Shown: piece after piece, positions 1-64,000 of the stretch | Numbering within the stretch: position 1 is the first letter of the stretch | Layout: each line of letters begins with the position of its first letter | Translations under genes and position numbers: made by a program | Notes under the pieces: model-generated | The model's database searches: none | Seen by the model: only the letters and a program-made list of their open reading frames with translations | Told to the model about the DNA's origin: nothing | Assembly (NCBI GenBank): GCA_963785335.1 | Contig: CAWAUW010000002.1 | Coordinates: 6,820 to 70,819 of the forward strand | DNA from: an uncultured Chlamydiales bacterium | Lineage (GTDB): Bacteria; Chlamydiota; Chlamydiia; Chlamydiales; FEN-1388 | Length of the DNA: 64,000 nucleotides | Reading direction: 5' to 3'

Positions 1-975
1 AAAGAAGATACTGCCTATGAAGTGCCTCTTCGTCCGCAAAACCTCGAGCATTTTATTGGTCAGGATAATGTCCGCGATCAAATGAGCGTGTTAATTGAAG
101 CTGCTAAAGCGCGAAAAGAACCTTTAGGACATATACTTTTTTGCGGTCCACCTGGCCTTGGAAAAACTACACTTTCGCATATCATTGCTACAAGTATGGG
201 ATCTAGCATTACCATCACATCTGGCCCAGTCATAGAAAAAGCAGGGGATTTAGCAGGAATTTTAACTAAGCTAAAAGAAGGCGATGTCCTGTTTATCGAT
301 GAAATTCATGCACTCAATAGAACTATCGAAGAGTATTTATATCCTGCTATGGAGGACTTTGCGCTAGACTTAGTAATTGATTCTGGCACATCAGCTCGCA
401 GCGTAAAAGTAAAACTTAATCGATTTACCCTTGTCGGTGCAACAACGCGCTTGGGACTACTTTCTGCACCTCTTAGATCGCGCTTTGGCAATAGCATGAG
501 ACTTGATTATTATTCACCGCAAACTATCGAACAGATACTTACTAGATCAAGCAATATTTTAAATATGAAAACTGATAGTGATACCCTTAAAGAAATTGCT
601 AACCGCTCGCGTGGAACACCACGCATTGCCAACAGTCTCTTACGCTGGGTACGTGATTATACGCAAATTAAAGCAAACGGCCAAGCTTCAAGAAAGGTCA
701 CCCAAGATGCGCTAAAAATGATTTCAATTGATGAGCGCGGCCTTGATGAAATGGATGGCAAAATTTTGCGAGTTCTCATAGATCATTATCAAGGCGGTCC
801 TGTAGGCATTCAAACACTGGCTGTGGCCGTGGGAGAAGAGCCTCATACGCTTGAAGAAGTTCATGAGCCCTTTTTAATTATGCAAGGGCTCATAAAACGC
901 ACTGCCAGAGGGCGTGAAGCTACTACACAGGCCTACCAACATCTTGGCAGGCCTATTCCAAATGCACTTACTTGA
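1..975 (+). CDS. ruvB: Holliday junction branch-migration helicase RuvB; 5' end runs off the window
   Basis: Walker A GPPGLGKTT, Walker B DVLFIDEIH and RuvB-type C-terminal region are present. The frame stays open back to base 1 (KEDTAYEVPLRP), so the GTG at 22 is only the ORF-caller start. Confidence 0.95.
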   Translation, partial: KEDTAYEVPLRPQNLEHFIGQDNVRDQMSVLIEAAKARKEPLGHILFCGPPGLGKTTLSHIIATSMGSSITITSGPVIEKAGDLAGILTKLKEGDVLFIDEIHALNRTIEEYLYPAMEDFALDLVIDSGTSARSVKVKLNRFTLVGATTRLGLLSAPLRSRFGNSMRLDYYSPQTIEQILTRSSNILNMKTDSDTLKEIANRSRGTPRIANSLLRWVRDYTQIKANGQASRKVTQDALKMISIDERGLDEMDGKILRVLIDHYQGGPVGIQTLAVAVGEEPHTLEEVHEPFLIMQGLIKRTARGREATTQAYQHLGRPIPNALT

Positions 976-986
976 GGTATAAAACC

Positions 987-1811
987 ATGCGAAAGCTATT
1001 ATTTTCTCTTCTATTAGGATTTTCTTGCCAACTTACAGCTGATGTAACAGCTGAAGGCCAAAAGGTGCTAGATGAGCTTAGAGATCGCTTTTCTAGTCCA
1101 ACCATTCGCGTTCAGCTTATGAGCGATGTGGAAGGCTCACAAGTCGAAGTAAAAGGCGCTTATAATGTGTATGATCCTCGTACAGGTAAAAAACTTGATA
1201 CGGCATATATAAGCTCCAGTTACTACATGTACCCAACTGTTGAAGGTATAAAATGGGGTCAAGAATTTCCTGGCATCTATCAGGTAGTGATTGTTCCAGA
1301 CAAACTTGATACTACACTTCTTGTTAGCGGCACAGAATACCGGGGAATGGCCTACCTTTATCAAATTAAAGGAACACTTGGTGCTGTTAACGAAGTATCG
1401 CTTGAAGAATTTGTAGCATCCATACTCAGCACTCATGTGCCGACGGATATCACCGAAAAAGAAGCATTGGCTGCCCTTGCCATTGCTCTTCGGACCGAAG
1501 CTGTATACTGGCTTGCCATTGCAAGTAATCCTTACTGGGATGTAAAAGCTGGCACAGTTGGCTATCGCGGTGCAGCAATTGAACGTCATGATGAAGCTTT
1601 TGATGAGGCCTTAAAAACATCAAAAGATCTTATCATGAAAAAAATGGGGACTGATGATTTAGTTTCTGTTCGCTGGTTTTCTGCAGGAGAAACTATGGCG
1701 CCCGTGCATGAAATGCAAAAACTTGCTCAAGAAGGTAAAGATGCCCGAGCAATTTTAGAGAGGGTATTTGGAGAGATGCAAATAGTGAAAACTAGCCATT
1801 TCAAAAAATAG
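987..1811 (+). CDS. spoIID: SpoIID/LytB-domain peptidoglycan-remodelling protein with signal peptide
   Basis: The ATG at 987 gives MRKLLFSLLLGFSCQLTA, a signal peptide. The SpoIID-type core is EEFVASILSTHVP...EALAALAIALRTEAVYW. The TTG at 972 is a less likely start. Confidence 0.8.
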   Translation: MRKLLFSLLLGFSCQLTADVTAEGQKVLDELRDRFSSPTIRVQLMSDVEGSQVEVKGAYNVYDPRTGKKLDTAYISSSYYMYPTVEGIKWGQEFPGIYQVVIVPDKLDTTLLVSGTEYRGMAYLYQIKGTLGAVNEVSLEEFVASILSTHVPTDITEKEALAALAIALRTEAVYWLAIASNPYWDVKAGTVGYRGAAIERHDEAFDEALKTSKDLIMKKMGTDDLVSVRWFSAGETMAPVHEMQKLAQEGKDARAILERVFGEMQIVKTSHFKK

Positions 1812-1860
1812 TTGCAAATTATATTAAATTTTAGTTTAATATAAATAGAGATTGTTATTC

Positions 1861-1964
1861 GGCTCTGTTCCTTGTTCTCGTTTCTCGAGACCCGCTAGTT
1901 GTACTATCTGCTTTTCTGCAGTACTACCTCTAGTGACGACACTAAAGGAACAGAGCCTTTTTTT
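1861..1964 (+). terminator. Long-range stem (GGCTCTGTTCCTT / AAGGAACAGAGCC) closing a ~70-nt interior, followed by a T7 run; terminator or small structured RNA
   Basis: 13-nt arms lie at 1861-1873 and 1945-1957, followed by TTTTTTT at 1958-1964. It sits downstream of spoIID, and the T-run overlaps the stop of the convergent gene. Confidence 0.5.
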
Positions 1965-2502
1965 AGCCTATCTCGGGCGTTTTTTCAACACAGCCAATAG
2001 TAATCTCCCTAAGAGCTGCATATTGATTTTCTGTAAGAAGATTAGCTTCTTTTAAGCGCTCAAGAGACTGAAGTTTGCTTTGAAGTGTATGTTCATTCAG
2101 CCTCTCAGACTCATCAATTGCTTCACCAGCAGAAAGAGGTCGTAAAGTAACAACGAGATTATCTGGTTTTAAATCCCAGGCACATCCTGAGGCATTATCA
2201 ATTACCGTGCCTAAAATTCCAAATCCAATTATATTGCCGGCTTCTGCGCCGCTTAAAACATGCGTAACTTTAACTTTTTCGGTTTTATAGCCTTCTTTGG
2301 TGATTGTAAGCTCATAGTCGTGATTTCTATTTAATACCAAAGTTGATGGAGTAAGCTGAGCAATATTTTCACTAGAAACAGCAACTGCTGCTCCTGGCGG
2401 GTCGGTTGTGACGGGCACTGTATCAGTGGGCCCATTAAAAAGCGTGGCACAGCCTGTACAAAGTAAAGCTAAAAGTGGTAAATACCGTATATTTTGTTTC
2501 AT
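1963..2502 (-). CDS. PEGA-domain lipoprotein with SHOCT-like C-terminus
   Basis: Lipobox LLALLCTGC. PEGA-like segment: TTDPPGAAVAV...TPSTLVL..HDYELTITKEGYKTEKVKV. The C-terminal LERLKEANLLTENQYAALRE resembles a SHOCT motif. Confidence 0.7.
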   Translation of the reverse strand: MKQNIRYLPLLALLCTGCATLFNGPTDTVPVTTDPPGAAVAVSSENIAQLTPSTLVLNRNHDYELTITKEGYKTEKVKVTHVLSGAEAGNIIGFGILGTVIDNASGCAWDLKPDNLVVTLRPLSAGEAIDESERLNEHTLQSKLQSLERLKEANLLTENQYAALREITIGCVEKTPEIG

Positions 2503-2566
2503 ATCCGATCTATACCAATTAAAAAATTAAATATAAATAACTTTTTGATAATACTGTATTATTATT

Positions 2567-2753
2567 GACCGCAGGTCCCTGGAGTGCGGGTGCAGGTATG
2601 CACCGCTCTTAGATTTGTCACAAACCTTAGCCTGAATATTACCAAAGCAAAAAACAGTCTTTACCGTACGCTTGAAGGATTTTTACGTGCAGTTGTGTGA
2701 TAAATCTAAGAGCGGTGCATAACTGCACCCGCACTCCAGAGAGACCTTCTGTC
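2567..2753. repeat. Palindromic MITE/REP-like element, family A copy 1
   Basis: It has ~50-nt terminal inverted repeats, GACCGCAGGTCCCTGGAGTGCGGGTGCAGGTATGCACCGCTCTTAGATTT and its complement. Related copies are at 18742 and 50351. The right end abuts the stop codon at 2754. Confidence 0.9.
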
Positions 2754-4508
2754 TCAAAGCGAGGCGCGCATGAGGAGACCTGCAAGGGTATAACGATTAT
2801 GCACATTGCCATTACGTATTACCTTCAGCAGCGCTTCGATGCCCTTTTCGTCTTGTCTTTGAGCAAGTGCTTCAAAAGACTCAATTAATAGTGCGCAAGA
2901 CTCTTCAAGACTAAGTTGATAACGCAACGCTTGCACATCCTCGTCTTGCCTCATTTTCCAGGGTAGCACAGGCCGGGCTCTAAATACTTCTTTATCTTCG
3001 TGCTTTTCTACGATTCTTAAAATCGTTTCGGCATAAGGACCTGGCTGTTGCAGGCGATAAAGTCCCAAACAGCACCAAGCACGAATAAGGGGAGCGCCGA
3101 GTCGCTGCTCTTGGCTTTTAAGAAGCCCAATAGCCTTTTCAGAGCGCAAATTTTCAAGAAGCCGCACTGTGAGTGGGACTAAATCATATTGATTATTTAA
3201 AAAAATTGCTTCGGCAAGATCTATAAAATCATCTTCGGCAAGCTCTAGGGCGGCTATGAGCAGCTGTTCTCGAAGGCGCAGAGATATTTCAAAAAACTGA
3301 GGCTGTTTTTCTAACACTTGTAGAGAACTTGCCGTTACTTTCCAGCATGTAAGTGACCCGCCATGTGATGTAATAGGCTGAAATGTGTAATCGGCATGCG
3401 AGTCAATTAATATATCAGCAATACCATGCATACAGCGGCTATCTCTTCGTTGCAGTAAGGAAATAGCTGCATTTGTGCGCACATGTACATCGGGATGCTC
3501 TAAAAGCTCAACTAAAACAAGATCATCTCCATCTAAACTACCAAGTGCATTTATTGCAAAGCAATCACCCATCTTAGCAGCTTCTACGATGCAGCTTTTG
3601 GCAGTTAGCGACCCTAAAGCATGTAAAGCTTTAAGGGCAGCAAGTCTAACAGACGCGTTATGTGACAAGGCAAGTTTTTGCAAAAGCTCACGTGAGGTTT
3701 CATCACCAAAACACCCCAGTGCAAAAGCACAGGCCTCTTGCTGAACTGTGGAAGGCTCCTTAGCGAGAATACGGATGTCTTCGATATATTCATCTCGTCC
3801 AAAGCTTGCCATAGCAAGTATTGCCTCACGTCTTACTGCTTCATTTTGATCATAGGCTTGGCGTTTTAGCTCAAGTAGTGAGCTATGAGAGCCTTCCATC
3901 GCAAAAAGCCTGCAAAAAAGCTCGTGCATTTCAGGCTCTAGCTTTGACATAAGAGAGACAAGCTGCCCATAGGCATCACGGGAGCGCTTTTGTGCAAGCC
4001 AATATGCAGCTTCAAGGCGCACAATTAAGTAATCTGATCTCATAGCACGCTCTAATATTTCAGCGGCAACTTCTGTATCAAAAGAAGCTAGCACTGATAC
4101 AGCAACCAGCTGCAGCTGGGGCTCACCGTAACGAAGAGCGTTTTCAGCAATCACAAGCGATCGATCATCTTGGGAAATTCCTACACCATACAAACACGTT
4201 AAAAGATCTTGTGGATCACGACTTTTAGATCCTTGCTCAAGCAGGGCAAGGCCAAGTTTTTCTAGAGTGCCTTCATGAAATACATAAGCATCTTGGCTTT
4301 TTAAAGCTAAAAGAGCATCGATTGCCTCTTGGATTTTTCCTGATTGAATCATGTACAAAAGATGTGAAACTTTATTTTGACTAAAAGATGCCTCGTTTGT
4401 CTTTACAGTAGCTGGCAGTTCATGCTCTTTTTGGATCTGTCCTTCATCTACTGTATGATTAACACAAGAAGCGGCCATTAAAACAGAAAGCAGCATGATT
4501 TTTTTCAT
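2754..4508 (-). CDS. HEAT/PBS-lyase-like repeat lipoprotein
   Basis: Signal peptide and lipobox LMAASC. Recurrent HEAT-like units: VRLEAAYWLAQ, VRREAILAMASFG, VRLAALKALHALG, VRTNAAISLLQ. Confidence 0.7.
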   Translation of the reverse strand: MKKIMLLSVLMAASCVNHTVDEGQIQKEHELPATVKTNEASFSQNKVSHLLYMIQSGKIQEAIDALLALKSQDAYVFHEGTLEKLGLALLEQGSKSRDPQDLLTCLYGVGISQDDRSLVIAENALRYGEPQLQLVAVSVLASFDTEVAAEILERAMRSDYLIVRLEAAYWLAQKRSRDAYGQLVSLMSKLEPEMHELFCRLFAMEGSHSSLLELKRQAYDQNEAVRREAILAMASFGRDEYIEDIRILAKEPSTVQQEACAFALGCFGDETSRELLQKLALSHNASVRLAALKALHALGSLTAKSCIVEAAKMGDCFAINALGSLDGDDLVLVELLEHPDVHVRTNAAISLLQRRDSRCMHGIADILIDSHADYTFQPITSHGGSLTCWKVTASSLQVLEKQPQFFEISLRLREQLLIAALELAEDDFIDLAEAIFLNNQYDLVPLTVRLLENLRSEKAIGLLKSQEQRLGAPLIRAWCCLGLYRLQQPGPYAETILRIVEKHEDKEVFRARPVLPWKMRQDEDVQALRYQLSLEESCALLIESFEALAQRQDEKGIEALLKVIRNGNVHNRYTLAGLLMRASL

Positions 4509-4510
4509 AG

Positions 4511-5104
4511 CTACCCTAATTCTTTAATATAGTCCCAGAGATCTATTCCAACCTCTTTAAGGACTAATCGCAAAGCATTTATAGGCAGTCCCATAACATT
4601 GTAGTAGCATCCTTCAATTCGCCTCACAAGTATAGAGCCGCTTTTTTGTATGGCGTAGCTGCCTGCTTTATCATACAAAGCATGTACTCGCATGTAACGA
4701 TGAAGCTCATCGGGGGTCAGTGTATTACATAATACTTTAGTTTCTTCTTCTTCGCAGTAAAACTTCCCATCTTTATAGCATGCTAAAGCCGTAATTACTG
4801 AATGCCACCTTCCACACAGGCGACTGAGCATCTCTCTTGATTCATTTTCGTTTAAAGGCTTTCCAAGAGATAAACCATCTATAGCAACTACAGTATCGGC
4901 TGTTAGAATAATGTCATTGGGAAAGTCTTGTGCCAACGATTTTGCTTTTGCCAGTGCTAGATCGCGCGCAAGGCTTGCTGCATCGCCTTTATAGGCAATA
5001 CTATCTTCATCAAAATTTGATGCCACCTGGCGAAAAGGCAACGAAAAAAAATTCATGATTTCAACACGGCGCGGTGAGTGGGACCCTAAAATAATTTCTT
5101 TCAT
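4511..5104 (-). CDS. maf: Maf-family nucleoside triphosphate pyrophosphatase
   Basis: MKEIILGSHSPRR...TADTVV...KAGSYAIQ motifs. The start at 5104 overlaps the ubiE stop; the ORF-track start at 5167 lies inside ubiE. Confidence 0.9.
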   Translation of the reverse strand: MKEIILGSHSPRRVEIMNFFSLPFRQVASNFDEDSIAYKGDAASLARDLALAKAKSLAQDFPNDIILTADTVVAIDGLSLGKPLNENESREMLSRLCGRWHSVITALACYKDGKFYCEEEETKVLCNTLTPDELHRYMRVHALYDKAGSYAIQKSGSILVRRIEGCYYNVMGLPINALRLVLKEVGIDLWDYIKELG

Positions 5105-5802
5105 ATTTTTTTCGCATAAAATAATGTGGCGATGCCAAATGTTTGAGGGACAACTGTAATTTGGCAAAAGCCAGCATTCTCAAGTTCTTTTACAATCTGT
5201 TCAGGAGCAACAAATGTCTCAATGCTTGCGCAAAGATATTTATAGGCATCTTCATTCGAAGTAATAAAGCGTCCAACAAGCGGTACCATAGTTCGCAAGT
5301 ACATTCTGTGCAGCATATTAAAAGTGCGCCCCTGCGGACGCGTAAGCTCAACTATAGCGAGAGTAGCATTATTTTTTAGTACGCGATATAGCTCGCTAAA
5401 GGCCGCGGCTCTATTTTGAATATTACGTATGCCATAAGCACAAGTAGCCGCATCAAAGCTGCTATTTTCAAATGCAAGTGCCTCTGCATTTGCTTGTAAA
5501 AAGTTTACGTTACCACATGCAAGACGTTTTTTTGCAATTTGCAGCATCTCTTCGGAAAAATCTACTAAGTAATATTCGGCAGCTTTATTCTTTTGCATCA
5601 TACGCTTTGCAATTTCTCCGGTACCGCAGCAAAGATCAAGAATGGTTTTGGGATTATTTTGCAAAGCCTGAGTCACCAGAGCTCTATTCCATAATCTATG
5701 CAGATTACCAGAGAGAACAGCATTGCCCAAATCATATCGTGGGGCTATGCTGTCAAAAAGAGATTGAATAGTTGAAGGATTGGATTTATCATATTTAGTC
5801 AT
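5101..5802 (-). CDS. ubiE: Demethylmenaquinone/ubiquinone C-methyltransferase UbiE/MenG
   Basis: Typical UbiE N-terminus (FDSIAPRYDLGN) and SAM motif I ILDLCCGTGE. Confidence 0.9.
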   Translation of the reverse strand: MTKYDKSNPSTIQSLFDSIAPRYDLGNAVLSGNLHRLWNRALVTQALQNNPKTILDLCCGTGEIAKRMMQKNKAAEYYLVDFSEEMLQIAKKRLACGNVNFLQANAEALAFENSSFDAATCAYGIRNIQNRAAAFSELYRVLKNNATLAIVELTRPQGRTFNMLHRMYLRTMVPLVGRFITSNEDAYKYLCASIETFVAPEQIVKELENAGFCQITVVPQTFGIATLFYAKKI

Positions 5803-5805
5803 AAT

Positions 5806-6588
5806 TCACACTTTCCCATGAAGCATTGCAAAATGCTCAAGGCCGCCAAAGTGGCTAGAATCTAAATAGTAATCTAAGTCTTTATAGTAGTCTTTAAGGG
5901 TGGTTATTTCAAGTCCGGTTCTTGCCTTGGCAGATGCCAAAGTTTCAGAAAAATTGGCTGTAGAATAATCGTAGGCCGCCACAAGCTTTTGGTGAAATTC
6001 GCGAACTTCATCAGGCCACTGCATCCATGCATCAACACGCGTTGCAAAAACCGCAAAAACAAAAGGTTTTTGGGTAAAGTTATACCACTCTTTGGCAAGA
6101 TCGTACACTTTGAGGCCATCTGTGCCCTTTGCCATTAAACATTCATCTCCAATAACTAATGCTGCATCAAATGAGCTCAAAAGATCTTTAAGAGGCTGTC
6201 CTGGCGCTACTTCTATAAAATCAGCAGTGATATTCCAGTAATGCTTACAAAGTACTTTCAGAAGCATAAATGAAGTGGCACTAACATCTGTGATGCAAAT
6301 GCGTTTACCATTAAGTTTTGAAACGTCGATTTTGCTAAATAAACATACGCTTTTTACAGACCTTGTAGCCCCTATACCTAGGTTTGTAAGCAGGACATAG
6401 CGTTCGCGATCTTGTATAAAGGTGGCACTTGAGACAAGGCCAATATCAACTTTTGCCTCTTGCAGCTGCTTGTTGACGGTTGTAGGGGAGCCAAATGAAA
6501 AAACACCCGAGAAGTCGATACGCTTTTCAATAAAGGGATTGAAAAAAGGAAGGGCGTTTATGAATGACAGCGCACCAATTTTAATCAT
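5806..6588 (-). CDS. MqnA/MqnD-family futalosine-pathway menaquinone biosynthesis protein
   Basis: The N-terminus IKIGALSFINALPFF...VDIGLVSS is typical of the VitK2_biosynth (MqnA/MqnD) fold. It lies between a radical-SAM mqn gene and ubiE. Confidence 0.8.
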   Translation of the reverse strand: MIKIGALSFINALPFFNPFIEKRIDFSGVFSFGSPTTVNKQLQEAKVDIGLVSSATFIQDRERYVLLTNLGIGATRSVKSVCLFSKIDVSKLNGKRICITDVSATSFMLLKVLCKHYWNITADFIEVAPGQPLKDLLSSFDAALVIGDECLMAKGTDGLKVYDLAKEWYNFTQKPFVFAVFATRVDAWMQWPDEVREFHQKLVAAYDYSTANFSETLASAKARTGLEITTLKDYYKDLDYYLDSSHFGGLEHFAMLHGKV

Positions 6589-6643
6589 TTACTAATTCAA
6601 TCACGCATCTTTATATGTATCAATGACTTACATATCAGTTATT

Positions 6644-7780
6644 TCAAACAACCACTAATCGGCAGTCATCTTGGCAATAATCATAACCGGAATGAATTTT
6701 TTTTGGTATACGTCCCGCACTAGAAATTACATTTTCTAGCACTGCATTAGTCATTTGAACTTTAATTCCACCAGCCATAACAATAATTTTTTCTTCAAGA
6801 GACGTTGCGGCAATGTCATTTGCACCCCAACGCAAAATTTCTTTAGCCTCATCTATTCCTACATAATTCCATAACACTTTGATGTTACGCACGTTATCAA
6901 GCATTAAGCGACTTATGGCATATATACGTCGGATATCTTTGGGTTTTAGCCTATCTTTACGTTTGCCAAGGGCATTATTTTCTACATGAAATTTTAAGGG
7001 CACAAAAGTCTGAAAGCCGCCGGTTTCATCTTGCAAATTACGTATACTTTCTAGGTGAGTGACAATATGCTCAGGCTCTTCGATGTGGCCAAAAAGCATT
7101 GTCACATTAGAGCGGAGGCCCTTTTGGTGGGCAATTTTATGAATTTGCAAATACTCATCTGATGTAATTTTTCCGGGCGCAATTTTTTTGCGTATTTCTT
7201 CGACCAAAATTTCCGCGCCACCTCCCGGAAGCGATCCAAGGCCCCATGACATCATGCGATCAAATACCTCTTCCACCGTAATACCATGAAGACGTGCCAG
7301 AAAATCATACTCTACCGGCGTCAAAGCTTTAATGTGCAAGTTGCTATCAATAGACTTAATGCGCGTAAATACATCTTGGTAATAATCGAGGTTGCAGTCT
7401 CTCCAAAGACCACCTACAATGTGGATTTCAGTAAGATCTTTGTCTAAATTTGCACGAACACTCTCTTCAATTTGTTCAGGCGTTGTAAACCATGCGTTTT
7501 TCCAGCCTGGTTTTGCATAAAATGAACAAAGCGGACAGTTAAGCTCGCATAAGTTTGTGGGGTGTACATAGAGCGTTGAAGCATAATAGACTACATCACC
7601 TAGTTTTTCATTTCGTCTGTAATCTGCAAGTATTCGTACGGCCTCAAGATGTTCGGTATTCAGCAAAATAAGTGCATCATCAGCAGAAAGTCTTTTTGCA
7701 TCTAAAACCTTTTGAGCTATATCTAAAAGGGCATCTGGCATTTTCCTAAGAAGTATATCGCGGGGGGAAGCTATAGTCAT
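6644..7780 (-). CDS. Radical SAM menaquinone biosynthesis enzyme, MqnC/MqnE family
   Basis: CxxxCxxC cluster motif CELNCPLCSF, about 378 aa, in a futalosine gene context. Confidence 0.85.
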   Translation of the reverse strand: MTIASPRDILLRKMPDALLDIAQKVLDAKRLSADDALILLNTEHLEAVRILADYRRNEKLGDVVYYASTLYVHPTNLCELNCPLCSFYAKPGWKNAWFTTPEQIEESVRANLDKDLTEIHIVGGLWRDCNLDYYQDVFTRIKSIDSNLHIKALTPVEYDFLARLHGITVEEVFDRMMSWGLGSLPGGGAEILVEEIRKKIAPGKITSDEYLQIHKIAHQKGLRSNVTMLFGHIEEPEHIVTHLESIRNLQDETGGFQTFVPLKFHVENNALGKRKDRLKPKDIRRIYAISRLMLDNVRNIKVLWNYVGIDEAKEILRWGANDIAATSLEEKIIVMAGGIKVQMTNAVLENVISSAGRIPKKIHSGYDYCQDDCRLVVV

Positions 7781-7838
7781 GTTTCACCATTTTCTTGCTA
7801 GACTACTCAAGAAATGTCTTTTTTGGTATCAAGATTGT

Positions 7839-8924
7839 ATGACAATATGCTTCATAAATGCTCAAATTTTTCAGCCTGAAGGGTTTATTAGCGGTGAGCT
7901 CTACGTAAAAAATGGCAAAATCATTGCTCCTGAGGCGGCCGATAAGGTGTATGATTGCCAAAACATGTTCCTTTGTCCCGGTCTTATTGACCTTCAGGTA
8001 AATGGCATTGCCGGACATGATTTTACAACGAGTCTTGATTCATTAAGTGATAGCTGCTCGCTGCTTTCTGGCTACGGTGTAACTAGCTTTTTGGCGACTA
8101 TCGTAAGTCAGCCCCTACGGCGCTACAAAGATATTATAAAAAATTTTAAGCCGCAAGAAAACTGCATAGGCCTGCATTTAGAAGGCCCTCATATCAACCC
8201 CAAACGAAGGGGAGCGCATCCATTTAATGCTATTGTCGAAGAGTGCGCGGTAGATTTTTGGCAAGAAATAGCCGATCCTTCCAAAATCAAAATGGTAACA
8301 CTAGCACCCGAGTGCCGCGGCAGTGCAGAGCTTATTGAACTTCTTTCATCCCGAGGCATTCTGGTTGCCTGTGGTCATTCTCAGGCCACATTTGAAGAAA
8401 TAAACAAAGCAAGAATTCACGGCCTAAGCTTTGCTACACATCTATTTAATGCTATGGAACCATTTCACCAAAGATCTCCAGGCATCATAGGGTATGTTTT
8501 AGGTCACAAAAAGCTTTCCTACTCTCTGATTGTAGATGGCGTACATCTTCATCCTGACACAGTAGCCATGGCCTATAATGCCCATCCTGAGGGCCTTGTG
8601 CTTGTAAGTGATTCAAGTGCAAGAACGCTTGCCGGCCACACTTTAAGCTCGCAAGAAGGCAAAAAAACCCTTTCCGGCACCGATACGATTGCAGGTTCAA
8701 GCTGCACATTACTTGATGCTGTAAACCTGCTTCACCAGCAAACCACCTGCAGTTTCCATCAAGCAATAGCCTGTGCTACCGCAAAACCCGCCGCGCTTTT
8801 AGGCCTTACAACAAAGGGGCGGCTTTTAGAAGGATTTGATGCAGATATCATAGTCCTTGATGAAACAGGATCTTGCTGTAGAACTTTCCTGAGTGGCGTC
8901 CAAACCTACCCAACTAAAAAATAA
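7839..8924 (+). CDS. nagA: N-acetylglucosamine-6-phosphate deacetylase
   Basis: Amidohydrolase motifs GLIDLQVNG, HLEGPHINPKRRGAH, CGHSQAT, THLFNAM. The ATG at 7839 avoids overlap with the divergent gene. Confidence 0.85.
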   Translation: MTICFINAQIFQPEGFISGELYVKNGKIIAPEAADKVYDCQNMFLCPGLIDLQVNGIAGHDFTTSLDSLSDSCSLLSGYGVTSFLATIVSQPLRRYKDIIKNFKPQENCIGLHLEGPHINPKRRGAHPFNAIVEECAVDFWQEIADPSKIKMVTLAPECRGSAELIELLSSRGILVACGHSQATFEEINKARIHGLSFATHLFNAMEPFHQRSPGIIGYVLGHKKLSYSLIVDGVHLHPDTVAMAYNAHPEGLVLVSDSSARTLAGHTLSSQEGKKTLSGTDTIAGSSCTLLDAVNLLHQQTTCSFHQAIACATAKPAALLGLTTKGRLLEGFDADIIVLDETGSCCRTFLSGVQTYPTKK

Positions 8925-8951
8925 ATGACATCGATTAAGAAGATCCATGTT

Positions 8952-9297
8952 GAGATTTTTTTTTACCGCAGAGAAAACAGCCGAGATCGCAGAGAAACGC
9001 AGAGAGAAAGAGAATACAAAATACTGAATAATACAGCTGTCCGACGCCCAATGGACATTATTCGCGAGAATAATGCCCAAAAGGTCAGGCCGCTAAGCGC
9101 GGCAGAAAGCTTGGCCACGTGGGTTTTACTGAGAGGCGAAGCTTTCTGCCGCGCTTAGCGGCGATGCCCCTCTGGGCATTATTTCTCAAAATAATGTCCA
9201 TTCAGCATCCTAAGCATCCGATTTCGCGAAGCGTCTCTGCATTTCTCTCTCTCTCTCTGCGTCCTCGGCTGTTTTCTCTGCGGTAAAAAAAAATCTC
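8952..9297. repeat. 346-bp nested palindromic element, family C copy 1
   Basis: Outer arms are GAGATTTTTTTTTACCGCAGAGAAAACAGCCGAG and its complement. Inner arms are AATGGACATTATTCGCGAGAATAATGCCC and GCCGCTAAGCGCGGCAGAAAGCTT. The core is shared with the element at 53591-54220. It also has (CT)n/(GA)n tracts. Confidence 0.9.
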
Positions 9298-9397
9298 ACC
9301 ATGTATCGGCATTAGCCATAGCCTTTACTTCCTGGCTTTCTATCTCATTTTGTAGTATTCTATTGCTTTATCTTGTTGCTCTATCCATCGGAGAGAT

Positions 9398-10723
9398 ATG
9401 TGGTTTTCTGTACTGTATGAAATGGCACTCTTTATTTTGTTTTTGGTCGCACTTCCTAAAGCCCTTTATGAATGTATCCGCTACGGCAAACACAAAACAA
9501 ATTTTATAAAACGCTTAGGTTTTGACTTCCCAATTATTAAACGCAAAAATAATGGCCCAATTATCTGGGTGCATGCAGTATCGGTAGGGGAATGCCATGC
9601 TGCAAATCCGCTCATTAAACAGTTAAAATCTGAAATTCCTGATTGCACAGTCATCGTCTCTTCTGTCTCAGAAACAGGCCATGCAGAGGCTAAAAAAACC
9701 ATAAACATAGCCGACTATCACGTTTATCTACCCTTTGACTTCTATTTTTGCGTAAAGCATGTGCTAAAGGTTGCCCAGCCAGATCTTTTAATACTCTGTG
9801 AAGGTGACTTTTGGTATCGCTTTATGAAAGAAGCCAAAAAAAGGGGAGCGGTTACCGTTGTGGTTAACGGCAAAGTATCAAGTCAGTCTGCGGCCCAATT
9901 TGCACGTTTTGGTTTTGTTACCAAGCGTCTTTTTTCACTTATAGACTTTCTTTGTGTGCAAAGTGAGCTCTACAAATTACGTTTCTTACAGATGGGCGTA
10001 GCCGCATCAAAAATTGCCGTCACAGGCAATCTCAAGTGCGACTCTCTTCCTAAGCCAGTTAGCGATGACGAAATTGCCCAGCTAAAAGCAAAACTTCAGC
10101 TTGCACCAGATGACAAAGTTCTCGTAATTGGTTCCACGCATGATCCAGAAGAGGAACTTTTGTTAAGCCAGCTTGTTCCGGTTATCAAAAAGTTCCCTCA
10201 GCTTAAACTTGTTATTGCTCCACGGCACCCAGAGCGCTTTAATGCTGTTGCACTACTTCTTGAAAAGCATGGCCTTTCTTACGGCAGCTGGACTAAAGGC
10301 TCTTCAAATAACTGCCCGCAGGCCTATTTAATTGATGCCATGGGGATATTACGCAAAATGTACCAACTTGCAGATATTGCCATTGTAGCCGGCAGCTTTA
10401 CCAACAAAGTTGGCGGACATAACATCATGGAAGCCCAAGCCTTTGGTATTCCCGTAATAGCCGGGCCCTACATGCACTCTCAGCCTCAACTTATTGAATG
10501 TGCCAAGTTTTATAATGCCATATTGCAAATTGAGGCAAGTGAAATTGGCCCATCAGTCGAGCGACTTTTAAACGAGCCAAAGATGTGCCAGGAGCTTGGA
10601 AAATGCTCCCTTGAGATGGTTGCAGCCCTTCTAGGGGCCACAACTCGCACACGTGATGAAATTTATCAACTAGCACCTCAATTCTTCACTTGTAATAAAC
10701 TATCAAATCAGGCTACAATATAG
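9398..10723 (+). CDS. waaA: 3-deoxy-D-manno-octulosonic acid (Kdo) transferase
   Basis: N-terminal membrane anchor, WVHAVSVGE motif, and a C-terminal GT-B half (GGHNIMEAQAFGIPVI). Confidence 0.9.
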   Translation: MWFSVLYEMALFILFLVALPKALYECIRYGKHKTNFIKRLGFDFPIIKRKNNGPIIWVHAVSVGECHAANPLIKQLKSEIPDCTVIVSSVSETGHAEAKKTINIADYHVYLPFDFYFCVKHVLKVAQPDLLILCEGDFWYRFMKEAKKRGAVTVVVNGKVSSQSAAQFARFGFVTKRLFSLIDFLCVQSELYKLRFLQMGVAASKIAVTGNLKCDSLPKPVSDDEIAQLKAKLQLAPDDKVLVIGSTHDPEEELLLSQLVPVIKKFPQLKLVIAPRHPERFNAVALLLEKHGLSYGSWTKGSSNNCPQAYLIDAMGILRKMYQLADIAIVAGSFTNKVGGHNIMEAQAFGIPVIAGPYMHSQPQLIECAKFYNAILQIEASEIGPSVERLLNEPKMCQELGKCSLEMVAALLGATTRTRDEIYQLAPQFFTCNKLSNQATI

Positions 10724-10733
10724 GCATAACTAC

Positions 10734-10806
10734 CGCGGGGTGGAGCAGGGGTTAGCTCGTTGGGCTCATAACCCAAAGGTCGGAGGTTCGAATCCTTCCC
10801 CCGCTA
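10734..10806 (+). tRNA. Initiator tRNA-fMet (anticodon CAU)
   Basis: The sequence CGCGGGGTGGAGCAG...TTGGGCTCATAACCCAA...GGTTCGAATCC...CCCCGCTA has an unpaired 1:72 position and three consecutive G:C pairs in the anticodon stem. No CCA is encoded. Confidence 0.9.
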
Positions 10807-10860
10807 TTACGGCCTTAAAACCACCAAGGCCATCTTTCTTTCAACAATCTTCTACTCTGT

Positions 10861-10933
10861 GGCGGTATAGCTCAGTTGGTAGAGCAACGGAATCATAATC
10901 CGTGTGTCGTCGGTTCAAGTCCGGCTGCCGCTA
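10861..10933 (+). tRNA. tRNA with CAU anticodon (elongator Met or lysidine-modified Ile2)
   Basis: The cloverleaf folds by hand: acceptor GGCGGTA/TGCCGCT, D arm GCTCAGTTGGTAGAGC, anticodon arm ACGGA-ATCATAA-TCCGT, T arm GTCGG-TTCAAGT-CCGGC. Confidence 0.85.
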
Positions 10934-10993
10934 CACTTTTTCCCGTGACATCTAATTTACAAATTGCAATTATTTAGTTAATAGGTATGAATC

Positions 10994-11236
10994 ATGGAAA
11001 AACCACCTATTTTGCGATATAAAAAAAATATTCACAAATTCTGTGAAAAGCACCATATTTCCAAGCTATCTCTATTCGGGTCTATTTTAACTTCAGCTTT
11101 TAAAAAATCAAGTGATGTAGATTTTCTTGTACAATTTGATAAAAAGCATACCCCAACCTTATTTACACTGATTGGAATGGAAATAGGGGGAATTTGTTCT
11201 CAAATGCCGCTCATATACGAATACTGCTTTTTTTAA
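10994..11236 (+). pseudogene. MNT-type nucleotidyltransferase (antitoxin-like) gene, apparently truncated or degenerate at the 3' end
   Basis: Retains LSLFGSILTS..SSDVDFLVQFD (the GS...DxD nucleotidyltransferase motif). It then diverges into IGGICSQMPLIYEYCFF in place of the usual ...VDLV end. No HEPN partner follows. Confidence 0.5.
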
Positions 11237-11340
11237 GCGAATAAGTAATAATCATTTTTAAGTATAGAAAAACGGAATCATCCTTGATCCAACAATTAAA
11301 ACTATATATGAAGCGAACGTTTTTGATATCAATGTTAGAT

Positions 11341-12171
11341 TTATGGAATATTTACAGTTGCCTTGCTAATAAGTAATTTTGCTTGAAATAGCATTTTGAT
11401 TGCCTGTCGTATATCTTTTTCTAATGATGGAAGAATTTTATCGGTAAAGTCTTTTACGACTTTCTGATGCTCTGGATTCAAAGTAAAGGGCGCTCTCATA
11501 AAGAGACAAGCAAAAGTAAAAGCATGTTCTTTTTTTAGGTCATCCGAAATTTTAGTCCAGGTTGACATTGGATCTTTTACTACAAGCATCTTTTCTAAAG
11601 CGTCAAATATGCCATCAACTTCTATTACTACTTTTTTGGAAACAGAGTAGGCAGAAAATATAACTTCACGGTTGAGCTGTCCTATCATTAGATAGTTTTC
11701 TTCTAAAATAGTTGTAAAGTACTCCCATGGCTTTTTATATTTTTCAACTACAAGCTCTCCCAAATAGCTGCAAATTCGCCGGGATACATCGATAGATTTT
11801 TGAATTTGATTGTTATTAGGGGATTGTACAAGCACTAAATCTTCTACCTTTTCAAGGATGACTTTTCGCGCCTCATTGGTATTATGTGTTAATCTTTTAA
11901 GGGCAATGACGATAAGCTCAGGCTGATATGTTTGAATAGCGCCTTCGAACGTATTTACAATAAAGCTAACATCTTTGGTCTTTGCACAAGCATGAAAAAG
12001 CTTAGAGTCGTTTTGGTATTCATCATCACCTTTTTTTCGTCTTTTATTAGGCGTCTCTAAAAAAAACTGCAATGCTTCTAATGTGTCTGTGGGCACTTTG
12101 GCGATAAGATCTGTTACCGTGCGGCTGCTCCAATTTTTTGCTACATAGGCTTGTAAGAAATCGGTTTGCAT
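11341..12171 (-). CDS. Hypothetical protein (276 aa), no recognisable motif
   Basis: Long ORF with coding-like composition in a tRNA-adjacent islet. Confidence 0.55.
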   Translation of the reverse strand: MQTDFLQAYVAKNWSSRTVTDLIAKVPTDTLEALQFFLETPNKRRKKGDDEYQNDSKLFHACAKTKDVSFIVNTFEGAIQTYQPELIVIALKRLTHNTNEARKVILEKVEDLVLVQSPNNNQIQKSIDVSRRICSYLGELVVEKYKKPWEYFTTILEENYLMIGQLNREVIFSAYSVSKKVVIEVDGIFDALEKMLVVKDPMSTWTKISDDLKKEHAFTFACLFMRAPFTLNPEHQKVVKDFTDKILPSLEKDIRQAIKMLFQAKLLISKATVNIP

Positions 12172-12555
12172 GCTGCGTATAAATACCTCTTGAACATCTT
12201 GGGCAAGATCTTTTGCACAGGGCTAAAGTATGGCCATTTCCTAAAAGGCATTGTTGGATAGTTATAGGGCCATATATCTTGTGCGTGGCTAGTGTATTAA
12301 ACAGTGAAGTAATGCTTGCTTGGGAAAGGGGCGTTTTAGCTGCAGTATCTGTAGTAATAGTGCATGTATGAGCTTTTGCGATTCCCATATTAAATGACAT
12401 AGTATTATTCCCTTATAAATTTTTTCAGACATCATTGTACAATAGGCATCATTAAAAAAACAGGAATAACATCCTGGCTGGAAATCGCTCATGGTAGTTT
12501 TTATGCATACAAAATTACTTTCTTTTTAAATCTAAGTTTATTATAATTTTGAATT

Positions 12556-14346
12556 ATGTCACTTTCTATAACAAATACATCAATATTACATTCTGATCAA
12601 AACAACCAACTGGTTTTTTATTACACAACACAACAAGAATTAGATGTTTTTGTAAAAGAACTTATCTTGAGACATAATAATAAAGGAATCTCTGTTGATA
12701 TTCAGGATGATCAAAAACGCACCCCTTTTTTCTGTGCTGCCTCTTGGGGCAACGTAAAGACTGCTGTTGATTTACTTAATGCCGGCGCAGCTGTGCACCA
12801 AATTGATGCCGATGGTGTTTCGTGTCTACACTTTGCAGCAGATGCTGGTAATACAGACTTTATCGAAATCCTTGCCAAACGCTATGTAGCCCAAAATATA
12901 TCCCTTGATATTTCTGACAACGATGGAACGACACCGCTAATAAACGCAATACGTTGCCGCGAGCTCGGGGCTTGCAAAAAGCTTTTAGAATATGGCGCAG
13001 AGGCCAATCAGTTAGATTCCAAAGGACTTTCCACTTTTTACTATGCAATTTATCATGAAAATTTAGATATTTTTGAGCTATTAGTTACTGATTTTTGCGA
13101 AAAAGGTGGAGATATTGATTTTCGTGATGCAAATGGAATGACACTTCTCATGATTGCATCAAAGCTCAATAATGTTCGAGCGGTAAATATACTCCTTAAG
13201 GCAAAAGCATCGATTAATCTTATTGATTTGCTTGGCAATTCTGCAATTATCTATGCAGTTGCTTTTGGAAATAAAGAATTAGTGACCACCTTGCAAGAAA
13301 ATGGCGCTGACTTTGCATGCGTTGGCCAGTATGGTAATACACCTCTACTTGTTGCTCGAAAATACGGTAAAAAAGAACTCTATCCAGTAATAAAACAATG
13401 TGATCAAAGAAGTGCAGCTTATTCCAAAGAGTTAATTAAAAGAAAAAGACTTGCCCATATTCTTAAAATACCTGGCACTACTACTCTTCTTCATCCCAGT
13501 CTTAGCCGCATAGAGCAGGTGACTGTTGAACTTGCTGGATGGATACCGAAAGATTTTTTTAACATAATCCGCAAAAGACTGAAAAGCTTTTTTGAAAAAA
13601 CTAACAATATTCCACCTGGCATACAATTAGGACCAATTTTAGAAATTTGCGAAAAAGCTGCACAAATCACCACAGGTATAGATTTCGATACTTTTCGACG
13701 CTATAAGATCGAAAAAAAACCAGTTTGCATTAATACAGGTTATAAAGGCGATCCTGGAAATGCAGATCACCATAGTACAGTGCTAATATGGGGTAATTTT
13801 TTTATTGTTTGCGACAGGGGAGGCCTTGCTAAAAATTCTTTTTCTGTGTGCCAAATCGATCAAAAAAAAATATCGGAAGAATTTATAAAAGATCTCTGCA
13901 AGCTTAAAAACAAAAGCATTCTTGAGTACACAAAATTTTTTAATGAAACACTGTTGAGCTACTTAGCCCCGAACCAAGATTCCATATGTACAGAGCTCAA
14001 TAGCAAAATGTTTTTGCCGCTGCAAGAAATGGGAAATTGCACTTGGGCAAATTCTGAAGCAGTCATTTATGCTCTTTTTATTTTTCAATCAATTTCATAT
14101 TATGCTGCGCTTCCAATAGAACAGCAAATTTCTATTACAGACATATGCCGCAACTGCCATGTGTTTTTTGAACAATGGCAGACATTTGTAATTCGCTACG
14201 AAGTGCAAAAGTATGTTGCACACCATTCAGAAAAAGCGCATGAGAATTTTTCATATCCTCCAGATTGGCAATTTCTCGGCAAAATCAGACAAAAAGTGCC
14301 ATCGGACACTGTTGCAAAAATTGATGCGTTCATCACTAAGCGTTAG
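12556..14346 (+). CDS. Ankyrin-repeat protein with a C-terminal domain carrying a His/Asp/Gln/Cys pattern (putative thiol hydrolase effector)
   Basis: About 7 ANK units span aa 50-275 (e.g. DGTTPLINAIRCRELGACKKLLEYGAEAN). The C-terminal half has H405/H406, D420, Q490 and C495 (HHSTVLIWGNFFIVCDRGG ... LQEMGNCTW). Confidence 0.85.
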   Translation: MSLSITNTSILHSDQNNQLVFYYTTQQELDVFVKELILRHNNKGISVDIQDDQKRTPFFCAASWGNVKTAVDLLNAGAAVHQIDADGVSCLHFAADAGNTDFIEILAKRYVAQNISLDISDNDGTTPLINAIRCRELGACKKLLEYGAEANQLDSKGLSTFYYAIYHENLDIFELLVTDFCEKGGDIDFRDANGMTLLMIASKLNNVRAVNILLKAKASINLIDLLGNSAIIYAVAFGNKELVTTLQENGADFACVGQYGNTPLLVARKYGKKELYPVIKQCDQRSAAYSKELIKRKRLAHILKIPGTTTLLHPSLSRIEQVTVELAGWIPKDFFNIIRKRLKSFFEKTNNIPPGIQLGPILEICEKAAQITTGIDFDTFRRYKIEKKPVCINTGYKGDPGNADHHSTVLIWGNFFIVCDRGGLAKNSFSVCQIDQKKISEEFIKDLCKLKNKSILEYTKFFNETLLSYLAPNQDSICTELNSKMFLPLQEMGNCTWANSEAVIYALFIFQSISYYAALPIEQQISITDICRNCHVFFEQWQTFVIRYEVQKYVAHHSEKAHENFSYPPDWQFLGKIRQKVPSDTVAKIDAFITKR

Positions 14347-14432
14347 TGTTCCTCGTTAACACACATACAAACATCAATTGACAAATTTGTGATTCATGTA
14401 GAGGATAACTACTCATCTATTTTGGGTAGTTT

Positions 14433-15416
14433 ATGCACCGTCTGCTTTTGGCATTTATCTGTTTATCATCCCTTCTAAACGCAACTGAAGGCGCTTTTCC
14501 GCTTTACCTTAATGGCTACATGGGGCCAAAGGCAGGCTATATGCCGCCTCCAGGATTATATATTCGAGACGACATCTACCATCATCCGGGACATGCAAAA
14601 GCGTCAGTACTTGGCGGCTTTATTTCTGCCAAAGCTAATGTAAAAATATCCCTGGACCTATTTAATCTTACATATGTATCAAAACTAAAACTTTTGGGAG
14701 CTGATGTTGCTTGCGGAGCACTCATTCCCTTTGGAAGAATTAATGTTCATGCCCACCTTAATGCCACAGTACCATCGCTGCACATAAGACGAAATGCCCT
14801 TGGCCTGCCTGTACCAACAATTACTCTCAATAAAATTACGCGAAAAAAGCATCAAGTTGCACACGGCATTGCCGATTGTTTACTTATTCCACTGATGCTC
14901 GGCTGGCATGCTGAAAGTTATGACTTACACTTTATTGTCTATCAGGGCCTATTTGTGCCTACGGGCGATTATAGTAAAAATAAAATTGCCAACATGGGGC
15001 AAAATCATTTTGCCACCGAAACTGATGCCGGTTTTACGTGGCTGAACGAAAAATGGGGTACTGAAGTGTCCGTCATGACGGGCATAACGTCAAATTTTAC
15101 AAACCACAAAAATCACTATCGCTCAGGAACTGGCTGGCACACTGATTTTTTCGCAGGTCAATACCTTACACCAAAAATGCAAGTAGGATTATCAGGCTAC
15201 TGGTTTTATCAGCTTACACCTGATTCTCGAAAAGGATCCTCGGTTTTAGGTGGTTTTCGAAGCCAAGTTCTTGGGCTAGGTCCGAGTATATCGTATCAAT
15301 TTGATGCCTGGGGACTGCCTGTACTTGTAAATGCACGCTATTTTAAAGAAACTCATGCAAAAAACTATCTGAAAGGTGAGACCTTTTATTTAACCGTCAG
15401 CCTCCCCATACCATAA
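14433..15416 (+). CDS. Putative outer-membrane beta-barrel protein (MetA-pathway/transporter-like family)
   Basis: Signal peptide MHRLLLAFICLSSLLNA, then the N-terminal motif FPLYLNGYMGPKAGYMPPPGLY. The rest of the protein has alternating amphipathic strands. Confidence 0.55.
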   Translation: MHRLLLAFICLSSLLNATEGAFPLYLNGYMGPKAGYMPPPGLYIRDDIYHHPGHAKASVLGGFISAKANVKISLDLFNLTYVSKLKLLGADVACGALIPFGRINVHAHLNATVPSLHIRRNALGLPVPTITLNKITRKKHQVAHGIADCLLIPLMLGWHAESYDLHFIVYQGLFVPTGDYSKNKIANMGQNHFATETDAGFTWLNEKWGTEVSVMTGITSNFTNHKNHYRSGTGWHTDFFAGQYLTPKMQVGLSGYWFYQLTPDSRKGSSVLGGFRSQVLGLGPSISYQFDAWGLPVLVNARYFKETHAKNYLKGETFYLTVSLPIP

Positions 15417-15430
15417 CAAGAGCACTGTAT

Positions 15431-15781
15431 ATGCCATCAGTAAAACCTGTATCTTTTAGCTTTAATGTTGTGCCGCGAGAAATAATTAAGAAGCACGGAC
15501 GCACAAAAGTGCAGCTTGCTGCCATATTACAACCACTTTCTGGGTTAAATGGCGCAGAAATCGTTGCCACAATGCAGCGACGAAAAAAACGATTTAAATA
15601 TTCACGCGCGCTCAAAAAATTCATTCATGACAATCATTTCAACAAAACATTCTTTAAACCACTCGAAAAATATCTTGTGCGCCATATCCGAGCAAGTCAA
15701 CATAAAAAACATTTGCCAATAAATGAACTTCGAACCTTTATAGCCCAAGGCAACATGGCAAACTTTACTGTAATTAATTAA
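15431..15781 (+). CDS. Hypothetical small basic protein (116 aa)
   Basis: The ORF fills an otherwise empty gap. It has no motif, and its coding status is uncertain. Confidence 0.35.
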   Translation: MPSVKPVSFSFNVVPREIIKKHGRTKVQLAAILQPLSGLNGAEIVATMQRRKKRFKYSRALKKFIHDNHFNKTFFKPLEKYLVRHIRASQHKKHLPINELRTFIAQGNMANFTVIN

Positions 15782-15825
15782 GTGGACTGGACAAAACTTG
15801 GGTTTTCGTTTAGTGTAGGAGTACT

Positions 15826-16587
15826 ATGAAAAAAAATCCTGAAGAGCGCTCAAGCGTTACCCTACATTCAAATGGACTTAAAGTATTTGGTGTGTTGCAT
15901 ATGCCTGAGGGGCAATTTGGCACCAAAGTACCAGTTGTGCTATTCTGCCATGGCTTTGGAGGGCATAAAAGTGGTAAATTTCGCTTAAATGTACGACTTG
16001 CTGAGATGCTCTCAAAAATTGGGATTGCCTCACTTAGAATTGACTTTCGCGGAAGCGGAGATAGCGAAGGAGACTTTGCTGATACTACCATACAAACCCA
16101 GCTTGAAGATGCTCGTGTAGGTCTTCAGTATTTGCTAGAACATACAGGCATTGATCCAAACAAAATTGCCTTAGTTGGCAGATCGCTTGGCGGCGCAATT
16201 GCTACGCAGCTTGCATCAGAATTTACTAAATTAAAAGCACTTGCTTTATGGTGTCCGCTCTTTGATGCAAAACCTTGGATGACTAAAAATACAAAAAATT
16301 TCTGTTTTTCTGGTCAAAACCTATCATCAGAATGCATTCGCCAGTTTACCCTACTTGATACAACTAAGCCTCTTCTTTTATTAAATAATGTCCCCATGCT
16401 TATTGTGCATGCAGCAAATGATGAAATATTAAGTCCTTATCATCATGAACAGTACTTTGCCCATCGAAAAGAGAGCTCTTCAACAAAAACACTTGAGCTT
16501 ACAAAATCAAATCATGAATTTTCAAACATAGCTGAACAACAACTACTTTTGGATACCACTACGGCCTTTTTTAGAGGAATATTATGA
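15826..16587 (+). CDS. Alpha/beta-fold hydrolase
   Basis: HGFGGHK oxyanion region, nucleophile elbow GRSLGG, and late D/H residues. The stop overlaps the next start (ATGA at 16584). Confidence 0.8.
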   Translation: MKKNPEERSSVTLHSNGLKVFGVLHMPEGQFGTKVPVVLFCHGFGGHKSGKFRLNVRLAEMLSKIGIASLRIDFRGSGDSEGDFADTTIQTQLEDARVGLQYLLEHTGIDPNKIALVGRSLGGAIATQLASEFTKLKALALWCPLFDAKPWMTKNTKNFCFSGQNLSSECIRQFTLLDTTKPLLLLNNVPMLIVHAANDEILSPYHHEQYFAHRKESSSTKTLELTKSNHEFSNIAEQQLLLDTTTAFFRGIL

Positions 16588-18251
16588 ACTTTGATACAGA
16601 TCAAAAACTGCCAGAGCTTGCCTTAAGTCCACTACAAAAAGAGCGCCTTGAATACTCTCCAATCATACCAGAGGGCCTCCAGAGACTCGAAGAGCTCGAT
16701 TTTCAAGAGAGGGGACTAGTCAGCTGTCAAACAGCTATTGCTCCATCATTTCCACATCTCACTCATCGAAAGCAACTTGCCCTAACTCGCAAAACTCAGC
16801 CCTGCGGACCTCTTAAAGTTGGCGTGGTACTCTCAGGCGGGCAAGCAGCAGGCGGCCATAACGTAATTTCTGGTTTATATGATGCACTAATTGAGTTAAA
16901 CCCTGAAAGTCAGCTTTTTGGTTTTTTAAATGGCCCAGGGGGCATTATACGCAACAAAACCATCGAAATTACAAAAGAACTTCTGGCAAATTACCGCAAT
17001 CAAGGCGGCTTTGATCTTGTAGGATCTGGTAGAACAAAAATAGAAACACCCGAGCAGTTTAAGGCAGCGCTTCATGCAGTAAACGAAAACGAACTTAACG
17101 GCCTTGTGATAGTAGGTGGGGATGATTCAAACACAAATGCAGCCTTTTTGGCTGAATACTTTGCAAGTATGTCATGTAAAACATGCGTAGTAGGCGTTCC
17201 AAAAACCATCGATGGCGATCTGCAAAACGCCGATATTGAAATTTCCTTTGGCTTTGATACGGCGTGCAAAACCTACTCAGAGATCATTGGCAACATTGCG
17301 CGCGATTGTCTTTCAGCTAAAAAATACTACTATTTTATCAAGCTTATGGGCAGATCAGCTTCTCATATTACGCTGGAATGCGCCCTTCAAACCCAGCCAA
17401 ACATTGCCTTGATCGCCGAAGAAATTCAAACTAAACGAATGAAGCTTTCAGATGTTGTAAAGCTCCTTGTTGATGTGGTAAAAGAACGCTCTAAACTTGG
17501 TTGTGATTATGGTGTTGTGTTAGTACCTGAGGGCATTGTAGAGTTTATGCCGGATTTTAGCGCACTTATCCACGAGTTAAATAAACTTTTGGCACATGGC
17601 ACAGAAGAGTCTGTTACCATGGAGCGCACTTTTGAAAATGAAGGGAAAATTTCATATATAACCTCAAGGCTTACTTCCGATGCCCAAATCGTTTATACAA
17701 GCCTGCCTCAAGAAATTCAACTGCAGCTTTTAATTGATCGTGACCCTCACGGTAATGTACAGGTATCAAAAATTGACAGTGAACGTTTGCTGATGCAGCT
17801 AACCCACGAGCAGCTAAAACGCCTTGATCCATCCATAAAATTTTCCTGCCAGCCGGTTTTTTGCGGATATGAGGGAAGATCTGGAATGCCGAGTAACTTT
17901 GATGCTACTTACTGTTATAGTTTAGGACGACTTGCTGCGCTTCTTATTGCCCGGCGACGCTCCGGCTTTATTGCCTCATTTGCAAATCTTGCCAAACACC
18001 CAGATAAATGGGAACCAAAAGTTACACCGCTTGTTTCCATGCTTGCCATTGAAGAGCGGGAGGGAAAGCCCAAAACCGTCATCCAAAAAGCCCTTGTAGA
18101 CCTCAAAGGCAAAGCCTTTAGCGCATTTAACTCTAAACGTATGTCGTGGCGTCTCAAAGACCAATACTGCCAGCCAGGACCGATTCAATTTTTCGGCCCT
18201 CGCGAAGTCACAGACACTGTACCCATTTGCCTACAACTCAAATCCAATTAA
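16584..18251 (+). CDS. pfp: Diphosphate-dependent (PPi) 6-phosphofructokinase
   Basis: LSGGQAAGGHNV, GGDDSNTNAA, PKTIDGDL and MGRSASH motifs, with the ~555-aa length typical of long PPi-PFKs. Confidence 0.9.
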   Translation: MNFDTDQKLPELALSPLQKERLEYSPIIPEGLQRLEELDFQERGLVSCQTAIAPSFPHLTHRKQLALTRKTQPCGPLKVGVVLSGGQAAGGHNVISGLYDALIELNPESQLFGFLNGPGGIIRNKTIEITKELLANYRNQGGFDLVGSGRTKIETPEQFKAALHAVNENELNGLVIVGGDDSNTNAAFLAEYFASMSCKTCVVGVPKTIDGDLQNADIEISFGFDTACKTYSEIIGNIARDCLSAKKYYYFIKLMGRSASHITLECALQTQPNIALIAEEIQTKRMKLSDVVKLLVDVVKERSKLGCDYGVVLVPEGIVEFMPDFSALIHELNKLLAHGTEESVTMERTFENEGKISYITSRLTSDAQIVYTSLPQEIQLQLLIDRDPHGNVQVSKIDSERLLMQLTHEQLKRLDPSIKFSCQPVFCGYEGRSGMPSNFDATYCYSLGRLAALLIARRRSGFIASFANLAKHPDKWEPKVTPLVSMLAIEEREGKPKTVIQKALVDLKGKAFSAFNSKRMSWRLKDQYCQPGPIQFFGPREVTDTVPICLQLKSN

Positions 18252-18391
18252 TACATTTACCTAAATGTGAGCTCGCCCTAGAATTAGTATATGAAAAATC
18301 TCGTAGCTTCATTTTATTCTGTTCTTCTTCCCCGCTAGGGGTAAACTACCGTTTTGTCAATCAATTTTTAATTTTAACAGATAAGGTAGAT

Positions 18392-18733
18392 ATGGAATCA
18401 GGAAAAATAGAGTTTGCAGATTTTTTGAAAGTTGATATTCGAGCAGGTACAATCATTGCTGTGTATGACTTTCCAGAAGCACGAAAAGCATCATTCAAAA
18501 TCGATATTGATTTTGGCGAATTAGGAATTAAAAAGTCATCCGCCCAAATTACCCATCACTATAAAAAAGATGAGTTGGTAGGAAAACAGGTAATTGCCGT
18601 AGTCAATTTTCCTCCAAAACAAATAGGAAAGTTTTTTTCAGAAGTTCTTACCCTAGGGCTACCTGATGAAAAGGAATATGTGGTTTTACTTGAACCTACC
18701 GTCAAAGTTCCCAATGGAAGCCGACTTTTTTAA
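18392..18733 (+). CDS. csaA: CsaA-like tRNA-binding (OB-fold) protein
   Basis: FLKVDIRAGTII...ELVGKQVIAVVNFPPKQIG matches the tRNA_bind/EMAP fold. The ATG at 18392 is the sensible start; the ORF-track upstream extension looks non-coding. Confidence 0.85.
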   Translation: MESGKIEFADFLKVDIRAGTIIAVYDFPEARKASFKIDIDFGELGIKKSSAQITHHYKKDELVGKQVIAVVNFPPKQIGKFFSEVLTLGLPDEKEYVVLLEPTVKVPNGSRLF

Positions 18734-18741
18734 GTGTTTTT

Positions 18742-18917
18742 GACCGAAGGTCTCTGGGAGTGCGGGGCAGTTATGCACCGCTCTTAGATTTATCTCTAGA
18801 GATCAACTTCAGTATTTCCAAAGCTAAAATAGCATTCACAGCGCGCTTGAAGGATTTTTACGTGTAATTGTGAGATAAATCTAAGAGCGGTGCATAACTG
18901 CACCCGCACTCCAGAGA
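18742..18917. repeat. Palindromic element, family A copy 2 (right tip truncated)
   Basis: It has the same TIR and the same interior (CGCTTGAAGGATTTTTACGTG) as 2567-2753. It starts 9 nt after the csaA stop. Confidence 0.9.
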
Positions 18918-18957
18918 GCTATGCTCATGCTGCATTTCACAGCCTCTACATGGCTTT

Positions 18958-19911
18958 TTAAACATCATACAAATGACATGCAACATGATGGCCTGGACGC
19001 ACTTCTTTTAGCCTAGGCGAGATGTGGCGACAGGCTTCTGTTGCATGAGGACAGCGAGTATGAAAAACGCAGCCTGATGGCGGATCGACAATGGATGGAG
19101 GATCACCTACAATGCACAATTTGGCGGGGATGTTTTCAGCTTCTGGATCGGGTATTGGAATACTTGCCATCAGAGCCTGTGTATATGGATGAAGCGGCTC
19201 TTTGAAAATATCTTCTGCCGGAGCTACTTCCATAACCCGGCCAAGATATAAAACAATTAATCGATGAGCAAGATAGCGCAGTGTAGCCAAATCGTGGGTA
19301 ATAAACAGATATGAAATCCCTTGTTCTTGCTGAATTTTTTTTAGCAGCAATATAATTTGAGCCACTACTGAAATATCAAGTGATGACAAAGGCTCATCGC
19401 AAATTAAAAGCTTTGGCTTTACACTAAGTGCTCGGGCAATGCTTACACGCTGCTTTTGTCCGCCGCTTAGCTGATAAGAGTACATTTTAGCAGTACTATG
19501 GGGCAGTTGCACCATATCCAAAAGCTCTATAATATAATCACTAACAGATCCGGCATGCTCAACCTTAGATGTGATAATGGCTTCTTTAAGATGCCCTTCG
19601 ACTGTCATACGCGGATTGAGAGATGCATCTGGATCTTGAAAGATCATCTGCATACCGCGTAGAGCACGCCTTAACTCTCTTGATGAGAGATTTGTTAGCT
19701 CTTTTCCTTCAAAAAAGACGCGTCCATGTGTTGGGCGATTTATGCACATCAACGTTTTTGCAAGCGTAGACTTGCCGCAGCCGCTTTCTCCTACTACGCC
19801 AAGTGTTTGCCCTAAAAAGCCCTCTAAATCTACATCGCGTAGCGCCATAAAGCGGGCATTTTTGAGTTGGTATTCAACATCAATTTGTTTTACTTCAAAA
19901 AGCGGGCTCAT
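18958..19911 (-). CDS. oppF: Oligopeptide ABC transporter ATP-binding protein OppF
   Basis: Walker A GESGCGKST, signature LSGGQKQR, Walker B LLICDEP, and the oligopeptide C-terminal domain HPYTQALM...GCVFHTRCP. Confidence 0.9.
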   Translation of the reverse strand: MSPLFEVKQIDVEYQLKNARFMALRDVDLEGFLGQTLGVVGESGCGKSTLAKTLMCINRPTHGRVFFEGKELTNLSSRELRRALRGMQMIFQDPDASLNPRMTVEGHLKEAIITSKVEHAGSVSDYIIELLDMVQLPHSTAKMYSYQLSGGQKQRVSIARALSVKPKLLICDEPLSSLDISVVAQIILLLKKIQQEQGISYLFITHDLATLRYLAHRLIVLYLGRVMEVAPAEDIFKEPLHPYTQALMASIPIPDPEAENIPAKLCIVGDPPSIVDPPSGCVFHTRCPHATEACRHISPRLKEVRPGHHVACHLYDV

Positions 19912-20883
19912 CCTTTACCTCTAAAACATCGGCATTGATGATCTTGTCCCTCAAGCAACGGCTGCTTTTGTGTGCATATTTTCATAGCATACGAACAGCG
20001 CGGCATAAAGGCACACATGCCAAGATACTGGCCAATTTGAGGCGGTGAGCCTTGAATAGGTTTGAGCTCGCTTGCCTCATGGTTTTTTAAGCGCGGAAGA
20101 CATTCTAATAGCGCCTCAGTGTACGGATGTCTGAGGTTTAGAAAAAATTTCTTTTACATTTGCCTGCTCAACGATATTCCCTGCATACATAACTGCCACG
20201 CGGTCTGCTATTTTTGCAACTACTCCCATATCGTGAGTAATAAAAAGAAGGCCCATGCCAAGTTCCTTTTGCAGCTGCATTAAAAGATCAAGTACCTGTG
20301 CTTGTATAGTAACATCAAGTGCTGTTGTGGGCTCATCTGCAATAACAAGCTTTGGGCGATTTACAAGTGCCATAGCAATTAATAAACGCTGTCTCATGCC
20401 GCCTGATAGCTCATGGGGGTAGGCAGCAAGACGGCGCATGCAATCTGAAAAGCCGACTTGTCTAAGCATCTCGGCAGCAGCTGTATAGCGCTCATCACTT
20501 GATGGATACAAGCTCGTGCACATAGATTCCATAAGCTGCGTGCCAATTTGTAAAGTAGGATTTAGGCAGCTAAGGGGACTTTGAGGAATAAAGGCAATAC
20601 TTTTACCACGTAAAGCCCGCATTTCCTGCGGCGTTTTGTGTAGTAAATTTTGCCCTTCGAACAGAATTTGTCCACCTGCAATTTTTGTAAGAGGGGAACG
20701 AAAGAGATTCATGATAGACATGGCTGTAATGGTTTTGCCAGAGCCTGATTCTCCCACCAATGCAAGAGTTTCTTGTGGATAAAGAGTAAAGGAAACATCT
20801 CGTAAAAGAGGCTGCGGACCTTGCGCGCTATCCAAAGTAACATACAAATTTTTAACTACAAGAAGAGGCTGCTTTTCCATCAT
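19908..20883 (-). CDS. oppD: Oligopeptide ABC transporter ATP-binding protein OppD, interrupted by a frameshift (intact ORF as sequenced is 20116-20883)
   Basis: GESGSGKT, LSGGMRQR and LVIADEP motifs. The ORF stops at 20116. The conserved C-terminus RHPYTEALLECLP...GMCAFMPRCSYAMKIC continues in another frame down to a TGA that overlaps the oppF ATG. Confidence 0.85.
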
Positions 20884-21815
20884 GCCACCTTCATTTTTTG
20901 GGTAAGGTAGCGCCGGGCTTGCGGATCAAGTAGGTCTCGCAGACCATCTCCAAGTAAATTAAAAGCAAAAATAGTAAGCGTAATCATTACCGAAGGAAAA
21001 AAGAGACGCCATGGATAAAATCGCATAGCACCCAAAGCATCACTTACTAAAGAGCCAAGGCTTGCTAAAGGCGGTTGAATACCTATACCTAAAAAGCTTA
21101 AAAAAGCCTCTGCAAATATTGCCTGAGGGATACTAAGCATAACAATGCATGTAACGGGACCTGATATATTAGGAAGAATATGTCGCAAAATAAGGCCAAA
21201 AGTTCCTACACCTAATGAGCGAGCTGCACGAAAGTATTCTGTTTGTTTAATGCCGATAACAAGACTTCGGGTAATACGCGACATCTGTATCCACCCAATA
21301 ATTACCATAGCAGCAATGATAGGGGCAAAGCCGGGACCCATAATAACTGTAATTAAAATTACAAATAATAAATATGGCAGACAAAAAATCATTTCTGCAA
21401 TACGCATCATTACCTGGTCTGTGGTGCCGCCGCAAAGCGCGGCTATCATGCCCCATGTTACACCTAGACATAAGTCAACAAAGGCTGCAATAAGGCCAAT
21501 TTCAAGAGATATTCGTAGGCCCACACAAACCCTTGTCCACATGTCACGGCCTAGTTCATCCGTTCCAAAAATATGGGCAAAACTAGGTGTTAAGTTTTTG
21601 CCAGGCAAATCTGTTTGCTCATACGAATAGGGACTAAGCAGCGGTCCAACAATTGCCATAAGAATAAGCACACTTAAGATGCATACACCAATTAAAATGC
21701 TTTTATGCGAAACAATAATCGAAAAAAGTGAGCGCGGCGGCCTAATTTTTGGCTCATTAAGCGCTAAAATCTCAAATCTTTCGGTCGAAGAAAGTAGGTC
21801 AAAATTATCTATCAT
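20880..21815 (-). CDS. oppC: Oligopeptide ABC transporter permease OppC
   Basis: BPD_transp_1 permease with the EAA-like loop (TEYFRAARSLG) and an N-terminal OppC-type extension. Confidence 0.9.
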   Translation of the reverse strand: MIDNFDLLSSTERFEILALNEPKIRPPRSLFSIIVSHKSILIGVCILSVLILMAIVGPLLSPYSYEQTDLPGKNLTPSFAHIFGTDELGRDMWTRVCVGLRISLEIGLIAAFVDLCLGVTWGMIAALCGGTTDQVMMRIAEMIFCLPYLLFVILITVIMGPGFAPIIAAMVIIGWIQMSRITRSLVIGIKQTEYFRAARSLGVGTFGLILRHILPNISGPVTCIVMLSIPQAIFAEAFLSFLGIGIQPPLASLGSLVSDALGAMRFYPWRLFFPSVMITLTIFAFNLLGDGLRDLLDPQARRYLTQKMKVA

Positions 21816-22777
21816 GCTGCTGCCCGAGCGATTTTTCGCGTTTTCAAAATACTTTTTGTCTCAGGATTAAGTAAGACACACAAAAGGTCAATTACAGTAT
21901 GGTTAAAAATTAAAAGCATACTATAAAAAAGTGTAAGACCGCCAATTACAGGAAAATCTCGATTAATCACGCTATTTACAAACCATAGCCCAAGACCTGG
22001 AATGCCAAATACGCGCTCCACCGCAAAGCTGCCCACAAGCACATTGGTCATAACCGGACCAAGATAAGAAAGTATGGGGATGATGGCATTTTTTAGCACG
22101 TGCACAAAAACTACTCTGCCTTCTTTAAGGCCCTTAAGACGCGCTACCTGTACATACTCCTTGTTAAATACCTCCAGCATGTTTACGCGAAGTAATCGCG
22201 CTATATAGCATGTAGGTCCAATAGCTAAGGCAAGTGCCGGAAGAATAGTATGAGCAAAAGTGCCCCAACGAGCCACCGGAAAAATAGGGTAGTGAAAGGC
22301 AAAAAGAAACTGCAGACCGGCTGCCAGTACAAATGTGGGAACTGAGACGCCCAAAACGGCAAATGATGTTAAAACAATATTTGAATATCCACGAGAATTA
22401 AGTGCCGCCAGCGTGCCAAATAAAATTCCGCACGGAATAGCAAATAAAAGTGCTTCAAGTCCAAGCGTAGCCGATATAGGCAGTCCGCCAAAAATAATTT
22501 GATTTACAGTTTGTGAGGGGTATTTTAAGGAGGGGCCAAAATCAAAAGTAAATACCTGCAGGATATAGCGAGAGTACTGCAGATGCAATGGATCATCCAG
22601 GCCGTAGTAGTGCCTAATTGCCTGCAAGCTCTCTTTTGTCGCTGTTGTTGACTGCTCAGCAAATGGATCGCCCGGCACAAGGTGCATGAGAAAAAACGTA
22701 GCCGTAGCAATGGCAAATAAGGTAAGAATTGACACCCATAAGCGCCTTAAAAGAAAGTTACCTATTCCTGCTAACAC
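21812..22777 (-). CDS. oppB: Oligopeptide ABC transporter permease OppB
   Basis: The N-terminus FLLRRLWVSILTLF and the loop EYVQVARLKGLKE are typical OppB/DppB features. GTG start. Confidence 0.9.
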   Translation of the reverse strand: MLAGIGNFLLRRLWVSILTLFAIATATFFLMHLVPGDPFAEQSTTATKESLQAIRHYYGLDDPLHLQYSRYILQVFTFDFGPSLKYPSQTVNQIIFGGLPISATLGLEALLFAIPCGILFGTLAALNSRGYSNIVLTSFAVLGVSVPTFVLAAGLQFLFAFHYPIFPVARWGTFAHTILPALALAIGPTCYIARLLRVNMLEVFNKEYVQVARLKGLKEGRVVFVHVLKNAIIPILSYLGPVMTNVLVGSFAVERVFGIPGLGLWFVNSVINRDFPVIGGLTLFYSMLLIFNHTVIDLLCVLLNPETKSILKTRKIARAAA

Positions 22778-22965
22778 ATGTCACCTTTAAATGTTTCCCC
22801 TACAGAGATAAGCCTATTGACAGTTTGCTGCAAGTGGAAAATCACTAAAAAATCAATTTAACAATCCGATTAAAATCTTATTAAAATAATCCAGTAATGA
22901 ACTTTTCCATATTCTTAAACTCCATTTATTGTAACAATTGTTTGGTTTTTTACTAGGAATATCAT

Positions 22966-24570
22966 ATGAATATGCTTACTTATCAAGACTGCAGAATCAC
23001 TCCAACAAACTCAAGTGGAATCGCTGACAATAGTTCTATGGCAACAGCCTGCTATAATATCGGAAGCAAACTTTATGATGTATGCAGCAGCCTTTCTGAA
23101 CGTCTAAAAGGACTTACCCAAAAAGCGCTTCCGCCCAAGCTATCTAAAGCACAACAAGAGCACATTCAATCGCTTTTAGATATGCTTCAAGAGACTAATA
23201 AGCCTCCAGTTTCAAAGCCTTATGGCTTTACTGATAACAGCATACACTATCGTCTTTTACTGCCTGAAGGACGTGTATATAAAGATAACAAGGAAGCTCG
23301 TGCTATTGAATGCTGGATTGACCAGCAGGGCTATACACTCAATATGAAGAAGGATACAAACACTCCCAAAATCCGTTTTGTTGTTACCTACAAAGACTTA
23401 GAGAAACGGGCATACAAACTACCTCTTATGTTTCCAATAGAGGGCGGGATTGATTTTATCCTACGTACTGATAAAGTATTTACAGCAGCAGGCGCCTTTG
23501 TGCAGGCAGCCTTTTTACACCAAAGCCAGAGGCCAATAGTAGACTGGGCTAAACAGCAGGTAGCAACTGATCCTCTTACAACTATCTTTTATAAAGCATC
23601 TCGTTCTGGCGTGCCTGCTGGCTTTGACGGATGGCTAAATACACATCCAGCCTATATTGAAAAGGCAAATCAATGCGGCCTGCAGCTTTTTTCGTTTGGC
23701 TGTGGTGATGGCGAGGATATTAAAGCTTTGCAGAAACTCTTCAAGCTTAAGTGTTCAAGAATACCAGAAGCTTTTGGAGTAGATATAAATCCGGGCTACT
23801 TTCCAAAGCAGCACGAGGGAGTGCAGTTTGTACAACAGGATATGCTGCAGATGGAGCCGTGGCTACAAAAAACCGCTTCAAAAATTGCCCTCAAAGTAGG
23901 TCTTTTTATGGGATCATTAACAAGTCAGGTTGCACAATCTTCCTACGCTGCACTTAAGTGCCTTCATGCAGCAAGGGACTTTGACATTCTGTACGTTGGA
24001 GGCTACACACCTGTTTTACTCACCGAAGCACATATGAATGACGCTGGCTGGACTGTCACCACAATATCTACAAATAGCTATTTAGATCCTGATCCAGCAT
24101 CAAGAATCATCGAAAAAGTAAAGGGCGTGATACGCCCTGACATCCGCAATCACCACATGCTCACACCTATGAATAACGATCAGCGAAAAGTCTATCTTGA
24201 AACAAAAAGCACTCTACGTGTAAGCTCGGGTAACTTTACATTGTTAGATCTTTCTGGAAGCTCAAAACCTCTTGCAGATCTTGCTCTCTTTGATCGCACA
24301 TTTACTTTAGTGGACATAAGCTGGTGTAACTTTAATACTGAGACTTTTGCGCAGTTTATTGAACAACTCGAAAAGAAGACAGCCGCAGCTGCAACCCTTA
24401 TTGCATCTGGTGATGAGCCCTGGATCATCCAATTTATGGCAAGCCAAACAAAGTTTACGCTAAAGCTGCGTCAAGACCACAAAAAAGATGAGCTTGCTCC
24501 ATTTGCCCCAGCTACTGCAAAGCTTTTGGGTATCTATGACAGAGAACCACTCAAGGCGTGTTTAAAATAA
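22966..24570 (+). CDS. Hypothetical 534-aa protein with an embedded class I SAM-methyltransferase-like core
   Basis: Motif I LFSFGCGDG, post-I AFGVDINPG, FVQQDM and VGLFMGSL lie at aa ~240-330. The N- and C-terminal regions have no recognisable motif. Confidence 0.6.
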   Translation: MNMLTYQDCRITPTNSSGIADNSSMATACYNIGSKLYDVCSSLSERLKGLTQKALPPKLSKAQQEHIQSLLDMLQETNKPPVSKPYGFTDNSIHYRLLLPEGRVYKDNKEARAIECWIDQQGYTLNMKKDTNTPKIRFVVTYKDLEKRAYKLPLMFPIEGGIDFILRTDKVFTAAGAFVQAAFLHQSQRPIVDWAKQQVATDPLTTIFYKASRSGVPAGFDGWLNTHPAYIEKANQCGLQLFSFGCGDGEDIKALQKLFKLKCSRIPEAFGVDINPGYFPKQHEGVQFVQQDMLQMEPWLQKTASKIALKVGLFMGSLTSQVAQSSYAALKCLHAARDFDILYVGGYTPVLLTEAHMNDAGWTVTTISTNSYLDPDPASRIIEKVKGVIRPDIRNHHMLTPMNNDQRKVYLETKSTLRVSSGNFTLLDLSGSSKPLADLALFDRTFTLVDISWCNFNTETFAQFIEQLEKKTAAAATLIASGDEPWIIQFMASQTKFTLKLRQDHKKDELAPFAPATAKLLGIYDREPLKACLK

Positions 24571-24644
24571 CCCTTTATAGCCTTGACAAAATAAAGATGT
24601 GGTGCCACAATTGGTATTACAGTGGTATCATAAAGAGGTATGGC

Positions 24645-24908
24645 ATGACGGCATCTAACTTTAACTTACGAGGGGTTCCTCCTCAAGTTATGACTTTTTT
24701 AAAACGCGAAGCACAAAAACTCAATATAAGCGTTAATGTACTGATTTTAAAATTGATAGAACAGGGGCTTGGCTTGAGCGGCAAGGCAAAACGAGTAAAA
24801 CATCATGATTTAGATTTTCTCATAGGGACTTGGTCTTCAAAAGAGACGAAAGAATTTGATGAAAGCGTTAAGGTTTTTGAAAAAACTGACCCTGAGCTCT
24901 GGAAATGA
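24645..24908 (+). CDS. vapB: VapB/FitA-like ribbon-helix-helix antitoxin
   Basis: The N-terminus NLRGVPPQVMTFLKREAQKLNISVNVLILKLIE is RHH-like. An AAAGAGG SD lies upstream of the ATG at 24645. There is a 4-nt ATGA overlap with the PIN gene. Confidence 0.75.
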   Translation: MTASNFNLRGVPPQVMTFLKREAQKLNISVNVLILKLIEQGLGLSGKAKRVKHHDLDFLIGTWSSKETKEFDESVKVFEKTDPELWK

Positions 24909-25315
24909 GACCTGTACTTATAGATACTAATGCCTATTCAGCACTAAAAAAAGCAGATGCTGAAATTGTAGAAATTATCCAATATGCTGATGCGATTGTT
25001 ATGAGCCCTGTTGTACTAGGTGAATTGTATTTTGGGTTCGATAACGGCAATAGAACAAAACAAAATCGTCAAGAATTGCAAAAATTTCTTGAATCTCCTC
25101 GAGTTACCGTGTTACCTATTCTTTCTGAGACAGCTCATTTCTTTAGCCAAATTGTCTTATCACTTTCTCGTAAAGGTACCCCAATTCCTTCTAATGACAT
25201 CTGGATTGCCGCACAGGCTATGGAACATGGCTGTGTTGTATGCACATATGATAAACATTTTCGCAGTATCGAAGGTTTAGCAGTTGCATCTTCAGTGGCT
25301 GAATTAATCTTTTAG
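24905..25315 (+). CDS. vapC: PIN-domain toxin VapC
   Basis: PIN acidic residues are in the expected places: LIDTN (D7), GEL (E40), SNDIW (D98), TYDKHF (D116). Confidence 0.9.
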   Translation: MRPVLIDTNAYSALKKADAEIVEIIQYADAIVMSPVVLGELYFGFDNGNRTKQNRQELQKFLESPRVTVLPILSETAHFFSQIVLSLSRKGTPIPSNDIWIAAQAMEHGCVVCTYDKHFRSIEGLAVASSVAELIF

Positions 25316-25387
25316 CTAATTCTTCTCTGAGGTTCCTGAACAATAATCTAAGTTTCTTTACATTCTATACTGTTTATAAAAAGTCTT

Positions 25388-26164
25388 TTAAGAATATTTA
25401 CGGCGTTGATAGCCTAAGAAGAGACTTGTGCAGGTTACAGCGGCGGTTAGTAGGCTTGGATGTAAGTAGGTTGTGTAAAGACTTGTGCCAGTAATCATCA
25501 TGTAAATAAGGATATCTACGCGGCAGCCTCTAAGATAAACATCAGGAGGAATTGTAAAGCGCTCTTTAGGCTGATTTTTCCGACGCGGCACCACTTCGCC
25601 GATCCGAAGTACATTTTCTGAGTGATAACCAAATAGTCGCCAAATACAGCCTGGAATAAAATCACTTTCTTCTCCAATTAGCTGGAGTGCTATCCCAAAG
25701 CGTGGCATAAAATCGACATCTATTTTGACAGTAGAAATGCTTTTGATTCCAATATGATCATCAGCATTTTTTGACAAAGCGTTAATCAAAGTCCATTTGG
25801 GTATGCTCGAAGATCGAACGTTATCTTTTGGATCGTAAAAATAAAATTTCTTTTTCTTGTCGCATACTAAATTATAATTTTTTGCGGTGAAATCTTCTAA
25901 ATCTTCTGATTCATCGCCATCTTTACGAGCAAATCGCTCTCCCAGAAAAGGATTTGCATAAAGTATAGTGTTATTATCAGTTTGACGAATGCATGATACA
26001 ACGCGATCTTTCTTTATTTCCCAGGAAATTTTGCCCAAAGATGGTTCTTCAGAAGCAATAGGAAATGGTAATACCCGTAATTTTTTGAGTCTCAGCCTTG
26101 CTTGAGCAATAGGGTGAGAATAACTTGCCTGCGCAATTTGCTCAATCCCCGCTAAAAATGTCAT
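25388..26164 (-). CDS. Hypothetical protein with C-terminal hydrophobic segments
   Basis: 258-aa ORF ending in ILIYMMITGTSLY...AAVTCTSLFLG. No known motif. Confidence 0.55.
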   Translation of the reverse strand: MTFLAGIEQIAQASYSHPIAQARLRLKKLRVLPFPIASEEPSLGKISWEIKKDRVVSCIRQTDNNTILYANPFLGERFARKDGDESEDLEDFTAKNYNLVCDKKKKFYFYDPKDNVRSSSIPKWTLINALSKNADDHIGIKSISTVKIDVDFMPRFGIALQLIGEESDFIPGCIWRLFGYHSENVLRIGEVVPRRKNQPKERFTIPPDVYLRGCRVDILIYMMITGTSLYTTYLHPSLLTAAVTCTSLFLGYQRRKYS

Positions 26165-26303
26165 GCAAATGTCATCCTACTCTTTTGCTCGACTATAACA
26201 TACCGACTTTTTTTTGCTAAAAGGAAATACGGATACCCTCTAAAGGTTGTGAAAAAAATAAGACGCTAAGTATACTCATCGGCGATTTTTACAAGGAATT
26301 TGA

Positions 26304-26747
26304 ATGTCTTTACCTAATAATCTATTTTATTATTCACTAACCTCAATTGGCATGCCCGGCGAAATGCGCAAGTTTACATGGAACAACAACTTCGATGTTC
26401 ATGCGTCAGGAGTTAACAGAACAGAATTTGCGCTTGGAAAACGGCAGATAACCATTTGGAACTCAGAAAAAGGCGGCTGTCTTTTATGGGGAAACCAGGC
26501 TCTATATGCATATCCAGGTCGCTTAGAAATGGGCTGCTGGATTTTAGAAAAACAAAAAGATGACAGCCTTGATTTTGCATTTATCCAGCTAAAAGATCGA
26601 CAAATCCGCTATGTAGCTGGCCACCACAACACTCAGGGTGTTGTCATTAACAAGGAAAGCACGATAGGCATAAAAGTACTAAAGGATCTTTTTGATCATT
26701 TTGAGCTATTAGACGAACGTAGAGCAAAAAGACAGGGATTTAGTTAA
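26304..26747 (+). CDS. Hypothetical protein (147 aa)
   Basis: ORF divergent from 25388-26164. No known motif. Confidence 0.5.
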   Translation: MSLPNNLFYYSLTSIGMPGEMRKFTWNNNFDVHASGVNRTEFALGKRQITIWNSEKGGCLLWGNQALYAYPGRLEMGCWILEKQKDDSLDFAFIQLKDRQIRYVAGHHNTQGVVINKESTIGIKVLKDLFDHFELLDERRAKRQGFS

Positions 26748-26791
26748 TTATCGTTTTTCAGAAAACTTACCGAGAGTTAATGCGTGTATAA

Positions 26792-27619
26792 ATGCCAGAA
26801 CTGCCAGAAGTAGAAACGATTGCTCGAGAATTACGAGAATCAAATGTGATTGGATTAAAAATAGAACGTGCAGAGGTTTTTTGGGAAAGATCTCTTGCAA
26901 TAGAAAATGCCATCCTTTTTTGTAAGAAAATTGCAGATCAAAAGATCATGGATATTTCTCGAAGAGGGAAATTTCTTGTCTTTACATTAAGTAACGACAC
27001 GCTTCTTGTGCATTTACGAATGACTGGGAAATTTTTGATCGGGAGTGATCAACATAGAGCCGAAGCGCATGAACGAATACGTTTATATTTAAGCGATGGA
27101 CGCACTTTGTTCTATGAAGATCAGCGTAAATTTGGAAAATGGTATCTTACAACAGATCCTGAGCTGTTACTAAAAAACATTGGGATCGAGCCTTTGTCAA
27201 AAGAATTTACCCCAAAAGTTTTCGATAAATTACTAGAAGGACAAAAACGACAAATCAAGCCCCTTTTATTAGATCAGAGCTTTGTTGCAGGTATTGGCAA
27301 TATTTATGCTGACGAGGCGCTGTGGGAAGCTCAAATTCATCCTGCAAGATCGGCGGCAACATTAACTGAGCAAGAAAAAAATGCCTTGCATGCAGCAATT
27401 ATTATTGTATTGAAGCGCGGCGTTGCAAATATCGGCACGAGTTTAGGCTCAACTTCAGCCAATTATTTTAGCGTAAGTGGGCGCCGAGGCGATAATTTCC
27501 GCGAACTGCAAGTATTTCGGCGCGATGGCCTTTCTTGCCCGCGTTGCGGTGCAATAATTTGTAAAATGGTTCTTCACCAACGCGGCACACACTTTTGTCC
27601 CAAATGCCAGATTCTATAG
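26792..27619 (+). CDS. mutM: Formamidopyrimidine-DNA glycosylase
   Basis: N-terminal MPELPEVE, H2TH region, and C-terminal zinc finger CPRCG...CPKCQ. Confidence 0.95.
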   Translation: MPELPEVETIARELRESNVIGLKIERAEVFWERSLAIENAILFCKKIADQKIMDISRRGKFLVFTLSNDTLLVHLRMTGKFLIGSDQHRAEAHERIRLYLSDGRTLFYEDQRKFGKWYLTTDPELLLKNIGIEPLSKEFTPKVFDKLLEGQKRQIKPLLLDQSFVAGIGNIYADEALWEAQIHPARSAATLTEQEKNALHAAIIIVLKRGVANIGTSLGSTSANYFSVSGRRGDNFRELQVFRRDGLSCPRCGAIICKMVLHQRGTHFCPKCQIL

Positions 27620-27726
27620 CTAAAACCCATAAAAGATTATTCTCCTGAAGGGGCTATTGTTGCTTTTTAGACTGGATTTTTAAAGGAGTATACTATAAAT
27701 TTATTAAAAAATAAAACTGGGTAAGT

Positions 27727-29979
27727 ATGAATGTTAGTCGTGATGTAATGGGTTCCTTGAGTTCATTTAATAAATTTGAAGAAGCCCAAAGCCAGACTTT
27801 GGATCAAGCTCGATCTTTGTGGCATGCATTTAATCTTAAATTTGAAACAGTCACAGGCGATGAAAGCACACTTAAAATGCAAAGAATTATGCATGCAAAA
27901 AAGCTTGAGACTTGCGGCGTGTTTGACAATGAAAAATCTGAAGCTGCCACAAAAATTGCATCATGGTGGCGTGAATTTAGAAATTCAAAAAAAATGACTA
28001 ATTTTAATCCTAACGGTGCTCATCCAAATGAATTTTACACACTGTTAAGTGGGCATAATGACATTAAAAGAAAATTTGACCACGATAACGACATTGTTTT
28101 ACTAGAAGAGCTTAACACAAATCCATGGCAGTCAAATCGTTTTAGAAACCCTGAAACACACTACAATGCGCTGAACCTCTTTGCCACTGGAAAAATTTCT
28201 TGGCAGCAAAAGGCTACTTTATCCTTGATCATTGATACTGCCCAAGTTTTTGGCGAATTCGAAGCTATTGCACTGTTAAATGAAGAGGGGAATGATTTTT
28301 CTGAGAAAGCCAAACCACTGATTAAAGATTATATTAGATATTTCCCAATTCATACCATTTCTCCTTTTTATGACCCTAGTAATGGATTTTTAACTCCTGA
28401 AGAAACTCGTTTATTATTCGCTTTAGTGCTTCAACTACCAAAATCAGAACAATTTATATTTCACTTCAAAGAACAGCATGGCAACGATTTAAACCCAAAT
28501 GGATCGCCTTCTGCAGATGTTAACGCAAGATTTAGCTATGCTCGATTATTGAACCGCAGCAGCTTAGGTTATCAAGGTGTTTTATTCTTTTCGCATGGCA
28601 TAAGAAATGCCATTGGTCTATCCCATTATGGTGTGGAAGATTGGGTTCCTATTATCCCGCGCCTGGGACTACAAACTATCGACGATGTTGAAACGATAGG
28701 CAAAAAAGGAGGCAGGCTTACTATCAGTGCAGAATCGCACAAACTAGGACTAGTTGGTGCGAAAGTGAATGTACACGGAACTATGCTGGAAAGTCCTGAT
28801 CAATTTGTGCATGATGAATTTCATTCACTTGTTGCTTCAATTTTAGGAAACAAAGTGCTTAAAGCAATTGATACTCTTATTGAACAAACAAGGTCTTACT
28901 TCGGCGTTCGTTGGAGTAAAGATATATGGATCTTAAGAGATGGTGATCTTAGCAAGCTGCAAACCCATGCTCGAGATATAAAAAATAAAACGCCAGAATA
29001 CACTACGAGATTTTTTTCAAGTTGTATAGACTTTAAATATGCCTCCACTCAACTAGACAACTGCCCCCAAGAAGTTCAGAAGTTGGTAGCTAGACGGCCT
29101 TTGCTATTAGGTACAGATGGTTTTCCAAGTCAAATAATTCTTAATTTTGCCCTTGATTTAGTCCTAAATCAAGAAAAATGGTCCAATTTACATATACTTG
29201 CTGAAGAAAAACTTTATACCGGCGTGATGTGCAGATTAATTAGCATGGTCAAATATTTAAAAGTTTTAGATATTTTCAAGGAGCATAACGAGCATAATGC
29301 TAAAGCTCATATTCTGATGTTTGATTATTTTGTGCGAAGCCAAGGACAATGTTACAGTGCCGAAGATGATGGGTTTGATATAAACATTACCTGGTTAGAG
29401 TGGAAAATGCCTAAAAATCCACCGCAAAATATTTTTATGGAAATGCAAGAAATTGGCGACAATGCAGATGATTTTGTGGTTGCAGTCCAAAATAAAAAAT
29501 TGCTGTTTGGTTTTGTTAAAAATCCAAACCCTAGTCTTCAACGCCAAATTGAGAAAAATCCAGCTTTACGTCGTGACAGTGTTTGGGTAAAAGCCCAGTT
29601 TTTAAAAGCTTGTGAAACAGCAAATACAACAGACGTTGCCTATTATTTTGATAAGCTTAATGAATATCACGAATTTGAACTTGTGAACGAGGGGATTTCT
29701 CTTGCCCCTTCTCTTGCATTTTTTGATTGGATAATTAATAAATCGCAATTTCTGAAAATCAGCGAAAAAAATGAGCTATTTCCTGATGACTTTACGGATA
29801 CTTCTGAAACAAGTGATAACAGAGAAAAAGTTAATCCAGATATATGGACAAATAATCATCTCATAGCTCTTAAAGAAAGCCAAACCAACACAGATAATGA
29901 ATTATTTCAAATGAGAACACACTACATTAATTATTTAATTCAAAAACGTAGTTTACTTCAAAGCAAAACAGCTATTTAA
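27727..29979 (+). CDS. Large hypothetical protein (750 aa), candidate secreted effector
   Basis: Long ORF with no signal peptide, no TM segment and no recognisable catalytic motif. Confidence 0.65.
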   Translation: MNVSRDVMGSLSSFNKFEEAQSQTLDQARSLWHAFNLKFETVTGDESTLKMQRIMHAKKLETCGVFDNEKSEAATKIASWWREFRNSKKMTNFNPNGAHPNEFYTLLSGHNDIKRKFDHDNDIVLLEELNTNPWQSNRFRNPETHYNALNLFATGKISWQQKATLSLIIDTAQVFGEFEAIALLNEEGNDFSEKAKPLIKDYIRYFPIHTISPFYDPSNGFLTPEETRLLFALVLQLPKSEQFIFHFKEQHGNDLNPNGSPSADVNARFSYARLLNRSSLGYQGVLFFSHGIRNAIGLSHYGVEDWVPIIPRLGLQTIDDVETIGKKGGRLTISAESHKLGLVGAKVNVHGTMLESPDQFVHDEFHSLVASILGNKVLKAIDTLIEQTRSYFGVRWSKDIWILRDGDLSKLQTHARDIKNKTPEYTTRFFSSCIDFKYASTQLDNCPQEVQKLVARRPLLLGTDGFPSQIILNFALDLVLNQEKWSNLHILAEEKLYTGVMCRLISMVKYLKVLDIFKEHNEHNAKAHILMFDYFVRSQGQCYSAEDDGFDINITWLEWKMPKNPPQNIFMEMQEIGDNADDFVVAVQNKKLLFGFVKNPNPSLQRQIEKNPALRRDSVWVKAQFLKACETANTTDVAYYFDKLNEYHEFELVNEGISLAPSLAFFDWIINKSQFLKISEKNELFPDDFTDTSETSDNREKVNPDIWTNNHLIALKESQTNTDNELFQMRTHYINYLIQKRSLLQSKTAI

Positions 29980-30089
29980 TCTATTGGCTATGCTTCAAGT
30001 ATTTTTTCTCTACGGAATAAGCTTGGCTGTTTTGAGGCTGTCCGGGCACGAAAGCCCTGCTGTTAAAGTGCCAGCTTAGCTCTAAATGA

Positions 30090-30127
30090 GTGTGAGCCAG
30101 TTTCCCCTAAGGGAAACTGGCTCACAC
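30090..30127. terminator. Perfect 17-bp hairpin between convergent genes
   Basis: GTGTGAGCCAGTTTCCC-ctaa-GGGAAACTGGCTCACAC. It lies between the stop at 29979 (+) and the stop at 30160 (-). The flanking U-tract is weak. Confidence 0.6.
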
Positions 30128-30159
30128 GTCCTTGTTCTTTCTATCCTTTTTGGATATTT

Positions 30160-31971
30160 TTAAGGCAGGTTAAATCCTAAGATGTTTGCTGCCTTTATTC
30201 CAGCCATCATTGCTTGCCATCTAGTATTTCCTGTTTCAGGAAATGGATAGATGCTGTTATCTGCTACCATGAGGTGTTTGGTGCCAAAGACATGTAAATC
30301 ATGGCTGCTAATCACTCCATTGGCAAGGGAACTTCCCATTTGGCATGTGCCACTATAATGGTTAGTCATAGTTAGCTGTGAATAGTTAAGAACCGCTCCT
30401 GCATCAAAGGCAAGTTGTGCATCTCCTGCTGCAAAATGGCTTGGAGGTGGATAAAGCATGGTTACCCCGAGTTCTGTAGCAATTTCATTCATAATTTTAA
30501 AAGCTGCTACTGAAGCCGAAAGATCAGACGCTGGATCACTTAAATCTCCATCAGAATATAGGTTAAATCTTATATCCGGAAGAGTAAATGGACTATCATC
30601 CACAATGAAGGCAGTACCTGAGCTTCTAGGCCTTAAATTCCACACAGGACCTGCGAAACCAGGTACACTTTCATCAATTGAGGCTGCTGAAATAAGGCTT
30701 GGAGGAAGGACGGCTAAAGTAGGGAATTCAACAAGCTCAAATCTGCGGACATCATCTCCTGTTCCTGCTGGATCAAAAAAGTTTCTTCCGTCAGTAAAGC
30801 CTAAAATTTCTTGAAAAAATTGATCGCTTGGATTTTCTGGCTGTGTCATGCCATAGAGAATACCATAGTGTTCTTTTAGACCTGTTCCGACTAAAGGATT
30901 GTTAACAAGCACGGGAACATTGACCTTTGGATCTTGGAGTACTGTCCGAGGTCCAATTCCAGATCTTTGCAAAATTGCAGCAGAATGTGGGCACCCAGCA
31001 CATAAGATGACTTCTTTTTTCGCATAGACAATTTGGCCGACATTGCTATTATCGATAAAGTATTCCACACCAATTGCTTTATTTCCTTTGAAAATAACGC
31101 GATGTGCCACGGCATTTGATAAAACGTTCAGTTTTCTTCCATTTTTGCCTTTTCCATCATTTCCCAAAATGGATGTGGGCAAGAAATCTCGTCCATACGT
31201 ACGCTGATTCTGATCAGCCGTTGCAAAATTTTGTGGAGTTGAAATAGCCGTATTTCCATTTGGAACGTTGTAATCGTCAAGAATAGGAGCTCCTGTAACA
31301 TCTGAAAAGACATGCGGAACAAACTCGCTGTCAGACAAATTAGGAAGCACTTGTGAAACTTGTAAAGGTCCTGTGAATCCTCTGTAAGAAGGTTGCTCTG
31401 TGTTGCCAACAAATTTCTCAATAAACTTCATATATGGCAAAAGTGCATTATAACTCCATTGGCTATCCCCAACAGTAGCTGCTAATTCATCCCATCGATC
31501 TGTTGATCCTCTGACATCTACCATGAAATCATGGGCACTTGTGCCAAACCACATTCTTCCAGATGAATACTGTTCAACAGGAAAAAATCCAAAAAGGCCA
31601 ATGTTAGGATTGTTTGGATTATCTTCAGGGCAATTTTTAGTAAGTGCATATTTTGAACTATAGGCCAATTCATCGATTGTTCCAAATATTTCATTTGGGC
31701 CTGCGTTGATGATAGGATCATCCGATCTGTTTACACCTGCTTCTAAGACCAAAACGCTGTTCTTATATTTTCCATTTACAGGATCTGACAAATAGCGGGC
31801 AAGGACGGATCCTGAGCTACCTAAACCTACTATGACATAGTCTGCAACTACTTTTTTATTCTTGTCATTAGAAGAGTTACTTGAACTTGAACTATGATGA
31901 CGACCTGCTTGTAAGGATGTTACTCCCACAAGAGTCATGCACAAGACTCCAAAAATTTTTCGCGCAATCAT
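30160..31971 (-). CDS. Secreted GMC-family FAD-dependent oxidoreductase
   Basis: An AAGGAG SD lies 7 nt before the ATG at 31971. Signal peptide MIARKIFGVLCMTLVGVTSLQA, Ser-rich linker, FAD motif DYVIVGLGSSGS, and a GMC-type C-terminus with the H...N active-site region (NHYSGTCQMG). Confidence 0.8.
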   Translation of the reverse strand: MIARKIFGVLCMTLVGVTSLQAGRHHSSSSSNSSNDKNKKVVADYVIVGLGSSGSVLARYLSDPVNGKYKNSVLVLEAGVNRSDDPIINAGPNEIFGTIDELAYSSKYALTKNCPEDNPNNPNIGLFGFFPVEQYSSGRMWFGTSAHDFMVDVRGSTDRWDELAATVGDSQWSYNALLPYMKFIEKFVGNTEQPSYRGFTGPLQVSQVLPNLSDSEFVPHVFSDVTGAPILDDYNVPNGNTAISTPQNFATADQNQRTYGRDFLPTSILGNDGKGKNGRKLNVLSNAVAHRVIFKGNKAIGVEYFIDNSNVGQIVYAKKEVILCAGCPHSAAILQRSGIGPRTVLQDPKVNVPVLVNNPLVGTGLKEHYGILYGMTQPENPSDQFFQEILGFTDGRNFFDPAGTGDDVRRFELVEFPTLAVLPPSLISAASIDESVPGFAGPVWNLRPRSSGTAFIVDDSPFTLPDIRFNLYSDGDLSDPASDLSASVAAFKIMNEIATELGVTMLYPPPSHFAAGDAQLAFDAGAVLNYSQLTMTNHYSGTCQMGSSLANGVISSHDLHVFGTKHLMVADNSIYPFPETGNTRWQAMMAGIKAANILGFNLP

Positions 31972-32086
31972 ACAATTTCTCCTTGTTTTCATGAATTCTT
32001 TGCACAATACAAAGGTCATTTTTTTCTATTTTTCTGTTGCCACTTCTGACTTATAAATGAGAGTAAAAAATTTATACAAGAAAAAT

Positions 32087-34336
32087 TTATGAAGAAAATT
32101 TATTTTCAACAGGAATTGGAAGTTCAAGGAGGGCTAAATGTTTTTTTGTCCAAGGGATAAGCTTGGTATAGAGGTATTTAGTAAACTCGACTGAATTTTT
32201 TATGCTGCGCTTTACAGCATCAATATATTCTTGGTCATTATAAACGATTACTGAAGGCTGTTTTCCAAGATTAAGGATTGTGTTCATGAAAATTCTTGCT
32301 AACCTTCCACTGCCCTCATCAAATGCAAAAATCCGAATAATTTGCGTGTGTGTCCAGCCTGCAAGGTCCACATAATCGATTGTGTCTTGACTCAAGCGAC
32401 TTTGTAGATCTTGGGCAAAAGTGGTCATTAACGGTTCTATCTCTTTTGGGCCAGGGGGAATGTAGCCGACTGTGTCCCAAATGGCTTTTTCTTGTTCAGT
32501 AAGGTTGCCAAGATTGTTTACATCTCTTTGGACGAGCGTGACTAGGTGTATGAATTTTATGAAGTCTGCACGGGAAAGATTGTCCCTTGCTTTTTCAATC
32601 ATTTTCTCAGGATTACCTGTACCATCAAGAATCATCCAGCCTGTGCGATATTTTCCTAAAGAGGGTGGATCCTCATGCGTTACACGTTGCATGAGTATAT
32701 AGTGAACCATTTTTATTAGCTGCAGCGTCTGTTCAGCATTCTGTTTTAGGATCTCTGGGTTAGATAAAATTGCCTGTTCAATGAAATGTAGGGCATTTTG
32801 GTAGTTGAGATACTTGTGTTCAGATAGATCAAAATGCATTTTTTTCTTTTGCCCATTGATGACAAAAGTAAAGGGAAGGCCTTTTTCAAAAGAAGCTTCT
32901 TCAGATGCATGAAGCGCAAGAACATGGCCCATCGATTTTTTTTGCCCAGAAAGCTCTTGTAGGCATGTTTCAGTGGATGCAGCAGTAGCTTGAATGTCGC
33001 ATCCATCGCGGCCAAGGTTTACAAGCTGTATGCCGGGGTTCATGTACCTGGCTTCGTTTATTATTCTGCGACGTATAGGATCATCAAGATGAGGCAGATT
33101 CTTTTTTGTCCAGGCAAGCTGATTGCGCAAATAGTCTGTAAAAACTTTTCGATCTTTTGTGCCTTCCTGAACTTTTTGTAAATAGACAGTTTTGTTGTTG
33201 AAGACAACAGGAGATTCTTCTGCATAAACAAGAATGGTGTTTAAAATAAGCCTTGAAAGCTTTCCTACACTTATTTGAAAGGGAGAAATTTGGGTAAGCT
33301 CGGCGTGAGCAAAGCTTGCGTGGTCAATAAAATCTCCACCCATTTGCATGCGAGCCTTAAGAGCTTCAGCAAAGCTCATCATTGCCGAGTCAATATTGTG
33401 AGGCATTGTGGCGACAAAAAATACCTTGTTAAGTAAAGCAATATCTTCTTTTGTAAATGAAGATGCATTTTTTTGTGAAAGCTCGCCATACATCTTGACG
33501 AACTTTATATATTCATCTTTTAATGGGAGAGTTTGTTGTACATGGGCGCCAAGTAATTTTCCATGTACTTTATGGGTAAGGATTTTAGTGCTATTTCGGT
33601 ACTTTCCTGGAGAATTACGTTTTTCATAAAAAAGATCATCTGTAAGAATGCGGTGCAGTTTTTGGATTGTCTGCAGCGTGTTGTTGGCTCCTTGTTGAAA
33701 CAACTGCATGTCGTTTACTAACGTAGCCTCAGCATATTTTAGAGCCTTTTCGTAATTTTCGAATTTCCTGGCAGGGATAAGAAATGTAAAAGGAATGGCC
33801 ATACCATCTTGTCGTATGCCAAGGCGTACCACACCTTCTTCATGAGTTGTATTAATGTCAGACTCAGTAAAACGCTCATTATGAGGAGATTTATGCAGGT
33901 AGTGTTCGTACAAAGAGCCGCTCGCAAATTCGCATCGTTCTCGTGAATCAACGCCGGATGCCATATCACAGGCGGTTGTGCCGAGTCTTGCTAGCTGCTT
34001 GCCGGGATTCATATAGCGAGCACTATTAACGAAATAACTTTGAGAAGCTACGTTTGGAACATGCGCCGGAGGAGCTGGAGCCTCGCATTGGCAATCAGCT
34101 GTAGTACTTGATGATATGCAACTTGCCCCTGCAGCTAATGCTGGGGCTATGGGAAGAAGCATCAAGCTTAGACCAATGGCTAAGCCAAAGACAAGTCCTA
34201 CCTTTGCCACTTCTACAGCAGTAGAGGCAAATTTTTTGAATGATCTGCCGAGCCAGCTACTTTCGGTTTGGGAATCTTCTTTTGTTTGGGATAACAGGGT
34301 TGCTTGTTTTTTTGTAATAGAGTAAGTAAAAGTCAT
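32087..34336 (-). CDS. Membrane-anchored protein with two tandem Fic-like domains, both lacking the catalytic His
   Basis: TM segment VGLVFGLAIGLSLMLLPIAPAL. It has two ~320-aa internal repeats, each starting (N)xARYMNPGxQL. Fic-motif positions read ISPFQISVGK (33260-33289) and IFAFDEGSGRLAR (32303-32332). A TTG at 34351 is an alternative start. Confidence 0.7.
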   Translation of the reverse strand: MTFTYSITKKQATLLSQTKEDSQTESSWLGRSFKKFASTAVEVAKVGLVFGLAIGLSLMLLPIAPALAAGASCISSSTTADCQCEAPAPPAHVPNVASQSYFVNSARYMNPGKQLARLGTTACDMASGVDSRERCEFASGSLYEHYLHKSPHNERFTESDINTTHEEGVVRLGIRQDGMAIPFTFLIPARKFENYEKALKYAEATLVNDMQLFQQGANNTLQTIQKLHRILTDDLFYEKRNSPGKYRNSTKILTHKVHGKLLGAHVQQTLPLKDEYIKFVKMYGELSQKNASSFTKEDIALLNKVFFVATMPHNIDSAMMSFAEALKARMQMGGDFIDHASFAHAELTQISPFQISVGKLSRLILNTILVYAEESPVVFNNKTVYLQKVQEGTKDRKVFTDYLRNQLAWTKKNLPHLDDPIRRRIINEARYMNPGIQLVNLGRDGCDIQATAASTETCLQELSGQKKSMGHVLALHASEEASFEKGLPFTFVINGQKKKMHFDLSEHKYLNYQNALHFIEQAILSNPEILKQNAEQTLQLIKMVHYILMQRVTHEDPPSLGKYRTGWMILDGTGNPEKMIEKARDNLSRADFIKFIHLVTLVQRDVNNLGNLTEQEKAIWDTVGYIPPGPKEIEPLMTTFAQDLQSRLSQDTIDYVDLAGWTHTQIIRIFAFDEGSGRLARIFMNTILNLGKQPSVIVYNDQEYIDAVKRSIKNSVEFTKYLYTKLIPWTKKHLALLELPIPVENKFSS

Positions 34337-34446
34337 CAATTTAGTACGCAAAATAAAAAGATAATTTAGATAATAGCATGATATTTGTCAATATAACGAG
34401 GATTTTTAGATTGTTCCTTTTATGAAACAGCTTCCCTACATCTTGT

Positions 34447-35988
34447 CTATTTATTTAAAAGTGATTGCAAAGCAGCATCTAGTGATAAAGGCGCCGGACC
34501 ATAGCTTGCCGCTGCTGCTGCAAAGTTTGGAAAAATACTTGCATCTTGACTTGAGCCTAAGCAAATCAAACACACTTTATTCTTGTAGTGCTCTAGTTTC
34601 TTAAACAATTCAAGCTGTTTGGGAAATTTCCATGCATTTGCACTTAAAGCTATAATTACATCAGCAGCATCTGCTGCCTTTAAAACTTGCTCAATTTGTT
34701 CGTGTGATGGCTCAGATAGTTTATAGTAGGCAAACAGGTCAGCTTTTGCGGCAATTTGCATATTTGCAATTTCATAGGTAAGGGTATCCGGTGCAATGAT
34801 AGCAATTTTTTTGCCAGATAAGCTGCAGCCATGATTATACAAACACTCAGCACTTTGCGATGCAATTTCTTGTACAAACTTTGCATGCAGAAAGTTATTT
34901 ATATTATGAGATGTTACAAGCGGATATGAGCTTTTAAGCTTTAAAATGCGCCCAAGAGATGCATTAAGCCTTTCGTGTGTGATGCGCCCATCTTTTACTG
35001 CCTCTACAAGTGCTTTATGAACACTAAGTATAGATGATGCCGAGCCAAGTGATGATTTAGAAAACCCTCCCGCTACTGTCAAAAGGTCACATCCAGCATT
35101 AAAGGCTTTAATTGCCGCATTTTCTAAGCTTGATGCCTGTAAAAGCGCGCCGTCCATCAATAAAGAATCACTTATTATAACACCATTAAAGCCAAGTTTC
35201 TTTCGCAAAACACCCTCTAATAGCTTTTCAGAAAATGATGCGCAGTTATCAGGATCGATAGCTGGGACTAAAAGATGTGCAGTCATTATTACCTCAGCAT
35301 CAGATGCAAGCTTAGCAAAGGGATAAAGTTCGACTTTCTCAAAATCAGCAAGAGAATGATTTGACACTGGCAAACCCTTATGCGAATCGACTGCCACATC
35401 TCCATGGCCAGGAAAATGCTTTAACGTGGCAATTACGCGAGCTTCCTTGTACCCTTTAAGAGCCCGTCCACCAAATAGGGCAACTTCGTTTGGCAAACTA
35501 CCAAATGATCGAATGCCTATTACTGGATTTGCGGGATTTGTATTTACATCTACAACAGGCGCCAAATTCATGTTAATGCCCACAGCACTGAGCTCTTGCC
35601 CAAGATATAGAGCCATACGTTCTGCAAATTCAGGCTTTTGAGTACGCCCAACTGCCCAATTACTCGGAAAATATGTAAAGCCATTTTTTAGATGTGTGAT
35701 TGGGCCGCCTTCCTGATCAATAGCAATAAGCAGGGGAATGCGTGATAAATTTTGCAGGCCTTGCGTTAAATTTCGCACCTGCTCAGGACTTGTAAGGCCG
35801 TTTGCAAACTTAAAAAATACAAAACCTCCAACATGTGCCTGCTGTATCAAAAGCTTGGCATCGTCGTTTATTTCCTCACCCAAAAAATGCACCATGAGCA
35901 GCTGGCCAACTTTTTGCTCAACAGACATATCAGCAATAGATGCATTACATAAAGAAAAGCAACAAAGAAAGAGCACAACAAATTTCAT
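34447..35988 (-). CDS. nagZ: Glycoside hydrolase family 3 beta-N-acetylhexosaminidase (NagZ-like) with signal peptide and C-terminal domain
   Basis: MKFVVLFLCCFSLCNA signal peptide. Motifs: IDQEGG, APVVDV, KHFPGHGD and ISDSLLM. Confidence 0.85.
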   Translation of the reverse strand: MKFVVLFLCCFSLCNASIADMSVEQKVGQLLMVHFLGEEINDDAKLLIQQAHVGGFVFFKFANGLTSPEQVRNLTQGLQNLSRIPLLIAIDQEGGPITHLKNGFTYFPSNWAVGRTQKPEFAERMALYLGQELSAVGINMNLAPVVDVNTNPANPVIGIRSFGSLPNEVALFGGRALKGYKEARVIATLKHFPGHGDVAVDSHKGLPVSNHSLADFEKVELYPFAKLASDAEVIMTAHLLVPAIDPDNCASFSEKLLEGVLRKKLGFNGVIISDSLLMDGALLQASSLENAAIKAFNAGCDLLTVAGGFSKSSLGSASSILSVHKALVEAVKDGRITHERLNASLGRILKLKSSYPLVTSHNINNFLHAKFVQEIASQSAECLYNHGCSLSGKKIAIIAPDTLTYEIANMQIAAKADLFAYYKLSEPSHEQIEQVLKAADAADVIIALSANAWKFPKQLELFKKLEHYKNKVCLICLGSSQDASIFPNFAAAAASYGPAPLSLDAALQSLLNK

Positions 35989-36088
35989 GTGAAAGACCGT
36001 AATTTTAAGCAATGATAGCAGATAATTTCATCACAACACAAGGGGCTGATGCATAATTCACAACTAAAATTTTTTAAGACCCCTTTTT

Positions 36089-36279
36089 GACCGCAGGTCT
36101 TTGGAGTGCTGCGATTCTTCGCAGCTCTTAATTTTGCAGTAGACTTCAACCTCAATAACGCCCCAAGCAAATAATAGCCCCTAGAAATACCGTGAAGGTT
36201 GCATTGGGCGTTATTGAAGTTGAGGTGTGTGCAAAATTAAGAGCTGCGAAGAATCGCAGCACTCCAAAGACCTGCGGTC
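36089..36279. repeat. 191-bp near-perfect palindromic element, family B
   Basis: The arms are GACCGCAGGTCTTTGGAGTGCTGCGATTCTTCGCAGCTCTTAATTTTGCA... and their complement. The terminal ~21 nt are shared with family A. Confidence 0.9.
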
Positions 36280-36315
36280 AAAAAAAAGTCCAATGCAATA
36301 GGGGTCCTACCGACT

Positions 36316-54220: not shown

Positions 54221-54228
54221 GTATTTAT

Positions 54229-55716
54229 TTAAAAAGAATATTCTACACTTTTAGTTTCGCGGATGACAGTAACTTGAACACGTAAGGTTGAGGCAAGAGG
54301 CTGAATTTTTTTAGCAATTTGTTTAGCCAAAAATAAGGCGTCAGCATCGCTAACAATATCTGGGCGCACAAATACCTGCAGCTCGCGGCCGGCAGCAAGT
54401 GCAAAGGCAGATCTTACACCCTCAAAGGTTAATGCTTCAGTTTCAAAATCGCGTAGGCGCTTAAAAAAGGTATCGCTATGCTCAAGGCGCGCACCTTTTC
54501 TGGCACCCGACAGATAATCGGCACATTTGACAAGTTTGGCTTCAAGGCTAAGTGCCGGCATTTCATCGTGATGACAGCCAACACCATTGGCAACTTCTTG
54601 GCTTTCACCGCATTCAAGACAAAGATCGTAGCCAGCAAGTGCATGCGAGCGGGGAGTATCCATAGTAATTGCCTTGCCAATATCATGAAGAAGTCCCATG
54701 CGAATGGCAGTAGATATATTAAGTTTAAGCTCAGCTGCAATTTGTCCCATGATGCTTGCAACTTCAATAGAATGATCTAAGAGGTTTTGGCCAAAGCTTG
54801 TCCTAAGCTTTAATCTTCCCAGATGAATAAGCAGTGTTGGATGCAGGCTATGAAGATGGAGTTGAGCTATGGCCTCTTGGCCATATCGTATGAGGGTTGC
54901 ATCAAGATTTGCACTTGCAGCTTCAACTTCTTCTTCAATTCGGGAAAGTGAAATACGTCCATCTTTGATAAGCTCCTGGATAGCAATTTTTGCAATTTCT
55001 CGCCGCTGAAGATCAAAGCACGATAAAACAAGTGCCTCTTTATTTTCATCGATAACTAAAGTCACGCCCGTAAGCTGCTGAAAGGCCTTTATATTCTTGC
55101 CTTCGCGGCCAATAATCTTAGCCTTCATCTCTTCATTTGGAAGAACAATTTCGCATGTTGTAGCATCCGTAAGCGCTTTATGGGGCAGTCGTGCAAGTGC
55201 CGTTGCAACAAGGCTATGAACGTGGTTTTCAAGGCGCAATTCAATTTCAGAGCGTTTTTGAAAAAATAGCATCTGGCATTCTTTTTCTGCTTCTTTTTCA
55301 GCCCTGGCAAGCACTTCTTTTCGAGCATCTTCAGCCGTTAGCATGCAGAGGGCATTGTAGCGCTCTAACGCTTGTTGTAGTTCTTTTTCACGTAAGTCAA
55401 AAGCTTTTTCTTTTTTTTCAAGCTCATGCTGTTTTTGAAGAATTTTATTTTTTTCTTTAGAGAAAAGATCTTCTTTTGATTCAAGTAGCTGCTGGTTTTT
55501 GGTGCAAATTGCAAGTATTTGATGAGCTTTTTGCTCTGCTGCAAATATAAGTTGTTTAGCTTCGAGCCGAGCTGCATCAAGAGCTAGTTTTGCCTTATTT
55601 TCAGCCTGTTCTAAAAGTGTTTTTGCTAAAAGATTGGCATTTAATTGCTGCTTTTTTTGAAAATAAAAAAAACATAAAAAACTAACTCCAATAATAGCAA
55701 CTACTACAGCAACCAT
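54229..55716 (-). CDS. rny: Ribonuclease Y
   Basis: N-terminal TM, coiled coil, KH domain (IIGREGKNIKAFQQLTGV) and HD domain (LLHDIGKA). Confidence 0.95.
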   Translation of the reverse strand: MVAVVVAIIGVSFLCFFYFQKKQQLNANLLAKTLLEQAENKAKLALDAARLEAKQLIFAAEQKAHQILAICTKNQQLLESKEDLFSKEKNKILQKQHELEKKEKAFDLREKELQQALERYNALCMLTAEDARKEVLARAEKEAEKECQMLFFQKRSEIELRLENHVHSLVATALARLPHKALTDATTCEIVLPNEEMKAKIIGREGKNIKAFQQLTGVTLVIDENKEALVLSCFDLQRREIAKIAIQELIKDGRISLSRIEEEVEAASANLDATLIRYGQEAIAQLHLHSLHPTLLIHLGRLKLRTSFGQNLLDHSIEVASIMGQIAAELKLNISTAIRMGLLHDIGKAITMDTPRSHALAGYDLCLECGESQEVANGVGCHHDEMPALSLEAKLVKCADYLSGARKGARLEHSDTFFKRLRDFETEALTFEGVRSAFALAAGRELQVFVRPDIVSDADALFLAKQIAKKIQPLASTLRVQVTVIRETKSVEYSF

Positions 55717-56606
55717 TATGAGCCTCTTACGAGGGGTGTAATTTTTACTTTTTCTACAAAACGATCACCCGAACTTAAGATTTCGATATCAAAATCATCA
55801 TGGTGCAATACTACGCCTTTTTTGGGAATCGTGCCAAGTCGATAAAACACATAGCCTGCCATGGTATCATATTCACCTTCTTGTGGCACTTTAATGCCTA
55901 TTTCTTCGGCAAGATCAAGTAAGTTTATGCGGCCATCTACTATCCAAGCACCCCTCCCGGTAGGCAATACAAGCACTTCTGCCTCATCATATTCATCGGC
56001 AATCTCACCTACTATTTCTTCCAAAATATCTTCGATGGTAACTACGCCTGCAGTGCCGCCATATTCATCCACAACTACGGCTAGGTGCATCTGTTTTTTT
56101 CGAAATTCTTGTAAAAGTAATGATATTTTCTTTGTCTCGGGGGTATAAAGCACACTTTTGGCAAGATCTTCTATACTTTGTTCTAAGAAATCTTTTCCTT
56201 TATGCTCTGCCTCATTTTGCATGTACTTTGCCAAAATATCCTTGTACATAAGAACGCCTACGATATGATCGTGAGTATTTTTATACACCGGAACACGGCT
56301 GTAGCCCTCTTTTTGCATGGCTTTTGCGGCTTGGCGAATGGTGCAATTTTCAGGAAGGCAAAAAAGGTCAACTCTTGGAACCATAACCTCGCGCACAATG
56401 CGATCTCGAAAGGTAAGTACTGACTGAAAAAGCTTTTTATCATGTTCGCTTAGCAAATTGCCAACGCCCATTTCAGAAATTAAGTCAGCAAGGGTTTCTA
56501 CACTATGCTTTTTTACAAAAAGTCTCTTTAGGCTATTTCTAAAGTAAAAAGCAATAAGCAATGCGGCTGCCAGGCAAATCAGCAAAACAATGGTTATTTC
56601 CGACAT
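55716..56606 (-). CDS. CBS-pair / CorC_HlyC-domain protein (TlyC/CorC-like) with an N-terminal TM
   Basis: Tandem CBS region (VREVMVPRVD...GYSRVPVY) and a C-terminal transporter-associated domain (GEYDTMAGYVFYRLGTIPKKG). Confidence 0.85.
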   Translation of the reverse strand: MSEITIVLLICLAAALLIAFYFRNSLKRLFVKKHSVETLADLISEMGVGNLLSEHDKKLFQSVLTFRDRIVREVMVPRVDLFCLPENCTIRQAAKAMQKEGYSRVPVYKNTHDHIVGVLMYKDILAKYMQNEAEHKGKDFLEQSIEDLAKSVLYTPETKKISLLLQEFRKKQMHLAVVVDEYGGTAGVVTIEDILEEIVGEIADEYDEAEVLVLPTGRGAWIVDGRINLLDLAEEIGIKVPQEGEYDTMAGYVFYRLGTIPKKGVVLHHDDFDIEILSSGDRFVEKVKITPLVRGS

Positions 56607-57061
56607 AAGATATTTCCGGTTTTTTCAAGCAGCTTCATATATTTTTGTTCTTTTGCGCGCATGATTGTGCGATCTTTTGCATCGATATCATCATATCCAA
56701 TAAGATGCAATAGTCCATGCACAATGTAAAGTGTTATCTCGCGATAAGGGTCTTGGCCATTTTCTTCAGCATATAGAAGTGCCTGTTTTGGACAAACAAA
56801 GACATCACCTAAATAGCAAAAACCCGCTTGAGATTCTTTGTCCATAGGAAAAGAGATGCAATCGGTGATTGTAGGATCACCAAAAAATTCATTATGCATT
56901 TTACAAATGACAGGGGCTGAAACAAAATGAAGGGCCACTTCATCAAAAGGCTGTTTTTCAGCAGCAAGAACAAGAAACGAAAGCATTTCAAGCTTGTGGC
57001 GTTCGTGTTTAACGGGCAGGTCTTTTTGTCTATCTGAAATGAGTACCTTCATATACTTCAA
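56594..57061 (-). CDS. ybeY: rRNA maturation endoribonuclease YbeY
   Basis: Zinc motif HGLLHLIGYDD. The ATG at 57052 is an alternative start. Confidence 0.9.
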   Translation of the reverse strand: MKYMKVLISDRQKDLPVKHERHKLEMLSFLVLAAEKQPFDEVALHFVSAPVICKMHNEFFGDPTITDCISFPMDKESQAGFCYLGDVFVCPKQALLYAEENGQDPYREITLYIVHGLLHLIGYDDIDAKDRTIMRAKEQKYMKLLEKTGNILCRK

Positions 57062-57114
57062 CCATATTGTGAAGGCAAAATCTTTGCAAGAGCCAAAAAT
57101 ACAAAAAAAATAAT

Positions 57115-57158
57115 TTTTACCACAGAGGACAAAGTCTTTCTTTGCCTCTGTGGTAAAA
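57115..57158 (-). terminator. Rho-independent terminator of the small-protein operon
   Basis: On the minus strand: TTTTACCACAGAGG-(16 nt)-CCTCTGTGGTAAAA followed by ATTATTTTTTTT. The arm resembles the family C tip TTTTACCGCAGAG. Confidence 0.7.
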
Positions 57159-57173
57159 TAGAAAAATATTCGC

Positions 57174-57335
57174 TTATGGCGTGATTGGAGTCTTTGGGAG
57201 GCCTGTTACTTTCGTATTTTGGCCGTCTTTCCAGCGTCCGAGCTTTTTGAGGGCATCGATACGTTCAAATCGCTTTAGAACATTTCGCTTTTTAACCGAT
57301 TTATTTGACTTTCCAAAACTTGGATGTCGTGACAT
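57174..57335 (-). CDS. 53-aa small basic protein (below the ORF-track size cut-off)
   Basis: Hand translation: MSRHPSFGKSNKSVKKRNVLKRFERIDALKKLGRWKDGQNTKVTGLPKTPITP. From memory it resembles the conserved small basic protein family of PVC-group bacteria. Confidence 0.65.
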   Translation of the reverse strand: MSRHPSFGKSNKSVKKRNVLKRFERIDALKKLGRWKDGQNTKVTGLPKTPITP

Positions 57336-57352
57336 GCTAATTCGTCTCCAGT

Positions 57353-57526
57353 TTACAGTTTGGGAATATAAGCTTTAAGTGCAACCTGCAAGCCGGAAAG
57401 GGCATTTGCATGCTCTTTAAAGCCTTTACTTAACGCATCTTTCTTTGGGCCCGTCTTTGCAAGACCAACTTTTGGCCTGCGGGGCGAGACCGAACGATCT
57501 CTTGTTTTTTTACTTAAGCGTACCAT
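57353..57526 (-). CDS. 57-aa small basic protein (below the ORF-track size cut-off)
   Basis: An AAGGAG SD lies 7 nt upstream of the ATG at 57526. Translation: MVRLSKKTRDRSVSPRRPKVGLAKTGPKKDALSKGFKEHANALSGLQVALKAYIPKL. It does not match any ribosomal protein I can recall. Confidence 0.55.
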   Translation of the reverse strand: MVRLSKKTRDRSVSPRRPKVGLAKTGPKKDALSKGFKEHANALSGLQVALKAYIPKL

Positions 57527-57568
57527 TGGATTACTCCTTGCAACAGTTGGGTGGACATTGTATCGATT

Positions 57569-58219
57569 TTATTCTTTTATCGCAATTGTTTGCGACGTCT
57601 TTGTAGCACCAAAGCTCATTACATATTTAAGAGCCTCATCGGCAGGAAGATCCAGCACGCATACATCGTCCTTTTTGAAGACTAAAAGAAAGCCATTTGT
57701 AGAATTTGGCGAAGAAGGCACAAAAACAGTAAAATACGAAATAGTCTCTGATGTTGTAAGCTTTGCAGTAAATTCACCGGTAATAATACCTACTGTATAC
57801 TGCTCTACGGAAGGGTATGGAACAAGAGCCGATTGACGCAATACCTCTATGGGCGGTTGAAAAAATACAGTAACTAAATCTTTTAATGGGCCATATATAT
57901 TTTTTATTACTGGTATTTTAAGCAGTACTTTTTCGATATATTCACCTAATGGATGATAAAGTACACGCGCAGCAAAAAATCCAACAATAAAAATAAAAAA
58001 GGCAAGGAAAGCTATAATTAATATTTTACTTAAATAGTATATAGTTTGTTCTCGTGTAAAAATACCAAAGCCGTTATCAAAAATAGGTGTATTTACAAGA
58101 ATGAGGCGCACGCCATGCTCAAAAGGGGCAGTGATAAGGTTTATGCCAAAAACAAGGATAATATAGGTAAGTAGCACAGGTAAAAGGGTTACAAGACCAA
58201 TAAAAAGGCTTTTTCTCAT
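57569..58219 (-). CDS. DUF502-family membrane protein
   Basis: Two N-terminal TM segments, the IPVIKNIYGPLKDL motif, and SSPNSTNGFLLVFKKDDV. Confidence 0.8.
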   Translation of the reverse strand: MRKSLFIGLVTLLPVLLTYIILVFGINLITAPFEHGVRLILVNTPIFDNGFGIFTREQTIYYLSKILIIAFLAFFIFIVGFFAARVLYHPLGEYIEKVLLKIPVIKNIYGPLKDLVTVFFQPPIEVLRQSALVPYPSVEQYTVGIITGEFTAKLTTSETISYFTVFVPSSPNSTNGFLLVFKKDDVCVLDLPADEALKYVMSFGATKTSQTIAIKE

Positions 58220-58839
58220 ATAGAGGTGCTCTTTTCATCTTTTTGTATTTGAGGCAAGAGTACGCCGCAAGAAATAATAAACCGCAAAGCCTCTTCAACC
58301 TTCATATCTAGCACGGTGACATCTTCTTTACGATACATCAGTAAAAAACCAGTAGTTGGGTTAGGTGTTGTTGGCACAAATACGGCAATCCGTCCTTCCA
58401 GGGACTCTTCTTGAGTTACAAAACCTACTACTAAGGCCCCAGGATGCGGAAAAGGTACAAGCACAACTTGCTTAAAAGAAGTACTGTCTTTTTTAAAAAC
58501 TGATTGGATGAATTCTTGCGTCGTTTTATAGACCGAACTTACAATAGGGATTCTATGTAAAATTGCATCAGAAAACTCAAGAAGGTACTTAAAGAAAAAA
58601 TAGCGTCCAATAGCACCAATTGAGATTATTAAACCAAATAGCATAACTAAAGCCAGGATCTTGCCGCCAAAATCCAAAGCTTCCCTGGTTTGCACTCCCA
58701 AAAGTTTTAAAATGCCCACAGCAATGCCGGTAAATGGATCTGAAAGCACACCCAGAATAAAACTTATAATCCAAAAAGTAAGAGCCAGGGGCAATAGCAC
58801 CACAAGCCCTGTAGCAAAATACTTTTTATACCTTCTCAT
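58216..58839 (-). CDS. DUF502-family membrane protein (tandem paralogue)
   Basis: Same architecture as its neighbour: IPIVSSVYKTTQEF and TTPNPTTGFLLMYRKEDV. It has a 4-nt overlap with the downstream paralogue. Confidence 0.8.
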   Translation of the reverse strand: MRRYKKYFATGLVVLLPLALTFWIISFILGVLSDPFTGIAVGILKLLGVQTREALDFGGKILALVMLFGLIISIGAIGRYFFFKYLLEFSDAILHRIPIVSSVYKTTQEFIQSVFKKDSTSFKQVVLVPFPHPGALVVGFVTQEESLEGRIAVFVPTTPNPTTGFLLMYRKEDVTVLDMKVEEALRFIISCGVLLPQIQKDEKSTSI

Positions 58840-59035
58840 AAAACCTCATTTATCCGGCATAATAACACAGTAATGGCCTTTGTGATAAGAAAAATACGGG
58901 CGGCGTGAATTTGTTATCTGCAGCATATATAGAAAATTTAATATATGACTTCAAGTCTTTTAGTAGCTAAACACGTTCACTCTAAATCTGCTCTGTAGTA
59001 TGCTGGTAGGGTATACTCTTAGGGAGATTTTAATT

Positions 59036-59761
59036 ATGATAAAGACGGATTGGAATAATGTTGCAAGCATTTTTGATACCCAAAGCCAAGAAGCGATAGA
59101 TCCACGCGCTGCAGATAATATTTTAATTGCATGGCCAGCGATAATTACAATGCTTCAAGATCCATCTTTAGAATATTACCGGCCATTAAGGCTTATATTA
59201 GATTTTGGATGCGGCACGGGTTCTTTTGCACATGAGCTTACCAAAATAGGCTATCAAGCTTCCGGCGTTGATCCGGCAGAAAACATGGTTTCAATTGCAA
59301 AGCGACGCTTTAGAAATGTTGTGATCAATCATGGCACAGTAAATGATATCCCTTGGAATTATACATTTGATGCCATTACGTCAATTATGGTTTTTCAGTT
59401 CCTTGATGAGCCCGTTCTACGGAACACCTTTTGCCGGTTGCTTAGCCATTTAGAACCGCATGCACGCCTTGTTTTTGCTGTGCACAATCCAGACTATCTT
59501 CATTATGCTAAAACGAAAACTGAAAAGTATTTTGAAGATATAAATGGCCAGATGCATATAAGGTTTAAAGAACATGGCGATATAAAGCTCTATCCAAGGT
59601 CAAGTGAAGAATATACAAAAATTTTAGAGTCATTTGGCATGAAAAAGCATGCTGAATCTACACCCCCATTCACACAAACTTACATTGAAAAGTACGGGGC
59701 AAAAGCAAATGAACCCCTTGATGCACCCAAATTTTTGATCATGTCGTTTGTTAAAAGATAA
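59036..59761 (+). CDS. Class I SAM-dependent methyltransferase
   Basis: Motif I ILDFGCGTGSFA, post-I GVDPAENM. An AGGGAG SD lies before the ATG at 59036; the ATG at 59000 is an alternative. Confidence 0.8.
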   Translation: MIKTDWNNVASIFDTQSQEAIDPRAADNILIAWPAIITMLQDPSLEYYRPLRLILDFGCGTGSFAHELTKIGYQASGVDPAENMVSIAKRRFRNVVINHGTVNDIPWNYTFDAITSIMVFQFLDEPVLRNTFCRLLSHLEPHARLVFAVHNPDYLHYAKTKTEKYFEDINGQMHIRFKEHGDIKLYPRSSEEYTKILESFGMKKHAESTPPFTQTYIEKYGAKANEPLDAPKFLIMSFVKR

Positions 59762-59901
59762 ATGTCAACAGACCGCTGTTCAAGCAGTTAAGCTCTGGCT
59801 GCGGCTATGCCAGCATCTTAAGTAAAGAAGCCAGAAAGGCTATTAAAAATGAAAAGCTTCTGGCATAAAGATTTTTTTAACGTGTATCATCCTATAAATA
59901 T

Positions 59902-60341
59902 GCATTTGTTTTAGAGCCCATCAGGGCGACTGATTAAAGCCCACTGGAGATAATTGCAGAAGTCTTTTCATCGTTGCTAGAGCGATTCCTTTTCTATGCA
60001 GATAACTTTTTTTATCATTTCACGATTCTACGAGACTTGTTTTAGAGCCCGTTTTGGGCGATTTATTATAGCCCATAGTGACCTAAAGGGAACTATGGGT
60101 ATACAAAAAACCATCCTGGAGCCCGTTCAGGGGCGATTCAATCTTACTCTTTTGCCTTATTAACATTTGTGTACGATTTGAATCACCCTAAAAGGGTTCC
60201 AGAAATGGGTGTGCGATTCCCACACTTCCTTACGGTCAGTGTGGGCTCTAAAACAAAATACAACCTTTCATTAGAAAAATATTTTATTGACACTTATGCA
60301 ATTATCTCACTGTGACCATAAGAGAACTGTGGGGGGGGGGG
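59902..60341. repeat. Irregular cluster of short direct and inverted repeats ending in a G11 tract
   Basis: GTTTTAGAGCCC occurs at ~59909 and ~60039 and inverted at ~60243. The palindrome CTGGAGCCCGTTCAGGGGCGATTCAATC / GATTTGAATCACCCTAAAAGGGTTCCAG is at 60116-60201. There are 28-nt hairpin units such as CCCATAGTGACCTAAAGGGAACTATGGG. G11 is at 60331-60341. Confidence 0.8.
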
Positions 60342-60345
60342 CAGG

Positions 60346-60668
60346 CCTAGGGTGTTGATTTGAGGGCGTTTTTGCGACATGAATATCATGCAATATTTGT
60401 CCTTGAATGAGGCGCTTGGCGCATGTTTTTTGAGCGAAGCTCTTTGGAGTGACTCGATTCATCGAGTCTTTTCTTAGGCCGATTCATCGGCCGCGCCGAC
60501 ATGAGCTTTATGCTTATCAATCTGGCCGCAAAAGTTTCAAGCAGTGCGGCCGATGAATCGGCCTAAGAAAAGACTCGATGAATCGAGTCACTCCAAAAAA
60601 ACTTCTGCCAAGGACAACTATTGAAAGAAAATCATTTTGTAAAAAAGCACTTAAATCAACACCCTAGG
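60346..60668. repeat. Palindromic element, family G copy 1 (TIR CCTAGGGTGTTGATTT), carrying a nested element
   Basis: The left tip CCTAGGGTGTTGATTTGAG pairs with the right tip CTTAAATCAACACCCTAGG. The family G tip recurs at 63149-63521. Confidence 0.85.
60436..60605. repeat. 170-bp near-perfect palindrome, family H, nested in family G copy 1
   Basis: The arms are GAAGCTCTTTGGAGTGACTCGATTCATCGAGTCTTTTCTTAGGCCGATTCATCGGCCGC and their complement. Each arm contains two mini-hairpins: GACTCGATtcATCGAGTC and GGCCGATtcATCGGCC. Confidence 0.9.
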
Positions 60669-60786
60669 GCAGGCCTCAATCTAGAGCCCTTCAGGGACGA
60701 TTCAAATCTCACATCGGTCTTTCCATTTTCTTGAAACTATACTTATAAATAGGTAAAATAATGAAATTATAATAAAGGAAAACATT

Positions 60787-62253
60787 TTGGTTTCATTATC
60801 GGGTATATCTGGTTTAAACAGTTATCCATCTATAGTTTTGCAGAATGAATTTAATGAGCTATATAATAAACTTCAGGATATTTTATATGAAAAAGCAGAT
60901 GCTACCTCTTTTCTGAATTCTCTTACACTTAAACAACTACGCCTTATATCAACTGAAGGGAAAACTAAGGGTGCCAGCATACTGTGGTGTATTGCCAACC
61001 ACGCTCTACAAAAATTTTCTCCTTTACTTTCCTCTGTATGGGAAAAATTTGGCCAAGAACTCACAATCCAGGATTTGCGCTGCTGCATAGAAGCAGGTAA
61101 TTATGAAGGCACCTCAGTGTTCTGGAATATTGCCTTTACCTTTAGTCCATTACATAGTCCAGGTATCTTTCTGGCTGTATGGGAAAAGTTTATCAATGAA
61201 ATAACTCTCGACGATTTGCGTGTGAAGTGTAAAGCTGGGAGCTTCGCTGGTTCTTCAATGCTGCAAGTCGTATTCTATTGCTCTGTCCATGCAAGTCAAT
61301 TTTTTACTATAGTAAATCAAGTGCTAAACAAAAGAATTACACTTGATGACTTGCTGAATGAAAAAACCACCACTCTACCTTCGGCACTTGCGAGCTTTAC
61401 TACCAAAGAGCTTTTTACTGTGATATATAAGAAATTTGGCAATGAACTTTTAAGTCATTTGCAGGCAGTTTTTAAAGATACTACTATCTTATACACGAGG
61501 ATGCACGAGGCGGCGACACAAGGAAGGAATCGAGAATTTGTTGAAGAAATACTTGCCCAAATGCCCTACGCCTACAATGCAGAAGATTGCTTATTTACAT
61601 CCGAGAAGGCCGCGTGGAGCAAAAAAAATATCAATACAATGCTTTCAGAAAATACAGATTGGGGCGCTAAAATAGCAGCACTGATAGCGGCAAGAAATGC
61701 ATTTTTTGATGAACTCACAAAAATACAAGCCATAGAAGAGCCGGACCCCCATGTTTTTAGTAATATAAAGCAACTTGCCCATGCAGCGACAATTGCAGGC
61801 TACCACAATGCCTACTATGATCTTGGAGGGCTGCTTAAAAAGTACGCACCATTTCAGGAAGAGGCCTGCAAGGCTCTTGCAAATCTTCCAAAAGAGTCAT
61901 TCTACTATGATCAGATAATAATAGAGCTACAGCAAATGTATTTTGCCTTGGCGATTGAAACAGGCAGTAGAAAAAAAATTTACTTGAAAAAAGCCACTAA
62001 AGTCGCCCTAAAACTACCCCCAACACTTCGAGTATCCGCAATTCAAGAAATTGCTTTTCTCTATATGAATGGAACTATGAAGACACATGGAGTGGACCGC
62101 AACATCCTTCCAAAACACATCCTTGAAGTCTTAGATGAAAAAAGAACTCCAGATTGGTGCTTTGAAGTATTCGATGATCTTATAGAAACCTTAGGGTTGA
62201 AAGCAGAACTTGCCACCATCAAAAAGAGAACCCGGCACTTACCAAACTCATAA
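60787..62253 (+). CDS. Hypothetical protein with four ~46-aa N-terminal repeats and a helical-repeat (Sel1/TPR-like) C-terminal half
   Basis: TTG start with an AAGGA SD. The repeats follow the pattern hT(L/I)xDLR...G.S.hW.IA...VWEKFGxE. Its last 110 codons are duplicated downstream. Confidence 0.7.
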   Translation: MVSLSGISGLNSYPSIVLQNEFNELYNKLQDILYEKADATSFLNSLTLKQLRLISTEGKTKGASILWCIANHALQKFSPLLSSVWEKFGQELTIQDLRCCIEAGNYEGTSVFWNIAFTFSPLHSPGIFLAVWEKFINEITLDDLRVKCKAGSFAGSSMLQVVFYCSVHASQFFTIVNQVLNKRITLDDLLNEKTTTLPSALASFTTKELFTVIYKKFGNELLSHLQAVFKDTTILYTRMHEAATQGRNREFVEEILAQMPYAYNAEDCLFTSEKAAWSKKNINTMLSENTDWGAKIAALIAARNAFFDELTKIQAIEEPDPHVFSNIKQLAHAATIAGYHNAYYDLGGLLKKYAPFQEEACKALANLPKESFYYDQIIIELQQMYFALAIETGSRKKIYLKKATKVALKLPPTLRVSAIQEIAFLYMNGTMKTHGVDRNILPKHILEVLDEKRTPDWCFEVFDDLIETLGLKAELATIKKRTRHLPNS

Positions 62254-62685
62254 TAAAAGGGCGCCCCTTTGAGTTATGCCTAATGCAGGCCCGGCCCTTT
62301 TCAATAGAGCTACAGCAAATGTATTTTGCCTTGGCGATTGAAACAGGCAGTAGAAAAAAAATTTACTTGAAAAAAGCCACTAAAGTCGCCCTAAAACTAC
62401 CCCCAACACTTCGAGTATCCGCAATTCAAGAAATTGCTTTTCTCTATATGAATGGAACTATGAAGACACATGGAGTGGACCGCAACATCCTTCCAAAACA
62501 CATCCTTGAAGTCTTAGATGAAAAAAGAACTCCAGATTGGTGCTTTGAAGTATTCGATGATCTTATAGAAACCTTAGGGTTGAAAGCAGAACTTGCCACC
62601 ATCAAAAAGAGAACCCGGCACTTACCAAACTCATAATAAAAGGGCGCCCCTTTGAGTTATGCCTAATGCAGGCCCGGCCCTTTTC
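61920..62685 (+). repeat. Exact tandem duplication, 2 x 383 bp
   Basis: 61920-62302 and 62303-62685 read identically by eye, and the ORF-track translations are identical over 110 aa. The unit covers the 3' end of the gene, its stop, the GGGCGCCC hairpin and the GCAGGCCCGGCCCTTTTCAAT motif. Confidence 0.95.
62283..62636 (+). pseudogene. Duplicated 3' gene fragment with a fortuitous ATG (117 codons)
   Basis: After MQARPFS the sequence is identical to the last 110 aa of 60787-62253. No convincing SD. Confidence 0.6.
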
Positions 62686-62765
62686 AATGCAGGCCCTGCC
62701 CTTTTCACTTTTGACTATATTATTAGCTCTGGTATCTTTTATACAAAAAAATTAGGAGAAACTAT

Positions 62766-63107
62766 ATGCAGCCTTGCCAACCAATTGGAACTGGAGCATA
62801 TACTAGCGCAGTCAATTCTGTTCCATCTATGTCTGTCTTATCGACCACACAACATGTGGGCGCTTTTGCACTAGGGGTACTATGCGGAGCATCTTGCGGT
62901 AAAAATTGTTTTAATTTGACAGTCTGCTCAATTACGGCCTATTCCACGATAAATGCAGCTAAGTTGTTTGTTAACGGACCTAGCGCTTTTCTCACTGACA
63001 CAGTCATCGATGCCACTCTTGGAGCAACAGGTTTTTTTTGGGGCCTCTTTTTTGTAAGACCATGCTGTGGGAACCATACTAATGTCTGGACTGGACGCGT
63101 GGAATAA
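62766..63107 (+). CDS. Small Cys-rich hydrophobic protein (113 aa)
   Basis: A strong AGGAG SD lies 8 nt before the ATG. It has 8 Cys residues and hydrophobic stretches (GAFALGVLCGASCG, GATGFFWGLFFV). It is flanked by inverted GGCCCTTTTCA motifs. Confidence 0.6.
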   Translation: MQPCQPIGTGAYTSAVNSVPSMSVLSTTQHVGAFALGVLCGASCGKNCFNLTVCSITAYSTINAAKLFVNGPSAFLTDTVIDATLGATGFFWGLFFVRPCCGNHTNVWTGRVE

Positions 63108-63148
63108 TCCAAAAGTTTATGAACACGAGTGAAAAGGGCCTTGAAAAG

Positions 63149-64000: not shown

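Follow-up and report, generated by a model that had tools for sequence, protein, structure and literature searches.

The environmental Chlamydiales genome assembly GCA_963785335.1 was found to encode a 749 aa protein that contains two Fic folds, each of which has lost the catalytic His. The gene lies on the minus strand at positions 32087–34336 of the window, i.e. the whole 64,000-nucleotide stretch of contig CAWAUW010000002.1 that was analysed. Fic domains are almost without exception regarded as enzymes, with the His as their defining residue. For the protein described here the preferred reading, to which we give about an even chance, is that of a non-catalytic ('pseudo') Fic-fold binding protein of environmental Chlamydiales located outside the bacterial cytoplasm.

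The ORF list and the translation gave one intact open reading frame (749 aa plus stop), with the ATG start codon at 34336, the stop codon at 32087–32089 and an alternative TTG start at 34351, encoding in order a leader, a linker, Fic-like repeat 1 and Fic-like repeat 2. A promoter-like site (TTGACA-17-TAAATT, 10/12; 34363–34391, minus strand) was found just upstream of the start codon in a consensus scan, and is weak evidence because such sites are no more numerous in the region than in shuffled sequences. In this genome the neighbours of the gene encode a GH3 NagZ-like enzyme and a GMC oxidoreductase. Different neighbours were found in relatives, namely a kinase and DarT-Macro in L038 and an SprT-like gene in L127, and neither neighbour is present beside the best GMC orthologue in G048. 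An operon or partner assignment via synteny was rejected, the context not being conserved between this genome, L038, L127 and G048. A role in anti-phage defence was also rejected, the PADLOC matches being to generic Fic models (SoFic, PDC-S04) without system context.

The two halves of the protein, each a repeat of ~320 aa, follow an N-terminal leader with a hydrophobic segment, and BLASTP aligned aa ~101–425 with aa ~426–738 at 29% identity (135 bits, E=1e-41), which is far beyond chance. Pfam, a search of PDB sequences and AlphaFold/Foldseek all identify each half as a Fic fold. Pfam Fic (PF02661) was the sole Pfam domain found, matching the whole protein in two stretches with E=3e-17; scored alone, repeat 2 reached 46.1 bits and repeat 1 23.8 bits against a cut-off of 24. 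Repeat 2 matched FICD in the PDB sequence search (E=2e-6). The AlphaFold2 model of the whole protein had a mean pLDDT of 78.8 and a pTM of 0.69, with values mostly >90 for residues 590–730, and its top Foldseek hits in the PDB were all Fic/FICD. When repeat 1 was modelled alone (pLDDT 76), Fic proteins accounted for 50/50 of its top Foldseek PDB hits. The tandem Fic-like domains proposed in the initial annotation of this DNA are therefore present, and the profile and structure searches, in which the absence of a Fic fold was looked for as a possible refutation, agree on this.

Each repeat opens with a YMNPG beta-hairpin cap that is followed by the helical Fic core. In repeat 1 (aa 101–425; 33062–34036, minus strand), supported by BLASTP, Pfam, AlphaFold and Foldseek, the cap carries Cys123 and Cys135, and in repeat 2 (aa 426–738; 32123–33061, minus strand), supported by Pfam, PDB search and pLDDT, it carries Cys446 and Cys458. 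The segment NSARYMNPGKQLARLG at aa 104–119 of repeat 1 has its counterpart, NEARYMNPGIQLVNLG, at aa 427–442 of repeat 2. Family alignments showed the Cys123...Cys135 pair (C-x11-C; 33932–33979, minus strand) to be invariant in the tandem clade and the Cys446...Cys458 pair (32963–33010, minus strand) to be at least 90% conserved across 48 family members, including those that keep His. A GKYR element stands at the position of the Fic flap, the beta-hairpin that precedes the core and on which the target segment docks, as P-G-K-Y-R-N in repeat 1 (aa 243–248; 33593–33610, minus strand), ~105 aa before the signature, and as L-G-K-Y-R-T in repeat 2 (aa 560–565; 32642–32659, minus strand). Across the 48 family members R564 is invariant and G561 nearly so, and the AlphaFold model has only 1–2 strand residues at this position (251–252 and 570), with lower confidence. 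No inhibitory helix motif (S/T)xxxE(G/N) of Fic classes I–III aligned with the protein, in a region where the alignment is uncertain and where the family sets a gap or unrelated cap sequence opposite the generic SNxIEGN.

The position of the catalytic His is occupied by Ser351 in repeat 1 (ISPFQISVGKLSR) and by Phe670 in repeat 2 (IFAFDEGSGRLAR). In repeat 1 the signature is degenerate, reading I-S351-P-F-Q-I-S-V-G-K-L-S-R (aa 350–362; 33251–33289, minus strand) in the repeat and family alignments, with His replaced by Ser, Asp/Glu by Ile, Gly by Ser, Asn by Val and the first Arg by Lys, and with the last Arg kept. The signature of repeat 2, I-F670-A-F-D-E-G-S-G-R-L-A-R (aa 669–681; 32294–32332, minus strand), differs by the changes of His to Phe and of Asn to Ser, and keeps Glu674, Gly675, Gly677, Arg678 and Arg681. 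The phosphate cradle E-G-x-G-R-x-x-R is kept in repeat 2 and mostly lost in repeat 1, and neither repeat carries HxFx(D/E)GN(G/K)RxxR, the signature of competent enzymes with its invariant His. In the HMMER alignment to human FICD 'irifafdegsgrlar' lies over 'vyihpfidgngrtsr', which places Phe670 on the catalytic His, and Ser351 falls in the same column as Phe670 in the ungapped repeat-to-repeat alignment and in the family HMM alignments. H344 and H663, the sole His residues nearby, align with a separate conserved His of the preceding helix that is present in canonical Fic proteins too, and realignment (repeat to repeat, to FICD and to the family) brought no alternative His into register in either repeat. 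On these points the alignments uphold the initial annotation, which had claimed replacement of His in both copies, loss of most of the motif in the first and retention of the Glu, both Gly and both Arg in the second, and which had named a His at the catalytic position after realignment as a possible refutation. The strings that it quoted, including PGKYRN, LGKYRT and ISPFQISVGK together with NSARYMNPGKQLARLG, NEARYMNPGIQLVNLG and IFAFDEGSGRLAR, all lie where it had put them.

Relatives were gathered by an exhaustive HMMER protein search and aligned as 166 domain rows, among which 16 two-domain representatives (32 domains) were counted for His; word-indexed searches, run with repeat 2 alone and with a profile of 48 sequences, yielded almost no matches. 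Ser and Phe also stand at the two His positions of the closest relative (43% identity), which has ISAFQTGVGRLAR as the signature of repeat 1 and IFPFETGNGRLAR as that of repeat 2. His is kept in 2/32 domains of the two-domain representatives; nearly all two-domain relatives, which in the searched genomes come from the same genus of environmental Chlamydiales, lack it in both halves, and most single-domain relatives have canonical HPFxDGNGRxxR, a motif kept in 111/166 rows, mostly of single-domain relatives. Between two alleles of the closest relative dN/dS was 0.155 (0.18 for repeat 1 and 0.12 for repeat 2), and the two repeats are nearly equal in their identity to the closest relative (47% and 46%). 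Because the closest relative shares Ser and Phe, the two-domain relatives are mostly His-less and dN/dS is low, the His-less state is, as judged from these comparisons, a trait of this small family under purifying selection and not decay. This bears on the question, raised with the initial annotation, of whether His-less Fic paralogues form a conserved family, and it fits the alternative offered there, a pseudo-enzyme or non-canonical chemistry.

It is very improbable that the protein is what remains of a tandem Fic enzyme in decay, drifting to a pseudogene. The heavy erosion of the repeat 1 motif and the score of this repeat just under the Pfam cut-off would suit such a relic, as would the loss of ~70 residues of repeat 1, flap included, from the relative P0003 / L038 and the stop codons inside some family copies of relatives. 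However, the reading frame is intact and the AlphaFold model confident, the closest relative, no more than 43% identical, has identical substitutions and low dN/dS in both repeats, and all genomes of the genus that were examined for the family (5 sampled and this one) still contain it.

The initial description of the protein as an internal duplication needs refining. The AU test rejected both halves forming one clade (p=0.0095), and with it a recent internal duplication, for a group defined after a first quick tree had been viewed. In the tree the branching of the repeat-1 subtree largely matches that of the repeat-2 subtree, with good support for both (100/96 and 98/96), and repeat 1 is nearer to free-standing single-domain genes, some of them with His, than to repeat 2. 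Since a single clade was rejected, the protein looks like a join, and the phylogeny indicates that its halves are probably two already diverged paralogue lineages. It also indicates that His was probably lost several times, separately in each repeat.

In related genomes the family also has single-domain paralogues with the His, in some cases next to tandem members, as on contig 2 of G048, where three Fic genes lie within 6 kb. Such paralogues, and the regulation by dimerisation described for Fic enzymes such as FICD, would suit a regulatory pseudo-dimer or partner, in which two dead modules imitate a Fic dimer and so control or sequester active Fic paralogues, much as pseudokinases control kinases. 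A role of this kind is nevertheless improbable, as no second family member was found in this genome, the other Fic genes in it are distant and no gene partner is conserved. With the family profile these other Fic genes gave E values between 1e-8 and 1e-10, and the two repeats gave 1e-94 and 1e-112. Three loci of the genome match canonical HPFxDGNGR, of which two (L005/L009) are one broken gene, and a metagenome locus scan with a 7-sequence alignment returned mostly generic Fic proteins.

That the protein is still an enzyme of non-canonical chemistry, performing transfer or hydrolysis without the motif His in one or both modules, is rather unlikely, though it has several points in its favour. 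A different base, substrate-assisted catalysis or another donor, for example a nucleotide-sugar as in AvrB, could serve such an enzyme. Glu674, Gly675, Gly677, Arg678 and Arg681 of repeat 2 are conserved across the clade, and purifying selection between the two alleles of the closest relative is strong. Aromatic residues predominate at the His position of the main repeat-2 clade (F, F, Y, W, W, W, F versus M, S, K), a non-random pattern that suggests a selected role. Precedents are AvrB, a Fido protein with a divergent motif that is a genuine enzyme, a rhamnosyltransferase (PMC10866546), the natural His-to-Gln Doc clades, which have been argued not to be dead, and the residual activity reported for the His-to-Ala mutant of IbpA (PMC4454073); all three count against a dead module. 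On the other hand, a conserved replacement base was not found: invariant His residues are limited to H228, H339 and H344 of repeat 1 and H663 of repeat 2, which, from the helix register, appear to sit on helices away from the active-site loop. Family members have S, Q, T, F, W, Y, M, K or L at the His position, a variability that would not be expected of a new fixed catalytic residue, repeat 1 also lacks the metal-binding acid and the Asn, and AvrB was not among the top 50 fold hits.

The leader (aa 1–72; 34121–34336, minus strand) has a layout common to nearly all family members, tandem and single-domain. A polar Ser/Thr/Lys-rich start is followed by the conserved motif W-L-G-R-x-F-K-K-F-A...V-A-K-V (aa 28–46) and by a hydrophobic segment of 26 aa (aa 46–71) that ends in P-A-L-A-A-G-A; the Kyte-Doolittle 19-residue maximum is 2.36 at residue 46, and residues 28–59 form one long helix in the AlphaFold model. 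The Cys/Pro-rich linker that follows (aa 73–100; 34037–34120, minus strand) is of low confidence, with pLDDT <50 for residues 69–97, and contains C73, C83 and C85, so that the hydrophobic segment and the Cys residues noticed earlier are both present. The linker is not conserved among relatives; what is conserved is a single Cys pair where each repeat begins. In several relatives the hydrophobic segment is 13–16 aa long and stands just before the first domain, often with AxA at its end, and as such looks like a signal peptide with a long n-region; the polar stretch ahead of it, of 25–45 aa, is unusual for Sec signals. Single-domain relatives have extra CxxxxC loops after the leader. Tat export, prompted by the conserved GRxFxK motif, was rejected, as the motif has a single Arg and the search of this genome, for which marker genes give 81% completeness, turned up no TatC. 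A lipoprotein signal was rejected as well, G-A-S-C73 being loosely lipobox-like at best and not conserved in relatives. From its leader the protein is tentatively placed outside the bacterial cytoplasm, where the conserved Cys pairs may form periplasmic disulfides; the latter assignment has no support from a recognised oxidase, because homologues of DsbA, DsbB, VKOR and Thioredoxin_4 were not found in this 81% complete genome.

A tentative possibility, close to the membrane anchoring and inclusion-membrane display proposed in the initial annotation, is that the protein is an Inc-like, type-III-secreted and host-facing one, with the polar N-terminus as the signal and the hydrophobic segment anchoring the modules on the membrane of the inclusion or the host. 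Only the location is at issue in this reading, and a binder and an enzyme would suit it equally. The hydrophobic domain of Inc proteins is bilobed, consisting of two adjacent TM segments of about 40–60 aa. The protein resembles them as a chlamydial accessory gene product with a polar N-terminus and then a hydrophobic segment within the first ~70 residues, the 25–45 polar residues ahead of the segment being as in Inc and unlike ordinary Sec signals, and the lack of conserved synteny and of a detected Dsb-type oxidase in the incomplete genome points in the same direction. Unlike in Inc, however, there is only one hydrophobic stretch, short and often followed by AxA-like residues in the family, which fits a signal peptide and not a bilobed domain, and globular domains with conserved Cys pairs come after it; Cys pairs in every repeat and the CxxxxC loops of relatives suit an oxidising compartment better than the host cytosol.

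The non-catalytic binder that we prefer appears to have arisen when two diverged paralogues were joined, both from a chlamydial Fic family that bears the leader and is otherwise catalytically canonical, and it has since been kept by purifying selection, on this reading as a binder or scaffold. Its conserved leader, a long signal peptide or signal anchor with a polar start, the GRxFxKIA...VAKV motif and one hydrophobic segment, would take it out of the bacterial cytoplasm, and the remainder folds as two Fic modules, each capped by the YMNPG beta-hairpin and the conserved Cys pair. By established Fic chemistry, ordinary AMP or phosphoryl transfer needs the His as general base, and with Ser in its place in module 1 and Phe in module 2 neither module should perform it. 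Module 2, in which the metal-binding Glu, the anion hole of glycines and the two arginines are intact, may still bind and hold, without turnover, a nucleotide, some other ligand with a phosphate or diphosphate, or a target residue that carries a modification. In most members of the clade (G/A)NGRLAR is still found in repeat 2 after the loss of His. Module 1, with most of the cradle gone and the fold and GKYR flap element kept, would be a docking or structural partner. There is a precedent among the fold matches in PDB 4itr, IbpAFic2-H3717A with adenylylated Cdc42, in which a His-to-Ala Fic domain still binds its target. Among the Bartonella effectors, BepC binds GEF-H1 and enzymatic activity was not found for it, and Bep8 has the degenerate motif PFxxGNE in a fold that is still canonical (PMC8401265); the His of BepC (H146) is, however, present.

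A more specific form of the binder, distinctly unlikely as it stands, is that a genus-restricted clade of exported chlamydial proteins has turned into catalytically silent Fic 'readers', whose repeat 2 would recognise, through its intact phosphate cradle, a diphosphate-bearing ligand at the envelope or host interface. The ligand might be a nucleotide, a protein modified by AMPylation or phosphorylation, or an isoprenoid or lipid-carrier diphosphate; PDB 9yz5, among the FICD matches, is FICD crystallised with farnesyl pyrophosphate. If true, it would make these proteins the first known family of natural receptors with a Fic fold, reached by independent loss of His in two fused paralogous domains.

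The family is of interest as a natural one, maintained by selection, in which exported-looking proteins have two Fic folds without His and the closest single-domain kin have a canonical motif. It offers a clean series in evolution, which starts with the canonical motif, passes through its erosion and ends in fusion without His, and which can be used to ask what role the Fic fold has without AMP transfer, and is a candidate host- or envelope-interaction family for the poorly known effector repertoire of environmental chlamydiae. It is not a new principle, since His-less and degenerate Fic/Doc clades are already known and the Bartonella Beps, the His-to-Gln Doc clades and AvrB already show drift from His-dependent AMPylation.

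The best sequence and fold matches were AMP-transferases of the FICD/HYPE type (PDB 4u04, 6i7g, 9yz5; Foldseek probability 1.00). The helical Fic core and the active-site loop between two helices are common to FICD and the 749 aa protein, and repeat 2 follows FICD residue for residue over PF..(D/E)G.GR..R, the preceding AxxH helix and the 'IPP.P' segment. FICD has an N-terminal membrane anchor and a Fic domain outside the cytosol, which the hydrophobic N-terminal segment of the 749 aa protein and its proposed location recall. Unlike FICD, it lacks the catalytic His (Ser351, Phe670), has Ser or Val for Asn, has no TPR domain, contains two Fic folds per chain and, with no inhibitory helix aligned, is capped instead by the YMNPG hairpin and Cys pair. 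Two tandem Fic domains in one exported protein also occur in IbpA of Histophilus somni and PfhB2 of Pasteurella multocida, and structures of IbpA Fic2 appear among the fold hits. The Fic domains of IbpA and PfhB2 keep the His and are active AMP-transferases, within very large two-partner-secretion proteins with haemagglutinin-type repeats. By contrast, the protein described here has only 749 aa, lacks both His, shows no TPS or haemagglutinin-repeat domains in Pfam and has repeats that appear to derive from two diverged paralogue lineages.

As with the Bartonella Beps, a Fic family of an intracellular bacterium has undergone lineage-specific expansion, and its signature erodes while the fold and loop stay canonical (PMC8401265). 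The Beps differ in their FIC-OB-BID architecture, type IV delivery, FicTA toxin-antitoxin origin and positively charged C-terminal T4S signal, whereas the 749 aa protein has a leader, tandem Fic folds of which the second forms its C-terminus, outright loss of His and no OB or BID in Pfam. In Doc clade D2, Qx[F/Y]x[D/E][G/V]NKR, described in silico, the 'essential' His is replaced throughout a whole clade that is maybe not functionless (Khater and Mohanty 2015, PMC4454073). Retention of the His-less state by selection is common to both; clade D2 is single-domain and Doc-type with a fixed Gln, whereas the family described here is Fic-type and tandem, with a variable residue and an export leader. 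AvrB and AvrC of Pseudomonas syringae are likewise Fido folds with a divergent motif, which bind a nucleotide-diphosphate donor for different chemistry (PMC10866546). AvrB, a single-domain T3S plant effector, shares with the 749 aa protein and its two Fic folds the general Fido fold, beyond which no sequence similarity, and no fold similarity among the top 50 hits, was detected.

The tandem Fic-like coding sequence (window 32087-34336, minus strand) was found to be an intact open reading frame for a protein of 749 aa, starting with the ATG at 34336, and translation disclosed an in-frame TTG 15 nt upstream. Its G+C content, 0.40, is that of the remainder of the window. Consensus scanning, which provides weak evidence, located a sigma-70-like hexamer pair TTGACA-17-TAAATT (34391-34363, minus strand), and a scan of equal weakness found no terminator-like site before the downstream GMC oxidoreductase gene. 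The latter gene, on the same strand, adjoins the Fic-like gene and encodes a protein with a signal peptide (window 30160-32019, minus strand); upstream lies a gene for a GH3 NagZ-like enzyme. This arrangement was not kept in the relatives whose neighbourhoods were compared. The GMC oxidoreductase belongs to a multi-copy family, with 4 matches in the genome carrying the window (2.35 Mb in 7 contigs; the others at C2:287459-289159, C3:126726-128450 and C1:1166575-1168242); a further 8 congeneric genomes have 2-7 matches apiece. PADLOC gave generic Fic matches only for the tandem locus. In the Chlamydiales MAG JTS-AC372 (locus L038), the tandem orthologue is neighboured by a 466-aa protein in which the toxin fold of a DarT ssDNA ADP-ribosyltransferase and the antidote fold of a Macro domain share one chain (7961-9361, plus strand), and by a eukaryote-like Ser/Thr/Tyr protein kinase (3904-5310, plus strand).

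The two halves of the protein, aa ~101-425 and ~426-738, are 29% identical across an alignment of 333 columns (E=1e-41), and every string quoted from them in the initial annotation was found in its place. Their identification as Fic domains was confirmed by Pfam Fic, which matches the whole protein in two stretches (E=3e-17); taken alone, repeat 2 scored 46.1 bits and repeat 1 23.8 bits, the cut-off being 24 bits. A PDB sequence search matched human FICD and other Fic proteins (E=2e-6). Both repeats share one layout: a YMNPG beta-hairpin comes first, a C-x11-C pair and a helix come next, and a second hairpin leads into the helical Fic core. The AlphaFold2 model of the whole protein (mean pLDDT 78.8, pTM 0.69), with disorder limited to the N-terminus, linker 69-97 and the last 11 residues, had exclusively Fic proteins as its best PDB fold matches; for repeat 1 modelled alone (pLDDT 76), the top 50 structure matches were likewise all Fic. 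As the input alignments held canonical Fic sequences, the models are not independent of sequence homology, and they show that both sequences are compatible with the Fic fold.

Fic structural work has established the roles of the motif residues: the His acts as general base, the Asp/Glu serves as metal ligand, the anion hole is made up by G-N-G, and the beta and gamma phosphates are contacted by the two Arg. Neither repeat has the catalytic His, as had been proposed. Phe670 falls on its position with high posterior probability in the PDB sequence search ('irifafdegsgrlar' against 'vyihpfidgngrtsr' of FICD), and Ser351 of ISPFQISVGKLSR shares that column in the ungapped repeat-to-repeat alignment, in agreement with family-wide HMM alignments. 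Realignment brings no other His into register, since H344 and H663 correspond to a different conserved His, that of the canonical 'AxxH' in the preceding helix. Repeat 2 retains Glu674, Gly675, Gly677, Arg678 and Arg681, with Asn replaced by Ser, (G/A)NGRLAR being the rule in its clade. In repeat 1 the acid is replaced by Ile, Gly by Ser, Asn by Val and the first Arg by Lys; the consensus of its clade is (S/Q)PFxxGVGR(L/I)AR. At the flap position GKYR persists in both repeats, with R564 invariant in 48 sequences, and no inhibitory-helix motif (S/T)xxxE(G/N) aligns in the tandem protein. The helix leading into the degenerate signature of repeat 1 opens with G-G-D-(Y/F)-I-D-H-A (window 33290-33340, minus strand; aa 333-349), whose G333, G334, D335, H339 and A340 do not vary among 7 tandem proteins; its counterpart in repeat 2 is I-D-Y-V-D-L-A, and by helix register the motif is far from the active-site loop.

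Word-indexed searches returned one close relative only (P0002, 43% identity), in which ISAFQTGVGRLAR and IFPFETGNGRLAR carry the matching Ser and Phe. Exhaustive scanning of 1.84 billion representatives with HMMER yielded 371 relatives at E<1e-3, 22 of them at E<1e-30. Relatives are deposited as 'Chlamydiales bacterium' MAGs; one cluster member is annotated simply as 'Fic family protein', and no description of this family was found in the literature library searched. In a sample of 200 genomes spanning the order, two-domain copies were found in the window's genus only, where 5/5 sampled genomes had them, with 2-7 matching stretches each, some mutually adjacent. Two adjacent tandem-Fic genes are present in congener G193 (C105:3605-7140), and three Fic-family genes, one with His, lie within ~6 kb in congener G048 (C2:78917-83722); such arrays suggest expansion via local duplication. 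The genome carrying the window has one family member only, its other Fic genes being distant and several of them canonical (HPFxDGNGR). One canonical gene there (IIHPFKDGNGRIGR, C1:451968-452281), broken by TAA and TGA stops, is probably a pseudogene. A 595-aa tandem member, P0155 (cluster of P0151), is deposited from a MAG as 'Fic family protein [Verrucomicrobia bacterium]'; either the bin carries a wrong label or the family extends to PVC lineages other than Chlamydiales.

HMM alignments of 166 domains have His in the catalytic column in 111. The His-less state is conserved across the tandem relatives, almost all of which are non-His in both halves (S/Q/T in repeat 1, W/F/Y/M/S/K/L in repeat 2), the exceptions being repeat 1 of P0012 and repeat 2 of P0013. 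The main rival to a non-catalytic role is non-canonical catalysis by the tandem Fic modules, for which there are parallels in AvrB, a Fido-fold rhamnosyltransferase (PMC10866546), in a His-to-Gln Doc clade and in the reported residual activity of IbpA His-to-Ala, both discussed in PMC4454073. The aromatic preference at the His position in the main repeat-2 clade also suggests that this position is not neutral; however, no conserved substitute base was found, and the residue varies across the family.

The halves are homologous, but their description as an internal duplication needs refining. In a maximum-likelihood tree of 43 domains (LG+C20+F+G4, His column removed), repeat 1 and repeat 2 form separate clades (100/96 and 98/96) with largely congruent internal branching, and the repeat-1 clade is sister (99/93) to three single-domain proteins, 2/3 of which keep His. 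A single clade of both repeats, a group named after a quick tree had been inspected, was rejected by the AU test (log-likelihood difference 45.7, p=0.0095). A join of two paralogues that had diverged beforehand, with His lost separately, thus describes the tandem protein better than a recent internal duplication does; at least six His/non-His changes are required by the tree. Between the two alleles of the closest relative (98 nucleotide differences), Nei-Gojobori dN/dS was 0.155 overall, 0.18 in repeat 1, 0.12 in repeat 2 and 0.17 in the leader, and the two repeats of the tandem protein show equal divergence from it (47% identity for repeat 1, 46% for repeat 2), which argues against a decaying relic.

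A polar N-terminus rich in Ser/Thr/Lys/Gln (aa 1-27) precedes the leader motif W-L-G-R-S-F-K-K-F-A-S-T-A-V-E-V-A-K-V (aa 28-46; window 34199-34255, minus strand), found as (C/S)(S/W)xGRxFxKIA..TA..VAKV in nearly all tandem and single-domain members and unlike both the Tat motif and any known extended signal-peptide region. A single hydrophobic stretch ending in P-A-L-A-A-G-A (aa 46-71) and a non-conserved Cys/Pro-rich linker of low confidence (aa 72-100) follow. Sec-type export is one candidate route for the tandem protein; an Inc-like, type-III-secreted protein is a possible alternative, although the bilobed hydrophobic domain defining the latter is absent. Sec-type export accords with positive charges ahead of one hydrophobic segment, just 13-16 aa long in relatives and often followed by AxA directly before the first domain, and with a conserved Cys pair per repeat (that of repeat 2 with at least 90% conservation among 48 family members, His-keeping ones included) and CxxxxC loops past the leader in single-domain relatives. 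Against it, the n-region of 25-45 aa is unusually long, and DsbA, DsbB, VKOR and Thioredoxin_4 homologues were not found in the genome, 81% complete by marker genes. Neither was TatC, which bears on Tat export only and ruled that route out for the tandem protein at this completeness. These absences contrast with several neighbouring genes for Cys-containing exported proteins and may reflect assembly incompleteness or divergent oxidases.

The tandem His-less Fic-fold proteins are a genus-restricted, selection-maintained family with a conserved leader predicted to direct export, and the initial reading, a pseudo-enzyme or non-canonical chemistry at the surface or inclusion membrane, is partly supported and refined. 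The best-supported interpretation is a non-catalytic Fic-fold protein that would be on display outside the cytoplasm of the bacterium. A ligand bearing a phosphate or nucleotide, or a modified residue, could still be held by repeat 2, with repeat 1 as a putative docking or structural module. As precedents, the His-to-Ala mutant of IbpA Fic2 was crystallised with adenylylated Cdc42 (PDB 4itr), Bartonella BepC, for which no enzymatic activity was found, binds GEF-H1, and the motif of Bep8 reads PFxxGNE within a canonical fold (PMC8401265).

Follow-up and report, generated by a model that had tools for sequence, protein, structure and literature searches.

Dispersed palindromic repeats with covarying hairpin arms in genomes of uncultured chlamydiae

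In Proteobacteria, REP, BIME and REPIN elements are mobilised by RAYT transposases, which are Y1 HUH enzymes, typically encoded by a single-copy gene with repeats on both of its sides. HUH enzymes are a known class that acts on a hairpin and an adjacent single-stranded motif without target duplication, and MITE families share terminal repeats around unlike interiors. The REP unit is a short imperfect palindrome with a GTAG or CGTC tetranucleotide tag at one end, and the TIR repeats linked to TIRYT tyrosine transposases, for which Y1 enzymes are the presumed agents of movement, are defined by a flanking TIRYT gene and carry the motif GGGGWSAS (Di Nocera et al. 2013, PMC3733652). Hyperstable mini-hairpin DNA of the form GCGNAGC is known from sites in phage G4, RSF1010 ssiA and phage N4 (PMC13037366). 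Work on the environmental chlamydiae has centred on gene content; the literature searched gave no account of their intergenic repeats, and we found in it no description of the motifs reported here or of REP- or MITE-like repeats in chlamydiae.

The window, that is, the whole 64-kb stretch of DNA analysed, has a typically chlamydial gene content, with Ank, UCH and Fic proteins, the futalosine pathway and a PPi-dependent PFK whose nearest named relatives are from Parachlamydiaceae (about 57% identity). It contains five gene-free, intergenic palindromic elements of 160-200 bp each (A1 to A3, B and H) with one common arm plan, all found where a preliminary description of the window had placed them, exactly or to within a few bases. 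Nested palindromic elements make up about 5% of the window length.

Five elements with a common arm plan

Read from the outside inwards, an arm consists of (TT), an 11-nt tip hairpin, a spacer (YY) of two to four pyrimidines, the linear motif TGGAGT, a second hairpin (hairpin 2) and the motif TCTTA. Hairpin 2 opens with G and closes with C, with a stem of 7-8 bp and a loop of 4 nt. It reads GCGGTGCA-gtta-TGCACCGC in A, GCTGCGA-ttct-TCGCAGC in B and GACTCGA-ttca-TCGAGTC in H, the last being a better rendering of the hairpin proposed earlier for that element. The stem of family A pairs as had been claimed but extends further than claimed (GCGGTGCA/TGCACCGC), and in most cases its pairing is interrupted by a single bulged base or by a G.A mismatch. 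The tip hairpin said to be shared by A and B was present in both (GACC-GCA/GAA-GGTC), and H was found to have a tip too, GAGC-GAA-GCTC (GAGCGAAGCTC), in which a C..G pair of GACCGCAGGTC is replaced by G..C, a compensatory exchange; the tip thus covaries as well. The proposed identity of module order in A, B and H was likewise recovered, except that the H tail reads C-TTT-TCTTAGG, shifted by 3 nt, and not CTCTTA after the stem. The combined motif (tip, 2-4 nt, TGGAGTG, 15-24 nt, TCTTA) had five matches in the window versus none in 100 dinucleotide-preserving shuffles, in line with the claim that the three families have homologous arms of one architecture. TGGAGTG alone occurs 14 times in the window when both strands are counted, with eight of these occurrences inside elements, and TGGAGT is exact in 44 of the 49 arms collected from all loci (see below).

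Table 1 Positions of the palindromic elements and their parts in the window.
Element	Feature	Position	Strand	Remarks
A1	whole element	2567-2753		
A1	left arm, tip	2567-2577		
A1	left arm, TGGAGT	2580-2585		
A1	left arm, hairpin 2	2586-2606		with bulged G
A1	right arm, hairpin 2	2712-2732		
A1	right arm, tip	2743-2753		broken by C>A
A2	whole element	18742-18926		
A2	left arm, tip	18742-18752		followed by TGGGAGT
A2	left arm, hairpin 2	18762-18781		G.A-mismatch variant
A2	right arm, hairpin 2	18887-18907		
A2	right arm, tip	18916-18926		decayed, GAGCTATGCTC
A3	whole element	50351-50511		
A3	left arm, TGGAGT	50352-50357		truncated arm, with half of hairpin 2
A3	right arm, hairpin 2	50473-50492		intact arm; perfect, GCGGTGCA/TGCACCGC
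A3	right arm, tip	50501-50511		
B	whole element	36084-36284		complete palindromic element; centre 36136-36232 partly palindromic
B	left tip	36089-36099	+	GACC-GCA-GGTC, C-GNA-G mini-hairpin; mirror copy 36269-36279, minus strand
B	linear motif TGGAGT	36102-36107	+	mirror ACTCCA 36261-36266
B	hairpin 2	36108-36125	+	GCTGCGA-ttct-TCGCAGC; mirror copy 36243-36260, minus strand
B	tail	36126-36135	+	TCTTAATTTT, conserved TCTTA motif; mirror 36233-36242
H	whole element	60432-60613		
H	left arm, tip	60432-60442		GAGCGAAGCTC
H	left arm, TGGAGT	60445-60450		
H	left arm, hairpin 2	60451-60468		
H	left arm, tail			TTTTCTTAGG
H	left arm, third hairpin	60477-60492		GGCCGATTCATCGGCC
H	right arm, hairpin 2	60572-60589		tip of this arm decayed
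Further arm	candidate decayed arm	49861-50059	+	GAGCAAAGCTT-TT, insert, TT-TGGAAT-GCGGAGTTAAGCAC

The outer arms of B (36084-36138 and 36230-36284) are complementary at 55 of 55 positions and those of H (60443-60494 and 60546-60597) at 52 of 52, and arm-to-arm complementarity is 90% in A1, 80% in A2 and 76% in A3. Folding prediction for single-stranded DNA gave a hairpin of about 95 bp for the whole of B (-92.5 kcal/mol, z = -22) and the two-hairpin fold for single arms (z = -2.4 to -4.1). H is nested within another palindrome (60339-60405 and 60609-60675), and A2 is flanked by genes 18146-18733 (+) and 18958-19911 (-), whose 3' ends converge on it. The right end of A1 abuts the stop codon of gene 2754-4508 (minus strand), and a stop codon directly abutting or overlapping an arm was also seen at the related locus L022. 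An unrelated palindromic element (49874-50037), bordered by TT at either end, interrupts the stretch at 49861-50059; judged from its letters, the interrupted stretch may be a further, decayed arm related to the intact ones.

Relatives in other genomes and covariation of the stems

Motif scans returned 10 loci from four MAGs among species-representative genomes and 15 loci among metagenome contigs, three of the latter (L013, L017 and L023) being chance matches; the two scans together gave 22 real related loci, whose named records are Chlamydiales MAGs. With a profile and then a covariance model, 49 arms were collected in 244 kb, and the nine matches of the model in the window account for every arm of the five elements except the left one of A3, which is truncated. 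Two inverted arms were present in all five window elements and in 18 more in other loci. Copies adjoin unrelated housekeeping genes in different genomes, and sub-families coexist within a genome, with A, B and H in the window and at least four types in MAG CAZEGK01; an H-type copy was also found in another genome at a non-orthologous locus (L027, 1188-1336). Solo arms, tandem arrays and nested copies all occur, with shuffling of modules from one family to another. When copies from different loci are compared, identity is mostly 80-90% in the outer arms and 50-70% in the centres, so that conservation resides in the outer arms. The partly syntenic sequences L026, L029 and L030, about 55 kb in all, contained zero elements, against five in the 64-kb window. 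Contigs L005, L007, L011, L015 and L028 have one of these repeats at their start or end, suggesting that the elements are places where assemblies break.

Searches by blastn gave no match for B against plasmids or for A1 against phages, and the combined motif had no matches in viral contigs. The only gathering-level matches of Rfam 15 in the window were two tRNAs, both outside the elements, and permissive Rfam scans of B and A1 returned only sub-threshold plant miRNA-precursor matches, as generic long hairpins.

About 13 distinct hairpin-2 stems were distinguished in the 49 arms, or 20 stem strings if bulge and mismatch variants are counted separately. The main stems are GCGGTGCA, GCG[G/C/T]GTGCA with a recurrent bulged base, GCGGGGCA with a G.A mismatch, GC[T/C]GGTGAA, GCGGTAA, GCG[C]GTAA, GCGGCAA, GTGGAAA, GCTGCGA, GCTGTGA, GCGGCGC, GACTCGA, GACTCAC and GCGGTGC-tagtt-GCACCGC. 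Compensatory steps lead from GCGGTAA/TTACCGC to GCGGCAA/TTGCCGC, from GCTGCGA/TCGCAGC to GCTGTGA/TCACAGC, from GACTCGA/TCGAGTC to GACTCAC/GTGAGTC (the latter in the H-type copy of L027) and from GTGCA to GTGAA. The big jumps between A, B and H, across which hairpin size, position and G...C closure are kept, could represent module replacement rather than stepwise change.

In a gap-free MAFFT alignment of 11 real arms, hairpin 2 was 100% paired, with two-sided changes in six of seven pairs and one-sided changes in none; pairing fell to 31-54% when the partners were offset by 1-3 columns. In the model-based alignment of all 49 arms, 97.2% of cells paired, versus 77.7 ± 1.2% in shuffles and 34-61% with slid partners, double-change cells numbered 92 versus 32 ± 3.5 in shuffles, and nine of 11 pairs covaried. 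The preliminary description had stated that stems differ between families while pairing is preserved, and had attributed this to selection on structure; covariation far above the controls in both alignments and the excess of two-sided changes in the tabulated stems agree with it on both points. Such pairing combined with two-sided change implies that structure rather than sequence is kept in the stems. RNAalifold, run independently, predicted the same two hairpins and additionally a 3-pair extension between GAG of TGGAGT and the tail CTT/CTC, across a T.T mismatch. For the tips, the search pattern allowed all four S..S combinations and the test was therefore unbiased: this position pairs in every true element and is mismatched only in the chance matches L013 and L023.

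The two arms of one element need not be alike. L006 carries GCGGTAA in its left arm and GCTGCGA in its right arm, both internally perfect hairpins, and the tips differ between the arms of one element in L003, L008 and L010. These differing arms, and a complementarity of 76-90% between the arms of A1 to A3 against 97% local pairing, indicate that the local hairpins are kept, and not arm-to-arm pairing.

Locus L012 is the orthologue of window positions 2273-4628 (88% nucleotide identity) and has A1 at the same site. The A1 and L012 elements are 89% identical, versus 72% at third codon positions of the adjacent gene, and their differences include gain or loss of a stem bulge, a T deletion creating the G.A variant and the tip-breaking C>A. 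Together with a decayed hairpin in L002, these changes indicate that resident copies decay and are not efficiently repaired, so that family-level covariation would stem from selection among proliferating copies and not from automatic correction. Conservation above the synonymous level leaves room for host-level constraint or inter-copy conversion. Copies within one genome are 74-90% identical and hence old, and thus gave no evidence of current activity.

Gene-end position, folded strand and mode of spread

Fifteen elements have two called neighbours, in six convergent, nine co-directional and zero divergent gaps; all 15 face at least one gene 3' end, and in eight of the nine co-directional gaps the element lies nearer the upstream stop codon. 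Arms start 1-37 nt past a stop codon in A1, A2 (both sides), A3 and B. In B and H, hairpin 2 and the tail scored as terminator-like and inward-facing in both arms, judged by a G+C-rich stem of at least five pairs, a loop of 3-8 nt and a T-rich tract immediately behind it, and A1, when scored, was not terminator-like. B and the H-type copy of L027 are each placed immediately behind a strong native terminator with its T8 tract, and the tails of the elements are poorer than the T8 tracts of the adjoining native terminators. A promoter reading was rejected, as TTGACC-N17-GGTAAT is confined to a single sub-family and shows no conservation in A, B and H; a promoter scanner run on the arms reported none.

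The tip loops (n = 48) are GAA in 31 cases, GCA in seven and GTA in three, that is, GNA in 41 of 48, and the closing pair is C-G in 44 of 46. Tips conform to the mini-hairpin definition, a 5'-C(GNA)G-3' triloop within GCGNAGC or CCGNAGG: GAGCGAAGCTC contains d(GCGAAGC) and GACCGAAGGTC contains CCGAAGG. The loops of hairpin 2 are T-rich tetraloops, and on neither strand do they match a stable RNA tetraloop class. Both the GNA tip loops and the hairpin-2 loops favour DNA over RNA as the folded molecule. The non-Watson-Crick cells on the arm-sense strand comprise six G.T and zero A.C, from only about five independent events; from these few events, there is a hint that the folding strand is the one running 5' to 3' into the element, and the asymmetry fits both single-stranded DNA and an incoming transcript.

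No target-site duplication was found at the 23 paired-arm elements, whose flanks were read by eye. The tip is preceded by TT in 31 of 48 arms and by T in 38 of 48, and as this TT has an AA counterpart at the opposite end of the element, it is counted with the inverted repeat. A 13-bp direct repeat in L007, examined as a target-site duplication, proved to be a tandem array of the element. The window had been described as devoid of a transposase, and Pfam indeed found none in its ORFs of at least 120 aa (overlapped and synteny-identified ORFs aside), with no transposase or HUH domain in the 37 window ORFs run or in 20 ORFs adjoining elements in other loci. A crude regular-expression search for HUH and YxxNP motifs over 230 kb returned nothing, and within the approximately 360 kb inspected neither a RAYT or Y1 gene, by weak screens only, nor an autonomous copy with arms flanking a gene was seen. 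All-against-all clustering of 645 ORFs revealed no gene family recurring beside the elements. Five syntenic loci were reached via PFK homologues; downstream of PFK the gene order differs, so that none of them offers an empty site matching A2 or B. No pair of filled and empty sites was recovered that would demonstrate mobility, the exact ends and the target site.

We tentatively favour, as an explanation with a somewhat less than even chance of being correct, a non-autonomous dispersed palindromic repeat of REPIN/BIME/MITE-like character, resident in a clade of uncultured chlamydiae and with arms read by a trans-acting protein. Each arm would serve as a recognition module in which shape matters in the hairpins and sequence in TGGAGT and TCTTA. 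Proliferation would be limited to copies whose hairpins are intact, while individual resident copies decay, which would be why stems differ between sub-families yet always pair. A hairpin beside invariant motifs, a recurrent bulge, DNA mini-hairpins and the lack of duplication together point to a protein acting on folded single-stranded DNA, the form in which the module would most likely be read by a protein encoded elsewhere in the genome. Our best guess for this protein would be an HUH-type nuclease or a Y1 transposase, because the substrates of such enzymes comprise a hairpin with an adjacent single-stranded motif and their action leaves no target duplication; the ends of IS200/IS605 are not inverted repeats whereas the present ends are, which counts against an enzyme of this type. 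As no enzyme, autonomous copy or empty site was found, the HUH step is one that we infer, together with protein-mediated mobility and the single-stranded DNA form.

A rival reading is a portable two-way transcription terminator or 3'-end stabiliser, with stem covariation arising from selection on an RNA hairpin. A transcript arriving from either side would meet a sense arm and form the tip hairpin and hairpin 2, and at the U-rich tail, UCUUAAUUUU or UUUUCUU, it would end or be shielded against 3' exonucleases. Such a function agrees with the placement of all 15 elements towards gene 3' ends (none in divergent gaps, and eight of nine co-directional ones closer to the upstream stop), with the 1-37 nt between stop codons and arms, with the terminator-like, inward-facing arms of B and H, with G.T but not A.C being tolerated on the strand that an incoming transcript carries, and with the excess conservation of the A1/L012 element over the third codon positions of its neighbour. 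It would, however, make B and the H-type copy of L027 redundant second terminators directly behind strong native ones (stem, T8), and it sits poorly with tails inferior to native T8 tracts and with A1. The tail, moreover, is conserved as sequence (TCTTA even when shifted by 3 nt) and not merely as a U-rich tract, which the pairing predicted by RNAalifold between GAG of TGGAGT and the tail would sequester, and neither the invariant TGGAGT nor the GNA tip loops, special in DNA rather than RNA, are explained. We regard a terminator or stabiliser as unlikely.

An ordinary MITE, in which a DDE transposase binds the double-stranded terminal 20-50 bp, would account for the covariation differently: the compensatory changes would be mutational and not selected, with template switching in quasi-palindromes and inter-arm conversion copying changes across the small hairpin. 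The long terminal inverted repeats, the shuffling of modules among families, and the outermost 20 nt GAGCGAAGCTCTTTGGAGT, which also bound an element of quite different interior at L022 600-852, are compatible with this, and the perfect arms of B and H, in copies that differ from others by 10-40%, suggest conversion within the element. Yet none of the 23 paired-arm elements has a target-site duplication, and no parent insertion sequence was found as arms flanking a gene in about 360 kb or by matches to plasmids, phages and viral contigs. Decayed hairpins stay unrepaired in resident copies, local hairpins remain 97% paired while the arms of A1 to A3 drift apart, the unlike arms of L006 are each perfect, and conserved linear flanks around variable stems are the reverse of what neutral drift with correction should leave. 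This account appears to us improbable. A DNA structure used by the host seems very improbable. Here the arms would be bound, as cruciforms or hairpins, by a host protein, for instance a nucleoid protein, gyrase or primase; with primase they would be single-strand initiation signals like RSF1010 ssiA or the phage G4 origin. REP/BIME elements are known to bind gyrase and IHF (PMC3733652), and the tips match mini-hairpins found at single-stranded DNA priming sites (PMC13037366), but the density of elements is very uneven among relatives, many copies are decayed and no candidate protein is known.

Comparison with known systems

Bacterial MITEs (Correia, RUP, Nezha, Coxiella QMITEs and others) resemble the repeat in being 100-400 bp long, intergenic, nested and non-coding, with terminal inverted repeats, and the present elements fall within the usual MITE description (terminal inverted repeats, no coding capacity, 50-500 bp). 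The present elements differ in the lack of a target-site duplication, in that no parent insertion sequence was seen in the roughly 360 kb inspected, and in ends conserved as hairpin shapes rather than as sequence. This last difference had been the basis for setting the elements apart from MITEs; it stands for the hairpins, but the elements also have long, partly sequence-conserved terminal inverted repeats. With the ends of IS200/IS605 and with PATEs the arms share subterminal imperfect hairpins with bulges or mismatches beside short conserved single-stranded motifs, and the absence of target duplication; the ends of those systems have the same orientation and are not inverted copies, whereas here they are mirror images. 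Elements derived from IS200/IS605 insert on the 3' side of a fixed tetra- or pentanucleotide. The tips contain exactly the mini-hairpins d(GCGNAGC) and CCGAAGG, with C-G closing and a loop varying only at N (PMC13037366), but what is known there from single sites in phage and plasmid origins and N4 promoters is here a module of a dispersed chromosomal repeat. The TIR repeats of TIRYT systems are alike in their longer terminal inverted repeats, some with self-complementary tracts, and in forming dimers or clusters, and unlike in their unrelated sequence motifs and in the TIRYT gene, none of which was seen here.

The preliminary description had likened the elements to the REP/BIME type, and membership of that type is not upheld: the tag is TGGAGT and neither GTAG nor CGTC, arms of 50-110 nt (against 20-40 nt) make up whole elements of 150-400 bp, much longer than REPs, and no RAYT or Y1 gene was seen by weak screens of about 360 kb. 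The arms also have two hairpins (three in H), some sub-families carry modules outside the tip, and the host is chlamydia-like and not a proteobacterium. A bolder possibility, to which we give a low probability, is an undescribed REPIN-like replicator in Chlamydiae, in which one enzyme would read hairpin geometry together with TGGAGT/TCTTA on single-stranded DNA and co-propagate many stem variants per genome, with C-GNA-G as a nucleation or protection module and a partner, of Y1/HUH type or new, that lies beyond the RAYTs known so far; its double-hairpin arms would be a substrate architecture unlike that of REP, IS200/IS605 and attC. Hairpins kept intact while the stem letters change would mark the repeat as a REP/MITE-like selfish element, not described before, that is recognised by its shape, although no enzyme copying it was found. 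Invariant linear motifs around some 13 stems, in arms that are sometimes unlike, provide a natural experiment in which shape-reading is separable from sequence-reading, and a partner enzyme, if found, would add a new phylum to those with hairpin-guided single-stranded DNA transposition and supply a compact biochemical substrate.

In its mode of operation, the repeat would come closest to REP/REPIN elements and to the TIR repeats of tyrosine transposases. Like REP, BIME and REPIN elements, it is extragenic, located at gene 3' ends and without coding capacity, it sets a short conserved linear tag beside an imperfect hairpin, it occurs as inverted doublets with a spacer that are able to form one long hairpin, and it persists as coexisting sub-families of old copies, both as solo units and in clusters.

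Positions flanking TGGAGT-family elements

Strong native intrinsic terminators, each a long stem followed by T8, were found immediately outside two elements of the TGGAGT family, at window 36285-36335 (minus strand) beside element B and at 1153-1192 in L027, one of the related loci from other genomes (L-numbers), beside its H-type copy. The terminator T tract is separated by only 0-2 nt from the tip (the 11-nt outermost mini-hairpin of the arm) in both, and elements of this family could prefer such tracts for insertion. At other sites a tip hairpin directly adjoins, or overlaps, the neighbouring gene's stop codon (window 2754-2756 against the tip of A1 at 2743-2753; L022 600-605 and 846-852), and there the 3′ end of the gene may have been supplied or replaced by the element.

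Further palindromic families and nested insertions

We also observed at least eight additional families of long palindromic elements in the window, frequently nested and with arms of 40-113 nt. By a rough sum, these and the TGGAGT family together occupy about 5% of the window.

Further palindromic elements in the window
Position	Remarks
8919-9330
41124-41428
49874-50037	ends GAGGCTGTGAAAAAAT
50091-50325
53663-54138	arms 53663-53741 / 54060-54138, 99%
60037-60251	family also in L002 and L024
60339-60675
63148-63522
63523-63657	short GATCTTAAT / CTTATTCTTA-type repeats

The element at 49874-50037 splits a decayed TGGAGT-type arm (49861-50059) between its tip and TGGAAT, with TT on either side, resembling a 2-bp target duplication of the inserted element's family. 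In the TGGAGT-type element of L016/L024, the same GAGGCTGTGAAAAAT end directly adjoins the tip of one arm, and in that of L021 a shorter GAAAAAT does so; GAAAAAT on the opposite arm of these elements is 6-7 nt away from the tip, on its outer side. Modules are common to different palindromic families, and in L018 the hairpin GGACATTATTC-GCGA-GAATAATGCCC of window 9052-9078 recurs outside the tip of an element of the TGGAGT type.

About 13 consecutive G (60330-60342) lie just outside the outer palindrome around element H. Sequence resembling the repeats of 63523-63657 occurs just 3′ of the gene for PPi-dependent PFK in two related genomes (L027 ~11740-11760; L028 ~8960-9040).

Contig ends, repeated sequence and gene content

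Five contigs (L005, L007, L011, L015 and L028) start or finish within or right beside TGGAGT-family elements, which suggests that these repeats break short-read assemblies and that their true number in the corresponding genomes exceeds the assembled copies. A perfect 300-bp direct duplication (61920-62219 and 62303-62602; spacing 383 bp), spanning the 3′ part of ORF 60787-62253 (488 aa, without a Pfam match) and the next ORF, 62283-62636, stems either from recent duplication in tandem or from an artefact of assembly. The 754-aa Fic-domain protein encoded at 32087-34351 has two visibly similar halves, which suggests an internal duplication. Genes for Ank, UCH (ubiquitin hydrolase) and PIN proteins lie nearby, an effector/toxin content typical of environmental chlamydiae.
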